Shown: in pieces, positions 1 to 64,000 of the stretch
Numbering within the stretch: position 1 is the first letter of the stretch
Layout of the letters: every line of letters begins with the position of its first letter
From: a virus
Virus record (IMG/VR): IMGVR_UViG_3300032782_000007
Span: 9,240-73,239 of that record
DNA length: 64,000 nt
Reading direction: 5' to 3' (one strand)
The notes under the pieces: generated by a model
What the model saw: the letters and a program-made list of their open reading frames with translations, nothing else
What the model was told of the DNA's origin: nothing
Databases searched by the model: none
Translations under genes and position numbers: made by a program

Positions 1-1
1 A

Positions 2-370
2 CAGCAGCAGGCGCAGGCTGCCCAGATGGCGCAACAGCAACAGGCTCAGGCGCAGCAAGCTCAGGCGGCGCAACAGGCCGCGCGAAAAGAGAGTCGAATT
101 GGGGGCCCGCTGATCCGGATCCGGGACGGCGTTCGACCGGTGGAGTATTACGGGCTCGAGCGGAGACTGTTTGAGGGGGAAGCAAAGTCTCGTGCGGACC
201 GATCGCGGCTCGAGTCGAAGCTGGATAGGCTTGGATTTACGAGTCAGCAGATGCAGGAGAAACTACGCGCGCGGTCCCATGAGGATCGAATGATCCACTC
301 GCGGCTGCGGGAGCTGGGGGGACTGGTGCGGGATCTCAACATCGAGGTTCGAGGTCTCCGCCGCTACTAA
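2..370 (+). CDS. 3' end of a gene entering from outside the window; probably portal protein C-terminus
   Basis: Frame is open from position 2 (Gln/Ala-rich). Portal identity is inferred only from its position before the core/protease/capsid genes. Confidence 0.35.
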   Translation, partial: QQQAQAAQMAQQQQAQAQQAQAAQQAARKESRIGGPLIRIRDGVRPVEYYGLERRLFEGEAKSRADRSRLESKLDRLGFTSQQMQEKLRARSHEDRMIHSRLRELGGLVRDLNIEVRGLRRY

Positions 371-438
371 CGGCGGTGGGGAAAGAATAGTCAACGAATA
401 TCGTTGACTGTTTCGGGAAACCACCTTTAGCGTCAAAT

Positions 439-1668
439 GTGATGACGCGGCCGTTTTTCGGTGAAGAGATTGAATCGATCCTAGAAGGCTCGTACGAGCG
501 ACTTCGCGGTCGGGTCGAGAAGGCAATTTCGGAATCGGCAGCGCGGCTCTTCGGGAAAGACGTTTCGGTGACTGTCGAGGGAACGTTTAACGGCTACGCA
601 GTGGTCGTAACGGCGAAGCCGCTCTCTGAGGGGATGTGGCAGAACTTCAAGGACAACGTCTCCGATACTGTTGACAACGCGAAGAAGCTTGCGACGGGTT
701 TCGCGACGGGCGGCATGGCGGGGGTGGGCAAAGCGGCGTTGGATGCGAAGCCCGTAGGCAGCAAGATCGGCCCGCTGACGAATCCGTTTGGTCGTTCCGA
801 CGGCAAGACGCTTGGGCAGACTTTGGGCGGCGACAAGGAGGGCGACGATTCGGAGCCCCCGATGAAGCCGAAAATGCCGAAAGTGCCGGCACTTCCTGCG
901 GAGAGCGTCGAGTACAACGCGTGGCGCGTCAAATACGAGATCGCAGAGAACAAGGAAGTCATGATCGTGGGCTGCGAGCCCATCATGGCGGCGGTGTTCA
1001 ACGAGGCGCAATTCGCGGAGCAGTCGGCGAGAGCGTTCGTAGAGGCGTTCATGCGGGGAACGGCGAGCCGCGCCGATCTCCATTTTGGGCACGTGGTCAA
1101 ACACGCGCTCGAGGCTGCGCCTCCGGTGGAGCCGACGAAGCTCGTCGAGTCGTTTGAAACGCTCGTGAAGAGCGATCGTCCGTGGAAGAAGGTCTATCAG
1201 GAGCAGCGCGCGGCGATCCAGGGGGCGGTCCGTACGGACCTTCCAGCGCTAGAAGCGTCTCGTCTTCAGCCCAAGTTCCGCAAACTCTACGACGGAACTC
1301 TTATCGAGGGAGATCTCTCGGGCTACCAGAGCCTGGTTACGTCAGACCTGACGTATCTCGCCGAACGTGTTGCCGGCCTCTCGAATCGAGTTGAGGCTGC
1401 GCGCGAGAAGCTCAACGGAGTGGTCCCGGCGCTGAAAAAGCCGAGCGATCCGACCCTAAAAGGGTTTGAAGTGTTCGTCGAAGATCTTGCAGCGGATCTT
1501 CGTGGAATCAGAAATGCGCTCACTGAAGGCGCGAAACACACAATTAGTCTTGACGGCCAAGCCAAGCTCTACGACGCTTTAGTAGTCGAGCTACATCAGT
1601 ACGATGTTGCTGGTTTGTTCGTGGAAGCAATGACAACTCGCCTTTCTGCAACAGCAGAGGAGAAGTAG
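439..1668 (+). CDS. Head-module protein, helical C-terminus, function unknown
   Basis: 409-aa ORF in the head cluster; [IL]xE motifs (ILEG, LSEG) like gp21-type cleavage sites; TTGACT..TAGCGT just upstream. Confidence 0.6.
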   Translation: MMTRPFFGEEIESILEGSYERLRGRVEKAISESAARLFGKDVSVTVEGTFNGYAVVVTAKPLSEGMWQNFKDNVSDTVDNAKKLATGFATGGMAGVGKAALDAKPVGSKIGPLTNPFGRSDGKTLGQTLGGDKEGDDSEPPMKPKMPKVPALPAESVEYNAWRVKYEIAENKEVMIVGCEPIMAAVFNEAQFAEQSARAFVEAFMRGTASRADLHFGHVVKHALEAAPPVEPTKLVESFETLVKSDRPWKKVYQEQRAAIQGAVRTDLPALEASRLQPKFRKLYDGTLIEGDLSGYQSLVTSDLTYLAERVAGLSNRVEAAREKLNGVVPALKKPSDPTLKGFEVFVEDLAADLRGIRNALTEGAKHTISLDGQAKLYDALVVELHQYDVAGLFVEAMTTRLSATAEEK

Positions 1669-1673
1669 AAGAC

Positions 1674-2675
1674 ATGTTTGGTCGTCACGCCCCGCTCAGC
1701 CCACTCAACGAGGATCTCCGAAAGCTTGGGATCCTTCCCGAGGAGGGACCGGAGACTCCGGGTCCGTCCGGCGAACCCACCACGAGCGCAGCCGCGCCGG
1801 GTCGAAACGTGGGCGCGCTTACCGACAAGCCGAAGGAGAAGGGCGCAGATCCGACGGACGAAGTTCCGGGTCACGAAGGTGCGAAGCCGCCCGAGGCGAA
1901 TCTGCCTGTAACGCCTGGCGCGCAGTCAGAGGCGATCAAGGGTGAGCCCGACAAGGTTCGCGCTGCGCAGCCTCCGGCGAGCGCGGTCGACGGAAAGGTC
2001 GCTGCCACCAAGGGTCCGAACGAGTCGCTTCCCGGCCCGCTGTCGGTGCGCGAGGCGGTCCAGAAGATCCGCACCTCGACGGGTGTTGTCGAGGGCTCGA
2101 CCCCGCTCGATCGAATCGCGGATGTTCTGACGGACGTCTCGGCGATTATCGAGAACGTCGATGCCAAGCATCGCACGGAGACGGTGAAGGCTTTCGCGAA
2201 CAGCGCGATCATCGCCGAGATGCTCGGTCGCGGTTACGCCGGGTACGCGTACAAGCACCAGGACGGCGATCTTGCCGAGGCGGCAGAGACGCTTGCGACG
2301 ATGGCAGGGGAGGCGCGTGACATCGCGCTTGCGCTGGAGTCGGGCGAGGAGCTGGACGCGGAGGGGGTTGCTGCGGAGTTCCGTCAGCAGATGGACGCTC
2401 TCGTCACGGCGATGGATCTCTACGCCGACATCGTCGAGGCAGACGATGATGAAGAGGATGATGAGGATCCTGAGGACAAGAAGGGCGACAAGCCGGGCGG
2501 CGACAGGGACCCCGCGGAAAAGGACGAAGGGGTCCGTTTCGCGACTCCTCTGATCAAGAACAAGGGCCAGGGAGCGACGCCGCGTCCGACTACGGGTGCG
2601 GGGGCCGCGCTGAGCCGCCTCAACATGAGTCGAACCGAGGGTACGGGTTTTTTTCCGAAGAGGGTGACGCGCTAG
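1674..2675 (+). CDS. Acidic prohead core/scaffold-like protein, with a putative -1 frameshift extension to 2854
   Basis: Acidic low-complexity ORF directly before the protease; ends ACG GGT TTT TTT CCG (TGFFP). Confidence 0.6.
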   Translation: MFGRHAPLSPLNEDLRKLGILPEEGPETPGPSGEPTTSAAAPGRNVGALTDKPKEKGADPTDEVPGHEGAKPPEANLPVTPGAQSEAIKGEPDKVRAAQPPASAVDGKVAATKGPNESLPGPLSVREAVQKIRTSTGVVEGSTPLDRIADVLTDVSAIIENVDAKHRTETVKAFANSAIIAEMLGRGYAGYAYKHQDGDLAEAAETLATMAGEARDIALALESGEELDAEGVAAEFRQQMDALVTAMDLYADIVEADDDEEDDEDPEDKKGDKPGGDRDPAEKDEGVRFATPLIKNKGQGATPRPTTGAGAALSRLNMSRTEGTGFFPKRVTR

Positions 2676-2854
2676 GTTGGGAAGATCTCGACGAGTGGCA
2701 GCGAAAGAGGCGAACAGCCTACTCGAGCGGTCGACGCGAGATCATCGGGGCCCCTAAAAGCCCCTTTCGACTGAAACGACGCACTACCAATCCAGGCAAC
2801 TCACAGATACAGCGAACGAAATTCCGAAGCAACTTCCGTTGGCGCATTCACTGA
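2645..2854 (+). other. Putative -1 slippery site (G GGT TTT TTT) and 66-codon -1-frame extension
   Basis: -1 frame open 2654-2851 (SEEGDALGWEDLDEWQRKRR...FRWRIH), TGA at 2852-2854, 1 nt before the next ATG; no start codon of its own seen. Confidence 0.7.
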
Positions 2855-2855
2855 C

Positions 2856-4457
2856 ATGACCACCACTGAAACGACCGTAAAGACCGCGAAAGCCCCGAAG
2901 CAGCCCAAACAGCTGCTGGTGGACTCATGCTGGGTCCAGCTCCAGTTGGTGGAGGGGCAGCACGAGGGGAAGACCATCGTGCGCGGCGAGTTCGCCAAGT
3001 GCGGGATTGCAACGGAGAACAAGCGCGTTTATCCGGGGAAGCTCTGGGAGCGGGAGTTCAATCGTCTGCGAAAGACGATGAGCGCGGGCTCCTTGTTTGG
3101 AGAGAGCGATCACCCGAGCGATGGTCGGACGCAGCTTTCGCGTGTCTCGCACAAGATCACCAATCTTGAAATCAAAGATGGCGTGGTTGTCGGCGAGGCC
3201 GAGATCATGGATACCGCACGCGGTCGAGATCTCAAAGCGATTTTGGCGAGTGGGGGGAAAATCGGAATCAGCTCTCGCGGTCTTGGTTCGGTTCGTACGA
3301 ACGAGCGCGGCGAGGACATCGTTCAGGACGACTACCGGCTTGTGACGTTCGACTTCGTTGCAGATCCGGCCGACCAGGACGCGTTTCCGGGAGTTTTCTA
3401 CGAGCATCGAGAGGAACGGATGGAGCAGGACCAAGAGGCGAAGCAGGCGCAGGAATTCGCGGCGGCCGTTGAGCAGGCCAGGAAAGAGAGCCGCGAGGGA
3501 GCCGAGGCGGCGCTTCGTGAGGAGTTCGCCAAAGAGATGGTCACGCGCCTCTCGGCGTTTCGAGCGGAGATCGCGGAACAGATCCGGGGCGAGCTGCTTT
3601 CGGATCCCTCGGTAGCGGGGGCGAAGGTCGCCCTCGAGCGAGTCAAGGACGCTCTTCGACCGTTCGTGCTTCCTGAGGACGCGAAAATCGTTGGCGAGCA
3701 GAAGGACAGCGAGATCGGTCAGCTGAAGAAGATGCTCGCGGAGCAGTCGCTGAGGCTGAAGACACTCGAGGAGGAGAAGTCCAACCTCGAGAAGGTGGCC
3801 AAAGAGGCCGGCTACAAGTTCTACCTCGAGCGCCAAATCGGTTCGGATCCGGATGCGGAGCTTATCCGCAAGCTCCTCGGTGACGTAACGGTTTTCAAGA
3901 CTGGCGCGGAGCTGCAGGAGAAGATCGAAGCGGTCCGTACGGACCTGCAAACCAAGCGGGCAGAGGCGGCGAAGCTGACCGAGGAGATCGAGGCGGAGAA
4001 GCGTGCCGAGCGGGATCGCAAGGAGAAGGAGCGTGTCCGCGCGCTCAAGCACGAGGAGTCACTCCGCGAGGAAGTGGCCCAGCTCCGCGAGGCTCTTGCG
4101 AAGTCGTACCGCGTGAACCAGGAGTTCGAAGTTCTCTACTACGCGGAAGAGCGTCTTCGCAATCATCCGCGTGCCGCCGAGATCCGGCCGCTCGTGGAGA
4201 ACTCGACTCTCGAGTCGAAAGAGCAGATCGACAAGATTCTGGACGGATTCCGTGCAGCACCGCTGCAGTCGGAGGAAGTCGCGAATGTCAGGGCGCGCGT
4301 GCGCCAGCTTACCCAGGGGGGTCATGGACCGGACGCAATCGAGGAGGCAAAGCCTGCTCGGCCGCGGTCGGAAAATGGAGGATTTTTCGAGCGTTTGGGA
4401 ACAACCAGGGAAGAGCAGCGCGGCCTGATGGGCTTCGCTCCCACCCGAACGAAGTGA
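2856..4457 (+). CDS. Prohead protease (T4 gp21-like) fused to coiled-coil scaffold
   Basis: Motifs NKRVYP, GESDHP, VSHKIT, GISSRGLGS, TFDFVADP, then ~340 aa of Glu/Lys-rich coiled coil. Confidence 0.92.
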   Translation: MTTTETTVKTAKAPKQPKQLLVDSCWVQLQLVEGQHEGKTIVRGEFAKCGIATENKRVYPGKLWEREFNRLRKTMSAGSLFGESDHPSDGRTQLSRVSHKITNLEIKDGVVVGEAEIMDTARGRDLKAILASGGKIGISSRGLGSVRTNERGEDIVQDDYRLVTFDFVADPADQDAFPGVFYEHREERMEQDQEAKQAQEFAAAVEQARKESREGAEAALREEFAKEMVTRLSAFRAEIAEQIRGELLSDPSVAGAKVALERVKDALRPFVLPEDAKIVGEQKDSEIGQLKKMLAEQSLRLKTLEEEKSNLEKVAKEAGYKFYLERQIGSDPDAELIRKLLGDVTVFKTGAELQEKIEAVRTDLQTKRAEAAKLTEEIEAEKRAERDRKEKERVRALKHEESLREEVAQLREALAKSYRVNQEFEVLYYAEERLRNHPRAAEIRPLVENSTLESKEQIDKILDGFRAAPLQSEEVANVRARVRQLTQGGHGPDAIEEAKPARPRSENGGFFERLGTTREEQRGLMGFAPTRTK

Positions 4458-4499
4458 CGAACGAGTCCCGCATAGCGGGAACCATTTGAGGCAAACAAG

Positions 4500-6008
4500 A
4501 TGTCTACAGAAGCACGTGAAATATTGGCAGAGCAGCAGGCGCGGACGATCGCCGACAAGAGCTACGTCCGAAGCCTTGTTCAGAAGTGGGGCGAGTTTCT
4601 CGAGGGGATTCCGGACAAGACGGAACAGCAGCGCTACACGCTCGGCGTGGCGGCGATCCTCATGGAGAACCAGTGCCAGCACCTCTTGACGATGAACGAG
4701 GACACGCGAACGGCCAACGTTGGTTCGTTCACGAAGTTCATCTTCCCGATCCTGCGCCGGGTCTTCCCGAACCTGATCGCGAACGAGATCGTCTCGGTAC
4801 AGCCGATGACGGCTCCGACGGCGGCGGTCTTCTACCTCGACTACGTCTACGGCACGACCAAGGGCCAGACGCAGGCGGGAAACGTCTTCCCGCGTGACTT
4901 CGACCGCAACTACTCCTCGGAGTACGTGCAGGGCGAAATCCTTTGGACGGGTGACGGTACCCACGGTGGTGGTGCGGGCACGGCGATCTCGCTGAGCCTC
5001 GCGTTCAACCCAGTTCGTCCGCTCAACACGACGCTCGGCTTCTCCTGCGTGGTTCAGGAAGAGGACTCGACGGGCACGGCGGTCCAGGTGGCGACCGACA
5101 ACGGAACGGGTGGATTCACCTTCGTTCCGGCTGGCGGATCCACCGCGGGCACGATCAACTACTCGAACGGCGCGATCTCTGGATTCAAGTTCCAGAACGC
5201 TCCGGCGAGCGGAAACAAGGTCCGAGCCTACTACTACTACGACGGGGAGCTGAACCAGAAGGTTCCGCAGATCAACCTCGACGTCAAGCAGGCGCCGGTT
5301 CAGGCCCAGCCGCGTCGACTGAAGGCGCTCTGGTCGGCAGAGGCCGCTGAGGACCTCCGCGCGTTCCACGGGATCGACGCTGAGACCGAAATGGTTTCGG
5401 CTGTCGCCCAGGACATCGCGCTCGAGATCGACCGTGAGATCGTCAACGATCTCTTCGCGGCCTCGACGGGAACGACCGCGTCGTTCGACCGTGTACCCCC
5501 GGCGGGTATCGCGGAGATCGACCACCTCCGCGCGATGATCACGCAGATCTCGACGGTGTCGAACCTCATCCACAAGAAAACGCTGCGTGCGCCCGCGAAC
5601 TTCATCGTCACGTCCCCGGACGTGTCGGCGCTGATCGCGCAGCTCACCACGCACGGTGACTACCGTCCGCTCTGGGTCAGCGGCGGCGAATCCCCGTACG
5701 GCCCGGCAGACATGCCGCGTCCGCTCACCCAGCACGGGCAGTTCGGTATCTACAAGACCGGAACGCTCATGAACAAGTGGATGGTCTACGAAGACCCGTT
5801 CTTCACGCGCGATCAGATGCTGATCGGGCTCAAGGGCGGAAGCTTCCTCGACGCCGGATACGTCTGGGCGCCGTACATCCCGCTTCAGGTGACTCCGACC
5901 TTCCTCGATCCGGCAGACTTTTCCTTCAGGAAGGGCCTCCGCACGCGTTACGCTAAGAAGTTGCTTCGAAGCGAATTCTACGGCCAAATGCGAATTCTTA
6001 ATCTTTGA
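4500..6008 (+). CDS. Major capsid protein, T4 gp23-like, with inserted beta domain
   Basis: RRVFPNLIANEIVSVQPM, RRLKALWS.EA.EDL.AFHGIDAE.E, WAPYIPL...GLRTRY motifs. Confidence 0.96.
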   Translation: MSTEAREILAEQQARTIADKSYVRSLVQKWGEFLEGIPDKTEQQRYTLGVAAILMENQCQHLLTMNEDTRTANVGSFTKFIFPILRRVFPNLIANEIVSVQPMTAPTAAVFYLDYVYGTTKGQTQAGNVFPRDFDRNYSSEYVQGEILWTGDGTHGGGAGTAISLSLAFNPVRPLNTTLGFSCVVQEEDSTGTAVQVATDNGTGGFTFVPAGGSTAGTINYSNGAISGFKFQNAPASGNKVRAYYYYDGELNQKVPQINLDVKQAPVQAQPRRLKALWSAEAAEDLRAFHGIDAETEMVSAVAQDIALEIDREIVNDLFAASTGTTASFDRVPPAGIAEIDHLRAMITQISTVSNLIHKKTLRAPANFIVTSPDVSALIAQLTTHGDYRPLWVSGGESPYGPADMPRPLTQHGQFGIYKTGTLMNKWMVYEDPFFTRDQMLIGLKGGSFLDAGYVWAPYIPLQVTPTFLDPADFSFRKGLRTRYAKKLLRSEFYGQMRILNL

Positions 6009-6030
6009 TCCAGTAACACTGGAATTTCCT

Positions 6031-6067
6031 CCGGAAACCTCGGCGAAAGCCGGGGTTTCCGGCATTT
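6031..6067 (+). terminator. Intrinsic terminator after the capsid gene
   Basis: CCGGAAACCTCGGC-GAAA-GCCGGGGTTTCCGG stem-loop followed by CATTT. Confidence 0.75.
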
Positions 6068-6125
6068 AAGGGTCCACACAAAATTTGTGTTGAACGTGCA
6101 CGCCTCGGAGCGTATAACTCTCGGC

Positions 6126-7226
6126 ATGGGTCGAGTCGCAGGGAAGAAGCACGAGAAGCCGCGGGTATACTTGGCGCCCGAGCAGAAAACAGCATTGGTC
6201 CGTCGATACAACGAGGCGTTAGCCTCGAACGAGTTCCTCACGCAGGCCCAGCTGGGGGCGGAGTTCGGAATCACGCAGGTAGCGGCAAGCAAGATTCTCC
6301 GTGCGGCGGGGGTGAGGACGCGTTCCCGTGAGGAGGCGTGCCCGACGCGGATAGATCCTCAGGAGGCAGCTAGGATCTACCTGGAGAACCCTCGAATGAC
6401 GATCGAAGAGGTCGGCGAGCTGTACGACGTCGGTTACACGGCGACTCGAGACCAGCTGCTCAAAGCGGGAGTACCGTTGAGGACGTCAACGGACTACGCG
6501 CGATACGCGTGCAACAGGAATTTCTTTGCTGAGGTGAACCCTACGACCGCGTACTTTGCGGGGTTCATCGCCGCTGACGGATACATCACCAAATCGGGTT
6601 TGTCCGTGAATTTCGGGCTCCATCCGAAAGACGCGGTGATTCTGACGAATCTCAAGGCAGCCTGTGGATCGGAGCATCCAATAGTGGTCAGGCCTAACAA
6701 CACAGGGAGGTTATACAGCTGGCTCTCGGTGTGCAGCATCGACTGGGTGCGGGACCTCGAGCGTCACTACAATATCGTCAACGCGAAGTCGTTGATCCTT
6801 AGGCCTCCGAATCTGACCGATGAGGGCCTGATCTGGCACTTCATCCGCGGCTACTTCGACGGCGATGGACATGCAAGTCTTGCCGGTCTGGTACATATCA
6901 TCACAGGTTCCCAGGCGTTTATGGGCTGGCTGAAAGAGATTCTAGGAGAGCCCGGGCACATCCAGGAACACGAGTGGCTCAACGAGGACAAGGAGACCTA
7001 CATTTGCGGCTACGGCGCCTGGTGGTCTAAACTTGCGGACGCTAAACGGATTGCGCTGAAAATGTACGCCGACTCCACGCCCGCCATCCGGCTGGAGCGT
7101 AAATTTCTGCGTTTGCAACGGCATTTCGGGCCTGGGCCTCAGACGGCGCCCGAAGAGTTCGAGGACGTTCTCGAGCTAGACGACGCGGACGACGCCCCCG
7201 AGTTGGAACGGATTAAAGGCGCTTGA
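6126..7226 (+). CDS. Free-standing LAGLIDADG homing endonuclease with N-terminal HTH repeats
   Basis: AYFAGFIAADG and FIRGYFDGDG motifs; TTGAAC-17-TATAAC promoter 7 nt before ATG 6126. Confidence 0.9.
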   Translation: MGRVAGKKHEKPRVYLAPEQKTALVRRYNEALASNEFLTQAQLGAEFGITQVAASKILRAAGVRTRSREEACPTRIDPQEAARIYLENPRMTIEEVGELYDVGYTATRDQLLKAGVPLRTSTDYARYACNRNFFAEVNPTTAYFAGFIAADGYITKSGLSVNFGLHPKDAVILTNLKAACGSEHPIVVRPNNTGRLYSWLSVCSIDWVRDLERHYNIVNAKSLILRPPNLTDEGLIWHFIRGYFDGDGHASLAGLVHIITGSQAFMGWLKEILGEPGHIQEHEWLNEDKETYICGYGAWWSKLADAKRIALKMYADSTPAIRLERKFLRLQRHFGPGPQTAPEEFEDVLELDDADDAPELERIKGA

Positions 7227-7645
7227 AATCCGTGTCGGAATTGTGTCTCCACAGCTCCAAAGGGATCCTTCGGTACGAGATCGTCCCGGGGTACGGGTAC
7301 CGAGCGGTCGTGGAGATCGACGAGGAGATCTCCAATTTCGCGCGCGCCCTGATCCCCAAATCGATTCGTTGGAACCGACCCCTGTACGCGCCGCACATCT
7401 CCGTGATTCGCAAGGAGACTCCAAGGAACTTGTACGTCTGGGGGGCCTACCAGGGGGAGGAGATCCCCTTCGAGTATGACTCGACGCTCTTTAACGATGC
7501 CACCTACTGGTGGCTGAGGTGCTGGAGTCGGCGCCTAGAGACGATCAGAGAGGAACTGGGACTCCCCACGCACACCTCGTACACGAGGGCCCCTGACGGC
7601 GCACAGTGCTTTCACACGACGGTGGCGAATACCAAGGGAATGTAG
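7223..7645 (+). CDS. 2H phosphoesterase family protein
   Basis: Two Hx[ST] motifs, PHISV and FHTTV, at 2H-like spacing; TTG start uncertain. Confidence 0.7.
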   Translation: MKSVSELCLHSSKGILRYEIVPGYGYRAVVEIDEEISNFARALIPKSIRWNRPLYAPHISVIRKETPRNLYVWGAYQGEEIPFEYDSTLFNDATYWWLRCWSRRLETIREELGLPTHTSYTRAPDGAQCFHTTVANTKGM

Positions 7646-7697
7646 TGGACATACGACGCGCGTGACAATCGTCTCAGTCCGTGGTAGCTTCTCGCGT

Positions 7698-7991
7698 ATG
7701 AAGAACGAGACGATTGAGACGACGGGGATGAAGATCGCGCAACTCATGTGGCCGCACGCGATTCTCGTGGGGGCCCTTGTGGGTCGTTCCACGGGGTCGA
7801 AGGCTGGCGACAAGCACTCCGCGATGTTGTACGGAAGCCTCGACGGGAGCAACTGCTCCTTCGAGGTCATGGACGAGGGCGCGACGAAGCTCGAGGCGTT
7901 CCGCAAGGTGGTCCGAAAGTGCCTCCGGACGACAACTGGGGCTGCGCGCGCGGAGATCGAGCAGCTCGCTGCGGCAGCCGAACGCGAGTAG
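7698..7991 (+). CDS. Hypothetical protein, leaderless
   Basis: GTGACA-17-TAGCTT promoter 7 nt upstream of ATG 7698. Confidence 0.55.
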   Translation: MKNETIETTGMKIAQLMWPHAILVGALVGRSTGSKAGDKHSAMLYGSLDGSNCSFEVMDEGATKLEAFRKVVRKCLRTTTGAARAEIEQLAAAAERE

Positions 7992-8025
7992 TCGTGCGCG
8001 CCTTTTGGCGGGTGTTGAGGGTGAA

Positions 8026-8553
8026 ATGCTAATTCTCGATATCGGCGCGCGTCCAATCCGCGTCACTTACACCTACGAAGTAGCCACCGAATACCCGCCG
8101 CAGCGCGGCGACTCCTACCAGGACCGTTCCACGCACGCGGAGTGGGTGGTAGCGGAGGTCGTTACGGCTCCGCCGGCGATTCGTAATCCGCCCGCGACGA
8201 AGCCCCTGTACGAGGTGACACTGCGATCTCCCTGGGGAGCGCCTGCTGTGCCGATGCGTTTGATCGCGATGTACGAGCAGGCGCTCGGCGGGTACCTCCA
8301 GAGAACCCCTACCGGCTCCGTTCTCGGGCTCGGAGAGCTTCCAGGGCTAGCCCACTCGTGGATGTTCAGGGAGAACATCAACGCCAACGGGGAGCGCGAG
8401 TTCGCTCTGTTTGTGGGACCGCGTGTGGGATCTTTCGTCGAGTTCTGTGGCAGCCTCATCGAGTACAAAACGCCGTGGGAGGATCGGGACTCGCTTCCGT
8501 GGTGGTTCGTCGAGCAATCGCAGTCGCAGTTTCGTAAGGACTTCCATGAATAA
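8026..8553 (+). CDS. Hypothetical protein
   Basis: ATG 8026 after GAGG; stop overlaps the next start. Confidence 0.55.
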   Translation: MLILDIGARPIRVTYTYEVATEYPPQRGDSYQDRSTHAEWVVAEVVTAPPAIRNPPATKPLYEVTLRSPWGAPAVPMRLIAMYEQALGGYLQRTPTGSVLGLGELPGLAHSWMFRENINANGEREFALFVGPRVGSFVEFCGSLIEYKTPWEDRDSLPWWFVEQSQSQFRKDFHE

Positions 8554-8905
8554 CGGTTATCCAGGCGTGGGCCAAACACCGCTGTTTGCTCCGCGACTGC
8601 GTGTAGAGCTGGAACACGTCAAGCACGGTATCCAGACGATGCTCACGGCGCATACGGAAGAACTTCAGCAGATGGCGGAGGAAGCGCTCGCGGAGCTTCT
8701 CGTTCCAGAGAAGATCGCCGAGCGAGTACGTCAGGAGGTTGAGGCCCAGCTTCGGCGGGTCCTGGACGAGACGATTGTCACTGCGATTCGATCGTCCGTC
8801 GGCGATGTCGTATTCGAACGAGTTCGAGAGGCTACGTTGTTGGCGGCGAAAACGGAGGTAGAACGCCTCTCGAAGCGCGCCAAGCGCGGCCGCCAGCGAC
8901 GTTGA
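8546..8905 (+). CDS. Hypothetical helical protein
   Basis: ATG 8546 after AAGGA; coupled to the previous gene. Confidence 0.55.
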   Translation: MNNGYPGVGQTPLFAPRLRVELEHVKHGIQTMLTAHTEELQQMAEEALAELLVPEKIAERVRQEVEAQLRRVLDETIVTAIRSSVGDVVFERVREATLLAAKTEVERLSKRAKRGRQRR

Positions 8906-8930
8906 CAATCCCTTCCATCTCGCGTAGTGT
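8902..8930 (+). promoter_or_regulatory. Sigma70-type promoter, leaderless transcript
   Basis: TTGACA (8902-8907), 17 nt, TAGTGT (8925-8930), ATG 6 nt later. Confidence 0.7.
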
Positions 8931-8936
8931 CGCTGT

Positions 8937-9665
8937 ATGAACCGACGAGATCTGCTCAAGCTAGTTGGGGCGCTTCCTGTGCTCGGAATGTCGCGGACCG
9001 CTGAAGGGGCGCCGGAGGCAGCGAAGGTCCGTACGGACCTCTCGAAAGATACGTTCGTCTTAGCAGACAACGTCGAGCCGATCGCCGCAGATCCGGCGAG
9101 GGCGGCGGACCGCCTGAATGCGAACTTTGACAGGCTCGCAGCTTCGCACCCAGCCTGGTGGTCCCCTGCGGAGGAGGATCTGCAGCTGCAACGACGGATC
9201 TGCAATCGTCTGTGCAGATTGCTGATCGATCTGCGGTGTCAGTTCCTGGACGGGCACGAGGGGGAAGATCCCGCGGCGCCTTTCTACCCTCACCAGAGCC
9301 CCACATTGATTCGCGATCACGTGGTGTTCGCAACAACGGATAGTCCCTTTGCGGTCCTCAACGGCCAGGCCAAGCCTGCGTACGCGCGACGTTTGCGCGT
9401 GGCGTCGATCCCGCAGTTCCGAGGCATGCTCGACGACGTACGGGCGTACCACGGAATCGACGTGGACTATGAAATCGTCAGCGGTGTGGCCTCGCAGACT
9501 GCGCTTGAGGTGTGCGCAGAGATTCGCAAAGACTGGGAGCGCGGTGTGAAGACGCGAGTCTACGCTCTCTACATGGGTCCGTTCGTTCAAGGAGTGGACC
9601 CGGAGGTTGCAAAAGAGTTCTCCGTAGAGCGCCGATCGATGATCCGGTACGCGAAGTTCACATGA
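8937..9665 (+). CDS. Truncated major-capsid paralogue with twin-arginine signal-like N-terminus
   Basis: N-terminus MNRRDLLKLVGALPVLGM..AEGA; ARRLRV..DDVRAYHGIDVDYEIVSGVASQTALEV and IRYAK align with capsid PRRLKA..EDLRAFHGIDAETEMVSAVAQDIALEI and TRYAK. Confidence 0.8.
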   Translation: MNRRDLLKLVGALPVLGMSRTAEGAPEAAKVRTDLSKDTFVLADNVEPIAADPARAADRLNANFDRLAASHPAWWSPAEEDLQLQRRICNRLCRLLIDLRCQFLDGHEGEDPAAPFYPHQSPTLIRDHVVFATTDSPFAVLNGQAKPAYARRLRVASIPQFRGMLDDVRAYHGIDVDYEIVSGVASQTALEVCAEIRKDWERGVKTRVYALYMGPFVQGVDPEVAKEFSVERRSMIRYAKFT

Positions 9666-12600
9666 AGAACAAGCTGACCGGAGAGCTACAGAAGATGCGC
9701 GAGATGACCGATCTCATCGAGGAGGCACGCAAGCGTGGCCCGATGAGCGACGCAGAGCGCCGTGAGCAAGCGGCATCGTTCGCGTTCGGAAATCTCGCGC
9801 TCACCTCCCAGTGGAGGGACGCAACGCACGAGGAGTTGAAAGTACTTCGTGAGCGCTGCCGTCGGGCCGCGGGGTGCGAAGGAACCGCCTGTAAGCTGCC
9901 TCCTGCGGGTTGGCGGTGTTCGCGCGAGCCAGGCCACGAGGGTCCGTGTGCGGCCCGTCCTGGTTCTGCGTCCGAACCAAGCAGCGCGCCCACGCACCCG
10001 CCGTCGGACGGTCCGAACGGGTTTCGTGGTTGTCAGCGCTGCGAATGAGGGGATCCATGACTACGCGTTGTGTCCGTAAAGGCGAAGAAGCCGCGAATAT
10101 GGAGCGGGCCGCGACAGAGGCGCGCAAAGAAGAGCGACGGATGGTGGTGAACTTCCTCTATTCGTTCAATGCGCCTGAACTGGCCGAACGGATTGCGGCG
10201 GGCGAGCATACGGACGAACTAGACCCGAGGTAGATCATGTGGAATCCATTTCGAGTCAACGCGCCTCCTCCGCCCGAGCCGTCTGAGCCGGCGCCCCCGC
10301 CTCCTCCTCCGCCTCCTCCGTTCAATGCAAAGAGCAAGTGTCCGAAGTGCGGTAGCGGAAGCGGTTACACACGCTTCGTTGAAAGCAAAAACTTGATGAA
10401 CAGGGTGTGCATGGATTGCACCGCCCACTGGTGGGAAACGCCGCTCGATCGCGCCACCTAGGAAGAACGCACATGGACGCAAAAACCGGACAAATCTATC
10501 TCAACGTAAGCAAAGAAGAGGCCAAGAAGAGAGGCCTGGTCCCGATTCCCGCCGATCAAGCGGAGAAGGTGATCAACATGAATCGGCGCGAGCGTCGAGC
10601 GTGGGCGGCGCAGCAGCGTCGGGCGAAGAAGTAGGCTCCGATGGGTGCAAGTTTCTTCTCCGAAAGAGGACTGGGCAAGACGGCTGAGATCGCGTTCGAG
10701 CAGCTTGTTGAAGAGGCTCGGTTCGATTTCGGACACGCAGGGTATACAGGCACGATCGCGGAGAAAACCGAGTTCAAGATGATCGAGTGCCCCAAAGGGT
10801 GGGACCCCGAGGACTGGATCGAGGAGGACGAGGCACTGGCGCAGGTCGAGGACAAGTGGGGCCCTGCCGGTTGTATCGATCTCGGCGGCGGGGAATGGCT
10901 TTTCTTTGGGTTCGCGTCCTCGTAAGCTTAGAAGCAGAATGAATGAGGATTGCAAACACGCACGCGTAGCGCCAGAAGTGTGCGATCAGACTCTCGGCGT
11001 GTACTGCCTGGACTGCAACGAGGGGCTTGTCGTGTGCTGGATGAAAGAGCATATTCCCGAGTCGCTGTGGAATCGTGCGTGTACGAACGACGTAGACGCG
11101 GTTCCGTGCGAGCGTGACCGGGACAATTACTGCGCTATCTGCGGGGAAGAGTTCTCCTTATGAGCAGGAAACCCGATCCCCAAAAGGCCCCTGCGTTCGT
11201 CTCATGCTCCTGTTACGAGGAACGAGGAGAGCGCGTTGAGTGCCAGTCCTGCTACGAGGAGCGGCAGCTCGAGGCAGAGTCATACACAGAGGAGCTGGAC
11301 GAAGACCAGCGCACCCCGGAGGTTCGCATAGAGAAGGTGCTCGCCTGGGCAGGCTTTCGCAGCACCGAAACGAACCACGAAGCGATACAGAAGGTGGCGC
11401 GGGCGATCCATGACGACGCCTACCGGGCGGGCCAGCACTCGCGCCGGCGCCGAGCGACGAACCGAAGCTCTCCGTACCAACCGAAAAAGCTGCCACGGAT
11501 CTAAAGGTCCGGAGAACCCGCCGCGCGATGCATCCCTATCGAGAGCTTCCGCCGACCCACCTCTACCTGGTGAGTTACAAACGAAGTCTTTCGTTTGCAG
11601 CTCCGTACAACGTGATGCGATGCGAGAGACTTGTCTGGGCTCGAGACGACCCTGATGCTCTAACGCAAGTCATCGCAGATGGCGCGGAAGACGTCAGCTG
11701 CGTGACTGTCAGGAAAATGCGATGAAGTATGACGTACCGCGAGACAAAAATGGGGTCAAGCTTGAGGTGGGGGATCGCGTTGAGGACGTGAACGACGCGT
11801 GGCCGCACCGGACCAGATACGGAACGATCCTTCTCGTCTACGAGGACTGCGCCGGAGTAATCGACTGTCGGGTTCTTTGGGACGAGGCCGCTGAGTACAC
11901 GCCGATTCACGGAAGTGCTGTTAGGAGACTGCCTCCGCCAAATCGCTTGATTCGGACGCTCGCGCGGATCGGACTTGTGACGGTCCGGAGTAACCGGACG
12001 GTACGTTGGCCCTTTTACGTAGCCCCGCGCTGGATGTGGGGTCCTTTGTGGCGTCTAGAACCGGTGTTCGGACTCTTCCGTAACAGGCCGGACGTCATGA
12101 AATGGATTCCTGGGCGTCTTCTCCCGCTCCGATGGGGATTCCGGTGCTGGATCTTCGAGGTGGGGGATCGAGGGTCGGCTCAGTGGTCGCGTCGGGATCA
12201 ACGGCTCGTGATCTGATAAAATGTTACCGATGAACGACGACTACGAGGATCCACAGGCCTGTAGTGATCCCTCGATGATCCTGACGCCCGAAGAGTGTCT
12301 GGCACTAATCGAGTCGCGCCCAGCAGCATCGCGCGCTCTAGGCCGTTACGAGGGGTTCGCGATGGCCTCGGGGCTTATAGGGATGGCTCTGGCGATCCGG
12401 GAGCTGTACACGTGGGCCGACGATCCGAGCGCGGACGCCCCGTGTCCGGACTGTCACGCGCCCGAGGGTAAGGCCTGTCGCAATTGGTGTACGTTCACAG
12501 GGTGACCCATGCAGGTAGAGATGTCGCTGGCAGAGCTACTGATGAACGCCATTGGTGCGGGCCACGTACACGGCGTGCAGTTCAAGCGCGGGGCCAGCGA

Positions 12601-13381
12601 CGACAGGAAGACCTTCGAGGACCTGCAGCGGGTGATCAGCAAACGTCTCGACGGGGCACGAACGGTCGCAGTCGAGGAGGCGCTTCGCGAGCTACACGAG
12701 AAGCATCCCCCGTTTCGACTGCTCGCGGAGGTTCGCCGCCTACGTAAGGCGCTTCTCCAAATCCCGACAGGCCTAGCGTGCCGGCTTTGCGGAAGGATGC
12801 CTACTCATGCAGTCACGCTCTGCGAGAGCCGCATGCTCTGCGAGAGCTGCATCGACGATTTGACTGAGATCGGAAGTGGCGGCAAGTGACAATCGGCCGC
12901 CAACTGTGGTAACGAAAGAAGGATGTTCGATCCGACAATCGAGGCCGCGCTGCATAAGCTCTACGAGAAGGTTGTTCTCACGGACGAAGACTGGGAACGG
13001 CTTGGAGTGGAGATGCGTACTGAGGGCGCAGGCGCAGTATCCGCGCGCATTGACCGACTTGTGACGGCGTTCACGGCTGTCAATGCGCCTCCGATTCCGG
13101 GCCTAAAGCCCTCTTTAGCCGCGGTTATCGAGTATGACCGCGTGACTCGGCTGGAAGCCCAAACGGCTGTCTATAAGAGCGAGAAACAAGCGTTCGAAGA
13201 CTGGTCGAACACATTCCAGAATGAGAACGTAATCGACGCTCCCTGGGAAGCCAACCGGATGGGATTGTTGATTGCGTGGCAGCTTTCGCGTCTCAACAAG
13301 AACCTCGAAGATCTCAAGAACATACTCGATCTCCGCTGGGAAGCTAACCGGATGCTCGAGATCATGCGAGAGCCGAAATGA
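9662..13381 (+). other. Run of small, closely packed hypothetical genes (9662-10048, 10057-10233, 10237-10461, 10473-10634, 10641-10925, 10939-11163, 11160-11504, 11528-11725, 11722-12216, 12221-12505, 12509-12889, 12923-13381)
   Basis: Abutting or overlapping start/stop codons on +; several CxxC zinc-finger motifs; no recognisable families. Confidence 0.55.
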
Positions 13382-13746
13382 GCGCCGGACGGCCTTCTAT
13401 GGGCGAGCGCGCCTTTCGCGCAACTATCGTGGTTCCAGTACGATACGAACAGCGCGAACGAGCGATGGCTTTGGCGGCCACTCACGGGCTCTCTGTGGCG
13501 CAGGTAATGCGAATTGCCCTTGAGACACTGACCGAGCAGAAATTGGAACAAGCGCTGAAGACTTTCTCCGCGGCGGAGAAACTTAGGCGATCCGATGAGC
13601 GATCGAAAACTGTATCTGTTCGAGAGCGGGAATCCCGACTGGGTCGTCGCGTACGACGTCGAAGACGCTCGCAACCTCTACTGCGCGCACCTCGGCGAGG
13701 ACGTCGACGACTACGACGTTCACGAGTGGAAGCAGCTCGCGGATGA
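13378..13746 (+). CDS. Ribbon-helix-helix-like DNA-binding protein
   Basis: GRP motif then ATIVVPV...ERAMALAATHGLSVAQVMRIALE; 3' part overlaps the next gene. Confidence 0.5.
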   Translation: MSAGRPSMGERAFRATIVVPVRYEQRERAMALAATHGLSVAQVMRIALETLTEQKLEQALKTFSAAEKLRRSDERSKTVSVRERESRLGRRVRRRRRSQPLLRAPRRGRRRLRRSRVEAARG

Positions 13747-13882
13747 TAAGGCCGCCCTGTACTGGTTGGATCCGGAGACGGGAACGCTTACCGACGAGTA
13801 TGACGGGGTCCTCACCACGTTGACCGCGCGCGAGGTGGTTGAACGATTCGGGCGCGGCTTCGTGGCGTCGGTAGACTTCTAA
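13595..13882 (+). CDS. Hypothetical acidic protein
   Basis: 95-aa ORF with phage-like composition (DWVVAYDVEDA). Confidence 0.55.
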   Translation: MSDRKLYLFESGNPDWVVAYDVEDARNLYCAHLGEDVDDYDVHEWKQLADDKAALYWLDPETGTLTDEYDGVLTTLTAREVVERFGRGFVASVDF

Positions 13883-13885
13883 GAG

Positions 13886-13914
13886 TTGACACTCCGTGCG
13901 GGCGCTGGTAGAAC
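13886..13914 (+). promoter_or_regulatory. Sigma70-type promoter
   Basis: TTGACA, 17 nt, (TGn)TAGAAC; predicted start ~13921. Confidence 0.55.
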
Positions 13915-13925
13915 CGATTATGGGA

Positions 13926-14076
13926 TTCTTGGGTCCCTGAGAGGGTTTGGGCGCGCCATCACCGCGTCTGAGACGCCTTCCGAAGCGGGTTGATGCTCGT
14001 GCCGGGACCAAGAAGGACCTGTTTCTTTTGGTGGCGCTGCCAGGATCGGGTGATGGCCGAGCTGGTGGTGCCCGAA
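13926..14076 (+). ncRNA. Structured tRNA-like leader RNA with internal antisense target
   Basis: Closing helix 13926-13937/14004-14014; hairpins 13964-13976 and 13985-14000; 13946-13963 complementary to 14049-14057 plus 14068-14076. Confidence 0.55.
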
Positions 14077-14086
14077 AGAAGCACGA

Positions 14087-14764
14087 ATGGTCAACAAGAA
14101 GAAAAAGAAGGCCCGCGATCTGTCTAAAAAGTCCGGGATGTCCTACCAGGCGGCGGTGAATGCCTTGGACGCGAAGTCCCCGGCAAGGGAACCGAACCCT
14201 CCGATCTCGGCGGCCATACCCATTTTGTGGGGGCCTCCGCTTCCACACGAAGAACTGGAGAGACGAGCGCTCGATCTTCGAACGTTAGATGAGGTCTTGG
14301 CTGACGAAGATAATATCATCGAACAGCGCCGTCCAGGCGCTAGAGCCGACGTCGAGGGGGGTGCGCTGCGGTTGGCCTCAGATATTGGAAAAGCATGGGA
14401 TGAGCGGCACGTCCGGAAGCTTCGCGCAGAAGTGCTCCAAGGGGAAAAGGCACTAGAGTTGGTATGCCACGGTCGGCCCACCAGCACGCTAGTCGCGACC
14501 TTTTTCCGAGGCTCGGCTCGCGATCCTCTTCTTCTCCAGGACGAAAAGCGAACCTACGTCGCCCTGGAAGTCCTTCCAGAAATGCTGAGGCGCGCTGTAG
14601 AGAGCGAGATCGGTTCGCAGAGACGTAGCCGCGAAGATCGAACACTTCAGTGGGTGGAGAAAGAACTACTAGGGCGCCAGCTCATACTTCCAGAGGTGGA
14701 AGTAGGAAATCTCGAGAAGGCCGTACCGACGTACCTTTCGGCCTGGGCGAAAGACCCGGAGTAG
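14087..14764 (+). CDS. Hypothetical protein with basic N-terminal helical hairpin (KKKARDLSKKSGMSYQAAVNAL)
   Basis: 225-aa ORF downstream of the structured leader. Confidence 0.6.
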   Translation: MVNKKKKKARDLSKKSGMSYQAAVNALDAKSPAREPNPPISAAIPILWGPPLPHEELERRALDLRTLDEVLADEDNIIEQRRPGARADVEGGALRLASDIGKAWDERHVRKLRAEVLQGEKALELVCHGRPTSTLVATFFRGSARDPLLLQDEKRTYVALEVLPEMLRRAVESEIGSQRRSREDRTLQWVEKELLGRQLILPEVEVGNLEKAVPTYLSAWAKDPE

Positions 14765-14811
14765 GCGGCCTTGCGTTGCAAAGCCAGTTTCATGCGTGAT
14801 ACACTCGACGC

Positions 14812-16774
14812 ATGTCTCGAGAAATCCGTTTGGAACTGGTTTTGCGCGCTCGAACCGAGGAGGGCAAGCCTCTAACGGTTGCTGAGGCCGCGCTCCCTCT
14901 GACCCTGCGCGCGCCACAAGCAGGCCCTGCGCAGACGAAGGGCGACGGTGAAGCGGATTTGGCCGGCGCGATCGAGGCTGCGCTCGCAGAGGTTTCTGCG
15001 GCGGCTCTTGCGGGACCGTTGATTCGCAGTCTCCGTGTGAATGGGGGCGCGAGCGAGATCACGCGTAGTGGGCGAACGGTTTTCTACGTCGACGTGGGAG
15101 ACATGGAGCCTGGCGAGGCGTCCCGTTACGTCGAGAGTGTCAGGGACGCGCTTGTTCTGCGCGACGGTGAGGTCATTCAAGCAACGAGGTCCAAGTGAGC
15201 AAGATTATCCGTACGTATCGTCTTCCGCTCCCCGTGTTCAAGCAGGGCGACGATCTTGCGTACAAGATCAAGGTCAACAATGGCAACCTGGCAGAAGCCT
15301 TTCGAGATCAGGCGGACGCTTACCAGGACGCCTCGGAGATCTGTCGTAAGCTCGCAGGGGTGTGCGCGGAGACACCGGGCATGGATGTGATCGCGGACTG
15401 CCACATGGTTCAGATCGACGGGCCTCCGGAGACGCTGGCGGTGCTCGCAAAAGACGGCTTCGTTGAGATTGAGGAGTTCGACGATGACTGGGACGAGGAT
15501 TCTGAGGACGGTCTGGATCCTGATGACGACGGGCTCGACGTCTGATGAAGCAGTGCGAGTGGTTTACTAGTCCCACGGATCGCTGCCCGAATCCCGCAGT
15601 AGAACGCTGGTCGCGGAAGGGCGATCTGGACTCGGTGGTGGCCGCGGAGAAGCACTGGTGCGGCGATCACAGTCTGGACTCGAAAGCTCGTGCGGAGTGG
15701 TGGGAGCGCGTGAGTACGCTTGCGATCGGACATCTTGCGAATCGGTCGCAGGTGCTGACGAACTTCGATGTTCAGGCCATCGACGAGTAAGCGGTTATCT
15801 GGTAGGTTAGGCGTGAATGTCTGAGGGAATTCTCGATGTTTTGCAGGAGCTGAAACAGCTCGGGGCGATTGGCCCTGCGCCCGCGCCCTCGCCTGCGCCG
15901 ATCCCGCCTTCGCCGCCTTCGCCGCCAGAGCCGCCGAAAGAAGATACACGCGGTCCGCACATGATCGAGCTGTGCGAACGGGCGATGGCGACCCTTCAGA
16001 AAATGGGGCGCGCGCAGGAAGAGGGTCAACGAGATCTCTTTGCGGTATTCGAGGAGATGCGCGATCTCTGGGCGGACATCGCAACGGCCGCGCCGACTGA
16101 AACGGTTACCGTGGACGTCGAGGAGTCGAAGGCGAAAGGTCCGCACGGACTTTCACCGCCAGTTGAAACCTCGGCGACGGAGATCGCGATCCCGGTTGTA
16201 GAGGGACCGATCGAGGTTCCCCAGCAAATCGAGCAGGTCATGCGCGGGCTCGCGCCCGAGGTGTCTGCGATCGACGAGCTTCTGGTGAAGATGCAGCAAG
16301 AGGGGCACAAGTTCCCTCGTTTGGAGACAATCGAAGATGACGAAGAGCTTTATCCGGAACCCGGCAGTGTCGGAGGTGGTACTCCCTGGCGTGGGGAAAG
16401 TCCGCAACCAGGTCCTAACGGGCCAGCAGTACGAGAAGTACGTGCCGAAGTTCCTCATCGAGGTCCCGGAGTCTCAGGCGACTCCGTTGGAGCAGACAGC
16501 GCCCTCGCACGCGCCGCAGCCGCTCACCGAGCCCGCACCGATGCCCCAGCCGCTCCCGGAGGAGCAGCGGAAGAAACCGGAACCGCTCACTGAGGTGATG
16601 CCGCTAGGCGACCCGCCCGGGCCAGAACCGCTCGTCGAAGGGTGGACCGATCGCGGATTCGGCGCGCTTCCCCCGGAGGCAGCGCCAGACGCTGTCAGCT
16701 TGGAAAGCAAAGCGGTATCCGAGTCGAAGGGTGCCGACAAGGCGAAGTCCAAGTCAAAGGGCAAAGGGGCCTGA
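14812..16774 (+). other. Hypothetical genes 14812-15198, 15195-15545, 15545-15790, 15817-16593, 16337-16774
   Basis: Coupled ORFs; TTGCAA-18-TACACT promoter 6 nt before ATG 14812. Confidence 0.5.
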
Positions 16775-16952
16775 TGTTTCGACGCGAAGACGATTTCATC
16801 TGCGGGAAGTTTACACCGGAGACTGCGGACACTCCGGACTTGGCGTTGCGGCTTGTACGGCCGATCGCGTACTTTACCGCTCTAGGCTTGACGGGGACGA
16901 GGGTGTTCGGGCTCGAGTCCATGTCTGCCGAACCTACTGACGTTGCGGAGTA

Positions 16953-17276
16953 ATGAGCCGTCCCAAAAATGGCATGTCCCCTATCCACCCAGGGGAACTG
17001 CTTCGAGAGGACTTCCTCGTCCCCCTCAACCTGAGCGCGAGGAGACTCGCGCTCGCGCTCGGGGTCCCACCGAACCGCGTCACCTCGATTCTAAACGAGG
17101 AGCGCGACATTACGGCCGACACGGCCCTCCGCCTCGCTCGCGTCCTCGGCACCTCGGCTGAATTCTGGATGAACCTACAGAAGACGTTCGAGCTTCGCAC
17201 CGCGGAGCGTGTCCTCGCAAGGAAGTTGACGAAACTCAAGCCATTAAGTTTGCTGTCCATGCATTCAAAGGGATAG
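16953..17276 (+). CDS. higA: HigA-family antitoxin (HTH)
   Basis: PIHPGELLREDFLVPLNLS...LALALGVPPNRVTSILNEERDITADTALRLARVLGTSAEFWMNLQ. Confidence 0.92.
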   Translation: MSRPKNGMSPIHPGELLREDFLVPLNLSARRLALALGVPPNRVTSILNEERDITADTALRLARVLGTSAEFWMNLQKTFELRTAERVLARKLTKLKPLSLLSMHSKG

Positions 17277-17280
17277 AACG

Positions 17281-17801
17281 ATGCCGCACTACGCAGATGG
17301 AACTCCCGCCAAGGTTGGCGATCAGGTTTTCGGACAGTTCTTCAACACGCCTGGTGTTCGAGCGGGGACGATTATCTCGATCACGCCTGGACACGAGCAG
17401 TGCAACGCGATGATTCAGTTCACCGAAGCTGTGATGTGCCCTGAGGGCGGCAGCATCGACCACACGATGTTTCCACGAATGGCGATTCGTGACGATCTTG
17501 GAGTGCCTCTCCAACGAGTGGTGCGAGGAGAGGCGCACGGAGCTTCAGGGCCGACGTACGCTCTATTTGCCTGCGCCGACTACTGCGACACGAACAAGCT
17601 GACTCGACTCGCCTAATGTGCGAGGAGGTCGGATGCGCACTTGAGGCGTATCGCACGCTGCGAACACAACTCCGGGAGTTGCTTGCGGATGGCGGAGCAG
17701 ATTCCGAGGCCGAAGAAGATCTGTTGAATCAGCTGGATATCGCCTGGTGGGCGATGACTATCCAGAACCGAGAACTGCTAGAAAAAGAGGCCCCGGTCTA
17801 A
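17281..17801 (+). other. Two hypothetical genes (17281-17616, 17616-17801)
   Basis: Coupled ORFs following higA. Confidence 0.5.
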
Positions 17802-17854
17802 ACAGATCGGCCGAGGTTGGGGCGTATTTCGCGGTACCCTAAAGGGAGCCGAAT

Positions 17855-18589
17855 ATGCCCACCTCGCAAAACAGTTTGATGACGGCGGAGCAGATCCAGC
17901 AGTGGGTGCTTCGACGCCTCGGCGGCTCGTTTCTCAAGGTAGAACTATCCCAGGACGAGCTGGACGACGCCATTGAAGGCGCCCGTAGATGGTTCAGCGC
18001 GCGAAAAGGCGTGAAGAGGCAGGCGTACGTGCCGTTTTACTCCGGCCAGACCACGTACACTCTCGACCCTCAAATAGACGTAGTGCTCGACGTGAGCTTC
18101 CCGGTTCCGTCGATGGACATCTCGCTCATCTTCTCTCCGTACATCCTGCAGGACGAGAAGATCCCGTACGACGTCTTCGCGGCGCCGTCCTCGATGGGTC
18201 TCTACTCGACGTACACGCAGACCATGCAGTACATCGACGAGGCCAAGCGGATCCTCAACGCAGAGCCTGATTGGCGGCAGGAGGATCGCACTCTGTACAT
18301 TTTCCCGATCCCCAAGACGAACGGGAACATGCTTCTCGACTACAAGAGCTTCGATTTCACGATCGAGCAGCTAAGCGAACGCGATCACGACCTTGTAAAG
18401 CGCTACGCGCTAGCATGGGCCAAACGGGACGTGGGTCGTATCCGCAGCAGGTACGCGAGTTATCCCGGCGCACAGGGCCAGACCGAATTGGACGGGGATA
18501 AGCTCCTCGAAGAGGCAAAAGAGGAGATGGAGCTGCTCGACAAGGAGATCGCGTGGAGCGCGATGCCGAGCGGGTTCCTCACGGGCTAA
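17855..18589 (+). CDS. Neck / head-tail adaptor (T4 gp13-like)
   Basis: LRRLGG..LKVELS.DELDDAI, VKRYALAWAK...GRIRS, LDGD.LLEEA motifs. Confidence 0.85.
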   Translation: MPTSQNSLMTAEQIQQWVLRRLGGSFLKVELSQDELDDAIEGARRWFSARKGVKRQAYVPFYSGQTTYTLDPQIDVVLDVSFPVPSMDISLIFSPYILQDEKIPYDVFAAPSSMGLYSTYTQTMQYIDEAKRILNAEPDWRQEDRTLYIFPIPKTNGNMLLDYKSFDFTIEQLSERDHDLVKRYALAWAKRDVGRIRSRYASYPGAQGQTELDGDKLLEEAKEEMELLDKEIAWSAMPSGFLTG

Positions 18590-19188
18590 TGCCGCGCAAG
18601 ATCACCCCCATCAAGCCGCCTAGGATCCCACAACCGTCGGATCCCACGGACGGCAAACCTCTTTTCCGGCTGGATGCGTCGGAGGCCTTCATGTTCGACC
18701 TCTACGCGCAGGAGCCGATTCAGATCGCAGGAACGGATTGCACGCTGTTTCAGCGAAGCCGGACAAAGTCGACTATCGACCCCTACTACCGTGAGCCAGT
18801 CTCGCTGGTATTCGACGGGCCCTTTGCACTCCGCGCGCATGTCGAGTGGCCCGAAGAGAATCCAGAGGCGTCCGAGGAAGGCCTTAGGCACGTCTGGCCG
18901 AGCGCGATCTGGGTACCTAGGAAGACAATCGAAGACGTCCGGGCCAACCAGCCCACCGAGGGGGACATTGTTCACTTCTGGCGGCTCCCCTTTTTCGACA
19001 AGAACGCGGTTCAGCAGCTCCAGACGAAAACCGGCGGGTTCTTCTTCGACGTGATCAAAGTCAACGATGACGGTCACATCCATGATACTGCTCACTTTGT
19101 CGGGTTTCGGTGCAGCCTGAAGCGTCGTTCGAACGCTCCGCCCGAGTTGAACTTCAACATCCCAAAGCCGGAAGACGATGCCTGCTGA
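18589..19188 (+). CDS. Neck / head closure protein (gp14-like)
   Basis: Follows gp13-like gene; DPYYRE and PTEGDIV motifs. Confidence 0.65.
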   Translation: MPRKITPIKPPRIPQPSDPTDGKPLFRLDASEAFMFDLYAQEPIQIAGTDCTLFQRSRTKSTIDPYYREPVSLVFDGPFALRAHVEWPEENPEASEEGLRHVWPSAIWVPRKTIEDVRANQPTEGDIVHFWRLPFFDKNAVQQLQTKTGGFFFDVIKVNDDGHIHDTAHFVGFRCSLKRRSNAPPELNFNIPKPEDDAC

Positions 19189-19639
19189 GATCGACATTCG
19201 CGTCGCCATGGGGACCGGGGTCAGTGCGGTATGCGCCACGTGCAAACGGTTTTGGGAGGGACGCGCCCAAGGTCTTGAGACGTGCACGGCGGGCGAAGAC
19301 TGTGGTTCGCCGATTGTGGGCGACACGTTTCATCTCTACGAGGGCCCCATTACGGACTTCCTTCGGTTCTGCTTCGTATGCGGCGGTAAGCCGAAGAAGG
19401 CGATTCGAGTCCACGGACACGCGCGCCTCATTGGAGCCTGCGAGGAGCACGCGGGGTGGACGGCGCAGCTCGCGCCGCGACGGAATCCGCGTCTACCGCT
19501 CGCACCCCGAACGGTTACGGACGGGCGAACGGAAGAGGACGTTTCGACGCTGATCCCGAAGCCAAAAAAGACTCTAGGGGCGGCAATGGCCCAGATGGAG
19601 GCAGGGACCTTCGTTCCCGACGAGGTCAAGTCGAAATGA
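19178..19639 (+). CDS. Cys-rich hypothetical protein in neck module
   Basis: CATC, CFVC and CEEH motifs. Confidence 0.55.
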   Translation: MPAEIDIRVAMGTGVSAVCATCKRFWEGRAQGLETCTAGEDCGSPIVGDTFHLYEGPITDFLRFCFVCGGKPKKAIRVHGHARLIGACEEHAGWTAQLAPRRNPRLPLAPRTVTDGRTEEDVSTLIPKPKKTLGAAMAQMEAGTFVPDEVKSK

Positions 19640-20466
19640 AGGTGCAAGTAAAGCAGCTGAGCGGTTCCAGGGAGGGACTGAAGCTTATTCGACAGTGGCC
19701 GCAGCGTCTTGAGAAGATGCAGGCGCAGTACGCGTACTTGGGTGCCAAGTACATGCACGATCAGGTCACCCAACGAATTCCCAAAGGGACGGCCTATCGC
19801 GGGTATCGCCAAGGGCTAGAGGTGGTAAAGGTCAAGGGGACCTCGAAGGGCGAGTACTCGTACGCGGTTCAAATCGACAAGACGAACAGACATGTCAAAG
19901 AGATGTCGCCTCACAGGCAGCTGATCTGGGTAAAGCAGGGATCTCGCATGGGGCGGCGCGCGGATGCGATCGAGCTGCTGGTGAAGGGCAGCCCGTGGAC
20001 GTTCGAGTCGCTGCCTTTCAAGCCCAAAAGGAGCGAGGCTCGGCTTGTCACGCACAAGGCGACCGCGGAAGAGGTTATGCGGGTGACTCGGAAGAAACAG
20101 CGCGAGCGGCAGCGATACGCTCCCAAGTTGGCGCATCATGGTGTTCGCGTGCCGGGGCGCGCAAATTCGTTCCGAGTGCCTAACAAGATGGCGAAGCTTC
20201 CCGACGCGGCGCTAGACGCACTCAAGCTGGAATTCGGTTTGGGCGGGGTCCAGGCGAATCCGGCCTGGCGGGTGGGATTTCGCGGTCTAAAGAAGAAGGG
20301 GTTCAGTGGGTTCCTCAAGGACAAGCGTTTCTTTGGCAATCCATTGACAAAATCGTCATACAATCAGTGGAAGAAGTGGCCGCCGCCGACCAAACACAAG
20401 ATTTCGGTCGGCCAAGCCAAGGCCTTTAAGGGCTTCCAGGACAAAGTCGCCCTACGCGGCGGGTAA
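19636..20466 (+). CDS. Basic neck/tail-completion region protein
   Basis: ATG 19636 overlaps previous stop; lies between neck and tail terminator. Confidence 0.5.
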   Translation: MKVQVKQLSGSREGLKLIRQWPQRLEKMQAQYAYLGAKYMHDQVTQRIPKGTAYRGYRQGLEVVKVKGTSKGEYSYAVQIDKTNRHVKEMSPHRQLIWVKQGSRMGRRADAIELLVKGSPWTFESLPFKPKRSEARLVTHKATAEEVMRVTRKKQRERQRYAPKLAHHGVRVPGRANSFRVPNKMAKLPDAALDALKLEFGLGGVQANPAWRVGFRGLKKKGFSGFLKDKRFFGNPLTKSSYNQWKKWPPPTKHKISVGQAKAFKGFQDKVALRGG

Positions 20467-20478
20467 TTCGAGGCACGC

Positions 20479-21123
20479 ATGGATCCCAAAACCAACGCAC
20501 TACTTGTCGATCTTCAAGCCCATCTTCTCTCAGAGAGCATCGGCTCAGGGTTTACTGGCGGCGTAGTCTCTCCGGGTCTGGCCGAAGACATCGACGCGGT
20601 CGACGAGTATCTCGCGGAGACCGTCCGGGTGCTCATGCAGGTACTCGAATTGGACGAAGAGACCGCGTCGGACTACGTGCTCTGGGCGGCCCAATCGGGC
20701 GAGCTGATCGCCGAGGCCCCGACCCTGCCGGAGATGACTGCGACGGTGGAGGAGATCGAGGCGTGGCTGAAGGCGGTCGAAACTGCCGGCTTTGCGGAGC
20801 GAGTCTGTGAGAGCGCCGCGCTTGAACTCGAACAAGCTGTGATTGAGGGCGCAGACGACTACAAGACCGCGGCAGCTCACGCTGCGGATGCCACAAAAGC
20901 GGCCGTCGATGCAAGCAGGCACGATCACACAAAAGCAAAGAACGCGCAGATGGCGCGCAACGTGGTTTGGGACAAATACGCCAAACACACGATTGCACGT
21001 GATGCGCATGCCGCGGCAGCCGGAAAGGCGCCTAGCATTGCTGATCAGCAGGCGCATCAGCAGGCGCATCTCGGGCATCACAATGACGCTCAGGCCTACC
21101 ACCAGATCCTCCAAAAAATGTAA
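20479..21123 (+). CDS. Putative internal head protein (acidic N-half, Ala/His-rich C-half)
   Basis: LLSE and VIE motifs; function inferred. Confidence 0.4.
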   Translation: MDPKTNALLVDLQAHLLSESIGSGFTGGVVSPGLAEDIDAVDEYLAETVRVLMQVLELDEETASDYVLWAAQSGELIAEAPTLPEMTATVEEIEAWLKAVETAGFAERVCESAALELEQAVIEGADDYKTAAAHAADATKAAVDASRHDHTKAKNAQMARNVVWDKYAKHTIARDAHAAAAGKAPSIADQQAHQQAHLGHHNDAQAYHQILQKM

Positions 21124-21132
21124 GCGGCCAGA

Positions 21133-21867
21133 GTGGGGGACGACGCTTTCGACGCCAGGGTTGCAGGACTAGCTCGAACAGGGACGGTAGAGATCCGCGA
21201 TTTTGATATCGGGATCATGACAACCCTCGGAGGGGTCGCAAACGCAGATCCACTAAAAGGGCCGATCGGGGTGTTCATTCCGCAGGTGCCCGGAGTGTGC
21301 CCGCCTGACGGCTACCAGGGAGTTCCGGTGGTGTTTGCGAACTCCGAAGACGTCAACACCGACTTCAAGCTTCCCTACATTCTTGTGAAACGCGACGACT
21401 GGTCGCCGGCCAACGAGCGTTGGATGCCCGGGGCGGTTCAGTACCGGGCTCCTGCGGACGGTGCGCGACTGCTCCGTGCGACGGGTCCGCAAGGCCAGGT
21501 CAAAACCGGTTGGGATCGCATGGAGCAGTTGGCCCAGGCGATCCCCTACGACATCACGTACACAATCTCGGTTTCGGGCCGCTTTCGAGGGGCGGGCCAG
21601 CGTAACAATGCGAACGCCCTGTTCAAGCACGTTTTGAGGACTTTCCCGCCCTACGGGTGGATGTGGCTCACCGATAGCATCGGCGACATGCGGTCGTACG
21701 AGGCCTTTAATGAGGGCATTTCCGATCTCGACAACATCGTTGATGTACAGGATCGAACACTGGGCCAGGCAATTACGCTGCGTGTAGAGGGCGAATTGGA
21801 TCTTAAGGACCCTGTTTCAGTCCAAACAGTGAGAACGCCGTTGACGCGTAGAATAATGCCCCGTTAG
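21133..21867 (+). CDS. Tail terminator / sheath stabiliser (gp15-like)
   Basis: KLPYILV, PYDITYTISV, LRVEGELD motifs; upstream of sheath. Confidence 0.65.
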   Translation: MGDDAFDARVAGLARTGTVEIRDFDIGIMTTLGGVANADPLKGPIGVFIPQVPGVCPPDGYQGVPVVFANSEDVNTDFKLPYILVKRDDWSPANERWMPGAVQYRAPADGARLLRATGPQGQVKTGWDRMEQLAQAIPYDITYTISVSGRFRGAGQRNNANALFKHVLRTFPPYGWMWLTDSIGDMRSYEAFNEGISDLDNIVDVQDRTLGQAITLRVEGELDLKDPVSVQTVRTPLTRRIMPR

Positions 21868-21879
21868 GCTGATCACTGA

Positions 21880-22200
21880 ATGGCCCGCTACTACAACCGA
21901 GAAAACGGTTCTTTGTCGCTGACTTTGCGCGGTGGCAAGTCTGTCACGATCGTCGGCAAGCAGTGGGTGGAAATCCCTACGGAAAACGAGGGATCCGAGG
22001 ACCTCGTAACTGCCCTTAGAAAGGGACATCTCTATCGGTTTGCGGAGCCGGTAGAGACGCCGAAGACCGCGGCTGTCAAGGCCGAGAAGAGCGCCCCGGT
22101 AGTTGCCGAGCCGGAAGCGGCAGTTGAGTCGGCGGTCAAAGAAGATCTTCCAGCGGCCGAAATCGAGAAACCTTTCGAGCCGCGTCGGAAGAGGGCGTGA
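21880..22200 (+). CDS. Small hypothetical protein preceding sheath
   Basis: 106-aa ORF. Confidence 0.55.
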   Translation: MARYYNRENGSLSLTLRGGKSVTIVGKQWVEIPTENEGSEDLVTALRKGHLYRFAEPVETPKTAAVKAEKSAPVVAEPEAAVESAVKEDLPAAEIEKPFEPRRKRA

Positions 22201-22234
22201 GAGAATGAATAGCCTACGAGGGGGAATTTAGGTC

Positions 22235-24784
22235 ATGCCCGAACTGCAGTCCGCTGGAGTCTTCATCGAGGAGACTGCGAGCACCACGCAAGTGGTCGGT
22301 CCGGTTTCGACGTCGACGATGGGAACGGTCTTCTGGACCCCCCAAGGTCCGAGCAACGTTGCGACGCTGGTTACGAGTTTCAACCAGTTCGTGCAGACTT
22401 TCGGGACGTTCGATCGTCGCAGCTTCGGCGCCTACTCGATGGCCGCGTTTTTCGCGAACGGTGGAAACCGTGCGTACGTCGTTAGGGTGACTCCGTCGGA
22501 CGCTACCAAGGCCGGCGCGCAAGTTCGCAGCCTGACCACGGACCAGCAGATCGAGGTTGGCGACGGCGCCACGACCGCCTTCACGAAGACCGCTTCGACA
22601 TCGGTGCTCAAGGACAACAGCGGAGCGTCGCCGCTGGTTGCCGGCTCGTTCACGATGCGGTGGCGAGGAAAGGCGGCCGTTCAGACGGGCGTCGCGACGA
22701 AGAAACGCGACGGATCGACCACCCTGAACACCTCGACAGGCGTCCTCAAATACGAGGGTGTCCTCACGCTCGGTCTGCCAGCGGTGGATCCGCACTTGTT
22801 CGCGGTGGTTCCTGATGGGACCGCAGTCATCGGCTGGACTTCCAGCTCGGCAAGCAAGACGATCACGATCGCGGCTCCGGTTTCCGGAACTGTCGGTGTG
22901 GGTACGAACGGCGCAGGTTCAGCGGCCACGTTGGACTACCGTACGGGTCGTTTCTCGCTGCTCATCGCGGTGAGCGAGACTCCGGATAACGCGGTCGGAG
23001 TGACGGGTACGTACTACCCGGCTACGGCAACGTACTCGGTGACGGACGACGGGGCAGGAAATCTCCCGGCCGGATCGGTCCTCTCGGGTGCCGGCACCAT
23101 CAGCTACACGACGGGCGCGTACAGCTTTACGACGCTCTCGACCACGCATATCCCGCACATTCACGGTCCGATCTTGGCGGTCTATCAGATCGAGGACTGG
23201 ATCGTATCCCCGATCTCAGCTGGTGTTTGGGGCAACGCCCTCAAGCTGCAGATCACGGGCAGCCAGAACTACTACACGGCGGCGACGCAGTCGTACTCTC
23301 GCTACAACGTCTCGGTCCTTCAAACGGATTCGAACGGCGTCGATCAGACGATGGAGACGTACGAAGATCTCGTCTTCGACGATCCAACGGATGCAGCGTC
23401 GGCGGCAGAGACGATCAACGAGTTCTCGAGTCTCGTGTCGATCGCTACACCGAACGGTGACGAGGCGGTAGGCCAGCTCAACGGCATTCCGTTCACGCTG
23501 GTCCTCTGCGGGGGAGACGACTCGGATACCGGACGCCTCATTCAGCAAACGCTTCCGACGGCCGGACTACCGGTGGGCAAACGCTCGGTCGTCATCACGT
23601 ATACCGACTCAGCCTCGGTTGCGCGAACGATCAAGGACGACGGGAAGGGAAACCTTACCGGGGACATCGACACCTCGTACACCGGCGGCACGGCAAATAC
23701 GGTCAACTACACGACCGGTGCGCTCGACTTCAAGACAATCGCAGTAGCGGGTCCGGCAGGCATCAAGGCGGACACGCTGGTGTCGGTCAGCTGGTACAGC
23801 GCCCCCGCGGAGACCACGCACACTGAGGACTTCGCGGATACCACGAAGAGCTACGCAGTCGGCTCGGACGGAACGTTCGACACCAACCATTTCAGCAGCC
23901 TGCAGTTCACGGATATCTCGTTGGCCCCGGACTACCAGGGTCTGTACGCACTCGATCGCATCGACGAGCTGATGCAGGTAACGGTTCCGGACTTTGCCGG
24001 GGACGTGACCGTGACGGGCGAGCTGCTCGATTACGCAGCAACGCACGCGTCCTCTTCGTCGGGCGGCGATCGCTTCATCATCCTTTCGGTTCCGAAGGGT
24101 TCTTCGGCGACAGACGCCGTGGACTGGTTCCGCAACAAGCTGCTCCGATTCTCGGACTACGCGGCCCTTTACTGGCCGTGGGTCAACGTGGCGGACCCGC
24201 TCGCAAATGGGCGCAAGCTCACGATGCCGGTCGTTGGTCACGTCGCGGGAATCTACGCACGCACTGACAATCGTCGCAACGTAGGCAAGTCGCCTGGCGG
24301 TACGGTCGACGGCGCGCTGAACTTCATTCAGTCGCTGGAGATTGTTCCGACGAAGGGCGAGCGCGACACGGTTTACCCGAACCGAATCAACCCGCTCATC
24401 AGCTCGGCCCAAACGGGTTTGGCGGTCTGGGGAGTTCGAACGATCTCGCAGACTTCGACGTGGAAGTACATCAACGCGCGTCGACTCTTCATGTTCCTCG
24501 AGAAGTCCATCTACAACAGCACGTTCTGGGTGGTGTTCGAGAACAACGGGCCGGCGCTCTGGTCGCGAATCAAGGGGCAGCTCGACGGATTCCTCCTCGG
24601 GTTGTTCAACGACGGCTACTTTGCCGGAGCGACGCCAAATCAGGCGTTTTTCACGATCTGCGACAACACCAACAACACGCCTTCTTCGATCAATCAGGGT
24701 GTTGTGAACACGACTGTCGGCGCCGCGCCGAACGTTCCGGCGGAATTCGCAGTCTTCGGATTCCAGCAGGTCACCAATAGCTAG
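22235..24784 (+). CDS. Contractile tail sheath protein with large insertion domains
   Basis: SAGVFIEE, FFANGGNRAYVVRV, AALYWPWV, GHVAGIYARTD, INP, VWGVRT, YINARRLF, VFENN, PAEF. Confidence 0.96.
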   Translation: MPELQSAGVFIEETASTTQVVGPVSTSTMGTVFWTPQGPSNVATLVTSFNQFVQTFGTFDRRSFGAYSMAAFFANGGNRAYVVRVTPSDATKAGAQVRSLTTDQQIEVGDGATTAFTKTASTSVLKDNSGASPLVAGSFTMRWRGKAAVQTGVATKKRDGSTTLNTSTGVLKYEGVLTLGLPAVDPHLFAVVPDGTAVIGWTSSSASKTITIAAPVSGTVGVGTNGAGSAATLDYRTGRFSLLIAVSETPDNAVGVTGTYYPATATYSVTDDGAGNLPAGSVLSGAGTISYTTGAYSFTTLSTTHIPHIHGPILAVYQIEDWIVSPISAGVWGNALKLQITGSQNYYTAATQSYSRYNVSVLQTDSNGVDQTMETYEDLVFDDPTDAASAAETINEFSSLVSIATPNGDEAVGQLNGIPFTLVLCGGDDSDTGRLIQQTLPTAGLPVGKRSVVITYTDSASVARTIKDDGKGNLTGDIDTSYTGGTANTVNYTTGALDFKTIAVAGPAGIKADTLVSVSWYSAPAETTHTEDFADTTKSYAVGSDGTFDTNHFSSLQFTDISLAPDYQGLYALDRIDELMQVTVPDFAGDVTVTGELLDYAATHASSSSGGDRFIILSVPKGSSATDAVDWFRNKLLRFSDYAALYWPWVNVADPLANGRKLTMPVVGHVAGIYARTDNRRNVGKSPGGTVDGALNFIQSLEIVPTKGERDTVYPNRINPLISSAQTGLAVWGVRTISQTSTWKYINARRLFMFLEKSIYNSTFWVVFENNGPALWSRIKGQLDGFLLGLFNDGYFAGATPNQAFFTICDNTNNTPSSINQGVVNTTVGAAPNVPAEFAVFGFQQVTNS

Positions 24785-24847
24785 GCAATTTCACGGTTGA
24801 TTTTGGTCTACTCGGTTACAGTAGAAGAAAGACTTTAGGAGCGGATA

Positions 24848-25450
24848 ATGGCGACGATCGTAGTGACAAACCTTAGCTCGACGGCGAGCGTTTACTGCTC
24901 GGACCTGTACACGTTGATCGCGCCGAGCGCGTCCGTAACGACGACGCGCGCGGTTTCCGATCTCTCGCGTATGGCGTCCCTCCAGGCGCTTGTCGCGGCG
25001 GGGAGTGTTGGCGTAGCCATTACGTACTCCGCGGCGGAGCAAGCATCCGGCCTTGTCAACGAGGGCGAGACAGCTACTTCGCAGGGCAGCAAGTTCCAGT
25101 CGGTGCAGACGCTGCGATTTGCGTTTGCCGCCGGAGCGGGCGGATCGGCGGACGACGTCACGATCTACGCGTTGGGCACGCTCCCCTACGCGAAGATGCG
25201 TGTCCTCAAGATGGAGTCGCTGGTCGCGACCGCAGTTGGCGCGTCGACCCTGCAGCTCCGTACGGTGAGCGGCGGCGCAGGCACGCTTCTCGCGGCCACA
25301 GCGGGAACGCCGACTGGCTACGTCGGTCCCAACACCTCTGTCACCGCGACCTCGCAGGTTGTGAGCAGCTCGTCTGTGGGGCTCTTCCTCCGTCGCAGCG
25401 ACAGCGGCATTGCCGGTGAAGTTCTCATCACCTTCGAGTGGGAGAACTAA
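24848..25450 (+). CDS. Putative virion decoration/structural protein
   Basis: Beta-rich Ala/Ser/Thr/Val composition; AGGAG RBS; between sheath and tube. Confidence 0.5.
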   Translation: MATIVVTNLSSTASVYCSDLYTLIAPSASVTTTRAVSDLSRMASLQALVAAGSVGVAITYSAAEQASGLVNEGETATSQGSKFQSVQTLRFAFAAGAGGSADDVTIYALGTLPYAKMRVLKMESLVATAVGASTLQLRTVSGGAGTLLAATAGTPTGYVGPNTSVTATSQVVSSSSVGLFLRRSDSGIAGEVLITFEWEN

Positions 25451-25500
25451 TCGTTCGGCAAAGCGAAGAGTTCGAACTTTAGGCGTAAGGGGAAACAAAA

Positions 25501-26058
25501 GTGGCTCGTTCACAGCTCGCCGACTTCATCCACAGCATGCGGTTCCACGTGGTCGCGGGACAGCTCGCGGACGGGTCGAACGCGCCTATTCAGGCGATCA
25601 ATCCCGATGCGGGTTTCTCGGCGTGCACGACGCCGGAAGCAACTGTAGAGGTTGTCGAGTACAAGGAAGGTCAGTTCCTGTACACGCGCAAGTACCCCGG
25701 GCACGTCACTTATAACGATGTGACGATGTCGCGGGGTGTGGCTCGAACGGACAGCTCTTTCTGGGAGTGGATCCGAATCGTCATCGAGGGTAACGGCGAG
25801 TACCGATCGGATGTGCAGATCAAGCACTTTCACCGCTCGGACGTTCTTCCTGGCGCGCTCTATACGGGCGCTCAAACGGTTCCCACGCTGCCTCCGGCGG
25901 AGAATCTCAACCTGACCGCGCCCGCGAAGATCTACACGCTCTACCAGGCTCTCCCGGTTCGGCACAAGTTCGCAGGCGATCTCGATGCTACGGATTCCGC
26001 TATCAGCATAATGGAGCTTGACGTGAGTTACGAACATTGTTTAATGGTCGAGCCCTAA
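25501..26058 (+). CDS. Tail tube protein 1 (T4 gp19-like)
   Basis: GFSAC, VEYKEG, KYPG, VTMSRGV, FWEW, DLDATDS.ISIMELDVSYE. Confidence 0.92.
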   Translation: MARSQLADFIHSMRFHVVAGQLADGSNAPIQAINPDAGFSACTTPEATVEVVEYKEGQFLYTRKYPGHVTYNDVTMSRGVARTDSSFWEWIRIVIEGNGEYRSDVQIKHFHRSDVLPGALYTGAQTVPTLPPAENLNLTAPAKIYTLYQALPVRHKFAGDLDATDSAISIMELDVSYEHCLMVEP

Positions 26059-26078
26059 GTAGCTGAAATTACTAAAGG

Positions 26079-26106
26079 AAAAAGACGCCGTTTTGGCGTC
26101 TTTTTT
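26079..26106. terminator. Bidirectional intrinsic terminator
   Basis: AAAAAGACGCC-GTTTT-GGCGTCTTTTTT. Confidence 0.85.
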
Positions 26107-26296
26107 CGTTTAAGCTGGCCTAGAGTCTCTCAAAGTAGCATGATATTATATGCAAGAAAGGCTCCTAGACTATAACTGGATCGTATCCCTCGGACGGATC
26201 GCGAACGACGCCAAGAGGGCTATGCTCAAGCTGGGGATGATCCCGTTCTGACGTGGCAAAGCTCAAGAGCGGGCGACGTGTTACAGCGTGGAACCC

Positions 26297-26324
26297 TTGA
26301 CAAAACGTCGAAAAACGTCATTCT
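26297..26324 (+). promoter_or_regulatory. Promoter of the TA cassette
   Basis: TTGACA-16-CATTCT with AAAACGTC direct repeat in the spacer. Confidence 0.5.
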
Positions 26325-26339
26325 AAGCCGAGGACGGCC

Positions 26340-26537
26340 ATGGCGAACCTTACCCCCGCTCAAGAAGCACAGCTCGTCGGCACCTTTCGCCGCTTTGGCG
26401 AGTACGGCCCCGTCTACGAGATCCTTGCCGTCAAGGCCGAGGGGCCGAACAAGGTGGTTGAGGTCGAGGTGCCGGAGACGGGCGAGAAGACCGTCGTAGC
26501 GCTCGACGACGTGCTCGCTGATCCGCAGGCCAAGTAG
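26340..26537 (+). CDS. Putative antitoxin partner of VapD (DUF5397-like)
   Basis: LVGTFRRFGEYGPVYEIL...ETGE...VLADP; stop overlaps the vapD start. Confidence 0.7.
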   Translation: MANLTPAQEAQLVGTFRRFGEYGPVYEILAVKAEGPNKVVEVEVPETGEKTVVALDDVLADPQAK

Positions 26538-26875
26538 TGTACGCGCTCGCGTTCGATCTCGACATGGCGCAGCTTGCCGCCAATCGGCCCGGCCACGCCT
26601 CGGGTGCGTACGCCGAGATCCGCACGGTGCTCGTGAACGGTCATGGTTTTCGATGGACGCAGGGAAGCCTCTATATCCTCGATGGCGAGGACATGAGCGT
26701 GCTCTTCCGCGCGATCCAAGCTCTGATCGCCCTTCCGTGGTTTCCGGCGAGCGTGCGCGACATTCGAGCGTTCCGTGTCGAGCAGTGGTCTGACTTCACC
26801 GCGACGGTCCAAGCCGGGAGGGGCGGTGGAGCCGGAGCGGGTGGTGGTGCTGGGGGTGGCGGAGTCGTACGCTGA
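26537..26875 (+). CDS. vapD: VapD (Cas2-fold) endoribonuclease toxin
   Basis: YALAFDLD, AYAEIR, GFRWTQGSLY, WFPASVRDIRAFRVEQWSDFT. Confidence 0.9.
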   Translation: MYALAFDLDMAQLAANRPGHASGAYAEIRTVLVNGHGFRWTQGSLYILDGEDMSVLFRAIQALIALPWFPASVRDIRAFRVEQWSDFTATVQAGRGGGAGAGGGAGGGGVVR

Positions 26876-26990
26876 CCGACGCCAAGCCTGCTAAGTCGCC
26901 GCGTCAAAGTCACTTACGGTGGACGGGATCGAGCACCACCACAAGTCACGCTAAAGCGTCACTTCGGGTGCAGAGCCGCGGCTTATTGCG

Positions 26991-27149
26991 ATGTACAGAG
27001 ACGGCGCAACGGCCGCAGAAGCCGGTCGAGCAGTAGGCATCGGTACCAGAGCGGCCTCGACAATCATCAAACGAGCAGGCGCAACGAGGACGCAGCTCGA
27101 TGCTCAGCGACTACGCCGCGCCAAAGAAGCGCGCGATCTACGTGTTTAG
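26991..27149 (+). pseudogene. HTH remnant resembling homing-endonuclease DNA-binding repeats
   Basis: Hand translation MYRDGATAAEAGRAVGIGTRAASTIIKRAG... resembles ITQVAASKILRAAG of the LAGLIDADG gene; no nuclease domain. Confidence 0.45.
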
Positions 27150-27731
27150 CCGCAGCGACTGCAAGTACTTGCGATCTTTCGCGTGCGCGATCTTTTGACG
27201 ACGCTCTGCGGGAGCAGAGGCTTTGGCGATCTCACGGAGTGCCGTGATGAGACCGGAGCGGTGACTAGGGTAGAGGAAGAAGCAGATCGGTTGTTCTCCC
27301 GTACATTGTGGGATGTAGCAGACGGTGGTCCCCATGTAACGGTCGCGTTTCCGATGCTCGATCAGGACCAACTGGCTGCTCGCGTGGAATGCGTCATCGC
27401 ACGAGATGATCCGAACGTCTTTGGGGTATTTGGCTGCCCATTTGACGACCTTGCGGCTCAGCTCGTGGCCGGACCATTTGAAGGCGAGACCTCCAGGATC
27501 TGGAAGCATGAACCGTTTCGCGAACTCCCACCAGATCGTGTGTATATGCCGAACACCCTTTTTCGGGAAGATGTTCAAATCTGGCTTGAGCACCTTCTTC
27601 TCGGCAGCCGTCGTGGGCCGCTCACGCTGTTCGGGACACCGGGTCCGGCAGTCTCGGCCCCCTACAACACACTGAAAGGTGAGCGTGGTGCTGGAGAGGC
27701 TGCTCAGGCGGAAGCGGTGTTTGTGGGGCAT
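27138..27731 (-). CDS. Hypothetical protein (start MPHKHRF)
   Basis: Minus-strand TTGACA-16-TACTTT promoter 7 nt before the ATG at 27731. Confidence 0.65.
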   Translation of the reverse strand: MPHKHRFRLSSLSSTTLTFQCVVGGRDCRTRCPEQRERPTTAAEKKVLKPDLNIFPKKGVRHIHTIWWEFAKRFMLPDPGGLAFKWSGHELSRKVVKWAAKYPKDVRIISCDDAFHASSQLVLIEHRKRDRYMGTTVCYIPQCTGEQPICFFLYPSHRSGLITALREIAKASAPAERRQKIAHAKDRKYLQSLRLNT

Positions 27732-27782
27732 CGAGCTTAAAGTAACCCCCAACCGCCCCCTGTCAACGGTTACCCTGATGGG

Positions 27783-28487
27783 ATGGCGCGTTCGACGATT
27801 ACGGATCTTCTTCAAAATCACGCGTTTTTCCTGACAGAAGTCGCGCCTATTGACCCCTTGGCGCTTCCGATGTTGACACCCCTTTTCGGGTTCTCGGCGA
27901 TCACTGCACCGGAGATCACCGCGCAGACCCAGGACATCACCGAGGGCAACTGGTTCTTCAAGCGGAAGGTGATTCGCGGGGGCGACGCCTCGAACATCAC
28001 CCTTCAAAGGGGCATTGCGTTCTACGACAGTGACTTTTGGCGGTGGATGATGGCGTCGCTCAGCGGAAACCTCTCGAACTTTGGGTTTCCCCTCCCAGGG
28101 GGCCTAAACGTCTCCGTAGGAGGCATTACCCCAAGGAGGACTCTGATGCTAGTCCATTTCCTTCCGAGGCTTCCTGGGGCGCTTCCGGCGGGCTCAGACA
28201 TCGTCATCCAGGCTGGTCTCGAGGCGGCGGGTACTGCGCTTGCGGGGGGCTCGGCATTGGACGCGGCGGTCGGCGGGGTACGTACGGCGGCATTCGCCAC
28301 GCTGGGGCATTTCGCGGGTCCGTTCGAGTTCGCGATCCGTTTGCCGGCCAAGGCGTGGCTCCTCAAGGGGTGCATTCCTGTCAGGTACAAGGCGGCCTCG
28401 GACTTTAGCGGGTCAGATCACGCGATCTCGCTCCAAGAATTGGAGCTTGCGATCGAGTCGATCGACGAGGTCGCACTTGCAGGATAG
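27783..28487 (+). CDS. Tail tube protein 2 (gp19-like) with hydrophobic insertion
   Basis: GFSAITAPE, ITEGN, NITLQRG, FWRW, AWLLKGCIPVRYK, SLQELELA. Confidence 0.85.
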   Translation: MARSTITDLLQNHAFFLTEVAPIDPLALPMLTPLFGFSAITAPEITAQTQDITEGNWFFKRKVIRGGDASNITLQRGIAFYDSDFWRWMMASLSGNLSNFGFPLPGGLNVSVGGITPRRTLMLVHFLPRLPGALPAGSDIVIQAGLEAAGTALAGGSALDAAVGGVRTAAFATLGHFAGPFEFAIRLPAKAWLLKGCIPVRYKAASDFSGSDHAISLQELELAIESIDEVALAG

Positions 28488-28510
28488 AGAAGAATAGGCG
28501 AAGATAAGGG

Positions 28511-29338
28511 ATGTCGGCTGCGGACTATTGGAAGAGCAAAACACATTGTCCTTACGGACACCCCTACGACACTGCGAATACTTACTACACGGCTCGCGGC
28601 TCGCGCATCTGTCGCGCCTGTGGCCGAGAGCGCAAGCGCCAAGAAAGCGAAGCGCAAACAGGGAGACCCGTTGTGCCTCGCGGTCAGAAAACGCACTGCG
28701 CACAGGGGCATTTGTACGACGAAGCGAATACGCGTCGAACAGCGAACGGCCGAGCGTGTCGAGCTTGTGGGAGGGAGCATGCGCGGAAGAAGGCCCAAGC
28801 CGCGGGCCGGCCAGGCGTGTACATCGAAAAAACACACTGTCCTCAAGGACATCCCTACGACGAGGTAAACACCCGCTTCAACAAGATAGGCCGAGCATGT
28901 CGGGCGTGTGATCTGGCACGGCAAACTGCACGCAACGACGCGAATCCCCAACAAATGTTATGGGCGAACGCGAAAAAACGTGCGCGCAGATACGGAGTCC
29001 CGTTCACGATAACGCCCGAAGATATTGTCATCCCCGAGGTCTGCCCTGTATTCGGCACACCTTTAGCGCGCAAACGGAGAGGAGGGCCAGGTCCCGATTC
29101 ACCTACAGTCGATCGGGTAGTTCCCGCTCTAGGTTATATCCCGAGCAACATTGCAGTCATTTCCTGTAAGGCAAATGCGCTGAAGAACAGAGGCACTCTA
29201 GAGTGGTTCGAGCGATCCTTAAAGGAAGGCCTCGGGAGCCGAAGACGCATCACTGAGGAGGAGCTGCGTCTTTTGGTCGAATGGCTAAGGCTCCGAACAG
29301 GAAGCACGGGCAAGAAACGCCGAAGCAGTGCTCGGTGA
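28511..29338 (+). CDS. HNH-type homing endonuclease with three KTHCxxGH zinc-finger repeats
   Basis: Three KTHC..GH.YD..NT...R.CRAC repeats; PTVDRVVPALGYIPSNIAVISCKAN. Confidence 0.85.
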   Translation: MSAADYWKSKTHCPYGHPYDTANTYYTARGSRICRACGRERKRQESEAQTGRPVVPRGQKTHCAQGHLYDEANTRRTANGRACRACGREHARKKAQAAGRPGVYIEKTHCPQGHPYDEVNTRFNKIGRACRACDLARQTARNDANPQQMLWANAKKRARRYGVPFTITPEDIVIPEVCPVFGTPLARKRRGGPGPDSPTVDRVVPALGYIPSNIAVISCKANALKNRGTLEWFERSLKEGLGSRRRITEEELRLLVEWLRLRTGSTGKKRRSSAR

Positions 29339-29378
29339 TTCATCTTTCAAGTCTGGCAAGAAGCGCTAGACTTGTTAC

Positions 29379-29645
29379 ATGAGCGACTCCCTCTACGGGT
29401 ACGGCGGTTTCGAATTTCTGGATTTCGAAGAGCTTATGGCGGCGCGCGACGCGGCGCGGGAGTCTCAGTGGGAGGCGATGTCGGGTGTGACGATGGCAGC
29501 CAATGCCGGCCCCTACACGGCACCGCTTGGTCCGGTCCTGACGAGGGAGATCCCCGTGGGGGAGCCGGAAGCGGTCTCGAAGTGTCAGGGGGCCCACGAG
29601 TGCCCTGTCCACCACTCGTCGTGGGAAGCGCTATTCGGTCGGTGA
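29379..29645 (+). CDS. Small hypothetical protein, possible head protein
   Basis: TAGACT 6 nt before ATG; EAMSGV...GPYTAPLG motif. Confidence 0.45.
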   Translation: MSDSLYGYGGFEFLDFEELMAARDAARESQWEAMSGVTMAANAGPYTAPLGPVLTREIPVGEPEAVSKCQGAHECPVHHSSWEALFGR

Positions 29646-29903
29646 CCACGCCAGGTCTGGTGTGTCCTCGGCGATGTGGAGGGACTCAAAGTCGCCGCTC
29701 CACGCGCATGTGAACTCGCACGTTGGCGCCGGGCAGGCGAAGCATTTCCAGTCGGTACTCGATTGCCCGTAGATCGACTTGTTATCCCGATAGGGAGGCA
29801 TGAGTCGTTTCGGGACCCTCCAGAGAGCGGTCCCGCAATCCGGACAAATCATTTTACGCGCCAAGGCCGCGCGTCGTCCGTGGCTGTCTTCCGTCTTAGG
29901 CAT
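29631..29903 (-). CDS. Zinc-ribbon hypothetical protein
   Basis: CPDC and C..C...C motifs; coupled to the HNH pseudogene. Confidence 0.5.
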   Translation of the reverse strand: MPKTEDSHGRRAALARKMICPDCGTALWRVPKRLMPPYRDNKSIYGQSSTDWKCFACPAPTCEFTCAWSGDFESLHIAEDTPDLAWSPTE

Positions 29904-30241
29904 CAGGATCCTCCGCGTAATCCCACGCGTCTAGTGTGCCAATCGGTTCGTGTTCGAGAAAGCCGGGGTGGAGTCCGTCGTGGACTTCTCTGTGGCAATT
30001 CGCACAGAGCAGGATGGTGCGGTCGATCTCGTTCTTGATAGCGTCCCAAGAGGTGAGGCGACTCGAGATCGAAAATTCCTTGAGCCAGCCAGACTTGCGG
30101 ATGGCGCATGTCGAACGCCGCCGCACAGCGGTTGTAGCCACAGATCGTGCACTTGCCGCCGAGGTAGTCGATGGCCCGCTGACGAAGTTCTTTTCGTCGC
30201 TGCGCGCGGACTCGACGCTGTTCAGGCTTTTCGGCCACCAT
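29896..30241 (-). pseudogene. HNH endonuclease frameshifted by a 4-bp duplication
   Basis: GGKCTICGY..C in one frame and KEFSIS...LLCANCHREVH in another; removing one GCCA copy (30084-30091) restores ...PQVWLKEFSIS. Confidence 0.8.
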
Positions 30242-30280
30242 TTAAGTTTACGTCGAGTTTGACGTACGCGTACTTCGATT

Positions 30281-30892
30281 GTGCTGTACTCTCGAAAAGT
30301 GACGGCCGATTTGGAAACGCGGTTGGGGCCCGAGAGTTCTCTCGAAACCGAGAGAAAGGCCTGGGTCAAAGCGGTAACGCAGAACTATCGCGAACGTTGC
30401 GGGAATTGCGGCGGCGCGGAGAATTTGCGTGCGCGTCTGATCGTGCCTGAAGAGAATGGTGGTCGACTGGTGGAGGCCAACGGAGTTCTGCTTTGTCGGG
30501 CGTGCGATATTGCGTCGGAGCCCAGGGCAAAGAAGAGCGGCGATCAGCGACTGGTCAACTTCTGGGTGAGTCGAAAGCTCTTCGACAGCATCAAGCTAAG
30601 CGTCGACGGGAATCCGCTGTTCGCGTCGATGGGCGCGCTAGTTCGTTGCCTGATGAGCCGATACACCGAGGATCCTTCGCGCTACGAAGATCTCGAGCTG
30701 TTTCAAGACGACGATCTCAGTATGGATCCAAAGACCAAAATCAACGTCTGGGTGGATCGTGGGGAGTATGCGGCCTTCAAAGAGGCGCTTGATACACGAG
30801 GGATGACAGTTACGGACGCGCTCAAATCGTTGATCGTGGCCTACCAGATGGAAGTTGAGCCGATGATTGCTCAGGAGAGAAGCGATGTCTGA
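30281..30892 (+). CDS. Degenerate HNH zinc domain fused to two RHH-like domains (putative regulator)
   Basis: CGNCG...GG....NGVLLCRAC lacking His residues; LVNFWVS and INVWVD strand-helix-helix repeats. Confidence 0.55.
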   Translation: MLYSRKVTADLETRLGPESSLETERKAWVKAVTQNYRERCGNCGGAENLRARLIVPEENGGRLVEANGVLLCRACDIASEPRAKKSGDQRLVNFWVSRKLFDSIKLSVDGNPLFASMGALVRCLMSRYTEDPSRYEDLELFQDDDLSMDPKTKINVWVDRGEYAAFKEALDTRGMTVTDALKSLIVAYQMEVEPMIAQERSDV

Positions 30893-31679
30893 CGAGAAGC
30901 AGCGAGTGACCGAGCAGGCCATGTTTCAGGAGCACCAGGTACAGGATCCGCACGCACCTCTCGGGGTGTTCGATCTGCCGTGCGGGTACTTGGCCCCCAA
31001 TGGCGAGCTGATCAAAGAGGTGAGGGTGAGGGAGATCACCGGCGCCGAAGAGGACATGCTTGCGGTGCGGACGATGAACGGCGGCAAGAAGATGACGCAG
31101 CTCATCGGAAACTGCCTTGAGCAGCTAGGACCTGTCGTCGATCGACCGCTTCTCCTAAAGCTGGCTCGAGACCTCACGATCGGCGATCGCGTGTTCCTTC
31201 TGTTTGCGATTCGGAGGGTCACTCTCGGGGACGTGTTCCCGGTCGAAGAGAAGTGCCCGGAATGCCAGAAGAAGAGCAACTTCTACATCGACGTCTCGAA
31301 GCTCACCATTAAGGCAATGCCAACCCCGAGCAAACGCGTGTACGCGTACACGTCGACAAGCGGGAAGACGACCGCGCAGTGGCACGTCATGACTGGAAAG
31401 GATGAGGAGGCGCTCTCTGCGCTCGCGTCGAGCGATGCCCTCTCGGGGGCACTCCTGGCGCGGCTGGACGTGCTCAACGGAGGCCCACCGACCCTTGATA
31501 CGGTCAAAAAGCTTTCGCTGCCAGAGCGAACCGCGCTGCGCGAGGAGTTCGATCGACACGAAGGTGGCGTGGACACTGAGGCGGCTGTGGAATGTGGTCA
31601 CTGCGGTCACGAGTTCAAAGTCGAACTCAATCCGGGCGCGACAGGTTTTTTCTTCCCTTCTCGGGTACGGAAGGCCTAG
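30885..31679 (+). CDS. Tail assembly chaperone / baseplate hub assembly protein (gp26-like)
   Basis: LPCGY, REITGAEED, GDRVFLLFAIRRVTLG, CPEC, CGHC; directly before the tape measure. Confidence 0.8.
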   Translation: MSDEKQRVTEQAMFQEHQVQDPHAPLGVFDLPCGYLAPNGELIKEVRVREITGAEEDMLAVRTMNGGKKMTQLIGNCLEQLGPVVDRPLLLKLARDLTIGDRVFLLFAIRRVTLGDVFPVEEKCPECQKKSNFYIDVSKLTIKAMPTPSKRVYAYTSTSGKTTAQWHVMTGKDEEALSALASSDALSGALLARLDVLNGGPPTLDTVKKLSLPERTALREEFDRHEGGVDTEAAVECGHCGHEFKVELNPGATGFFFPSRVRKA

Positions 31680-31819
31680 AGACCGAATACCTATTCTTCC
31701 TGGAGAGTTGGCAGACGTCGTATGCAGACTTTCTAAGCATCCCGACCACACGACGAAGACGAATCATCGACATGAAGATCAAGCTCGAGGAGCGCAGAAA
31801 ACGAGATCTGAAGCGGTAG
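31646..31819 (+). other. -1 programmed frameshift (T TTT TTC) producing an extended chaperone
   Basis: -1 frame open to 31819 (LPFSGTEGLETEYLFFLESWQTSYADFLSIPTTRRRRII...); canonical position before the tape measure. Confidence 0.8.
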
Positions 31820-31877
31820 GGCCGTTAGACTAGCAAGGGGGAGAAGGTCCGTACGGACTTTCATGTTTAGCTGAAAG

Positions 31878-34787
31878 ATGAGTCTCAACTTCTCAGGCAT
31901 AGGCGCATCGGTGTCGGTGAAAGACGATGGCGCAACTGACTTCACGAAGCACTTCTCTGATGGGCTAGACAAGGCCGCGTCGAAGATGGACGCGCTTGGT
32001 GATCGAGGACGCGCCTCGAAAATTGAGGCCTCTCAAGAAGGCATCACCCACGGATTTACGAGCATGCTCGGATCGGTGCTCGCACTTGCTACGGGCGTTC
32101 CGGTGATCGGGAAGCTCCTCGATGCGATGGGCGCAGGCAAGATCGCAGGAGCCGTCATGCAGATCGGGCATCTCGCCAACGCTGGTCAGCAGCTGACGAC
32201 GGACTTCGAGGCGACATCCCAGGCGATCTCCGCATCCACACGAAAAGTACTGGGCCAGGCAGGCCTGATGGGGAAAGAGCTAGATAAGGCGAACGGCCAA
32301 GCCGCGGGCATGGCGATGGGCATGAAGATCTCCGAAAAGACCGCCGGTGATGCTGTGGCTTCGATGGCCCAGTTCGGAGCGGAATTGAAGGCCTTCGGCA
32401 TCAACTCGGCGGTGACAGGCGCAAAGCTAGAAGACGGATTGAATATCCCGATTCGCGACCTCGCCATGAATGCCAGACGCATGAAGACCGAGTTCGGCGC
32501 GAATGACAAGCAGCTGAGTGAGGTCGCGAAAACCCTTACAGGGGTGGGCGAGATCGTTCACGACATGAAAGGCCCGTTCGAGGCGCTCCCGCAGATGATG
32601 GAACTGGCCTCGAAACGCGCAAATCTCGTTGCTCGAGGGCTCTCGGACATCGGTGGCACCGAATCGATCAAGGCGGTCTCGCGCGCTCAGGCAGCGCTCT
32701 ATCAGCTCGGCTTGGATTCAAAGACCGCGCAGATGGGCGCGATCTCTCTCGAGTCGAAGATGACCGAAGCGATGGAGGGCTTCGGCAACATGTTCGCAGG
32801 GACAGAGGCGGATCTTCATCCCTTGCTGTCTTCGTATGCGATCATCTCCGGCGATGTCGAGCAAGCGTTCAAGAACGCGAAAAAAGGGCCCGATGTGATG
32901 ATCAAGTCCCTCGCCGCGGCGGTCCAGAAGCTCAAAGCGGAGCACGGGGATGTCGGTAGCTTCCTCAACATGCTTCAGGGTCAGCTCGGCAAAGTTGACG
33001 CGAACATGGCCTCGGCGCTCGTAGGGGCACTCAAAAACGTCACCAAAGAGAAGCTCGAGACGATCAACACCACGAAGGTAGTGGGTAAGGACCTGACCAA
33101 GGTAGCCAACGACGTTTGGCGATCGACGTTGACGCTGGACGAGTCGTTCAAGATGGCAATGGGCGCGGGAATGGCGACCTTCCGCAATCTCGGCCGGAGT
33201 GCTGCGGTGGACTTTGTTCACAAGTCCGTCACCGCCTTTGGCGAGTTCAACAAGTGGGCGGCCGACACCGTAAAGACCGGCGGTCCTCTCGGGGCCGTCG
33301 TCCAGAAGATGTCCGAGATGTCTTCTCTCGGCGTGAAGGCGCTCCTGCCGAAGACATGGCAGCCTGCGGTGGCGGTGTTCGGACAGCTCTACGACAGCCT
33401 CGGACCCTCGTTGGACGCGATGGGTAAGATGCAGCAGGCGGTTTCTGGGCTGCTCAATCCGTGGACGCTTCTATCGGCGGCGGTCGGCGGGTTCATCGCC
33501 CTAATCTACTCGAACAAGGCGCCCGGAAATACATGGGCGGATGCGTTCAACGCCTCTCTCGACACGGTCAAGAAGTACGCGACAGAGTGGACGCAGAAGA
33601 TCCTGAACTGGGCAGACACATTTCCGTGGGAAACGGTATTCAAAACACTGGCGGACGGCCTCAAAGGCGCGATTCAGGGGCTGACCAGCGTGCTCAACGG
33701 GATCGGAACCGATCTCGATCTTCCTAAAGCGGTCGGCGAGGGTGTAACGGGCCAAAATGGCGAGGCGAACAAGACCTTCGCCGAAGTGGGCGCGCACATC
33801 TCCAAGGCATTTCACGATGCCTTTGACAGCATCGATTGGGGCGCCCTTCTGAACGGACTTTGGGAGGCCCTTAAGGGAGCCTACGAGCGAGAGAAGCCGA
33901 AGGTGATGGCGTTCTTCCACAACATCTTCGGGGAAGGCTCGCTCTGGGACGAAGTCACCAAGGAAGTCTCGGACAAAGCAGAGCAGATGCTCGGAGCGGT
34001 GCTCGACCGAATTGCGAAGTCCGTATCGATCGCGGACAAGTTCGGCGGCGTCATTACCTCCCTTATCGGAACCGGCTTCGCAACGGCGGTCGGAGGGGCT
34101 GCAAATCTCTTTGGAGGCAAGGACAAGGCTCCTAGCGCGCTACTCGGAATCGACATGGCTGCGACGGAGAAGGTCATCGGAGCCGCCATCGAGAACGTCA
34201 AGAGCATGCTCAAGAAGAACCTGATCGACTCGGTTACCGAGGGCGTTACGAAAGCGTTCACGGACGCCTTCAAGACCATCATGGATAAGACAACAGTCTT
34301 CCTAGATGATCAGACGAAGGGCTTCAAGATGCTCACCGACAACATCTACAAGGCCTTCCAGAGCATGTGGGTAGCGATTCTCGAGGACATCGACGAGGCG
34401 ACCAAGGCGACCAAGACGACCATCAAAGGCGCGCTCGGAGATCTGCAACAGCTGAAGATCGCGCTCGAAGAGGTGCGTTCGGCAAAGCAGGCGGTGAACA
34501 ACTCAGGCCAGGATGTCAAAACAGCGGCTGAGTTCAAGCCCACGGGGGATCTCACGGAGGTCATTGCCAAGCAGTCGGCGTGGCCTGATTGGTACACAGA
34601 CGCCTCCGGAGGCTTCTCCACCCAGTTCCAGCGAGGCGTCGCCGACATCGTCGCGGCCGTTGCGGCGAACAAAGTCCAGGTTGTCGCGGGTAACACGGCC
34701 GGCGCTCGAGACGACATTCGAGGGAGACTCGCTCCCTCTCTTCGCGATTCGACCGGGCCTAACACCAACGCGCCTCCGCAGCGATGA
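31878..34787 (+). CDS. Tape measure protein
   Basis: 969-aa Ala/Gly-rich helical ORF between chaperone and baseplate genes. Confidence 0.85.
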   Translation: MSLNFSGIGASVSVKDDGATDFTKHFSDGLDKAASKMDALGDRGRASKIEASQEGITHGFTSMLGSVLALATGVPVIGKLLDAMGAGKIAGAVMQIGHLANAGQQLTTDFEATSQAISASTRKVLGQAGLMGKELDKANGQAAGMAMGMKISEKTAGDAVASMAQFGAELKAFGINSAVTGAKLEDGLNIPIRDLAMNARRMKTEFGANDKQLSEVAKTLTGVGEIVHDMKGPFEALPQMMELASKRANLVARGLSDIGGTESIKAVSRAQAALYQLGLDSKTAQMGAISLESKMTEAMEGFGNMFAGTEADLHPLLSSYAIISGDVEQAFKNAKKGPDVMIKSLAAAVQKLKAEHGDVGSFLNMLQGQLGKVDANMASALVGALKNVTKEKLETINTTKVVGKDLTKVANDVWRSTLTLDESFKMAMGAGMATFRNLGRSAAVDFVHKSVTAFGEFNKWAADTVKTGGPLGAVVQKMSEMSSLGVKALLPKTWQPAVAVFGQLYDSLGPSLDAMGKMQQAVSGLLNPWTLLSAAVGGFIALIYSNKAPGNTWADAFNASLDTVKKYATEWTQKILNWADTFPWETVFKTLADGLKGAIQGLTSVLNGIGTDLDLPKAVGEGVTGQNGEANKTFAEVGAHISKAFHDAFDSIDWGALLNGLWEALKGAYEREKPKVMAFFHNIFGEGSLWDEVTKEVSDKAEQMLGAVLDRIAKSVSIADKFGGVITSLIGTGFATAVGGAANLFGGKDKAPSALLGIDMAATEKVIGAAIENVKSMLKKNLIDSVTEGVTKAFTDAFKTIMDKTTVFLDDQTKGFKMLTDNIYKAFQSMWVAILEDIDEATKATKTTIKGALGDLQQLKIALEEVRSAKQAVNNSGQDVKTAAEFKPTGDLTEVIAKQSAWPDWYTDASGGFSTQFQRGVADIVAAVAANKVQVVAGNTAGARDDIRGRLAPSLRDSTGPNTNAPPQR

Positions 34788-35098
34788 CGATCAGCGTTCG
34801 CACCCGTAGTAGACTCCGATTCGGGTCAGTCCAACTGATCGACGGCGTGGAGTTCTGGGATCTTCTGCAGCTCCCAGATATTCCGATCCAGCAGGATGAC
34901 ATTCTCTATCCCGTCCAAGGGGCAGACCGGATCGACAGCATTGCCAACGCGTTCTACGGAGATCCGATCTTGTGGTGGGTGATCGCGCTCGCCAACGACA
35001 TGGACCTTCTTCCGCCCGATCTCCAGGTCGGCTCGACCATCCGAATCCCCGCACCTCGTTACGTGCTCCAGGTGCTCTTTACGAACACGAGTAAGTGA
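34784..35098 (+). CDS. LysM-like baseplate protein (gp53/gpX-like)
   Basis: DRIDSIANAFYGDPILWWVIALAN...GSTIRIP. Confidence 0.85.
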   Translation: MTISVRTRSRLRFGSVQLIDGVEFWDLLQLPDIPIQQDDILYPVQGADRIDSIANAFYGDPILWWVIALANDMDLLPPDLQVGSTIRIPAPRYVLQVLFTNTSK

Positions 35099-36540
35099 TG
35101 GCCGACGTAACCTCGATTGCCGAAGAGTACAACTTCTTCAATCCGTTCATGTCGGCGCGGATCATCACGCAGACAGATAGCTTTCCGTTGTGGACGTCCG
35201 GCGCAACCAGCTCGTCCTTCCAAAATAGCGCGAAGGCCCTAAACGGCTTGAACGCTCTGGCGTTCGTCCGAGAAATTACGGTAGAGAATCAACTGGGCGA
35301 CATTCCGATCATCTCGGTCACCCTCACGCCCCCCTACGAGGATGGGATCAAGTTCATCGACAGCGAGCTTATCGAATTCGGCCAGAAGTCGACGAACATG
35401 CGTCTGCAGGTTCAAATCGGTTATGCCAATACCGGCGGGAAAACGGCCATTCTTTCGGACATTTTTGAAGGCGCATTGCTGAAACCGCCGGAGGTGCGTT
35501 TTGGCGCCGACATGTCCATCACCCTTCACGCGCAGGGTATTGGGGGAAGTACCGCGGCGGGCCAGGTTGCGTCAGCGCGAACGTTCAAGGGCGTCACTCT
35601 AGGCGAGGCCGTGACCCAGCTGTGTCAGGCCATCGGATGGGGAATCGATCTCTCCTTGGCGAACAAGTACGACCGCTCGCAGAAAGCGTTCGCCCAAACG
35701 ATCAACGAGTGTCAGGGCTGGAATACCGACTTGTTCTTCCTGCGGCAGCTCCTGCGTAAGGCTGGCTGTTCGATGTACATGACGCAGGATTCCCAGACGG
35801 GCAAAGGGGTTTGTCAGGTTCTGCCTCATCAAGCGCTGTATTCGGACGCGCAGCCCACGCACATCCTCTCGTTGTACGGAACGCCAGGGACGCTCGGCGG
35901 GGTTGTCTATCCAATCCTCACAGCGCAGTCCTCTTTCAGTGCGATGTGGCTGACCGGGATTCGCAAACTGATCATGAGGGATATCGATAACGAGACGAAG
36001 CAGCTCACGAAGAAGACGTTTGACGACTCGACAGAAAAAGCGCCCGTTACGTGGGGAGGCTCGGCGGATCCCGTAGGCTCGCCGGAAACGGTGCCGAAGC
36101 CGAGCGATGACGGCACTGAGAACTACATTCACGCCCCAGGAGATCCTAAAGATCAGGAGGCAATTCTAGCCACGTCGAGCGCTTACTCACAGTATCGGTT
36201 GGCATTCGCGATCGATCTCGATCTCGAGACCATAGGAGTACCCACCCTCACGCCTCGCCAGGTGGTCGCGGTCTCGGGCCTGGGAATGCGCCTGGACACT
36301 CGAGGTCCGCACGGACCGAAATACGCAGTTCAGAAGGTAGTCCATCGAATCGGGGCGGGCGGATACACCACGAGCATTCACGCGATCGCAAACACGGCCG
36401 GAGAATTGGTCGCGCAAGACGCGGCATGGGCGCCCGCTTCGGGTCCGGTCAACCAAAACGACGTCCCCAAAGACGACAACTCCAACACCGTCGCGATGAG
36501 CAGCGACAGTAATGACACCGGGGTTCCCCCGCTTCCTTAG
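35095..36540 (+). CDS. Baseplate hub (gp27/gpD-like)
   Basis: VQIGY, TDLFFLRQL, IGVPTL...V.GLG, YAVQKVVHRI..GGYTT. Confidence 0.8.
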   Translation: MMADVTSIAEEYNFFNPFMSARIITQTDSFPLWTSGATSSSFQNSAKALNGLNALAFVREITVENQLGDIPIISVTLTPPYEDGIKFIDSELIEFGQKSTNMRLQVQIGYANTGGKTAILSDIFEGALLKPPEVRFGADMSITLHAQGIGGSTAAGQVASARTFKGVTLGEAVTQLCQAIGWGIDLSLANKYDRSQKAFAQTINECQGWNTDLFFLRQLLRKAGCSMYMTQDSQTGKGVCQVLPHQALYSDAQPTHILSLYGTPGTLGGVVYPILTAQSSFSAMWLTGIRKLIMRDIDNETKQLTKKTFDDSTEKAPVTWGGSADPVGSPETVPKPSDDGTENYIHAPGDPKDQEAILATSSAYSQYRLAFAIDLDLETIGVPTLTPRQVVAVSGLGMRLDTRGPHGPKYAVQKVVHRIGAGGYTTSIHAIANTAGELVAQDAAWAPASGPVNQNDVPKDDNSNTVAMSSDSNDTGVPPLP

Positions 36541-36549
36541 GACTTTCAG

Positions 36550-37509
36550 ATGGACTTCGAAAACTGGCTCTATAACCTCAAAGACAAGGGCCTCGGGTTT
36601 GCCACCCAGCGTTACTACGGGATCTATCGAGGCGTGGTCACATCAAACCAAGATCCGGACAAGCGCGGACGGATTCAGGTGCATTGCCCGCAGGTAGGTC
36701 AGGCGAGCGCGCCAGACAAATGGATCATGCCCGCCTTTGCCGGCAGTGGAAATCGACGCGGGATGTTCTTCGCCCCCGAGGTCGATGACACGGTTTGGGT
36801 CTCTTTCTACGAGGGCGATCCGGCGAAGCCCGAGGTGTACTGGGGAGGGTGGTTTGGAGTGCCCACTCCAGGAACCACCGACGTCCCTGACGCGCTGGCG
36901 CAGAAAACGGATTTCCCAGAGAAGAAAGGTTTTGTGACACGAGCCGGTCACATGCTCGTGTTCAACGACGAGGCTGGAAACGAATCGGTCACGATCATGT
37001 GGAACAAGCCCGCCGATGGAGATCCTGCCGTAACGGATCGAAAGCAGACGGCGAAGCAGAATCCCAAGAAGTGTTCGGTCTTCGCGTTCGACAAGAACGG
37101 CTCGATGCTCCTGAAAACGCCGAGTTCGTACATGTTCCAAATCGATGATGACAAAAAGACCGTCACGCTCACAACGCCGAACGGCTCGCTGCTCTCGTTC
37201 GATCCGGACGATGTCGTCAGTCTCATGCACAAAAGCGGAGCCTACATGTCAATGGGCGACAATTCGATCGACATCACGGCGAATACATCCAAAGCGCAGA
37301 ATGTGAACGTCTCCGCTCAGAACGTGAACCTCAATGCGGGCGGTGTGAACATCGGGGGCAAGGCCATCGATTTCGCGGTGCTCGGAACGAAGCTGATTCT
37401 CTGGTTGGCCACCCACATCCACTCGACCGCCTTGGGGCCTAGCACGCCGCCTATCGTCCCTCCGACCCCTGCGGACTTTTTGTCCAAGACGGTAAAGGTA
37501 CAGCCCTAA
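36550..37509 (+). CDS. Central spike (gp5/gpV/VgrG OB-fold)
   Basis: YYGIYRGVV..NQDPDKRGRIQV, PEVDDTVWVSFYEGDP..P.YWG, TRAGH.L.F.D. Confidence 0.9.
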   Translation: MDFENWLYNLKDKGLGFATQRYYGIYRGVVTSNQDPDKRGRIQVHCPQVGQASAPDKWIMPAFAGSGNRRGMFFAPEVDDTVWVSFYEGDPAKPEVYWGGWFGVPTPGTTDVPDALAQKTDFPEKKGFVTRAGHMLVFNDEAGNESVTIMWNKPADGDPAVTDRKQTAKQNPKKCSVFAFDKNGSMLLKTPSSYMFQIDDDKKTVTLTTPNGSLLSFDPDDVVSLMHKSGAYMSMGDNSIDITANTSKAQNVNVSAQNVNLNAGGVNIGGKAIDFAVLGTKLILWLATHIHSTALGPSTPPIVPPTPADFLSKTVKVQP

Positions 37510-37994
37510 TGCCTCTTATTCCGATGACACTCCAGGGTCCGCTCACGCAGTTGTTCACACAGACAGCTCCGACTCCCGAACAGTCCGCGGAGACAATGGC
37601 AAATGCGTACGCGCAGTACGCGTCTACCGCGCTTTTTGGTGCAGGGGTTCCGATCTTTACGGGCCTAGAGAAGGCCACGATGAAGGCGACCCTCCTAGCG
37701 GTGTTGAACCCGGCAATTCCGAATCCTGCGGGATTTGCAGGGGCGTGGTCCTCGGGGATCTCCGCATTCTGGCTGAGCCCGCCGATCATGGTTGGAGGCG
37801 CCCTAGCCGGCCCCGTAACATCCGTTCCCGGAGCCGCCTCGATTGTCGCAGCGATGCTCCCGCTGTTGATAATCCCCTCGAAGCCGGCGGCTCTAGCTGC
37901 AGCGGGACTGACAGCGGCGATCCACGCAGCGACGCTTACGACGATTGCGACGCTCCAGCCGCCGCCCGGTGGGGCTCCGGTCCCGATCTCTTAA
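37509..37994 (+). CDS. Hydrophobic Ala/Pro-rich baseplate-region protein
   Basis: Coupled to the spike gene. Confidence 0.55.
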   Translation: MPLIPMTLQGPLTQLFTQTAPTPEQSAETMANAYAQYASTALFGAGVPIFTGLEKATMKATLLAVLNPAIPNPAGFAGAWSSGISAFWLSPPIMVGGALAGPVTSVPGAASIVAAMLPLLIIPSKPAALAAAGLTAAIHAATLTTIATLQPPPGGAPVPIS

Positions 37995-38000
37995 GGGATC

Positions 38001-38390
38001 ATGGCTGATCCGTGCGGCTTTTCGATCAAGCTTCCGTCGCTGAGTCTTCCGATTCCAGCGTTCGCACTGCCATCGCTGCCCGTTCTAAAATTACCGCAAC
38101 TGCCGTCGATCTCGCTGCCCGATCTGGGGATAGACCTAGGGATCACGATCAAGCTCCCGTCGCTGAGTCTCCCGCTTCCAGCGTTCGCGCTTCCGTCACT
38201 GCCGACAATTAAGCTTCCACAACTACCGTCGATCTCTCTTCCCGACTTGGGTATCGATCTTGGGATCACGATCAAGCTTCCCTCGTTGAGTCTGCCTATC
38301 CCTGCGTTCGCGTTGCCAAGTCTTCCGACGATCAAACTGCCACAGCTTCCGTCACTCCCTGACTGTCCGCTGGCGGCGCTATTTGGGTAA
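38001..38390 (+). CDS. Leu/Pro/Ser repeat protein, 41-aa unit, terminal cysteines
   Basis: Units start at 38025, 38148 and 38271 (123-bp period); differences mostly synonymous. Confidence 0.7.
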   Translation: MADPCGFSIKLPSLSLPIPAFALPSLPVLKLPQLPSISLPDLGIDLGITIKLPSLSLPLPAFALPSLPTIKLPQLPSISLPDLGIDLGITIKLPSLSLPIPAFALPSLPTIKLPQLPSLPDCPLAALFG

Positions 38391-38434
38391 CGATTTGGAC
38401 GCGGAACTCCAGCGAATCGGGTACTTTAATAGTG

Positions 38435-38842
38435 ATGGCTACGTCTTCGCCACAGTTCATCGGCTTCTCCTTCCCGTTCAGGAGTGATCCGGTCTCTGGA
38501 TTTCCCGCGGCGGCGACCGATGCAGACCTGATCAAGCAGTCGCTTCTTCAGCTGGTGTTGACGGGCTCGGGAGAACGAGTGATGCGGCCTGCCGTCGGTA
38601 GCGGCGTCTATTCGTACCTCTTCGAAGACAATAACGCGCTCCTCCAAGAACGAATTTCACTCGATCTCAGTAGCCTGATTGGTCGGTTTGAGCCGCGAGT
38701 GGCGCTGACCGGTATCACGGTCACTCCGGGCGATCCGAGCGTTGGCGGCGATCCGGCGCGCGTTGATGTAGTCATCTCGTACGTCATCTTGGCGACCGGG
38801 CAATCGGCACAAGCGACGCTTACCTTCACGAAGGCGCAGTAA
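38435..38842 (+). CDS. Baseplate wedge / sheath initiator (gp25-like)
   Basis: FPF, LIKQSLLQLVLT..GERVMRP..GS...YLFE, FEPRV. Confidence 0.92.
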   Translation: MATSSPQFIGFSFPFRSDPVSGFPAAATDADLIKQSLLQLVLTGSGERVMRPAVGSGVYSYLFEDNNALLQERISLDLSSLIGRFEPRVALTGITVTPGDPSVGGDPARVDVVISYVILATGQSAQATLTFTKAQ

Positions 38843-41092
38843 ATGCCCGGAATATCGACCCTAAACCGAGTGCGCTACGCGGGTCTCGACTTTGACACGA
38901 CGCAGGACGAGATCCGCGCGCAGCTGCAAATTGCCTTCGCCTCTGAATTCAACGACCTTTCGGTAAGCTCGCTGGGGATTGTCCTCCTCGACATGATCGC
39001 GTTCGGGCTAGACACGCTGATGTTCTATCTCGACCGTCGAGCGACCGACATGTACTTGTCGACCGCGCGGACGCGGACCTCGGTAGCGCTTCTTACGCGG
39101 CAACTCGGCTACAAGATGGCCGGCGCGGTGGCATCGTCGGTCGATCTCTCGGTGGCGCCGACAAAAAGCTACGCCTTCGCGATTCCGATTCCGAAAGGCT
39201 TCCAATTTCAGGGCGCGGGGGGAGCGATTTATGAAACCGCCCAGACAGTTACGTTTTCCGTCGGCAGTACGGACCCTCTCTCGATCCCCTGTTACCAAGG
39301 ACAGACCCTGAGCGAGTCGTTCGTATCCGACGGCACGCCTGAACAATCGTTTCAACTGGCGCGTGTGCCAACAGGGGCCGCGATCGTTCAGGGAACGGTG
39401 CAGGTAATCGTCAACGCCGCGCAGTTCTTCGAGAGCGAGTTCCTCACCTTCGACGCCACAAACCAGTTTGAGATCGGCTACAACGATGATCCGCCGACGC
39501 TCCGATTTGGGGACGGCACCGCAGGCAATATCCCGGTGAAGAACGGGGCAGTCAATGTCTCCTACGTCGCCACGCTGGGAACCGCAGGAGGTGCCATTTC
39601 CGGTACGATCACGAAACCCGTTGCGCCACTGTCGGTGATGGGGCAGACGATCCAACTGTCGGCGACAAACCCCCTTGCGACCGAGGGTGGAAGCGATCTC
39701 GAAGATCTCACGCACGCTCAAATTTACGCGCCGCGAGTGTTCAAGTCGCGAGGTGTCGCAGTCACGCAAGGGGACTATGAGGCGCTAGCCGGATCGTACG
39801 TGGACCCGCTCTTCGGTCGCGTTGCCGTAGCCCAGGCGATCTCCGCACGTTCTGCTGATCAGGATCTCGAGCTTACGGGGTTGCTCGACACCATCACGAA
39901 CAGCCTGGCATCGACCACGGCGACCATTACAACGGCACTTAACGACCCGTCTACCGGCGCGTATGCTCTCGCAGGCCTCATAAGCGCGGCCGTCACGCAA
40001 GCGCAGATCGATCTGAGTTCGATCGTGGTCGATTTGGTGACAATCGACACGAACCTTACGTCCTCGCTCGCGAGTGCACGGTCGATTAAATCGAACACCA
40101 GTGAGATCCAAGCCGACTACGGTGACGCGCACTCTGAGGACTCCGTTGCGAAGTCGAACTTGTCTGCGTTTCGATCGCTCATCGCAGGGCTCCCAGTCGC
40201 CTCGCCCTCTCAGCTGACGTCCGGTGATCAGACCTCCTATTTGGCGACGCTGGACGGACTTGCGGCCAGCCTGAGTAAAATCGATGGTTTGCTCACGCTC
40301 ATCAACGGTTTGGCGGCAAGCGCTGGGGCCAGCGCAGACTCGCTCGCAACCGTTTTGAGCGCGACAAGGGATCTTCTCGAGAACACTGTAGGTACTGACG
40401 TGACCGCGGTTGGAACCCTGGTCAAGGATCTGAGCGATCAGCTGAGCGCGATCATCTCAAACCTCGGCTCTGCGACTGTGCCGTACACGGGAGTCTACGC
40501 AGACCTCCATACGATCGACGACAGCAAGGCGCTGAACGCGACAACGATTGGAGCGGCGACGGGCGACATTTTCGACCACGTCGATACCATTTTGGCCGCG
40601 GACTGCGAAGCCAACCTCGTGGTGGTTCCGATCCTTGCGCGCGACGCCTCGGGTTTTTACGCAGGGCCGTCGAACGGTTTGATGCGATCCCTGCAGGCGT
40701 ACCTGACCGGAATCAAAGAGGTTACCCAGACAGTACGAGTGGTCTCTGGAGCTGGCTTCCTGGTTCCGGCGGCGATTACAGTGCGGATCGGGATTACGGC
40801 GGGCACTTCGGACGCGATCACGCAGGCATCGGCGACCACGATCGTCGACGGTGTGTTGCGGGATCGAGCTTTCGGCGAATCTCTCTACCTGTCCGATCTC
40901 ATCACACCACTTCAAACCCTGACGGGACTGGTTTTCGTGAACGTCACCATCAACGGATACCGGCCGGTGGGCGGCCCGACAATCCTCACAGACGGCATCG
41001 ATGCCACGGGGAACTTGATCATCGACGACAGTCACGTAATCACGCTCTCCCAGAGCGACTTTGTCGTCACTACCGAGGTAGCAGGATCCTAA
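38843..41092 (+). CDS. Baseplate wedge protein (gp6/J-like) with helical insertion
   Basis: YAGLDFD, FYLDR, LGYK, SDGTPEQSF, FGDGTAG, AVTQGDYE, AFGESLYLSD. Confidence 0.9.
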   Translation: MPGISTLNRVRYAGLDFDTTQDEIRAQLQIAFASEFNDLSVSSLGIVLLDMIAFGLDTLMFYLDRRATDMYLSTARTRTSVALLTRQLGYKMAGAVASSVDLSVAPTKSYAFAIPIPKGFQFQGAGGAIYETAQTVTFSVGSTDPLSIPCYQGQTLSESFVSDGTPEQSFQLARVPTGAAIVQGTVQVIVNAAQFFESEFLTFDATNQFEIGYNDDPPTLRFGDGTAGNIPVKNGAVNVSYVATLGTAGGAISGTITKPVAPLSVMGQTIQLSATNPLATEGGSDLEDLTHAQIYAPRVFKSRGVAVTQGDYEALAGSYVDPLFGRVAVAQAISARSADQDLELTGLLDTITNSLASTTATITTALNDPSTGAYALAGLISAAVTQAQIDLSSIVVDLVTIDTNLTSSLASARSIKSNTSEIQADYGDAHSEDSVAKSNLSAFRSLIAGLPVASPSQLTSGDQTSYLATLDGLAASLSKIDGLLTLINGLAASAGASADSLATVLSATRDLLENTVGTDVTAVGTLVKDLSDQLSAIISNLGSATVPYTGVYADLHTIDDSKALNATTIGAATGDIFDHVDTILAADCEANLVVVPILARDASGFYAGPSNGLMRSLQAYLTGIKEVTQTVRVVSGAGFLVPAAITVRIGITAGTSDAITQASATTIVDGVLRDRAFGESLYLSDLITPLQTLTGLVFVNVTINGYRPVGGPTILTDGIDATGNLIIDDSHVITLSQSDFVVTTEVAGS

Positions 41093-41101
41093 GGAGAAGC
41101 C

Positions 41102-41542
41102 GTGACCCTTTTCGATACCCAGCACATCCAGGCGACGATGGTCGAACAGGGATTCGACGGAACTGCCAGTCTGGGGAACTTACTGGCCCCGGAGAATACA
41201 CTCATCTTCTATCGAAACACCACGAAGGTCTATACGATCGCGGTCACCTACGACACAGGGAAACCCGTAGATCTGACAGGCGGTTCTCTTGTATTCTCGG
41301 TCAAATCCGAAATGTCCGACGAGCGCCCGGTCCTCTACAAGAACTCTGCGAGCAGCGCCGATCTTGTGATTGCGGCGGGTCGCGGAGGGCTTGGCACCCT
41401 TTTGATTCGGCCGAACGACACCAAGAGACTTCCTATCAAGGAGTACTGGTACGATCTTTGGGTAACGCTCGCCAGCGGGGCGCAGACACCGGTCATCGGT
41501 CCCTCGGTGTTGGATCTTCGTGGGGCGATTGGGAGTATCTAA
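41102..41542 (+). CDS. BppU-like Ig-fold baseplate protein
   Basis: PVDLTG, FSVK, DTKRL, YWYDLWV motifs. Confidence 0.6.
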   Translation: MTLFDTQHIQATMVEQGFDGTASLGNLLAPENTLIFYRNTTKVYTIAVTYDTGKPVDLTGGSLVFSVKSEMSDERPVLYKNSASSADLVIAAGRGGLGTLLIRPNDTKRLPIKEYWYDLWVTLASGAQTPVIGPSVLDLRGAIGSI

Positions 41543-42747
41543 TGGCGACGACGTCACGACTTGGAATCACTTACCCGGACGAGAAGTCGCGCTCGTGGTT
41601 CGACAGCTTCACCGCGATGATGGGGCAGATCGACGAGGCGCTCTACGCGGGCCGAGAAGATCGCAATATCGTACTGAGCGGAGGAGGGACGTTTACGTTC
41701 TCCGCCTCAACGGGCGTTTTGGCGTGGACGTCCGCAATCGCGGTGCTGGCGCCGATTACCGGTTACCAGTGGCAGATCGCTGCGGGCAACGTGACTCTCG
41801 CCGACGGTCAACTCTTCTACATCACAGTCGCACGCGGTCCTCAATCCACCTCGAGCTACTCGACTGTTGTCGGGGCAACAGTTCCGAACGAGCCTTTCGG
41901 GGATTCCCAGCTCCTCATCGGGTGGCGCTCAGGCTCGCGCGTTTATTTCCGGAACGGGCTTTCCATCTACAGCGGTGAAACGAAGAGTCTGCTCGGTCCG
42001 TCCCCCCAGGGGTGGGTTACGGTGATGGACCTCGACCTCACAACTAGCGGCACGCAGTCAATCAACGCGGACGGCAACTACACGATCGGTGGATTTTCCT
42101 TCAAGAAGGAGAACTCCGCGCAGGATCGGATCGCCATGGCACTTACGGCGAGCACAGGCCTTGTGATTCAGCCAACGACGTCCGCGTACACAAACGCTTC
42201 GCGAACAGCGCCGCTTCTTTGGGTGGCCCTCTCCCAGTTCGGAATCGTCGATCTTGACGTGACCACGAAATTTAGGGTCTACGTATCCGTTTCAGCCACG
42301 TCGGGAGATGGAACGTCAGGCGACTTCACTTTTGCGGGACTCGATAGCGACTCGACCGCGATGGCCTGGTGGTTCCAAAGAGGCAACAACGGCTCGTCAG
42401 GCCAGTTGAAAGTGGGCGTACGCAACTCGGGTGGCGACACGGGGACCAACTCGACGCTTTCTGGCGGATACGGAGCGAGCAACGTGACTACGCGGCTCGA
42501 TATTCCTCAACTGAACGGCGCAGTCCAGCAAGCGGCCGCATACATCGGCGTTGCGCCCTCGGGCTCGGGCTTCCCGACGACCGTTCAGGGGCAGTCGTCT
42601 CAGCAGGTGGCCCTGGGCGCGAGCACGAACATGGGATTCTCCAACCTGAGTACAGGGCTCGGGTTCGTCATCGGCGCGGCGGCTGCGAACGGCACCGATC
42701 ACTACTCGACAACGATTACGCGAATTCGGCTCGATTATAGGAACTAG
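41542..42747 (+). CDS. Tail fibre/baseplate protein with beta-sandwich C-terminus
   Basis: TTSRLGITYP N-terminus; LSGGG...GVLAW; Gly/Ser/Thr-rich. Confidence 0.6.
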   Translation: MATTSRLGITYPDEKSRSWFDSFTAMMGQIDEALYAGREDRNIVLSGGGTFTFSASTGVLAWTSAIAVLAPITGYQWQIAAGNVTLADGQLFYITVARGPQSTSSYSTVVGATVPNEPFGDSQLLIGWRSGSRVYFRNGLSIYSGETKSLLGPSPQGWVTVMDLDLTTSGTQSINADGNYTIGGFSFKKENSAQDRIAMALTASTGLVIQPTTSAYTNASRTAPLLWVALSQFGIVDLDVTTKFRVYVSVSATSGDGTSGDFTFAGLDSDSTAMAWWFQRGNNGSSGQLKVGVRNSGGDTGTNSTLSGGYGASNVTTRLDIPQLNGAVQQAAAYIGVAPSGSGFPTTVQGQSSQQVALGASTNMGFSNLSTGLGFVIGAAAANGTDHYSTTITRIRLDYRN

Positions 42748-42749
42748 GT

Positions 42750-45632
42750 ATGGCAGGGTTCGGGGATGATCCGTTTGGAGATGGACCGTTCGGCGAGGCC
42801 GAGTGGTCGGAGGTCGTCCTCTACAAACAGCTCCCTGGGATCTACCAAGATCAAGACGAGGCGCAAGGCTACCCACTTCAAACGTGGATGAACGCAATCG
42901 TTCCGCTGTTCGATCGCGGACTAGAAAAGGCGGAGACGTGGCGAGACCTTCGCGATCCTCTGCGTGTGACGACGCGTTACGACCAGGTCGTCACAATCAC
43001 TTTGGGGCGGATCAAAGATCCTGACGCCCCAATCGAACAGCGAGGGGCGGACGGTACGATCACCTCCGATCGGAGCTTCTCGTCGCCTACAGCTAGATTC
43101 GACTCTACCGACCTCGGCAAGACGCTGACGGTGCTTACGTCGGGGCTTCCGTCGAACAACCGCACGGTTGTGATCAGCGCCGTTACGAACACTACGACGG
43201 TGCGAACGAACCCGCCGCTCCTTACGGACCCGATCCCGTTCAAATGGTTCGTGAAGGGATTCCCTCTGATACCGCCCGGAGAGATGGCGTTCGAGGTCGT
43301 AAGCGGCGACGTCGGCGCAATCGGACCCGCCTGGATCCTCAACGACGGTGCTAGCGACTTCACCGTACTCAGTCGCTCCAGATTTTTCCCATTTGGCTCG
43401 GAAACCAGGCTTCTCACGGAACGCGAGGGCTCTCAGGGAACGGCCTTGAGTGACGGCCGCTTTCAAGCGGAGGTGGAATTCGCCCAGACGGACGTAGGCA
43501 AACCGTTTACGGTGTCAGGGTCTTCGCTCCCAGCGAACAACGTCAAGAGTCAGATCTACGCGGTAGACGTTGCCGATCCCACGAAGATTTCTCTGACAGA
43601 GTCGATCACGCTAGGGACGGGGTTGAACCGCGGCGTCATCTATGCCCTGCAGCCCGGAGTGGCAGGTGTCAGTGTAGAGCACGTCGTGGACGGCGCGTCG
43701 CAACCGCTCTCGGTGCGCGTCAGAGAATCGAGAATCACGGTGGCCTTGGCCACGGATGGTTCGAGCCACCCAACGAGCACTGCAGGTGCGGTAGCCGCCG
43801 CCGTTACGGCCAGCCCGGAGGCGTCTCCTCTCGTAACGGCCGTCGCGGCGGGAACGGGTCTGGGAGTGGCAGAGGTCGCAGTACTCACGGAGATCCCAGG
43901 CGCAGCCCTTCTGTTGGACGGAGGCCCGCTGACCTGGGCGCTTCTACCGTACCCCGAACTCCTGTTAGCGACGGCCTCACCCCCTGCGGGCATTATCGAG
44001 CAGAGTGGGACCGATCTCGTGCTCTCCGGAGGAAGTGCGTTCTCCGCCGCGAGCGCAACGTTGATTGCGACCGACGTCGGGAATCAGCTGGTGATTCGCG
44101 GCTCGGCTCTCGGCAACGACGGCGTGTACCCGATTGCGACGGTTACTGGGCCTACTTCCGGCACTGTAACCGTCATCTCGCCGCTTAGCGCGGAATCGGG
44201 CCTCACATGGGAGATCCGGACACCGTCGCGTCAGGCAGACGCAACAACAGTGACGGTCCGGGCACCATCGCAGATCGAACTGCTCGGCGCGGACTTTGAC
44301 CTAGACATCGACACCACTCAAAGCGAGGCGAGGCAGCGTAGCTGGGTCGAAAGCTCGATTCAGTGGATGGAGGTGAAAGGGGTCGCAAATAGCTACCGAA
44401 TCATCGGCCTTCTCTCAGGTTACGACGTCGAAACTACGGCGCTCTATCGAGTGTCACGAGCCGTATACAGCGCGATCCCGTCGATGAACCGCGTACTGGA
44501 CGCCGAAACTGGCGCGGGACGCGCAGGAACTGACGGTCAGCTCACGCAAGTCGGCTCAGATGTGCATTTCGTATCGGCGACGGCCGCTCTCCGTGCCTCG
44601 GACATCGGCCGCGTGCTGGATCTCAGCAACTGCTCGACCGGCGGAAACGACGATCTGTTCACGATCACGGCGTGGGTGAGCCCGACGGAGGTCGTTCTGG
44701 GATCGCCACCAACGGCTACCGCGCCGGACAACGGCACCGGAGGTACATTGACGAGCCCCACCATCGTGTGGGCCGTCGCAAGGCTCTATACGGATCTTCC
44801 GCCAACGAGGCCCCTCTACGACGACGTAAACGTGGAGTTGATGCAGCAGATTGTAGGTCCCACGCACTTCCTGATGGACACCTACTGCTGGGACAGCTCG
44901 CAAACCGATCAGTTTACGATCGACATCACCAACGTCACCCCCTCGACAACATTTGGAATCCCCTCGTACATCACGGTAGAGGTCACAGGGATCCTTCAGG
45001 GAACAGGGAACTACTCGACCGCCCGGGTGATGGGCGTTGCGTCGGCATGGCAGATCACCGACTCCAACGGTACGCTCTACTACACAGAGAGCCTGCCCAC
45101 GCTCACGGCGGCGGGGCCTCCTGAAGTTTGTACGTTCCTCGTATATGGGGCGAACGTGCCGGCGCTGGGAACAGCGACGATGAAGTACATCTGCGACGAG
45201 ACGACGTCGTGCGACTACTGCAAAGCTGCCGCGATCAAGGTCGCCATCACGCCTACAACGATTTTGAACGATCTGAATGTCGACCTTGATCGCGCACTTA
45301 CCATGCTGGAAGCGCGGCTCGAGTCGGAGCCCAGGCCGGCACATGTCCGCCTCATCATCAGCGCCCTGAGTCCGCCGCCGATTTTCCGATCCATGTCGCC
45401 GGTGTTCGGAGTGACGGGAGGAGGAACGGCGTTCGAGATTATCGGCGAGGGCTTTGTCGATGGAGCGACAGTAACGTTTGGAGGTACACCGGCCACTGGA
45501 ATTGTCGTTGTGGACTCCGAGCACATCACCGGTCTGAGCCCGGCGGGGACAGGGCTCGTCGACGTCGTGGTTACGAACCCCGATACTCAGACCACCGGAT
45601 CTGAAGGTCATGACGCCTACCAGTACCTCTGA
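42750..45632 (+). CDS. Baseplate wedge protein (gp7/P2 gpI-like) with repeat domains and C-terminal IPT/TIG domain
   Basis: LYKQLPGIYQDQD, LLG.DF, KG, RPAHV; repeated D.G..L...S...N....I units; ends at a 28-bp duplication. Confidence 0.75.
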   Translation: MAGFGDDPFGDGPFGEAEWSEVVLYKQLPGIYQDQDEAQGYPLQTWMNAIVPLFDRGLEKAETWRDLRDPLRVTTRYDQVVTITLGRIKDPDAPIEQRGADGTITSDRSFSSPTARFDSTDLGKTLTVLTSGLPSNNRTVVISAVTNTTTVRTNPPLLTDPIPFKWFVKGFPLIPPGEMAFEVVSGDVGAIGPAWILNDGASDFTVLSRSRFFPFGSETRLLTEREGSQGTALSDGRFQAEVEFAQTDVGKPFTVSGSSLPANNVKSQIYAVDVADPTKISLTESITLGTGLNRGVIYALQPGVAGVSVEHVVDGASQPLSVRVRESRITVALATDGSSHPTSTAGAVAAAVTASPEASPLVTAVAAGTGLGVAEVAVLTEIPGAALLLDGGPLTWALLPYPELLLATASPPAGIIEQSGTDLVLSGGSAFSAASATLIATDVGNQLVIRGSALGNDGVYPIATVTGPTSGTVTVISPLSAESGLTWEIRTPSRQADATTVTVRAPSQIELLGADFDLDIDTTQSEARQRSWVESSIQWMEVKGVANSYRIIGLLSGYDVETTALYRVSRAVYSAIPSMNRVLDAETGAGRAGTDGQLTQVGSDVHFVSATAALRASDIGRVLDLSNCSTGGNDDLFTITAWVSPTEVVLGSPPTATAPDNGTGGTLTSPTIVWAVARLYTDLPPTRPLYDDVNVELMQQIVGPTHFLMDTYCWDSSQTDQFTIDITNVTPSTTFGIPSYITVEVTGILQGTGNYSTARVMGVASAWQITDSNGTLYYTESLPTLTAAGPPEVCTFLVYGANVPALGTATMKYICDETTSCDYCKAAAIKVAITPTTILNDLNVDLDRALTMLEARLESEPRPAHVRLIISALSPPPIFRSMSPVFGVTGGGTAFEIIGEGFVDGATVTFGGTPATGIVVVDSEHITGLSPAGTGLVDVVVTNPDTQTTGSEGHDAYQYL

Positions 45633-45864
45633 AGGTCATGACGCCTACCAGTACCTCACGGCGGCACCGACTTTTATCTCGATTACGCCCGACACGGGCA
45701 CGGTTGGCGGTTGGCGGTGGCACCCCATTCACTATTTCGGGTACGAACTTCGTAAGTGGCGCAACAACCCGATGTACCTGATCGCCGACGGATCTGGAAC
45801 CAACCAGATGCCTATCTGGTTCGCGCGAATAACCGCCCTTTCGGCAGTTGGGGTCATTCCGTGA
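45600..45864 (+). pseudogene. Detached, eroded C-terminal extension of the preceding gene
   Basis: 28-bp duplication 45600-45655 and 7-bp duplication 45701-45714; partial second IPT repeat. Confidence 0.7.
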
Positions 45865-45890
45865 TTGCGGACTCTGCTAGGATTTAGGAC

Positions 45891-47831
45891 ATGCCGACCA
45901 CGGTTAGCACATTTTCCTCGAGCGAGATCGCCCTCAACTGGGAGGAGTTGTACGTCTCTGAGGGCATCAACCGCGACGTCGCGTCGTTTGTCGGTCCTGG
46001 CATTCAACGGGGATTCCGTCTCGGGACGAGCGGCACCAACCTCAACGTAGCGGTCACCGCTGACAGCCTCACTACGGACCACGCAGCGGCAATCCGTGTG
46101 GCAGACGGACACGTCCTCGGGATCAAACGTACCGGGGGAACGTTCAACCTCGACCTCACCGCGTACACAAACAAAACGGTCGTCGTCGCTATTTATGCGA
46201 CGTACGCCACGTCTGCGACTACGACCGGTGTAATTCGCGCCTATCAGCTCTCACCCTCGGACGAGTTCACGGGCGCCGCTGAACGCGCCATTCTCGTTGT
46301 TCTTGGAACCGTGGTTGTTCCGGGCTCTGGAACGATTCCCGCGGCAAACATCTCGTACGGCTATCGAAACGAGGCTTGGGACGGTCGAAACGAGCAGCAG
46401 GTCGAGCCTGCTCAGCTGATTCAAAACGGAAGCTTCGAGTACAGCACGGCGCCTGGAACGGGCGTACATTCGGCGTGGTTTTGGGAACTTGTCGCAGGAG
46501 CTGGCGGGTCTGCCTCGAACTGGCAGACAGAGAACGCAGACCCGGCAATTTCAGGTGAATCCCGGGACCTGATCCTGAAGTACGACTCGGGTGTCGGAGC
46601 CGTGGTCTCCACGTACAAACAGTACTTGGACGCGCGCGTTTCTGCGGGAAACATCCTTCGGTTGAAGCTGAAGGTGAAGGTTCTGCACGTAACGACCGGT
46701 GGATCGTTTCAAGTGGTTCTGCACTACTTGGACGCCACGCACTCGGAGACGATCTCGCCGACAACGACTACGATCACGACGAGTAGCACGGACGCCTCCT
46801 ACCGGCAGATCGACGTGCTCATAACGGTTCCGGCCTCCTCGGCCTTCCTCTACTACATCGAGCTAAAGGGTAACAACATCACCCTTGCGTCGACGAACAG
46901 CGTTCTACGCGTGGACGATGTGCAGCTCTGGGTGGACACGCGTTCGGCATCGACTCCTCGACCGCCGCAGAATGAGCGTGCGCGGCTGCTATTGGCGGAG
47001 CTTTTCACGCTGGTGGCAAAGGACGGACTGTTCGGAGCACCCGCGGGGCAGCTCACGCTGGATAACACGGTCAGCAGCGAACCGGCGATCATCGTCGATC
47101 GTCAGGATCAAACGGTTAACGACGACTCCAATCGGCCGCCCCTGATGAAGGTACTCGGCCGGATCGAGGCCGGCAGAGGCATCCACGGAGGCAACCGCAA
47201 CGTCGAGGCGATGGCCACGCCGTGGAAGCTGTCGGCGGGCGGAAAGGTTCCGTACACGCTTTGCTGGACAAGCGCGCCCGAGTCGGGTTCTCACGTGGTG
47301 GCGCGGCTTTTCGTGGGAACCGATGGAAGTGTGATGTTCACCTCGAACGCCGGGCTGGCGAGCGATTCGACGCCGACAACCTGGAATCGCGATGTGAGCG
47401 CGGACTCCTACCGTCTGTTTGCGACGACAAGCTCTGCCACTCTCGGCGCGCATCCACGGCTCGAGTTTCGAAGCTCCGGAGCCTCGAACGGATGGCTCGA
47501 GACGGATTGGACGATCATTTGGGATCCCTACGCGGATGTTCTCCAGACGGAAGCGTTCACGACAACAGGATCTTGCGGCGACAACGTACGACTTTTCACA
47601 GTCGACTCCACAGGCGGAGCATTCGCCCTGACGCTCCCAGATCCTAGTGCGAACGCACTAAAGGCGTTCGTGTTCAAGGACATCGGGTTCATGTGCGCGA
47701 CCAACAACGTCGCGCTTACACCGTTCGGAGGAGAACGGATTGAAGGGCTTGCGACCGCGTACTCCATGGACGCGGACGGTCTGAACCTAACACTCTGGTC
47801 GGACGGTACCGACTGGTGGATCATCGGGTGA
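45891..47831 (+). CDS. Tail fibre protein with carbohydrate-binding-like domain
   Basis: LIQNGSFE...VDDVQL jelly-roll; C-terminal VDSTGGAFALTLP...SDGTDWWII. Confidence 0.7.
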   Translation: MPTTVSTFSSSEIALNWEELYVSEGINRDVASFVGPGIQRGFRLGTSGTNLNVAVTADSLTTDHAAAIRVADGHVLGIKRTGGTFNLDLTAYTNKTVVVAIYATYATSATTTGVIRAYQLSPSDEFTGAAERAILVVLGTVVVPGSGTIPAANISYGYRNEAWDGRNEQQVEPAQLIQNGSFEYSTAPGTGVHSAWFWELVAGAGGSASNWQTENADPAISGESRDLILKYDSGVGAVVSTYKQYLDARVSAGNILRLKLKVKVLHVTTGGSFQVVLHYLDATHSETISPTTTTITTSSTDASYRQIDVLITVPASSAFLYYIELKGNNITLASTNSVLRVDDVQLWVDTRSASTPRPPQNERARLLLAELFTLVAKDGLFGAPAGQLTLDNTVSSEPAIIVDRQDQTVNDDSNRPPLMKVLGRIEAGRGIHGGNRNVEAMATPWKLSAGGKVPYTLCWTSAPESGSHVVARLFVGTDGSVMFTSNAGLASDSTPTTWNRDVSADSYRLFATTSSATLGAHPRLEFRSSGASNGWLETDWTIIWDPYADVLQTEAFTTTGSCGDNVRLFTVDSTGGAFALTLPDPSANALKAFVFKDIGFMCATNNVALTPFGGERIEGLATAYSMDADGLNLTLWSDGTDWWIIG

Positions 47832-47835
47832 TCTT

Positions 47836-48657
47836 ATGCAGCTCCATCGAGTTTTATTCGATGTGGCGGGAAGCTACACCTTCGACGTCCCCGGCGGAAT
47901 CACCCTAATCAGGGTTCGGGGATGCGGCGGAGGCGGTGGTGGCGGTGCCGCAGGATCTTTGTCCGATACGGACGGTTCAGGGCGGGGCGCCGGAGGCGGA
48001 GGCGCCTGTATGGGCGATGTGTTTCTCACCGTTTCTCCCGGGCCGTTGGCAGTGGTTGTCGGTTCGGGGGGCGCTGGGGGCGTGGTCGGCGTGGGGCCGG
48101 TGCCGGGCGGCGATGGCGGAGATAGCTCTGTAGGGGGTATCACGTTTTTCGGTGCGATGGGAGGAGGTTCCGGGGATATCGGGTACATCCCTGGGGGTCT
48201 TCCTGTACGACAAGGAACTCCTGCGACAACTGTTAGTGGCGCCGCAATCGCCGTTGTTTTTCCGATGATGAGTTATCCCATCGCCGGTCAAGGCGGAATG
48301 GCAGGAACCACGGCGATTGACGAGGCATTCGTTTCCGCAGGCGTTTACATGGATGGTGGAAGTACGAGCGCTAGTCCAGGCGGACCTAGAGGGCACAGTG
48401 ATCCTACCGCAAGTACGTATCTCGACACGGGTGGGGGTGGAGGCGGTGCGAGTGAGTGGCCGGGAAATGTCCCGGGTGGCGGAGCGGATGCATTTTTGGC
48501 TACAGACCCGTTAGGTCAGAATGGCGCATCTGGCGGAGCGGGAACCCTTGGGGCGGGCGGCGGCGGGGGTGCCGGGGGTAGTGGTGGAGGTTCCGGTCAA
48601 GGGGGCAACGGTGGTAACGGCGGCGACGGCGTTATCGAGATCACGTGGTGGACCTAA
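47836..48657 (+). CDS. Glycine-rich fibre/adhesin paralogue 1
   Basis: GSYTFDVP...GGGGGG, GGGGASEWPGNV, GGDGVIEITW. Confidence 0.75.
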   Translation: MQLHRVLFDVAGSYTFDVPGGITLIRVRGCGGGGGGGAAGSLSDTDGSGRGAGGGGACMGDVFLTVSPGPLAVVVGSGGAGGVVGVGPVPGGDGGDSSVGGITFFGAMGGGSGDIGYIPGGLPVRQGTPATTVSGAAIAVVFPMMSYPIAGQGGMAGTTAIDEAFVSAGVYMDGGSTSASPGGPRGHSDPTASTYLDTGGGGGGASEWPGNVPGGGADAFLATDPLGQNGASGGAGTLGAGGGGGAGGSGGGSGQGGNGGNGGDGVIEITWWT

Positions 48658-49509
48658 ATGGGGCGCGCGCATAGACAGACATTTACCTCGCCCGGAGGGG
48701 GCACTTTTACGGTCCCTGCAGGGGTGTTTTGGTTGCTTGTTCGGGGGATCGGCGCAGGTGGTGGAGGCGGCGGTGCGGGCGGTCCAATCGTAGCCTCCAC
48801 GCCAGGATCTGGCGGAGGCGGAGGAGGTGGGGCCAAGCTAGGTCAATTTGTGGTAGCAGTTGTTCCCGGGACCACCTACACCTACACGGTGGCCGCGGGA
48901 GGCGCCGGCGGTGCCGGAGGCGCTACTGGCGTTCACGACGGAAACCCAGGATCAGACGGCGGGGATTCCGATTTCAACGGCACGCTGTTCTTCTTTGGCG
49001 CAATGGGCGGCGCGGCCGGTGTCTACTCGGCAGGGACGACAGCAGCTGTTTACCCGATCACGGTTGGGGGCTTCTCTGGGCGGACCGGGGTGGCTCCGAA
49101 GGTGATCAAACAGACGATCGCTGGAGCAGGCTTCTCTATCTTCTCCGCACTTCCAGCGCCCGGGCAGGGAGGACTAGCCTCCTTGACTGCGCCGTCGACG
49201 GTCATTCAAGCGTTCTACAACACATTACGTGGTGGGGGGACGGCAGTCGCGTTGGGAGGTCTTGGTGGGGCGCTTACAAATGGTACCAACGCAGGCGGTG
49301 GCGGCGGCGCATCAGAATGGCCCGGGAACGTTCCAGGAGTCGGAGGGGACGCTCAGAGCACGCTGGGATCGGGCCATCCGGGGCTAGCGGGTGGAAACGG
49401 AACACTGGGCGCAGGCGGCGGCGGAGGCGGAGGCGGAGGCACCGGGGGCGTGGGCGGTACGGGCGGGAACGGCGGCGATGGTGCGATCGAATTGATTTGG
49501 TGGACCTAA
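48658..49509 (+). CDS. Glycine-rich fibre/adhesin paralogue 2
   Basis: Same scaffold motifs as paralogue 1. Confidence 0.75.
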   Translation: MGRAHRQTFTSPGGGTFTVPAGVFWLLVRGIGAGGGGGGAGGPIVASTPGSGGGGGGGAKLGQFVVAVVPGTTYTYTVAAGGAGGAGGATGVHDGNPGSDGGDSDFNGTLFFFGAMGGAAGVYSAGTTAAVYPITVGGFSGRTGVAPKVIKQTIAGAGFSIFSALPAPGQGGLASLTAPSTVIQAFYNTLRGGGTAVALGGLGGALTNGTNAGGGGGASEWPGNVPGVGGDAQSTLGSGHPGLAGGNGTLGAGGGGGGGGGTGGVGGTGGNGGDGAIELIWWT

Positions 49510-49510
49510 C

Positions 49511-50416
49511 ATGTCTCGTCCAGTCATAGCTTCCTACCTTGCGGCCGGAACGTACACTTTTACGCCACCTGCCGGTGTGTTCCTGGTCCTCGTACAAGGA
49601 ATGGGGGCTGGCGGCGGCGGCGGCGGCGCGAGCGGTTCTTACGACACGGCCTCGCAGGGCGCCAATGGAGGCGCCGGAGGTGGTGGAGCGCGCGTTAGCT
49701 GGCAGTGGGTGCCGGTTGTTCCGGGAACGCCTATCACGATCGTTGTCGGAGCGGGCGGAGCCGGAGGGGGCGGAGGTGCAGTGGGTGTTAGCGGCGCGAA
49801 TGGAACCGACGGAGCAGATACCACATTCGGCTCGCACACCTTTTACGGAGCCCAAGGTGGAACCGGCGGGGACTTCGACGGTCAGGACGAGAAGTACAGC
49901 GTTGGCGGGATGCCCTCCCGGCTGAGTGGAAACCTTGCCCTTACGTCCATCGACATCAACCTCGCAAACCCTCAGCGGGTAGATGTTTCATCACCGGTCC
50001 CTGGTCAGGGAGGGATGGCGGTTATTACGTGCATCCCCGCGACCTCGAATAACGGGCACATCGCCCTATCGAGGATGCTCCAACCGTTTGTGTTCATGGC
50101 AGGAGGCGCAACCGGTGCGGCCCAAGGAGGCGCGCAGGGACACGACTACGGGGGCGGTGGAGGCGCGGCTCCGCTACTTGTCGGCGACTTCTCTCCTGGC
50201 GGCGGAGGGGGCGCGTCGGAGTGGCCCGGTAACGTCGCAGGAACGGGTGGAGACGGTCCCTCATCGCGGTCAAGCCTTCAAGTGGGTACTGCGGGAACCG
50301 CGGGAACACTCGGGGCGGGCGGTGGCGGCGGCGGGGCTGGCACCCAGAATACGGCGGGACAGAATGGTGGCGCCGGCGGCGATGGGGCCCTCCAGCTCTT
50401 TTACTGGATCCCTTGA
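49511..50416 (+). CDS. Glycine-rich fibre/adhesin paralogue 3
   Basis: Same scaffold motifs as paralogue 1. Confidence 0.75.
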   Translation: MSRPVIASYLAAGTYTFTPPAGVFLVLVQGMGAGGGGGGASGSYDTASQGANGGAGGGGARVSWQWVPVVPGTPITIVVGAGGAGGGGGAVGVSGANGTDGADTTFGSHTFYGAQGGTGGDFDGQDEKYSVGGMPSRLSGNLALTSIDINLANPQRVDVSSPVPGQGGMAVITCIPATSNNGHIALSRMLQPFVFMAGGATGAAQGGAQGHDYGGGGGAAPLLVGDFSPGGGGGASEWPGNVAGTGGDGPSSRSSLQVGTAGTAGTLGAGGGGGGAGTQNTAGQNGGAGGDGALQLFYWIP

Positions 50417-50462
50417 GGCGTGAAAACCCCCGCATCGACTCAAGCCGCGATACTCTAAAGGC

Positions 50463-50879
50463 ATGACGGTTCGGCTTCGATACACAATTCAGGTGGGCGT
50501 TTCTTCGACAACGGCCGAGGAAAACGACCTTGGTAACCCAAAGTACGAAGTCGTGACCGACATCGAAGGCAAGGGTGGGACCTGGAAGACGACCGTTCCT
50601 ACGATGACCACGGACGTGCTCCTCGCGATGGGAAACATCACGACAGCCCAGTTCGTGGTGATTCGGACTTCTCCGAACGATCCAAACGATCCCGCCATCA
50701 CCGTCTCGATCAAGAAGAACTCGACAGGCGGCGAGGCAACGCCCATCGTGCCCGTTGGAGACTCCGTCGAAGGGATCTACGTGATCAGCACCGACTCGCT
50801 CACCGCGCTCTACGCGACCAACGCGTCCGCGTACGACGTCGATTTGACGGTCACCGTTGTTGGCGATTCGACGGCCTAA
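50463..50879 (+). CDS. Putative beta-rich structural protein
   Basis: TACTCT 6 nt before ATG; Thr/Val-rich. Confidence 0.55.
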   Translation: MTVRLRYTIQVGVSSTTAEENDLGNPKYEVVTDIEGKGGTWKTTVPTMTTDVLLAMGNITTAQFVVIRTSPNDPNDPAITVSIKKNSTGGEATPIVPVGDSVEGIYVISTDSLTALYATNASAYDVDLTVTVVGDSTA

Positions 50880-50983
50880 GGGGCCGGCCTAAGGGGCCGG
50901 GCGAAAAGTCCGTACGGACCTTTCTGCGTCCAGGAAATCATGTCGTCCATTACTAATGGACACCCAGGAAAACGAGACAGCGT

Positions 50984-51304
50984 TCAGACCACGCCGTCGC
51001 GATGAAGGCAGTAGCCCAGCTTGAACACCGAATGGGCGCAACTCCTGCAGTAGACGAGATAACCAGGTGGATATCCGAGCCGCTTCACCCAGACGCCGAT
51101 AGTTGTGTTGGGAGCAGGTTTTTCGGTACCCGGCCCCTGGAGGACCGTCAGAAGCTCGATGAGCCTCTCGCCGCAGCAAACACATCGACCCCCGTAACGG
51201 TTGACGGCCTCTTCTCGTAGTCGTCGCTGATAGGCGCGCGAGTACCCTCGCTGGCGCTCTCGACGCTTTTCTAGCGTAATTGCAGATGTTCGCGAAGATC
51301 TCAC
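50984..51304 (-). CDS. Degenerate HNH-like zinc-binding protein
   Basis: YGGRCVCCGE...LLTV and GYPPGYLVYCRSC...GYC.H; the DH catalytic motif is missing. Confidence 0.55.
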   Translation of the reverse strand: MRSSRTSAITLEKRRERQRGYSRAYQRRLREEAVNRYGGRCVCCGERLIELLTVLQGPGTEKPAPNTTIGVWVKRLGYPPGYLVYCRSCAHSVFKLGYCLHRDGVV

Positions 51305-51428
51305 AATCCCACTTTAGCTGCAAACGGTCTATTTGGGCCCCGAATGAAGACTGACTCGCGTAGTGTTAGATGAATCGAACGCGCCCAAATCGGCGGCGGA
51401 CAGAAATCATCAGCAACATCGAGGACCT

Positions 51429-51767
51429 ATGATCGTAACGCTCACAAACATCTCTGGAGTAACCCTCAACGATCTCGACATCGTCGGACCGTCGCCGCTC
51501 GTGACGGCCAAGGGTGGACAGCGGAAGTACCCGCTTCCGTACCCGTTCGGTCACATCGGCGCGCTCGCCAACAGTGCCACCTCGGTTCTGCCGGTGAAGC
51601 TCCGCGATCTCCGCAAGGGCGGACCGGTCTCGTACGCGGCCACGCTCTCGCCGGACGAGGAATGGAACCAGATGATCCAGGCCGGCCAGGTCACCTGGGG
51701 CATCGCCACCGAGACGACCGTCTCCGGCGTCAACGACACTGAGGAGATCTTCGTTCACGACATCTAG
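51429..51767 (+). CDS. Putative highly expressed virion (decoration-like) protein
   Basis: GAGGA RBS, strongly C/G-ending codons, own terminator. Confidence 0.5.
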   Translation: MIVTLTNISGVTLNDLDIVGPSPLVTAKGGQRKYPLPYPFGHIGALANSATSVLPVKLRDLRKGGPVSYAATLSPDEEWNQMIQAGQVTWGIATETTVSGVNDTEEIFVHDI

Positions 51768-51820
51768 TCGTACACTCTCCTACATCTACTACTCGGTCGA
51801 AAGGCTCGGAGTGGGGGGAC

Positions 51821-51852
51821 CGAAAAGCGCTGCGAGGCGCTTTTCGTGTTTA
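51821..51852. terminator. Intrinsic terminator
   Basis: CGAAAAGCGC-TGCGAG-GCGCTTTTCG followed by TGTTT. Confidence 0.75.
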
Positions 51853-51902
51853 AGCGCCAAACATTGTGCGGCGTCCATCAAAGTTGAAGTAGACTCTTCC
51901 GA

Positions 51903-52286
51903 ATGGGTACATTCACGCTTCAACCGGCCAAACTGTTTCAGACGCGGCTCATAGTGGACAAGTCCAAACCGATTGAGACGTACACGTTTCGTGAATTGGT
52001 CGCGCTCCTAGCGCCGCAGAACGAGCCGACGCAGCGCGCGCGTCTCGGATCGCTCAAGCCGGGCTACTTCGTAGGGACCTCTCACAGCGCGCGCAACCCG
52101 AAAAAGATCAACACGTTCTTTTTGGCGACATTCGGTCCGGGCGATCTCGCGCACGCGCTTCAAAAGGACCCCTCGTTCGTTGATCGCATGATCTCCGTGT
52201 ACCGAGTGGAGACGACGGGCTACGACGCGAAGGTCGACGAACCCAAGAAGCTCCCGCGTGATCCCGAAATCCCGCCAGAACCCTAA
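51903..52286 (+). CDS. Hypothetical protein
   Basis: TAGACT 7 nt before ATG. Confidence 0.55.
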   Translation: MGTFTLQPAKLFQTRLIVDKSKPIETYTFRELVALLAPQNEPTQRARLGSLKPGYFVGTSHSARNPKKINTFFLATFGPGDLAHALQKDPSFVDRMISVYRVETTGYDAKVDEPKKLPRDPEIPPEP

Positions 52287-52310
52287 CAAACGCGATACCC
52301 TAAAAAGACG

Positions 52311-52835
52311 ATGGATCCGAAAAGCCTCCTCGAAGACCTTCAGGGCCTTCTCTCTGCATCGACCGCTGCCCCCGCTACGCCCCATCAGTCGCCGCCTGAA
52401 GCGGTTTCGACCGCGGCCCGCCTCTCTGGCCTGCTCGAGGCGAAAAAGAGCGCTGGAGGCATCCTGAGCAAGCACATGACGGGTAAACCGCCCAAGACTG
52501 CCGGCGACACTCTCAGCGGAGGGATGAAAGGCAAAGCCCCCACCCCTCACGAGGCGGGCAAAGCCAAGTCGGGTAAAGATCTCGAGCGAAAGATCCGCGC
52601 AAAACGAAAGTCCAAAGAAGGCGGCGGTCACAACCCGTTTAAAACCAAGACTAAGCTCGGACCGGGCCCAAGAAAGGGGCGCAATTCGCAGACCTCGAAG
52701 TGGCACTGCAAGTGTTCCAACTACAAGTGCTCCTGTGTGGCGGGTAAACGACATAAGACCATAAAAATCCAGCGTGCCTGGAAAAAAAATTACAATGCCG
52801 AATTCAAGGCATGGCGAAAACATCAACGATCCTAA
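52311..52835 (+). CDS. Lys-rich basic protein, possible internal head protein
   Basis: Two LLE motifs, then a basic tail with CKC...CSC. Confidence 0.5.
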   Translation: MDPKSLLEDLQGLLSASTAAPATPHQSPPEAVSTAARLSGLLEAKKSAGGILSKHMTGKPPKTAGDTLSGGMKGKAPTPHEAGKAKSGKDLERKIRAKRKSKEGGGHNPFKTKTKLGPGPRKGRNSQTSKWHCKCSNYKCSCVAGKRHKTIKIQRAWKKNYNAEFKAWRKHQRS

Positions 52836-52851
52836 GCAGTTAGGCGTAGTC

Positions 52852-53700
52852 TTGGACCTCAGAGGGCAATTCCCGGTTTCCTCCTCGAACGCTTTCCTCG
52901 TGTACGGGCTTCTGGATCCGTGGACAGGGGAGTTGCGGTACATCGGGCAAACGACGATGGGGATGAAACGTCCGCATCAGCACGCCACCCCCTACTACTT
53001 GCGTATCGAGGGAAATTCGTGGAAAGCGAATTGGATTCGGAAATTACTCCGCGACGGAGAGAAACCAATAGTCGTCATTCTGGACGAATCTTGCACGTCT
53101 GCAGAGATGGTTGCAGCCAGAGAGGTCGCGTTGATCGCGGAGTACCGCGCCAAGGGAGCGAGGCTTACCAACCAGAGCGAAGGCGGAATCGGGCCTGTAG
53201 GACTCAAGCGATCACGAGAGAGCGTTGAGCGAGGTGCTGCGAAACGGCGAGGGGCAAAGCGTACGCTGGAACAGCGTTTGCGCATGATGGAAGGTCAGGC
53301 CGCTAGAGGGAAGACAGCGGCGGATATCGAGCACGCCCGCGCAATGGGTTCCGCCTGGAAAGGCAAAAAACGCGATCCTGAAAGTGTTGCGAGGAGCGCG
53401 GCGGCACGCCGCGGTGTTAAGCGCACACCTGAGCAAATCGCGCGAATAAAGGCAGGGGCGGCGGCAGGACGAGCCGCGGCCGGACCGACCTCGGAGGAGA
53501 CGCGCGCCAAAATGAGCGCCGCGCACGTGGGTAAGCCGAAGCCGGCCGGCTTTGCAGAGCTACAGTCGCAGCTCCGCAAGGGGGAATGGGCCAAGCGAAC
53601 ACCCGAGGAGCGCCAGGCCATCGCTGCCAAAGCACAAGAGACGAGACGACGCAACAAAGCCGAGGCCGCAAGCGGGCCTGACAACCCGAAAGAAGGCTAA
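52852..53700 (+). CDS. GIY-YIG homing endonuclease with NUMOD3-like repeats (start uncertain)
   Basis: VYGLLDP...RYIGQT, E..LI, LTN..EGG, SEETRAKMSAAH. Confidence 0.85.
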   Translation: MDLRGQFPVSSSNAFLVYGLLDPWTGELRYIGQTTMGMKRPHQHATPYYLRIEGNSWKANWIRKLLRDGEKPIVVILDESCTSAEMVAAREVALIAEYRAKGARLTNQSEGGIGPVGLKRSRESVERGAAKRRGAKRTLEQRLRMMEGQAARGKTAADIEHARAMGSAWKGKKRDPESVARSAAARRGVKRTPEQIARIKAGAAAGRAAAGPTSEETRAKMSAAHVGKPKPAGFAELQSQLRKGEWAKRTPEERQAIAAKAQETRRRNKAEAASGPDNPKEG

Positions 53701-53702
53701 TC

Positions 53703-54497
53703 GTGACCGGTCTTTTGTCGTTGTCCAAGGCGCTCACGTCGGGCATAGGGGAGCGCAAGGCGGAGTGTGCGATCCTCGAGTTGGACGATCAGGACAAGCC
53801 GACAGGGAACGACTACCTCGCCTTTCAGTACTTTCCTGAGACGATCCAGGATACGAAGGCGGTCAACTACGCGCACAAGGAGATCCCCGGAGGGTCGCTG
53901 CCGCTCTACCAGTGGGTGAGTGGAGGGGAGCGCGTCATTTCCTTTCAGGCGGTGTTCTCGGCAGACGTTGATATCCTTTCCGACCCCAAAGCGTTTCAGA
54001 CGCTAGTGACCAAGGGGTACGTGAGACGGAACGTCGACATCCGCACCGCGCTCCTTTGGTTGAGGCGGTTTCAGATGCCTCGGTACGGTACGGTCCAGCA
54101 GTTGGGGGTACCGCTCACGCAGGCCCCGCGCAAACTAGTTCTGAGGATCCAGAACTCGGGCATTGGTTTGACTGGCGGCGAGGTAAGTACGGCGGTTACG
54201 TCGAACAGCGCGCAAGCCGTCATATCAAAAGCAGGCGATTCCGGCAGCGAACTAGGTCTTCTCACCGACAGCCTCATAGCGATCATGATGCAGTGTCAGG
54301 TGCAGTACGAGTCGTTCTTCCCCAGCGGACTGCCGAGGCTTGCGGTGGTCCAGCTTTCGTTCGCGCAAACCGCACAAGTTGCAGGCGCGGTCTCTTTTCC
54401 CGCAGCTACAGAGAACCTCGACTTCATCGTTAACAATGGCCGAGGCTCGCCCAACGGAGATTACGCGCCCTACCCGATCAAGGTACACTTCGAGTAG
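53703..54497 (+). CDS. Tail tube initiator / CIS tube-like protein
   Basis: FQYFPETIQDTK.VNY...IPGGSLPLYQWVSGGER.ISF; F.SG.PR.A.V.LSF. Confidence 0.7.
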   Translation: MTGLLSLSKALTSGIGERKAECAILELDDQDKPTGNDYLAFQYFPETIQDTKAVNYAHKEIPGGSLPLYQWVSGGERVISFQAVFSADVDILSDPKAFQTLVTKGYVRRNVDIRTALLWLRRFQMPRYGTVQQLGVPLTQAPRKLVLRIQNSGIGLTGGEVSTAVTSNSAQAVISKAGDSGSELGLLTDSLIAIMMQCQVQYESFFPSGLPRLAVVQLSFAQTAQVAGAVSFPAATENLDFIVNNGRGSPNGDYAPYPIKVHFE

Positions 54498-54500
54498 CCG

Positions 54501-55799
54501 ATGCCGCTTCGTAAGGGGAAATCGCGAGCCGCGTTCTCATACAACGTGGGGGAGCTTATTCGGGCCGGCCATCCAAAGGCCCAAGCGCTCGCGATCGCCT
54601 ACAAGACAGCCGATGAGGGGATGGCGTCCTATCCATTTCCTGGTGGACCCGCACAAGGCTCCCTCAGTACGGGACTCCCTGCGAAGCCTGATGCGAACAA
54701 GATCTTCGATACGTGGCTTGCCAATCTGGGCCGCGCCCCAACTGCGAAAGATCGTGAGGCATGGTCGGCGGAGGCGCAGAGGCAGGGCATAGACAGCCCC
54801 GACGAAGACCGTGTGTGGAAGACCTCCCCGGCCCGGGACGAGGAGCGCGCGCTGGCGACACTAGCGAAGATCTTTGCGAGCACGCCGCGCCCGCCCGTCG
54901 TAGGTCGCTTCGAGGAGGGGATTGGCGGATCTGCGGGGTGGGCGGGAATCAATCTGCCTATGCCGGGCGGCGATGTGCCGGCGAAGAGACAGGTTCAACC
55001 GGTTACGTTCGAACGGCCGGAGGACATGAACCAGCCGCTGCCCAAGAAGGACAAGCTGCTCGCGCTCGATCAGCCGGCGCCGGAGACCTCCCGAACTGCC
55101 CCGACCGGTCCTGTCAGGACGCGTAAAGAGGATGTCACGGCCGAGGCCACGATGTTCTCGTTCCCGGGGTGGCCGATGATGAATCGCGCCGCGCAGGTCT
55201 CAGACGCCTCGAAGGCCGAGCTGGGCAAGCCGGGTGAGCCGCAAGCCCCCCAGATGGGCGCGGCACCTGGGTTCCCATTTCACACGAGGGCGGCAGAGCG
55301 GGTTTGGACGTTCGCGCAGCTTCTGATCCTTACGCATCCCGAATCGCCGCCCTACGACATTCTGAGGCGCGCGATGGTCGAGGCAGGGCTTCAGCCGACG
55401 GAGCTGACTCCGGAGGACATGACGCTTTTGCAGATGGCGATCGATATGATGCAGAACGGTCCTCCAATCTCCAATGTGCGTACAGGTGGGATGCCCGGCG
55501 GCCCTCTTAGTGTGGCCCCTCACGGGGAGGAAAAGGTCCGTACGGACCTCGCGGGTTTGGAAGAGTTCTCGCGGCTCGCGGAGGTCGCGTTTTCTGCGAG
55601 CGCCTATCCGGGACCCGAGCCGGGCGCGTCGTGGTCCTCTTCGATGACCTATCCGAGTGGGATCCCGAACAGCGCCGGAGGGGTCCAACCCGATCAAACC
55701 GTTGACTCTGACGGGGAGGCGCGCGACAAGGAGAAAGCGGACGCGAAGCGCGCCGCTCTTCGAAAGTTGGCAGTATGGGTCCAAAGTCGTCCCCGATAG
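54501..55799 (+). CDS. Pro-rich putative head-associated protein
   Basis: N-terminal MPLRKGKS.....NV.EL...G.PK.QA.AIA module familiar from phage proteins. Confidence 0.5.
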   Translation: MPLRKGKSRAAFSYNVGELIRAGHPKAQALAIAYKTADEGMASYPFPGGPAQGSLSTGLPAKPDANKIFDTWLANLGRAPTAKDREAWSAEAQRQGIDSPDEDRVWKTSPARDEERALATLAKIFASTPRPPVVGRFEEGIGGSAGWAGINLPMPGGDVPAKRQVQPVTFERPEDMNQPLPKKDKLLALDQPAPETSRTAPTGPVRTRKEDVTAEATMFSFPGWPMMNRAAQVSDASKAELGKPGEPQAPQMGAAPGFPFHTRAAERVWTFAQLLILTHPESPPYDILRRAMVEAGLQPTELTPEDMTLLQMAIDMMQNGPPISNVRTGGMPGGPLSVAPHGEEKVRTDLAGLEEFSRLAEVAFSASAYPGPEPGASWSSSMTYPSGIPNSAGGVQPDQTVDSDGEARDKEKADAKRAALRKLAVWVQSRPR

Positions 55800-55951
55800 A
55801 CGAGCAACCGCATCCGAACGACGTGGTTTTCCTAATGATCCCGGTAGAGCTATTCCGAAAGCTCTCTGAGGAGGCCGGTTTGAGGCAGCAAAACCTGGCG
55901 CAGTTTCTGGCTTCGGCGGTCTCCGACTACCTAAAAAAGCCGTATCCCTAG
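55775..55951 (+). CDS. Small RHH-like protein (not in the ORF track)
   Basis: Hand translation MGPK...VVFLMIPVELFRKLSEEAGLRQQNLAQFLASAVSDYL. Confidence 0.5.
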   Translation: MGPKSSPIDEQPHPNDVVFLMIPVELFRKLSEEAGLRQQNLAQFLASAVSDYLKKPYP

Positions 55952-56006
55952 CGACTGTCGAAAAAGAGTTCGGCGATACACACACTAGGCGCGATATTAT
56001 GGGGCA

Positions 56007-56483
56007 ATGGCTCTACCCGCGACATGGCCGCCGCGCCCCGCTTCAGGTCTCCGTTCGATTCGTTTCTTCCAGATGGGAACGACGACCTCGGACTTTGCCG
56101 ACAATGCCTTCATCTTCGCTGATAGTGCAGCGGCGAACACGTTTACACCCACCCCGTTCCTCAGACCGGGCGATTTGTCGACGATTCATATCGGAGACAC
56201 GTCGGCATCCGGTTCTCCTGAAGGTGGTGGGCGCAATGCGGGAGACGCGGTTCCAGATCCGCATATCCAGCAGCTTCCGCCGCCGCCGTCGATGATCTGG
56301 TGTCGAGGTTTCAAGATCATCTGCTCGACACACGACCTCATCTTCAGCTTCGACGGGACAAACATCCACGGGTACGTAAAGGCAGGAACCACCGATTTCT
56401 ATCTCGATCGCTACGAGGCGGGGATTGCGATCGCCGAGGCGAGCGCCGGACAGCACGCCGATTACATTTTGGAAGCTTGGTAG
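56007..56483 (+). CDS. Putative small structural beta protein
   Basis: TATTAT 6 nt before ATG; LIFSFDGTNIHG motif; ends EAW. Confidence 0.55.
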   Translation: MALPATWPPRPASGLRSIRFFQMGTTTSDFADNAFIFADSAAANTFTPTPFLRPGDLSTIHIGDTSASGSPEGGGRNAGDAVPDPHIQQLPPPPSMIWCRGFKIICSTHDLIFSFDGTNIHGYVKAGTTDFYLDRYEAGIAIAEASAGQHADYILEAW

Positions 56484-56498
56484 GCGGATCCTAGACGC

Positions 56499-56780
56499 AT
56501 GTACGATTTGCTTTTAAAGATCGCTCAAACGGGGGGACCTGTTGGGATCTGTTTGGTCCTGATGTACCTATTCGCCCGTCAGCAAGACAAGACGGTTCGA
56601 GAGGTCGAAGCAAAGCGTGTGGCCGATGCTCAAGCAATGACACAGAAGCTGTTGGATCTCAACGACAAGTGGAACGAGACCATCAACTCGCAGATCGAGG
56701 TCCAAGAGGCGCAGAAAAACCTCTTGAGCGATGTGAGACGCGCGATTGACGATCAGATCAGGTATGGTCGACGCGCATGA
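56499..56780 (+). CDS. Holin-like protein (one TM helix plus coiled coil)
   Basis: GPVGICLVLMYLFA then amphipathic coil. Confidence 0.55.
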   Translation: MYDLLLKIAQTGGPVGICLVLMYLFARQQDKTVREVEAKRVADAQAMTQKLLDLNDKWNETINSQIEVQEAQKNLLSDVRRAIDDQIRYGRRA

Positions 56781-57436
56781 GAAAACGACTTGCATCGATC
56801 GAGGTAGCGGATCAGCTCGACATTGCGTTCTCGAAGATCGACGAGACGGGCGCGCGCCTGGACAAGCTGAAGAAGGCGTACAACGACACGGCGAACGAGA
56901 TGTCTCAAATCTCGTACGACCAGATCCAGAAAGCGACTACGCCGCCTCCCGCGCCCGCAGCGGCCCCCGCGGTTCCGCCGATGCCGGCCCCGCCACTTCC
57001 GACGGGATACTCAGTGACGGGCGAGGTCTCTTCAGAGAAGCCTCTTCCGCCGCGCCCGCGCGTTCCCCGTCCGGACCCCAGGCCGGCCAAGGTCGCGCCG
57101 CCTCCGGTGCCGAAAGCGGCGCCGCCCAAGCCGACCACTTCGGGGCGGTTTTACATTCAGTTGACCGGCGCGGAGAATCCCGAGGGGCTTCGCCAGCTTC
57201 GTGACAAGCTTGGAAAGGTCGGACGTGTTGTCGACTCTGGGCGAGGTACCGCCTCGAGTCCAGGTGCGGAATGGGTGGAAGTGGCGGTTCGTGCGGACAC
57301 CGCGGAAGTGATCGCGGCCCTGAAAGAGGTTGAGCTGAAGGAGCGGGTGGAGAAGATCATCGAGGTAAAACCTGGTGAGGGGCGACTTCTCGCGAGACAG
57401 CTCGACATATTTCATCTAAAACGTTCTCATGAATGA
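56777..57436 (+). CDS. Hypothetical protein with Pro-rich linker
   Basis: Coupled to the holin-like and GroES genes. Confidence 0.55.
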   Translation: MRKRLASIEVADQLDIAFSKIDETGARLDKLKKAYNDTANEMSQISYDQIQKATTPPPAPAAAPAVPPMPAPPLPTGYSVTGEVSSEKPLPPRPRVPRPDPRPAKVAPPPVPKAAPPKPTTSGRFYIQLTGAENPEGLRQLRDKLGKVGRVVDSGRGTASSPGAEWVEVAVRADTAEVIAALKEVELKERVEKIIEVKPGEGRLLARQLDIFHLKRSHE

Positions 57437-57794
57437 GAGCCCCATGAGTGAGAACTTGCAGAAGGTGGAAGCGACGTGGGCGGAGGTTGGTCGGAAGGCG
57501 CGACCTCTTCGCAAAATGGTTTTCGTCCGGACGGAGCTTCGTCCGGAAAAGGATGGGCTCATCTATCTTCCTCCCTCGCAGAGGACCAACTACGCCGGTC
57601 TCGGTCACAAGGTGTTCATGTACGGGCTGGTCCTGTCTGTGGGCCCTGACTGCAAGTACCTCAAGCCGGGCGATCGCGTGGCGTTCACGCGCCTCTTCTT
57701 CGCACATTGGGAGAAGCTCGAGGACGGGACTCTCGTGGGCTGGCTGGATGAGACCAACGTTTCTGCTCTTGCGAAGGGCCCGTCGGAGAACTAG
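57429..57794 (+). CDS. groES: GroES-like co-chaperonin
   Basis: RPL..MVFV, GLIYLP, GLVLSVGPDC..LKPGDRV.F. Confidence 0.8.
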   Translation: MNESPMSENLQKVEATWAEVGRKARPLRKMVFVRTELRPEKDGLIYLPPSQRTNYAGLGHKVFMYGLVLSVGPDCKYLKPGDRVAFTRLFFAHWEKLEDGTLVGWLDETNVSALAKGPSEN

Positions 57795-58141
57795 TGATGA
57801 TTCAGCACCTGCAGGAAGGGATGCTCGCTCTGCTTCACGATACGATCGTGGAGTGGGATGATGGTCCGTGCGATTGCGGGTGCTCGAAAGATCCTCGGAC
57901 GCAGGCCAAGCGGCGTCTCCTCGAGAAGCCGAAACCCAGTGCTCCGAAAGCCGAATCGGCAGCGGCAGCGCTTCTCACGATACTCGACGAGGCGCGTCCA
58001 CGCATCAAGCGGCGGATCAAAATGTTCCGGCGTTTGAGGCGAGTTCGACCGACAAGGCCCGCGCGCTCCGAGAAGATCAAAAAGTCCGTTCGCGCGTACC
58101 GAGCGATCCGGACTGGTCCCAGCCATAACCGCCACCGGTAG
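57794..58141 (+). CDS. Arg-rich hypothetical protein
   Basis: Coupled ORF with LDE motif and basic tail. Confidence 0.45.
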   Translation: MMIQHLQEGMLALLHDTIVEWDDGPCDCGCSKDPRTQAKRRLLEKPKPSAPKAESAAAALLTILDEARPRIKRRIKMFRRLRRVRPTRPARSEKIKKSVRAYRAIRTGPSHNRHR

Positions 58142-58220
58142 CGCGTCTCCGAGAGATCTCCGAAGGTCCGTACGGACCTTTTCGGTTTTAATCATCGCGG
58201 CTCTCTGGTAGAAATCTTGG

Positions 58221-58880
58221 ATGTCTTCGACTAATCGCGGGATCAAACGAATCTCGCACGACCTGTACGAAACGCCTCCGTTCGTTTGCAATCGTCTTCT
58301 CGAGGCGGTACCTCTTCCGCCGGGACGCTGGCTCGAGCCGTGTGCGGGAAGTGGGAACATCATTCGCGCCGTGAATGCACGTGATCTCAATGTCGAATGG
58401 TCGGGGTGTGAGATTCGTCCGGAGACGCAGGATGTGCTTGCCCCGCTCTGTCCCGGGGGTCTTCACATCTTCGACTTTCTGGCGTTACCGGAGGACGACT
58501 TTGGCGGGAAGTTCGATGTCGCCCTAACGAATCCCCCGTACAGTCTTGCCCAGGAGTTCATCGAGAAGTGTATGAGGATGTCGCGCCAAACGGTGATGCT
58601 CCTCCGCTTGAACTTCCTCGAGTCGGAGACACGCTGCGAGTTCATGCGCCGGTACCCGCCCGATGTGTTCGTTTTACCGAATCGACCGATCTTCTCCATC
58701 AACAAGCACGGCAAGCCAGGTTCGGATAGCACCGCGTACGGGTGGTTTAGGTGGTGGGACTACGAGAGCTACGACCGCGTCCCACCGGGGGAGCGACGGG
58801 GTACGGTTCAGGTTCTCAACCAGACACCCCTCGCAGAGCGGAAGGCGTGGAATCAGCGTCTACGGGAACTCGCCGCATGA
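58221..58880 (+). CDS. Orphan amino-methyl (N6-A/N4-C) DNA methyltransferase
   Basis: YETP, LEPCAGSG, TNPPY, LLRLNFLES, D.TAYGWF.W. Confidence 0.9.
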   Translation: MSSTNRGIKRISHDLYETPPFVCNRLLEAVPLPPGRWLEPCAGSGNIIRAVNARDLNVEWSGCEIRPETQDVLAPLCPGGLHIFDFLALPEDDFGGKFDVALTNPPYSLAQEFIEKCMRMSRQTVMLLRLNFLESETRCEFMRRYPPDVFVLPNRPIFSINKHGKPGSDSTAYGWFRWWDYESYDRVPPGERRGTVQVLNQTPLAERKAWNQRLRELAA

Positions 58881-59529
58881 ATCAAAAAAGGTGCAAACAC
58901 GAGTTTCGGCTGAAGGTCGAGCTGTACCTGGACATCCCTGTCGAATTAGACCACGCGCTCTCTAAGGCAGCGTTGCGCGACAGTCGTGTGCGTATCGAGG
59001 GGGCGGGCTGGCCGACCGCTCTCTGCTACTGCGCGAAATGTGGGTGGGCCCCATGAGGGGTCGCGCGTTACTCCTAGGAGTGGTTTTGGGGTGCGCGGTT
59101 CCGCAGCCGGTTGCCGCGCCGATCACGGTTCCAGTGACCTCGGAAGTAGAGATGAAGCCGGCGGGGACTTCGTGGTACATCCACGCGTCGGCGCCTGAGA
59201 CGGCGTACGTGGTGGTCGATTTCTTTGGGGAGCGCGGTCTTTTGGCGTCCATGTGGCAAGATACAGATGCGATTCGTATCCGCACCAGGCCGGCAGAGCA
59301 GCCGGAACTCGATCATCGCTTTCAGCGCGTTACCTACTTCGTCAAGATCGACGGGGAAATAGAGCCGTTCAGTTGTTCGTGGGTGGAACTGCGTTGGGTG
59401 CTCGAAACGCGCGGTTACGGCGAGATTTCGTGGCGGACCGAAACGCCAGATTCGGCGTATCAGCCTCTCGAACTGGCCCCGTTTGTTCGCGCCATGCGCG
59501 AAAAACCGTGCAAAGAGCCTACGCGGTAA
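58877..59529 (+). other. Two hypothetical genes (58877-59056 zinc ribbon; 59053-59529 with lipoprotein-like signal LLLGVVLGC)
   Basis: ATGA-coupled ORFs. Confidence 0.45.
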
Positions 59530-59595
59530 CCGATGGGAATTACACGCATAGGCGGTAACCGGACGGTTTAGGCGGAACGTCGTCGACCGAAACAC

Positions 59596-59623
59596 TTGAC
59601 AGTTTCTGTTTAGTATCTACGGT
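59596..59623 (+). promoter_or_regulatory. Sigma70-type promoter
   Basis: TTGACA-16-TACGGT upstream of the accessory operon. Confidence 0.5.
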
Positions 59624-59667
59624 TGAGTGGACGCCCCATGAGGGCTCCCAAAGAGAGAAGGATCAAA

Positions 59668-60171
59668 ATGGCCGCGAAGAAAACGCAGCGTGGTTGCAGC
59701 ATCTGTCATCGTGCGGGTCACAACCAGCGGACCTGCCCGCAAAAGGATGCAAACGCAAAGGCCCAGGCAAACGTCGATCAGGCGCTCACCGAGGTCGCTC
59801 AAGCGGCTGCAGCGGCGCCGGTCGAGGCGGTGCCGGTCGTGAGCGCGCCCGCGATGTCGGTCGCGGCGGCGACGACCCCTCAGGAGTACGAAGAGTGGCG
59901 CAAGCAGGTCCACTCGCACGGCAAGACGATCGTCGCGAGCATGCGCCGCTACGACACCGGCTGGGCTCAGTTCATGTTCCGCTTCGAGGACGAGAAGCCG
60001 GCGCGTGAAGAGGTGCTCGATCTCGAGGCAGCGAAGAAGCTCCTCGCGGTGCTCGGGTGGATGATCCAGCAGCATCAGGCGCAAAGCGCTGCGAACAAGG
60101 CCGGCCCGCTAGCCAGGGTGAACGGCGCCGCGCACGCTACGGCCGCCGCCCCGGCAGCGCAGGCCGTGTGA
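59668..60171 (+). CDS. CCHC zinc-knuckle protein
   Basis: CSICHRAGHNQRTCP; AAGGA RBS. Confidence 0.65.
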   Translation: MAAKKTQRGCSICHRAGHNQRTCPQKDANAKAQANVDQALTEVAQAAAAAPVEAVPVVSAPAMSVAAATTPQEYEEWRKQVHSHGKTIVASMRRYDTGWAQFMFRFEDEKPAREEVLDLEAAKKLLAVLGWMIQQHQAQSAANKAGPLARVNGAAHATAAAPAAQAV

Positions 60172-63100
60172 AGACCGATTCCCCCTGCCCGCCAGCGATC
60201 GTGAGCACAAACTGCTCTCGGACTTCTCGTCGTCGTGACGAGTACACCGGTCGGTGCGATGCATGTTCGGCCAAGGAGTCGTCTAGCGACTCGCCCTCGA
60301 TGGCCAAGGCGCGCGAATTCATCGCCGGGTACACATACGACGACGGCGAAAACAAGGAACTTCGTATGTGCGACGAAAACACAGTAGCCGCAGTCGCGTC
60401 GCTATTCGACGAGATCGAGGAGGCTCGAGCAGGGCGGCGCTCGACGAAACCTTACGAACCGATCAGCCTGGACGACGAGAAGCGCGCCGCCGAATTCGCC
60501 TCGAGATGGGCGGAAACGTCTCGCGCCGAGACACAGATGGCCTTCCAGATCGAAGAGATGATCCTCGCTGTGCGTCGCGATGAGCGGGAACGGATGGAAC
60601 AACTGAAGCGATGAGCGCAGACAAGCCGGGGATGACTATGAGCGAGGTCGTCGCACTGTGCGAAGACCTAGGGATCGCACCGCAGTCTGGACCGCTCGGC
60701 GTCCAGATCGGCACAACTGGCTGGCGCCTCGAGTGCGGTAGCGGCATTGCGGGCAACGGATACAAATGGTGGTTGCGTGTCATCGCGGGTGTCTACGGCC
60801 CCGGAGCGCCCGACCATAAGGCTGCCCCGGTAGGGCCGTTGCAGACGAAAGCTGAACTGCGGAGTGCGCTCCTCGCGAAGTGGGGACGGAGGCTAGGTCG
60901 TGGCTGAGTGGCAACCCCCGCGGCTCCCTTTCGGGGTAATGCACCGAGTCTACGAGCCGGGCGACGGAAACGTCCTCTACTTCAAGCGCATCGGCTCCCC
61001 CTTCATCGACGACTTTCACAAGGCGGAGCGCGGAGAGTGGGACAGTTTCTTCCAGGTCGTTCGGCAGACAGGCACTGCCTGTGCGCAGCTCGACGGGCCC
61101 AACGCACACCGTCGTGTTGTCGGCACGTTCTCCACCGAAGCCGAAGCTGATGCGTACCCGCGATCGAAGGGAGTGCAGATCGATGGCGAATGAACGCACC
61201 GACCCTCCCTGCATCCGGTGCGGGGATCCGATCGCTGCGTTCATCATCGAGTCGAAGGCGAAGATCGCTGGGAAGCTCTATCCCGGGCGCGACGTGCCGC
61301 CGCCAAAGCTCCGCACGCGGTGCGTGTGGAAGGCCCTGACGAAGTTCGAGAGCGACATCGACGACGGAGGCAAGCATGAGTGCGGATGATCGGGAGTCCA
61401 CGTCATCTGCGTCGCCCATGCGCGCGCTCTTCCGGGACCGCAAGGGCAACGAGCGCACGGAGACACTCGACGTCAGCAACATCATCAACGGTCGTCCGCG
61501 AGCGACCGTGATGTGGGACGGGGAGCCGTTCGGCTTCCGCAAGTTCTACCTGAACCTCAGAGCCTACCCGGAGCGCATCGTCTACGACGCGTGTGAGGAC
61601 ACATGACCGACGAGAAGCACACCAACCCTCCGACGAGCGACCTCGTTCACTGCCCGACTTGCGGCTCGCTCAAGTCGCCAGGCTGCTATCCGGGAGGCAA
61701 ACCGCCGGAGCCGGCCACACCTTCTCCGAAGCGCGAGCCGAGCGACCACGAGCGTGCGACGGCGTTCGTTCAGGAGCACGCGCCGGAGCTGATGGACGCT
61801 TCTCGTTCGTCGATCAAGTTTCGCGCTCGGCTCGAGGCGGAGTTTGCGAAGGTGCGCGCCGAGGAGCGGGAGCGGATGGGGCACTCCACGAGGGAGCCCA
61901 CCTCCGAACCGTTGCCCAGCACGGTCGATCGCCGTCGCGCGCATGACTGGTGGTACGGGTCGGTCGGGCCTGGTAGTGGGCGCTCTGCCGAGGACCAGAT
62001 CGAGAACCTCGCCAAGCTCCTCGCCGAGGTGCGTGCTGACTCACGCGAGGCGCTCGACGACACGCGGTGGGCGCGACCGTCGCTCACGGGTCCGCCGGAA
62101 ACCACCGAGGGGAGTGCGCACGAACCTCGGAAGGTCGGGCGGGGGTCGGGTAACCAGGCCGACCGCTCCCACCGCGTGTCGTCGAGCGAGCAATCCACCT
62201 CCGATGCGAAGGATGACATTCAAAGGCTTAGGATCGCGGTTACGGCTGCGAAGCTCTTCGCTAGGTACGTGACTATCTACGGGAGCATGGTCGAAGGCCA
62301 CAAGGCGGAATTCGACCAGATGGTCCGCGCAATCGAGGCAACGGAGTCCGAGGGCGACTCGCGCATTGTCGCGGTGAAGGACGGATAGAATGGGCGATTT
62401 CGTCGGCAAGGAAGAGGTCGAGGCAATTCAGGAGCACTACAAGGCCTACCTGCGTTCCAAGACATCGAAGAGCGACAACCGGGCAGAGCCTGTCTCTGGT
62501 GTCTACGATGCGTCCACTTTCCGCGAGGTCTCGTCCTGGTACGTGGATAGACTCCTTCGATACATCGAAGTCCAAGACTGGATCGCTGAGGCGGAGGCCG
62601 AGGCGCCGCCTGGTCCGGTTACAACGTCTCCGGTCTCCGATGTCGTCAACTGGCTTCGCGAGCGAAGCGCGGAGGCGAAGATACGCGGCGAGCCTTTGAG
62701 ATCCGGACCGGATCACATCAAGAGGGCCGCGAATGAGGAGGCGCATTGGTGCGCGCTCATTGCGGATCAGATTACCGGGCGATGGGGTAAGGCTCAACCC
62801 GCGAAGACGCCTGTGAAGCTCGAAATGAGGCTCGAAGCGGGTGTCTGCGAGGAGTGTGAACGCGGAGAGGGTCGCCATCACAGCTACTGCAGTTGGGTCC
62901 TCGATCACTACACGGCGGGCTGGGTGGACGCGCTTGACGCGGCCGAACTGACACTCAGAGATCGCAGGGAGTTCGAAGGCGAGGCGATCGTGAACGAAAT
63001 CTCGCGCGAACGCCCAAAAGAAACTGTGGCGCAACTAACCGAGGAGATGTTCGCGTTCTTCGCGTGGAGAGATGCGACTACAGATCGCTACGGTGAGGAG

Positions 63101-63253
63101 TTCGCGGACGAGTTCATAGCCGAGTACGGTAAGCCTGGCAAACCGTTTCAAGAGGTCCCCGACGAACACATAATCGCGGCGACGATCTTTCAGAGCTGGT
63201 CGGAATCCAAGCAAGCTCGCGTACTTGCGGAGTTCGATAAGCGCAAGGGGTAG
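60168..63253 (+). other. Operon of coupled hypothetical genes (60168-60614, 60611-60907, 60900-61193, 61183-61389, 61376-61606, 61603-62388, 62390-63253)
   Basis: Overlapping start/stop codons with RBS-like purine tracts. Confidence 0.55.
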
Positions 63254-63290
63254 TTGTCTTTTCGGTCGCGAAGTTAGGTTATCTCCCCGT

Positions 63291-63932
63291 ATGCTTTTGG
63301 GTATGGGGGAGAGGGCGATCAAAATAGGCGAGACGCCCATTGCGCGGGGATCGCCAACCACGACACGTACGCTAGAGGTCCTCGTTGACGAGGATTGGCT
63401 CCTCACTGCGTCCCTAGAGGCGTGCGTTTCGTTCCAAGAGTCTCAAACGCGCGCCGATAAGAAGGTCGTGATCTTCTCGCGCTCCTTCAGCGCGGCAGAG
63501 GCTCGTGCATTCGCCGCACTGCTTCTTGCGGCGGCCGCGCACATCGAGCAGAACGAGCGAACCTGACAACTCCCCCGTTAGCTGGTATACTCGTAGCCAA
63601 TGAAGAGCCTTCGCGAGATTCTGCTGGCGACGATTGTGACCATCGGTTCCCAGTTCGTCGACTGGCAAACCAAGCGAGCGCAGGCGGAGCTGCTTCGTGA
63701 ACAGGATGAGTTGGCCCGGCTTATCGAGCGGGAAATAGGACTTCCGTGGGGGGCAGTGACGGTGGAGTTCCGTCGCTGTCTCGACGGAACTACGCTGCCC
63801 AAGGTGAATGTGCGAGTCCCTCTCACATACGCACAGCAAACGTTGGCACGGGTAGTCCTGGAATCGATTGGTAAAAAGGTCCGTACGGACTTTCTGCGCT
63901 CAAAAGTGGTGCGGACGGCCTGGCTGAACTAG
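63291..63932 (+). other. Two hypothetical genes (63291-63566, 63600-63932)
   Basis: CTGACA-17-TATACT 8 nt before ATG 63600. Confidence 0.5.
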
Positions 63933-64000
63933 CTCGCAAATAACGGTTTATCATCGAAAGATGATCATTCCGGGTTGTGACATCTCATCGGTACAAGCAC

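Follow-up and report, generated by a model that had tools for sequence, protein, structure and literature searches.

Phage heads, herpesvirus capsids, and the shells of encapsulins are all built from HK97-fold proteins. In phage T4, this fold is found in gp23 and gp24 (PF07068; PDB 6UZC, 8T9R, 5VF3, 1YUE), which have about 430-520 residues and whose E-loop strand, spine helix, and C-terminal strands have homologous counterparts in the small phage protein described here. Ccm of SaPIbov5 (PDB 7RWZ, one of the structural matches obtained in this work) is likewise a second, diverged capsid homologue with a nonstandard role; it is reportedly a satellite capsid-protein homologue that has the entire coat-like fold and enters shells by co-assembly, and, unlike the small protein, it has no export signal. 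A published cellular HK97-fold protein shares both the fold and an export signal with the small protein; it has the full shell-forming fold and a Sec-type signal and is proposed to assemble a compartment. Truncation of the fold is exemplified by PDB 2PK8, an A-domain encapsulin of Family 4 (PF08967/DUF1884; Andreas and Giessen 2021, PMC8346489). The members of this family are cellular, mostly archaeal, encoded in enzyme operons, and without a signal peptide, and they are, like the small protein, heavily truncated, free-standing HK97-fold derivatives under selection; the two are mirror images, with Family 4 consisting of the A-domain alone and the small protein of the fold without it.

In an uncultured T4-like phage, the window (the whole stretch of DNA analysed, 64,000 nucleotides in length) contains an intact, selected small gene, and sequence comparison upholds the reading that it joins a predicted twin-arginine (Tat) leader to a core of the phage's own capsid protein without its central domain. 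The relevant features are as follows.

4500..6008, + strand: the phage's own gp23-type major capsid protein (MCP), 502 aa, parent fold (Pfam PF07068, E 1.7e-70; phrog_138, E 5.7e-68)
5460..5861, + strand: MCP residues 321-454, which have no counterpart in the small protein and resemble an axial (A) domain
8902..8930, + strand: promoter-like string TTGACA-17-TAGTGT (TTGACA 8902-8907, 17-nt spacer, TAGTGT 8925-8930)
8937..9665, + strand: the gene, encoding a 242-aa pre-protein from an ATG start; stop codon 9663-9665
8937..9008, + strand: Tat-type leader, residues 1-24, with MNRRDLLK, h-region, R20 in the c-region, and a loose A-E-G
9009..9071, + strand: variable linker, residues 25-45, differing in length and sequence across the family alignment
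9072..9314, + strand: family-specific part, residues 46-126, with two helices (53-70, 79-98), CxxxC, and an FYPxQxP motif
9315..9542, + strand: block 1, residues 127-202, beta-hairpin strands and a long kinked spine helix, homologous to MCP 256-320
9543..9557, + strand: junction, residues 203-207, in place of about 134 capsid residues and set by the ends of the aligned blocks
9558..9662, + strand: block 2, residues 208-242, a C-terminal pair of strands with RYAKF at its end, homologous to MCP 455-488
9662..10048, + strand: downstream 128-aa ORF, whose ATG overlaps the stop codon of the gene (ATGA)

The frame opens just three codons upstream of the gene (at 8928), so no alternative start is available. 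Compared with gp23 and gp24, the small protein is reduced to about 240 residues, lacks the axial domain, the capsid N-terminal region, and the insertion domain, and adds the Tat-type leader and two new helices, and the copies of its gene in relatives are situated away from head genes. Nor is it a full-length gp23 paralogue like the gp24-type vertex protein of T4, of which the solved chain has 390 residues, since it has 242 residues and no A-domain. Leaders in the family resemble bacterial twin-arginine signals (PF10518, TIGR01409) in having RR, then two hydrophobic residues, then K or Q; the h-region is of moderate hydrophobicity, and the c-region is often basic, with a candidate AxA site in some members. 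In contrast to bacterial Tat substrates, the leader here belongs to a phage gene, the cargo is capsid-derived, and no cofactor-binding domain is evident.

Capsid homology, fold, and selection

The original prediction held that the C-terminal ~100 aa of the protein match two separate blocks of the phage's own capsid protein, and this is confirmed for its C-terminal half, the blocks being collinear and both significant at the profile level. Block 1 is detected by pairwise comparison (residues 166-199 against MCP 284-317, 18 of 34 identical, BLASTP E 4e-8), and the profile alignment covers residues 127-202 against MCP 256-320 (hhalign probability 98.4, E 8.8e-15 to 1.1e-14). Block 2 (6 of 14 residues identical) is not significant pairwise because of its BLASTP E value of 2.8, and its profile alone aligns residues 208-242 with MCP 455-488 (hhalign probability 92.9, E 3.7e-7). 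Searched with the family HMM, the MCP of the phage itself shows both blocks in order (74.7 bits), as domains at 264-318 and 457-487 of which the second scores 14.9 bits, and the family profile matches residues 251-318 of T4 gp23 in the PDB (E 1.4e-8 to 2.2e-8). The earlier estimate that about 140 capsid residues were exchanged for about 10 fits the alignment, in which MCP 321-454 (about 134-135 aa) faces residues 203-207 (5-6 aa); the complete HK97 fold including the A-domain is thus absent from the protein, which has 5 residues in its place. The family-specific part, residues 46-126, does not match the capsid protein in sequence (hhalign of residues 38-143 against MCP 1-262, E 0.24), and its CxxxC pair consists of C89 and C93, with both cysteines present in 18 of 26 members.

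The AlphaFold2 model of the protein (pLDDT 86.2, pTM 0.79; pLDDT below 50 over residues 17-36) has T4 gp24 (1yue_A) as its best structural match, with Z 6.7, rmsd 4.4, and 129 aligned residues, and the first 38 rows of structural matches, judged by title, are all capsid or encapsulin entries. The HK97-fold match on which the original prediction had been staked is therefore present, both to T4 gp24 and to other shells, and the hhalign results and the model together bear out a capsid derivative whose central part is missing and in which the E-loop strand, spine helix, and C-terminal strands remain. Modelled alone, MCP 318-456 gives a weak model (pLDDT 60.5), of which the best matches are central parts of capsid proteins with middling Z values, including T4 gp23 313-448 (Z 5.1, rmsd 4.3, 97 aligned) and 2pk8_A (Z 4.2, rmsd 4.3, 79 aligned); on this weak model, the missing stretch resembles an axial domain. 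The missing domain suggests that the small protein would be unable to form capsomers. A complex prediction for the capsid protein with the mature small protein (score 0.00, mark 0.32, in a run without controls) speaks neither for nor against contact between them.

A search of 1.8 billion proteins yielded a family of 28 representatives at E<=1e-3, of which 13 reach E<=1e-10, with lengths of 88-266 aa. The gene is shorter than its parent, and no library family (Pfam, phrog) was found for its product, which has no Pfam match at E<=1 or E<=10 and so none to PF07068; these features would suit a capsid-gene duplicate that is in decay or has no function. The intact reading frame, the retention of length and motifs across the 28 diverged representatives, and the confident model make such decay very improbable indeed, and so does the selection analysis that had been proposed as a check, in which the only usable pair (L004-L007; 9 of 10 pairs were at or near saturation, with dS 1.6 or more, or undefined) gave dN 0.199, dS 0.788, and a ratio of 0.25, not near 1. 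Within the leader of this pair, the ratio is about equal to the whole-gene value. None of the sequence-level outcomes named beforehand as refuting the original prediction was observed. PF07068 (Gp23) matches 12 of 26 relatives (best E 1.5e-12).

The twin-arginine leader

The consensus of the Tat motif is S/T-R-R-x-F-L-K, to which N-R-R-D-L-L-K in the 242-aa protein is near. The N-terminus reads as originally worded, with MNRRDLLK, then LVGALPVLGMS, then RTAEGA. A homologue search, with conservation of the RR as the point to be checked, found the pair kept in 22 of 28 family members, at residues 3-4 (at residue 13 in P0006, whose start was called 10 codons early). In these 22, an uncharged stretch of 8-22 residues (mean hydropathy 1.0-2.1) comes after the RR; the first charge after the h-region is K or R in 13 of them, and a strict AxA is found in the expected window in 11, the fraction for control windows taken from the mature parts being 0.11. 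This enrichment points to real translocation and cleavage. P14 of the leader is kept in 24 of 26 members. With short models for which the HMMER filters limit sensitivity, PF10518 (TAT_signal) matches 6 of 26 members (best E 0.0031) and TIGR01409 matches 2 of 26 (best E 0.016); under the same models and filters, the 242-aa protein itself matches neither.

The leader of the window protein is at the weak end of the family, having an h-region of just 11 uncharged residues and a loose A-E-G without a strict AxA. Across the six frames of the window, a crude Tat-leader pattern occurs at 1 of 1624 candidate starts, and this sole match is the ORF at 8937; in 338 kb made up of this phage and 18 loci, the pattern picks out the 6 family genes and, besides them, 5 short antisense frames. 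Four full-length members have no leader (P0015, P0017, P0019, P0028), and the core may therefore be active in the cytoplasm as well. In a tree that omits P0012 (an 88-aa fragment) and P0026 (192 aa, without the C-terminus) and in which 15 of 29 inner branches are unsupported, these four are scattered and not basal.

Gene surroundings and candidate roles

In the window, the gene follows the capsid gene at a distance of 3 kb, an endonuclease gene separating the two, and has the head module on one side of it and the tail module on the other. This position, together with gp24 being the closest structural match and the fact that T4 head assembly begins at the inner membrane, is what speaks for a component of the head or virion, namely, a minor capsid protein, a gp24-like vertex protein, or an assembly helper, whose N-terminus would serve as a membrane tether or as a targeting peptide cut off by the prohead protease. 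Such a role is considered improbable, given that the domain at the centre of the capsomer is missing, that the leader resembles an export signal with AxA sites, and that the gene is missing near the capsid genes in all 15 related loci. The last result marks the gene as optional in related phages. The relatives' copies have nucleotide-metabolism surroundings, a further point against a head role: in L003, L004, and L007, the neighbours are genes for thymidylate kinase, thymidylate synthase, and ribonucleotide reductase, along with those for a helicase, a DNA methyltransferase, and a polynucleotide kinase. Apart from the gene itself, the window has no neighbour gene in common with L003, L004, L005, or L007. 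The downstream 128-aa ORF belongs to no known family and has no counterpart beside the relatives' copies.

The gene had also been described as driven by a host promoter. The string TTGACA-17-TAGTGT is indeed present, and sites of the form TTGACA-N15-19-TANNNT number 3 in the window against 0.47 expected, a count reached in 1 of 100 shuffles; the attribution to a host promoter is weak, as the -10 element agrees with TATAAT at 3 of 6 positions and the site at 8902..8930 is not listed by a consensus promoter scan of the window. If this candidate were used, transcription would begin at about the A of the ATG and give a leaderless mRNA. In all four relatives examined (L003, L004, L005, L007), the upstream gene ends in an overlap with the start codon (ATGA), so these copies have no promoter of their own at that point. 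CTTTAGG was considered as a late-promoter motif and dropped, its 7 sites comparing with 3.1 expected and with counts as high in 7 of 100 shuffles. A tRNA search of the window found none. A search for RNA data gave a single run, which is of DNA and probably represents the source sample.

Taking together the homology, the absent domain, the conserved leader, the purifying selection, and the neighbourhoods, the gene product is best regarded, with moderate confidence, as a Tat-exported accessory protein and not as a building block of the shell; its export, cleavage, timing, and role would then take the following form. The gene would have arisen from a gp23-type capsid gene within this T4-like phage group by loss of the axial domain at its centre and of its N-terminal part and by gain of two new helices and the twin-arginine leader. 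The capsid-derived core would fold in the cytoplasm, like its parent, and would then, by way of the RR leader, be taken over in folded form by the Tat translocase of the host; the use of Tat instead of Sec fits a domain that folds before export. Signal peptidase would cleave after the c-region, releasing a mature protein of about 215 aa into the periplasm or onto the outer face of the inner membrane. Since the gene lies in replication and nucleotide-metabolism operons in relatives, its product is probably made before the head proteins. After export, the best guess, itself a rather doubtful one, is a binding protein in envelope conflict, for example, one that blocks the entry of a second phage or masks a receptor; the roles put forward originally, those of exclusion factor, defence decoy, or inhibitor of competitor capsid assembly, are likewise guesses. 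The weak leader of the window protein, the leader-less members, and the nearness of the gene to the capsid gene in this phage were counted against this reading as a whole, as was the lack of an evident periplasmic target for a piece of capsid.

A cytoplasmic capsid mimic, whose core binds either a capsid-recognising host defence sensor or the capsid or scaffold of a rival phage, is a less likely but tenable alternative. In that case, the RR leader would either draw the partner along with the mimic, to the membrane or, by hitchhiking, through Tat, or do no more than anchor the mimic; the Tat pathway can transport folded complexes. Consistent with mimicry, no stretch of gp23-type proteins is more conserved than the part kept here, the leader-less members exist, and the family is sporadic and fast-evolving, its closest homologue being 42% identical, whereas the capsid relatives are 83-84% identical, with tandem paralogues of the gene in L005. 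The AxA enrichment, as a sign of genuine translocation and cleavage, argues against it, as do the lack of a known partner and the result from PADLOC-DB, in which 0 families match the protein, four neighbours, or three relatives at E<=0.01. Rather unlikely is a capsid-core bait on a Tat leader, made early, that binds a capsid-recognising host factor, such as an abortive-infection sensor, and removes or immobilises it by letting it hitchhike to, or through, the Tat translocase; a more modest version envisages an exported capsid-derived protein that blocks the entry of competing phages.

Should the Tat-exported accessory protein prove correct, a selected, free-standing half of the HK97 fold on an export leader would mean that phages reuse capsid parts nonstructurally, and the family would be the first clear Tat-routed one in phage biology within the literature searched. 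Its role could be immune evasion or the exclusion of other phages, either of which would provide a testable link between capsid recognition and the envelope. The bait, if real, would be the first HK97-fold protein active outside shell building and would represent a new phage use of the host export pathway.

Distribution and wider searches

The literature searched, which lay outside subscription journals, yielded no description of a capsid fragment with a Tat leader. A tblastn search of 50,697 deposited phage records with three queries found no full-length homologue: the window protein had no match, P0019 matched 38 records, and P0014 matched 1957, and, among the matches listed for the latter two, the stretches are capsid genes or are unannotated or labelled 'hypothetical protein', none covering 80% of the query. 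No relative of the gene was found in the prokaryote genome collection, no further loci in viral contigs with P0009 and P0014 as queries, and, as weak evidence, no longer or fused forms of the N-terminal 150 residues among 2606 candidates.

Foldseek found no match to the whole model in the PDB or BFVD at E<=0.001, and a 58-column local match to the T4 capsid chain 6uzc_C (E 1.5) was the only one. The BFVD rows are headed by a pair of small phage proteins, both uncharacterised, with E values of 0.023 and 0.056. In the ESM Atlas, whose own model of the 242-aa protein is poor, the nearest clusters score 0.78-0.86, below the 0.9 lead mark, and some of these below-mark clusters carry Tat-signal families.

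Capsid-derived core and the missing axial domain

The small gene at 8937-9665 is an old, selected and optional phage gene, the product of which joins a leader of Tat type to a variable linker, two new helices carrying a CxxxC pair, and a peripheral gp23-type core without the axial domain (A-domain). The source record comprises 73,239 bases of an uncultured virus (completeness 43% by CheckV), of which the window covers 9240-73239, and in which the gene is accompanied by the following features.

Features of the T4-like head module and the genes that follow it
2856-4457, prohead protease (phrog_207), T4-like head module
4500-6008, + strand, gp23-type major capsid protein, MCP (PF07068, E 1.7e-70), T4-like head module
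6087-7226, endonuclease gene (phrog_4645, E 2.9e-32; weak HNH match), directly 3' of the MCP gene
8937-9665, + strand, capsid-core ORF, 242 aa
9662-10048, next ORF, in ATGA overlap with the stop codon of the capsid-core ORF
17855-18589, head-tail adaptor
22235-24784, tail sheath
Between the endonuclease gene and the head-tail adaptor, successive small ORFs that belong to no library family

The start of the capsid-core ORF is fixed, since no more than three codons of open frame precede its ATG. In T4, a homing endonuclease gene occupies the equivalent place, directly after the capsid gene. The prohead protease is long (533 aa), with phrog_207 covering residues 33-417, and the remainder may be a fused scaffold-like tail. 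The ORF at 10237-10461 (74 aa) encodes a proline run followed by a CPKC...C..C zinc-ribbon-like motif, and several small ORFs near it are also Cys-rich. Judged by eye, most gene starts in the window have no clear Shine-Dalgarno motif within 30 bases upstream; the host perhaps makes little use of this signal.

Two blocks of the ORF product correspond to the phage's own MCP, as the original prediction had proposed. Block 1 (ORF 166-199 against MCP 284-317) shares 18 of 34 residues (BLASTP, E 4e-8); block 2 is not significant pairwise (E 2.8), and the last 43 columns of the family alignment alone match MCP 455-488 in profile comparison (probability 92.9, E 3.7e-7). The full family alignment (26 rows) against 15 capsid proteins gave a probability of 98.4 and E 1.1e-14, and the family HMM found both blocks in collinear order on the MCP (74.7 bits). 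Among solved structures, the HMM matched T4 gp23 at E 1.4e-8 and 37.8 bits; the higher score for this phage's capsid clade suggests that the small gene derived from a capsid gene closer to this clade than to T4. The capsid residues between the blocks have largely been removed, as had been claimed, with five residues standing in place of MCP 321-454, and profile comparison gave no match between ORF 38-143 and the capsid N-terminal part (E 0.24). Separately, phrog_29607 (168 positions, function not assigned) matches MCP residues 277-315, the spine-helix region, at E 0.011, and could represent a further small-protein family with a capsid piece.

An AlphaFold2 model built on the family alignment reached pLDDT 86.2 and pTM 0.79; residues 17-36 were the sole part of low confidence. 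Foldseek returned nothing significant from PDB or BFVD; the top two BFVD rows are uncharacterised phage proteins of small size, A0A6G6XX25 with 138 aa (E 0.023) and one of 176 aa from Synechococcus phage S-CAM7 (E 0.056). Relatives of the new N-terminal part that lack the leader may exist in cultured T4-like phages. With an exhaustive structure aligner, the top match was T4 gp24 (1yue_A; Z 6.7, rmsd 4.4, 129 residues aligned, model 62-242 onto chain 10-383), and the first 38 rows were all phage capsid or encapsulin entries, judged by entry title, in agreement with the predicted HK97-type fold; these middling Z values count because they are consistent with the sequence homology. The CxxxC pair occupies residues 89-93 (window 9201-9215) in the second family-specific helix, and might form a disulfide or bind a metal. 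Both cysteines occur in 18 of 26 members, a single one in three and neither in five.

For the absent stretch, MCP 318-456 was modelled alone, giving a poor model (pLDDT 60.5) whose best matches lay in the middle of capsid proteins (phicrAss001 303-432, Z 6.5; T4 gp23 313-448, Z 5.1). The same model (pLDDT 60.5) aligned with 79 of the 94 residues of 2pk8_A at Z 4.2; 2PK8 is described as an A-domain-only protein by Andreas and Giessen (PMC8346489). The missing stretch may thus, with moderate confidence, be assigned to the capsid A-domain, and the structural part of the original prediction is supported. Among pieces of the HK97 fold that occur as separate proteins, the A-domain encapsulin family is the nearest described parallel, and the ORF product is its mirror image, keeping what that family lost and having lost what it keeps. 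Compared with gp23/gp24, the protein is homologous, yet it lacks the A-domain and gives no match over the whole model, so that in a working sense it stands outside that family. PMC8346489 also mentions an encapsulin with a Sec-like signal. No description of a capsid fragment with a Tat leader was found in the mostly open-access literature searched; the parts are each of a type already known, and it is their combination for which that literature has no description.

The twin-arginine-type leader

The N-terminus reads MNRRDLLK, LVGALPVLGMS and RTAEGA, as originally noted, and the arginine pair is conserved among homologues, lying at residues 3-4 in 22 of 28 members (residue 13 in P0006, a representative whose start was called 10 codons early). 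In the RR-bearing members, an uncharged stretch of 8-22 residues with moderate hydropathy follows; 11 of these 22 have a strict AxA where a cleavage site is expected (the fraction for windows of equal size in mature parts is 0.11), and in 13 of 22 the h-region is followed by K or R as the first charged residue. Pro14 is conserved in 24 of 26 family members. The six members without RR comprise an 88-aa fragment, P0008, which begins within the hydrophobic stretch and whose start may be miscalled, and four apparently true leader-less forms.

The Pfam TAT_signal model matches 6 of 26 members and the NCBIfam model 2 of 26. The protein of this phage reached neither, has just 11 uncharged residues and lacks a strict AxA, and is therefore a weak example of the family's leader. 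A crude leader pattern fits one of 1624 candidate starts in the window. Over 338 kb (this phage and 18 loci), its fits are confined to six family genes and five short antisense frames, with no other leader-bearing gene in the 73 kb of this phage, so the leader is not a by-product of base composition. By its motif, the protein looks like a Tat substrate.

The reading that we favour, with somewhat better than even confidence, is that the capsid-derived core folds in the cytoplasm, would be exported in the folded state by Tat and then cleaved, and would act outside shell building, probably early in infection. As a first guess, the exported protein could act by binding at the level of the envelope, in conflict between phages or between phage and host. 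The main rival, which we regard as possible but rather doubtful, is a cytoplasmic capsid mimic, the leader of which would take a partner bound by the mimic either to the membrane or across it via Tat.

Distribution, selection and gene context

A scan of 1.84 billion representatives recovered 28 family proteins (88-266 aa, E≤1e-3). The family is rare relative to its parent: at 50% identity it has 28 representatives, compared with 2944 capsid relatives (E≤1e-10, among 8000 candidates scored), and the closest ORF homologue is 42% identical, while capsid relatives reach 83-84%. Three queries found no full-length homologue in 50,697 deposited phage records, where, among the matches listed, positions lay on capsid genes or unannotated stretches, and the prokaryote genome collection yielded none either. 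In the sole unsaturated pair (relatives' loci L004 and L007, 72% identical, 225 codons), dN is 0.199 and dS 0.788; the ratio of 0.25, about the same for the leader alone, is not near 1, and a decaying capsid duplicate is excluded for practical purposes.

In L003 and L004, exonuclease, DnaB-type helicase, ribonucleotide reductase, thymidylate synthase and thymidylate kinase genes lie upstream, joined in L003 by dihydrofolate reductase and a polymerase exonuclease subunit. A DNA methyltransferase gene follows in L004 and L007, and beyond it in L007 are pyrophosphohydrolase, nucleotidyltransferase, polynucleotide kinase and NUDIX genes. The ATG overlaps the upstream stop in all four relatives with available DNA, so the gene is read as part of those operons; L005 has two tandem copies (1655-2374 and 2371-2526), the second beginning MNRRMVLK and truncated by the contig end. 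Besides the capsid-core gene, the window and these loci have no genes in common. Near related capsid genes, the small gene was found in none of 15 viral loci, 13 of which have at least 5 kb downstream of the capsid gene. A role as an assembly or virion component, which the gene position in this phage and the structural match to T4 gp24 would fit, is made very improbable by the missing axial domain, the absence of the gene from relatives' head modules and its contexts in the other loci.

In this phage alone, a 31-base gap upstream of the gene contains TTGACA-17-TAGTGT (8902-8930), which had been taken for the gene's own host-type promoter. The string is present as claimed; its -10 box matches at 3 of 6 positions, and a promoter scan of the window does not list the site. 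Such a promoter is possible. If used, its spacing would yield a leaderless mRNA. The window has 3 sites of the form TTGACA-N15-19-TANNNT where 0.47 would be expected, a mild enrichment; the other two, at 27739-27766 (-) and 59596-59623 (+), may be early promoters.

Follow-up and report, generated by a model that had tools for sequence, protein, structure and literature searches.

The 204-nt spacer in front of a 225-aa orphan gene of an uncultured phage is predicted to end in a 30-bp hairpin that buries the ribosome-binding site of this gene, and with moderate confidence we read the spacer as a cis-acting translation-control leader of the T4 type, that is, as a leader whose hairpin hides the ribosome-binding site of a self-contained accessory-gene cassette. 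The spacer would be the 5′ untranslated leader of the cassette: the sigma-70-like promoter at 13886-13914 would give an mRNA beginning at approximately position 13921, and the last 77 nt of the leader would fold into the 30-bp hairpin, whose pyrimidine-rich 5′ arm (UGUUUCUUUUGG...) would pair both with CCGAAAGAAGCA, the purine-rich stretch for ribosome binding, and with the final G of the start codon. Because this stretch and the G of the AUG are paired in the hairpin, the default state would be one in which translation is off or strongly damped. The upstream half of the leader could fold so that a CCAUCAC loop faces the complementary hairpin loop GUGAUGG, and this loop-loop contact may lock or modulate the off state. 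The sequence features, the predicted thermodynamics and the rarity relative to controls given below are observations; the regulatory finding is a model that rests on one sequence and on those predicted thermodynamics.

The window, i.e., the whole stretch of 64,000 nucleotides that was analysed, contains the following features of interest, listed with their coordinates and strand.

13595..13882, + strand: upstream gene, 95 aa (coding score 28.9; the other two sense frames at most -26.7, the antisense frames at most 4.2)
13886..13914, + strand: sigma-70-like promoter (TTGACA, 17-nt spacer, TG-extended TAGAAC)
13926..14014, + strand: predicted 5′ domain closed by an 11-bp stem, one of two nearly isoenergetic folds
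13941..13980, + strand: predicted hairpin 1 (15 bp; apical loop of 7 nt, CCAUCAC, 13956-13962)
14016..14092, + strand: predicted 30-bp hairpin sequestering the ribosome-binding site (helices of 4+12+10+4 bp, 5 G-U pairs)
14053..14127, + strand: candidate 24-codon upstream frame, read from the sequence, which begins at an inner AUG of the ORF 13990..14127
14074..14081, + strand: purine-rich GAAAGAAG, a likely weak Shine-Dalgarno sequence 5 nt before the AUG, fully paired in the predicted hairpin
14087..14764, + strand: orphan gene, 225 aa, ATG at 14087 (best of six frames, codon score 2.8 against -10 to -97)

The 30-bp hairpin is the dominant structure of the leader and had been overlooked by the initial annotation. 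Folded as an 84-nt piece (14012-14095), it has a dG of -41.9 kcal/mol and a z-score of -5.67, with none of 200 dinucleotide shuffles as stable, and the 77-nt piece gives almost the same picture (dG -40.5, z -5.30). For the reverse complement the value is only -22.6 (z -1.61); because of this weak opposite-strand fold and the 5 G-U pairs, the hairpin is considered to be specific to the sense strand and to act at the RNA level. Its absolute energy is not rare in the contig, where at least 12 single hairpins per strand of up to 91 nt reach -42.7 kcal/mol or better. Only 2 of the 12 single hairpins with the lowest energies on the + strand have a z-score of -4 or below, so this one is among the few that stand out after correction for composition. 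Its apical loop is GUGAUGG (14050-14056), and within the full leader 11 of the 12 pairs of the lower stem have predicted probabilities of 0.85-1.00.

The effect on the start region of the orphan gene is pronounced in these predictions. The GAAAGAAG stretch has an unpaired probability of 0.00-0.03, and positions -16 to -4 have a mean unpaired probability of 0.02 against a median of 0.43, which makes this the least accessible of 80 candidate starts in the window; some start among the 80 must come last, and the gene had not been chosen by the initial annotation for its accessibility. By prediction, the likely Shine-Dalgarno stretch and part of the AUG lie in an intramolecular helix, the feature that marks T4-type inhibitory hairpins. 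At gene 12923, CGAAAGAAGG stands directly before the ATG. When the contig was searched for partners that could pair in trans with the arms of the hairpin, several coding-region sites scored -38 to -42, like the cognate arm, and none of them is a candidate.

The phage itself is a T4-type myovirus, virulent-looking, as judged from the structural-gene region of T4 type that the contig holds: Gp23 (PF07068, E 1.7e-70), a prohead protease S77, a tail sheath and a baseplate wedge were found, and the G+C content is 60%. The upstream gene has 13 homologues with 53-71% identity and thus belongs to a small conserved family of unassigned function, whose members share the C-terminal end ...RFGRGFVASVDF. 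From its stop to the orphan gene, the spacer measures 204 nt, and no coding signal was found by codon score in any frame of 13900-14050.

A promoter with a start at about 13921 had been proposed from the letters of the sequence. The promoter-like site is indeed present, with TTGACA at 13886-13891, TG at 13906-13907 and TAGAAC at 13909-13914, and it was the only site in a relaxed scan of both strands of 13800-14250; the start itself, at approximately 13920-13922, follows from the position of the promoter and should be taken as probable. The -10 hexamer is without the usual final T, and because its sixth base is C instead of T the site is absent from the strict promoter scan. Across the window, TTGACA-N15-19-TAnnnY occurs four times against 1.11 expected (at least four in 0 of 100 shuffles), each time a short distance ahead of an open frame in the same orientation. 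The YTTTAGS motif before structural genes is not enriched (18 against 12.2 expected, with at least 18 in 10 of 100 shuffles). The scan for intrinsic terminators gave none in the leader, and no promoter-like site was found on the - strand, either in 13800-14250 or in 13000-15500, from which an antisense gene could be transcribed.

The orphan gene shows atypical codon usage, and its product begins with a lysine-rich helical hairpin. This N-terminal element, already noticed as a basic helical hairpin, is what AlphaFold2 models for residues 1-30 (block pLDDT 72-86), whereas the rest lies below 50 and the mean is 45.3; the ESM Atlas model has a pLDDT of 0.36, and all of its structural neighbours have TM scores of 0.34 or less. 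No match was obtained in Pfam, PHROGs, NCBIfam or PADLOC. A protein search of 5.8 billion clusters produced 1,411 candidates, of which none but the protein itself was retained, an exhaustive HMMER search of 1.84 billion representatives returned itself and one further protein, P0002, and the search of viral contigs gave 14 pattern matches with 0 relatives. P0002 (5,409 aa) was rejected as a relative, as it shares only a repeated motif of approximately 23 residues.

Searches for related leaders were equally sparing. Comparison of 13300-15300 with 50,697 phage records by blastn gave no match, the exact closing-stem pattern had 0 matches in viral contigs, and the head-tail adaptor protein had 0 relatives there. 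The alignment of the upstream-gene family detected 0 loci in viral contigs, 0 in genome contigs and two distant loci in metagenome contigs, L002 (39% identity) and L003 (44%). Neither resembles the leader (best blastn E 1.4; nothing by nhmmer), and the corresponding spacer in L002, downstream of its homologue of the upstream gene, is unstructured (z +0.79). The DNA run that is a possible source of the contig contained one identical contig, six short unrelated pieces and no variants. With no homologous leader found in these searches, the evidence on the leader comes from a single sequence.

The upstream half of the leader carries complementarity to the hairpin in two blocks, and both of them, as strings, are in the sequence as the initial annotation had given them: GCCATCACC (13955-13963) and GGTGATGGC (14049-14057) are perfect reverse complements of each other, as a repeat search also reported, and in the second block the pairing of TTTGGGCGC (13946-13954) with its partner GTGCCCGAA (14068-14076) includes two G-U pairs. 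Of 710 180-nt windows of the same contig, 54 (7.6%) hold a perfect inverted repeat of at least 9 nt. The perfect block corresponds to two complementary 7-nt loops, CCAUCAC (13956-13962) in hairpin 1 and GUGAUGG (14050-14056) in the 30-bp hairpin. Hairpin 1 is present in a leader fold of -81.1 kcal/mol and in the minimum free energy structure of 13921-14020, and the complementary loops are exposed together in 33% of 200 Boltzmann samples of the leader. Loop-loop complementarity of at least 7 nt was absent from all 710 other 180-nt windows and all 400 leader shuffles examined, in a test that was designed after the loops had been seen. ViennaRNA does not score contacts between loops, and any loop-loop switch in the leader is putative. 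The AUG at 14053-14055, which lies within the apical loop and has AGGA (14042-14045) 7 nt upstream, would open the candidate 24-codon frame; this frame runs across the main AUG in a different phase and stops 40 nt past it, and its translation is conceivable from the arrangement of the letters. A long hairpin (z -4.21, 0 of 200 shuffles) likewise presents the AUG of the next gene (14812) in its apical loop.

The reading originally attached to this complementarity was that a tRNA-like RNA of approximately 90 nt (13926-14014) is cut from the leader, e.g., by RNase P, and silences its own transcript by two-block pairing in the manner of the C4 and CI RNAs. We regard it as highly improbable. Its closing stem exists as quoted, TTCTTGGGTCCC (13926-13937) with GGGACCAAGAA (14004-14014) forming 11 bp with one bulged G, and so does the hairpin GCGTC-TGA-GACGC (13964-13976). 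Folded as an isolated 100-nt piece, the closing stem reaches a probability of 0.86-0.90 for the seven pairs 13926-13932/14008-14014, which speaks for such an RNA, as against 0.14-0.41 for the same pairs in the full leader. The domain as a whole (13921-14016) has a z-score of only -1.26, with 26 of 200 shuffles at least as stable; the 120-nt windows across it have z-scores of -0.3 to -0.4 in a scan that covered the first 21.4 kb of the window (537 windows). The piece described as T-arm-like forms a helix of 6 bp, three of them G-U, capped by a 4-nt loop, and the ACCA (14007-14010) of the supposed GGGACCA tail is base-paired inside the 11-bp helix instead of free at a 3′ end. ARAGORN predicted 0 tRNA or tmRNA genes in the 64,000 bases. 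The comparison with Rfam by Infernal, which the initial annotation had itself suggested, left the leader without a family: cmscan of 13000-15000 at E up to 10 gave three weak matches, none of them in 13886-14086 and none to C4, and 0 matches were obtained at the gathering score in the whole window. The complementarity to the target is real: the site is the best partner of the 18-mer 13946-13963 among 5,330 windows of the + strand (-28.7 against -27.7 for the runner-up), the best duplex of an 18-mer with downstream sequence in the leader (-29.4 kcal/mol) is equalled or bettered in only 7 of 705 other windows, and the two-block pairing as a trans duplex (-34.1) is matched in 3% of 500 shuffles. 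However, the target is locked in the -41.9 kcal/mol hairpin, and when the two-block pairing is enforced on the full leader the energy is -66.1 instead of -81.4 kcal/mol, i.e., 15.3 worse, with pair probabilities of approximately 0, so the pairing cannot be retained as the ground state. Antisense silencing would, moreover, be redundant because the ribosome site is already hidden. Membership in the P1 C4/P4 CI family is not supported either, given the missing Rfam match, neighbours that form no immunity or antirepressor operon, and the T4-type, virulent-looking phage. What survives of the earlier description is a separately promoted, long structured leader with an upstream part complementary to its downstream part, in front of an unknown gene.

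The complementary loops allow a different reading, which by analogy with the logic of repZ in IncI1/IncB plasmids would combine a kissing-loop switch with a leader peptide: translation of the 24-codon frame would melt the 3′ arm and expose the main ribosome site, and CCAUCAC would mask the AUG in the loop and so set the expression level. Although the 7-nt loops are perfectly complementary and rare in controls, the loop AUG is preceded by a well-spaced Shine-Dalgarno-like AGGA and followed by a frame that overlaps the main AUG, and gene 14812 shows the same placement of its AUG in a hairpin loop, we consider this unlikely. Passages of PMC8053102 describe for IncI1/IncB an antisense RNA that blocks leader-peptide translation as well as a pseudoknot on which RepZ translation depends, which would fit. 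Against this, short open frames and AUGs are common, AGGA is half base-paired in the predicted hairpin, an end of the short frame 40 nt beyond the main AUG is awkward for coupling, the fold that exposes loop 1 makes up only about 0.3-0.4 of an ensemble computed blind to loop-loop contacts, and comparative support is lacking. A role of the hairpin mainly as an RNase III processing or stability element, in the style of phage early mRNAs, with cleavage freeing the ribosome site or destroying the message, is judged very unlikely. RNase III substrates usually need two helical turns, and 30 bp with helices of 12 and 10 bp and small internal loops exceed that length, but nothing separates this idea from simple sequestration, and both could coexist. 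Finally, the spacer might have no regulatory function, being left over from an insertion or a partial duplication of neighbouring sequence, with its structures as by-products. There is a weak, collinear alignment of the leader's 5′ half with the 3′-terminal 60 nt of the upstream gene (chained score 32.3; 15 of 1000 shuffles and 14 of 624 segments from elsewhere in the genome score as high), the downstream gene is an orphan and atypical in its codon usage, and stable hairpins are common in the G+C-rich contig. We nevertheless give this account little credence: the hairpin has a z-score of -5.67 and strand-specific G-U pairs and lies precisely across the ribosome site and the AUG, the loop complementarity has no equal in the 710 windows and 400 shuffles, and the family profile on the in-frame translation gives E 1.3, no better than other frames. 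As a candidate decayed copy of the upstream gene's 3′ end the leader fares poorly: at nucleotide level the match is marginal, its best single segment being equalled by 76 of 1000 shuffles, and a protein-level signal is absent.

The reading that we prefer, a T4-type leader with a hairpin over the ribosome-binding site, would, if the hairpin works as predicted, place an uncultured T4-type phage of high G+C content among those phages that silence accessory genes by folding of the ribosome site, and would mark the 225-aa orphan as a protein under tight phage control and hence worth expressing. A more elaborate idea, which we hold to be quite unlikely, may be called antisense without an antisense gene: two complementary 7-nt loops on one mRNA would kiss, translation of the 24-codon frame would unlock the buried ribosome site of the orphan gene, and the kiss would determine how much of a possibly harmful accessory protein is made, or when. 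If true, this two-loop design would be the first such cis-acting RNA switch described in a T4-type phage; among the matches listed in a full-text literature search, none concerned kissing or loop-loop control of a phage mRNA leader with this design. Should the complementary loops be functional, they would also provide a compact self-regulating mRNA design that could be useful as a synthetic-biology part.

Neither Rfam nor blastn against phage records revealed similarity of the leader to described elements. In design, it can be compared with three known systems. The C4 RNA is approximately 77 nt long and acts through two-block a′/b′ pairing. Like C4 of P1 and P7 and CI of P4, the leader would carry a regulator and its target on one transcript, with two complementary blocks upstream of the gene. 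In contrast to them, it has no Rfam match, no tRNA-like fold and no free CCA tail, it is not part of an immunity operon with icd/ant-type genes, and its putative target is buried in a stronger local hairpin. C4 is described as an RNase P substrate in a passage of PMC3378863, and passages of PMC8201110 have it controlling Ant together with Icd.

A further system is the control of repZ/repA in IncI1 and IncB plasmids. According to passages of PMC8053102, the antisense RNA prevents translation of the leader peptide and also formation of a pseudoknot that RepZ translation needs; as there, the main ribosome site here is hidden, by prediction, a candidate short upstream frame overlaps the start, and a hairpin further upstream has a loop with complementarity to a later site on the same mRNA. 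However, the contact here would be loop-to-loop, whereas in repZ/repA a loop contacts a single strand beside the ribosome site; no antisense gene or promoter was seen on the strand opposite the leader, and the leader, moreover, belongs to a phage and not to a replicon control region, and each step of such a mechanism would apply to it only by analogy.

The counterparts for the reading that we prefer are the inhibitory start-region hairpins of the T4 genes e, soc, 49 and I-TevI and of mobE of the Aeromonas phage Aeh1, as presented in passages of PMC3014915, according to which those of gene e cut lysozyme synthesis 100-fold. These T4 cases depend on a second promoter, whose transcript is shorter and open, whereas no internal or late promoter was found here: the relaxed scan gave no other sigma-70-like site in 13800-14250, and the T4 late promoter TATAAATA with at most one mismatch was absent from the + strand of the whole window, this consensus being that of T4 and possibly not that of the present phage. 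The hairpin described here is long and stable (30 bp, -41.9 kcal/mol), and it differs from the T4 hairpins in that an upstream loop is complementary to its apical loop. The shared design consists of a T4-type phage, a predicted leader helix that takes up a Shine-Dalgarno-like stretch and part of the AUG, and a non-essential-looking accessory gene downstream.

From folding models, the main feature of this region appears to be a strong hairpin within the mRNA leader of an orphan accessory gene, where it hides the ribosome site. The sequence analysed (bases 9240-73239 of a 73,239-nt IMG/VR virus record with a CheckV completeness of 43%) has a G+C content of 60.1%, carries nearly all of its genes on the + strand and encodes a T4-type structural module, with the Gp23 major capsid protein (PF07068, E 1.7e-70), prohead protease S77, tail sheath and baseplate wedge. 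The leader lies within the run of small genes extending from the capsid gene to the head-tail adaptor gene (17855-18589, phrog_211), and the relevant features are as follows.

13595-13882, + strand: upstream gene, 95 aa, with 13 homologues at 53-71% identity
13883-14086: leader (spacer) of 204 nt between the 95-aa gene and the 225-aa open frame
13886-13914, + strand: promoter-like site, TTGACA, 17-nt spacer and TAGAAC, with TG two bases 5' of the hexamer
14016-14092, sense strand: 30-bp hairpin with helices of 4, 12, 10 and 4 bp and apical loop GUGAUGG (14050-14056)
14087-14764, + strand: orphan open frame, 225 aa

No coding signal was detected by codon score in any frame of the spacer; the 225-aa frame is the highest scoring of its six frames, but weakly so (2.8 vs -10 to -97, structural-gene codon usage).

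The hairpin, which was absent from the initial annotation, has a predicted dG of -41.9 kcal/mol (z -5.67), equalled by none of 200 shuffles, and as a 77-nt piece it has a z of -5.30. It contains five G-U pairs, and its reverse complement reaches only -22.6 (z -1.61), which argues that it is a sense-strand RNA structure and not a DNA palindrome. The 5' arm UGUUUCUUUUGG (14020-14031) is predicted to pair with CCGAAAGAAGCA (14072-14083), the arm spanning the sole purine-rich, Shine-Dalgarno-like stretch 5' of the AUG, and the G of this main AUG is taken up in the base of the stem. The start region of the orphan gene is predicted to be the least accessible of 80 candidate starts in the window, with an unpaired probability of 0.02 vs a median of 0.43. 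The absolute energy of the hairpin is not rare in this G+C-rich window, where each strand holds at least 12 hairpins at -42.7 or better; a z of -4 or lower was found in just two of the 12 most stable + strand hairpins, and a z of -3 or lower in five of the 80 start regions.

A second long hairpin (14773-14849) lies right 3' of the orphan gene stop; the following gene (14812), which encodes a 128-aa protein with a portal-like motif, has its AUG in the 8-nt apical loop of this hairpin, and the 14761-14880 fold has a dG of -52.6 and a z of -4.21 (0/200 shuffles). Pairing is likewise predicted for the start region of the head-tail adaptor gene (17855), whose AUG falls within a helix (z -3.68 for -75 to +45). 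Of the 12 most stable + strand hairpins tested, 57801-57889 scores best once composition is adjusted for (dG -46.1, z -5.91, 0/200 shuffles); its upper stem is perfect over 13 bp, and it is located where ORFs 57429-57794 and 57794-58141 meet. The z counts at starts, together with the gene 14812 hairpin, thus suggest that structured start regions are a recurring trait of this phage, as of T4 according to PMC3014915.

The initial annotation had described a tRNA-like, C4/CI-like leader RNA with a built-in two-block antisense target. Every string and complementarity that it quoted is present at the coordinates given, and the target blocks (14049-14057 and 14068-14076, opposite 13946-13963) fall within the ribosome-site hairpin, in its loop and its 3' arm. 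The proposed pairing does not hold as the ground state in cis: when enforced, it gives -66.1 vs -81.4 kcal/mol for the MFE, with pair probabilities of about 0. The bare duplex (-29.4 kcal/mol) is, as modelled, unusual and not extreme, being matched or beaten in seven of 705 control windows; 54 of 710 windows contain a perfect inverted repeat of 9 nt. The tRNA-like part fails. ARAGORN detected neither tRNA nor tmRNA in the window, no Rfam family reached its gathering score there, and the leader gave no Rfam match even at E ≤ 10; a weak 'mir-130' match at 14773-14851 corresponds to the hairpin 3' of the orphan gene. The 13921-14016 domain (-39.5 kcal/mol, z -1.26) was equalled in stability by 26 of 200 shuffles, and 120-nt windows across it have a z of about -0.4. 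Seven pairs of its closing stem have probabilities of 0.86-0.90 when the piece is folded alone, and within the full leader the stem reaches only 0.14-0.41. The ACCA is buried inside this stem, and the 'T-arm' has six base pairs, three of them G-U, around a 4-nt loop. The letters of the observation are accurate, and the tRNA-like and C4-like interpretation of them lacks support.

An alternative leader fold at -81.1 kcal/mol, at most 0.3 kcal/mol from the MFE, contains a 15-bp hairpin whose 7-nt loop, CCAUCAC (13956-13962), is perfectly complementary to the 7-nt loop GUGAUGG of the ribosome-site hairpin. Of 200 sampled leader structures, 33% show two exposed loops with complementarity over at least 7 nt, and no such pair turned up in 710 other windows, each sampled 60 times, or in 400 dinucleotide shuffles of the leader; this rarity is suggestive and no proof, because the test was devised after the loops had been noticed. 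The GUGAUGG loop includes an AUG (14053), with AGGA 7 nt upstream, which opens a 24-codon frame overlapping the main start.

The site behind the previously proposed promoter is present, and a transcript start near 13921 is plausible, given this site and the enrichment of its pattern before open frames. A strict scan did not list it, since its hexamer ends in C; a relaxed scan of 13800-14250 returned it as the single promoter-like site, and none on the opposite strand. The pattern TTGACA-N15-19-TAnnnY occurs four times in the window vs 1.11 expected (four reached by 0/100 shuffles), each time just 5' of a same-strand open frame. Perfect TTGACA boxes in gaps just before open frames are located at 8902, 13886, 26297 and 59596 (+) and 27766 (-), four of them fitting this pattern, and they look like host-type promoters for accessory genes inserted within the structural region. 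A 6-codon frame (AUG GGA UUC UUG GGU CCC UGA, 13920-13940) opens exactly at the predicted start, so that the AUG at 13920 could be the leaderless 5' end of the transcript. No T4-type late promoter TATAAATA was found on the + strand of the window, so the phage's own late promoter may differ. Many structural gene starts (439, 22235, 24848, 25501, 31878, 45891 and others) are preceded at 5-25 nt by a TTTAG(G/C)-like motif; YTTTAGS is not enriched overall in the window (18 matches vs 12.2 expected).

The 5' half of the leader (13883-13980), promoter boxes included, shows a weak, colinear alignment to the final 60 nt of the upstream gene (13819-13876), with TTGACC for TTGACA, GGTTGAAC for GGTAGAAC and GGGCGCGGC for GGGCGCGCC. 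The alignment score was equalled or exceeded in 15 of 1000 shuffles and in 14 of 624 segments of the genome, and comparison at the protein level gave no signal; the alignment may be what is left of a partial tandem duplication from which a promoter arose. Searches found no homologue of the orphan gene in protein collections, no DNA related to the leader region, no similar or structured spacer at two distant metagenome loci with the upstream-gene family, and no variants in DNA of the probable source run, the sole run carrying the sequence. The upstream-gene family is small, with 28 invariant columns, and its members always end in ASVDF; in seven of the 13 relatives the N-terminus is extended by a stretch carrying a CxxC...C pattern, which this phage's copy lacks. 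Elsewhere in the structural region, the gene directly 3' of the major capsid gene (6087-7226), separated from it by a perfect 14-bp hairpin (about 6030-6065), has LAGLIDADG-like, sigma-70 region 4 and PHROG endonuclease matches and is probably a free-standing homing endonuclease.

The best-supported reading, on the predicted folds, is that the leader would be a cis-acting translational control element, with the ribosome site locked away by the hairpin as the default state. Candidate openers would be a loop-loop contact, translation of the 24-codon frame or RNase III cleavage; the late-promoter search of the + strand and the sigma-70-like scan of 13800-14250 gave no internal promoter able to open the start, and no convincing trans partner for the hairpin arms was found within the contig. 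The complementary loops are an unusual companion of the hairpin and merit a simple mutational test. T4-type phages are already known to control genes by hiding the ribosome site in a hairpin: PMC3014915 describes comparable locked sites for Aeh1 mobE and for T4 genes e, soc, 49 and I-TevI, which the leader hairpin predicted here would resemble in hiding its ribosome site.
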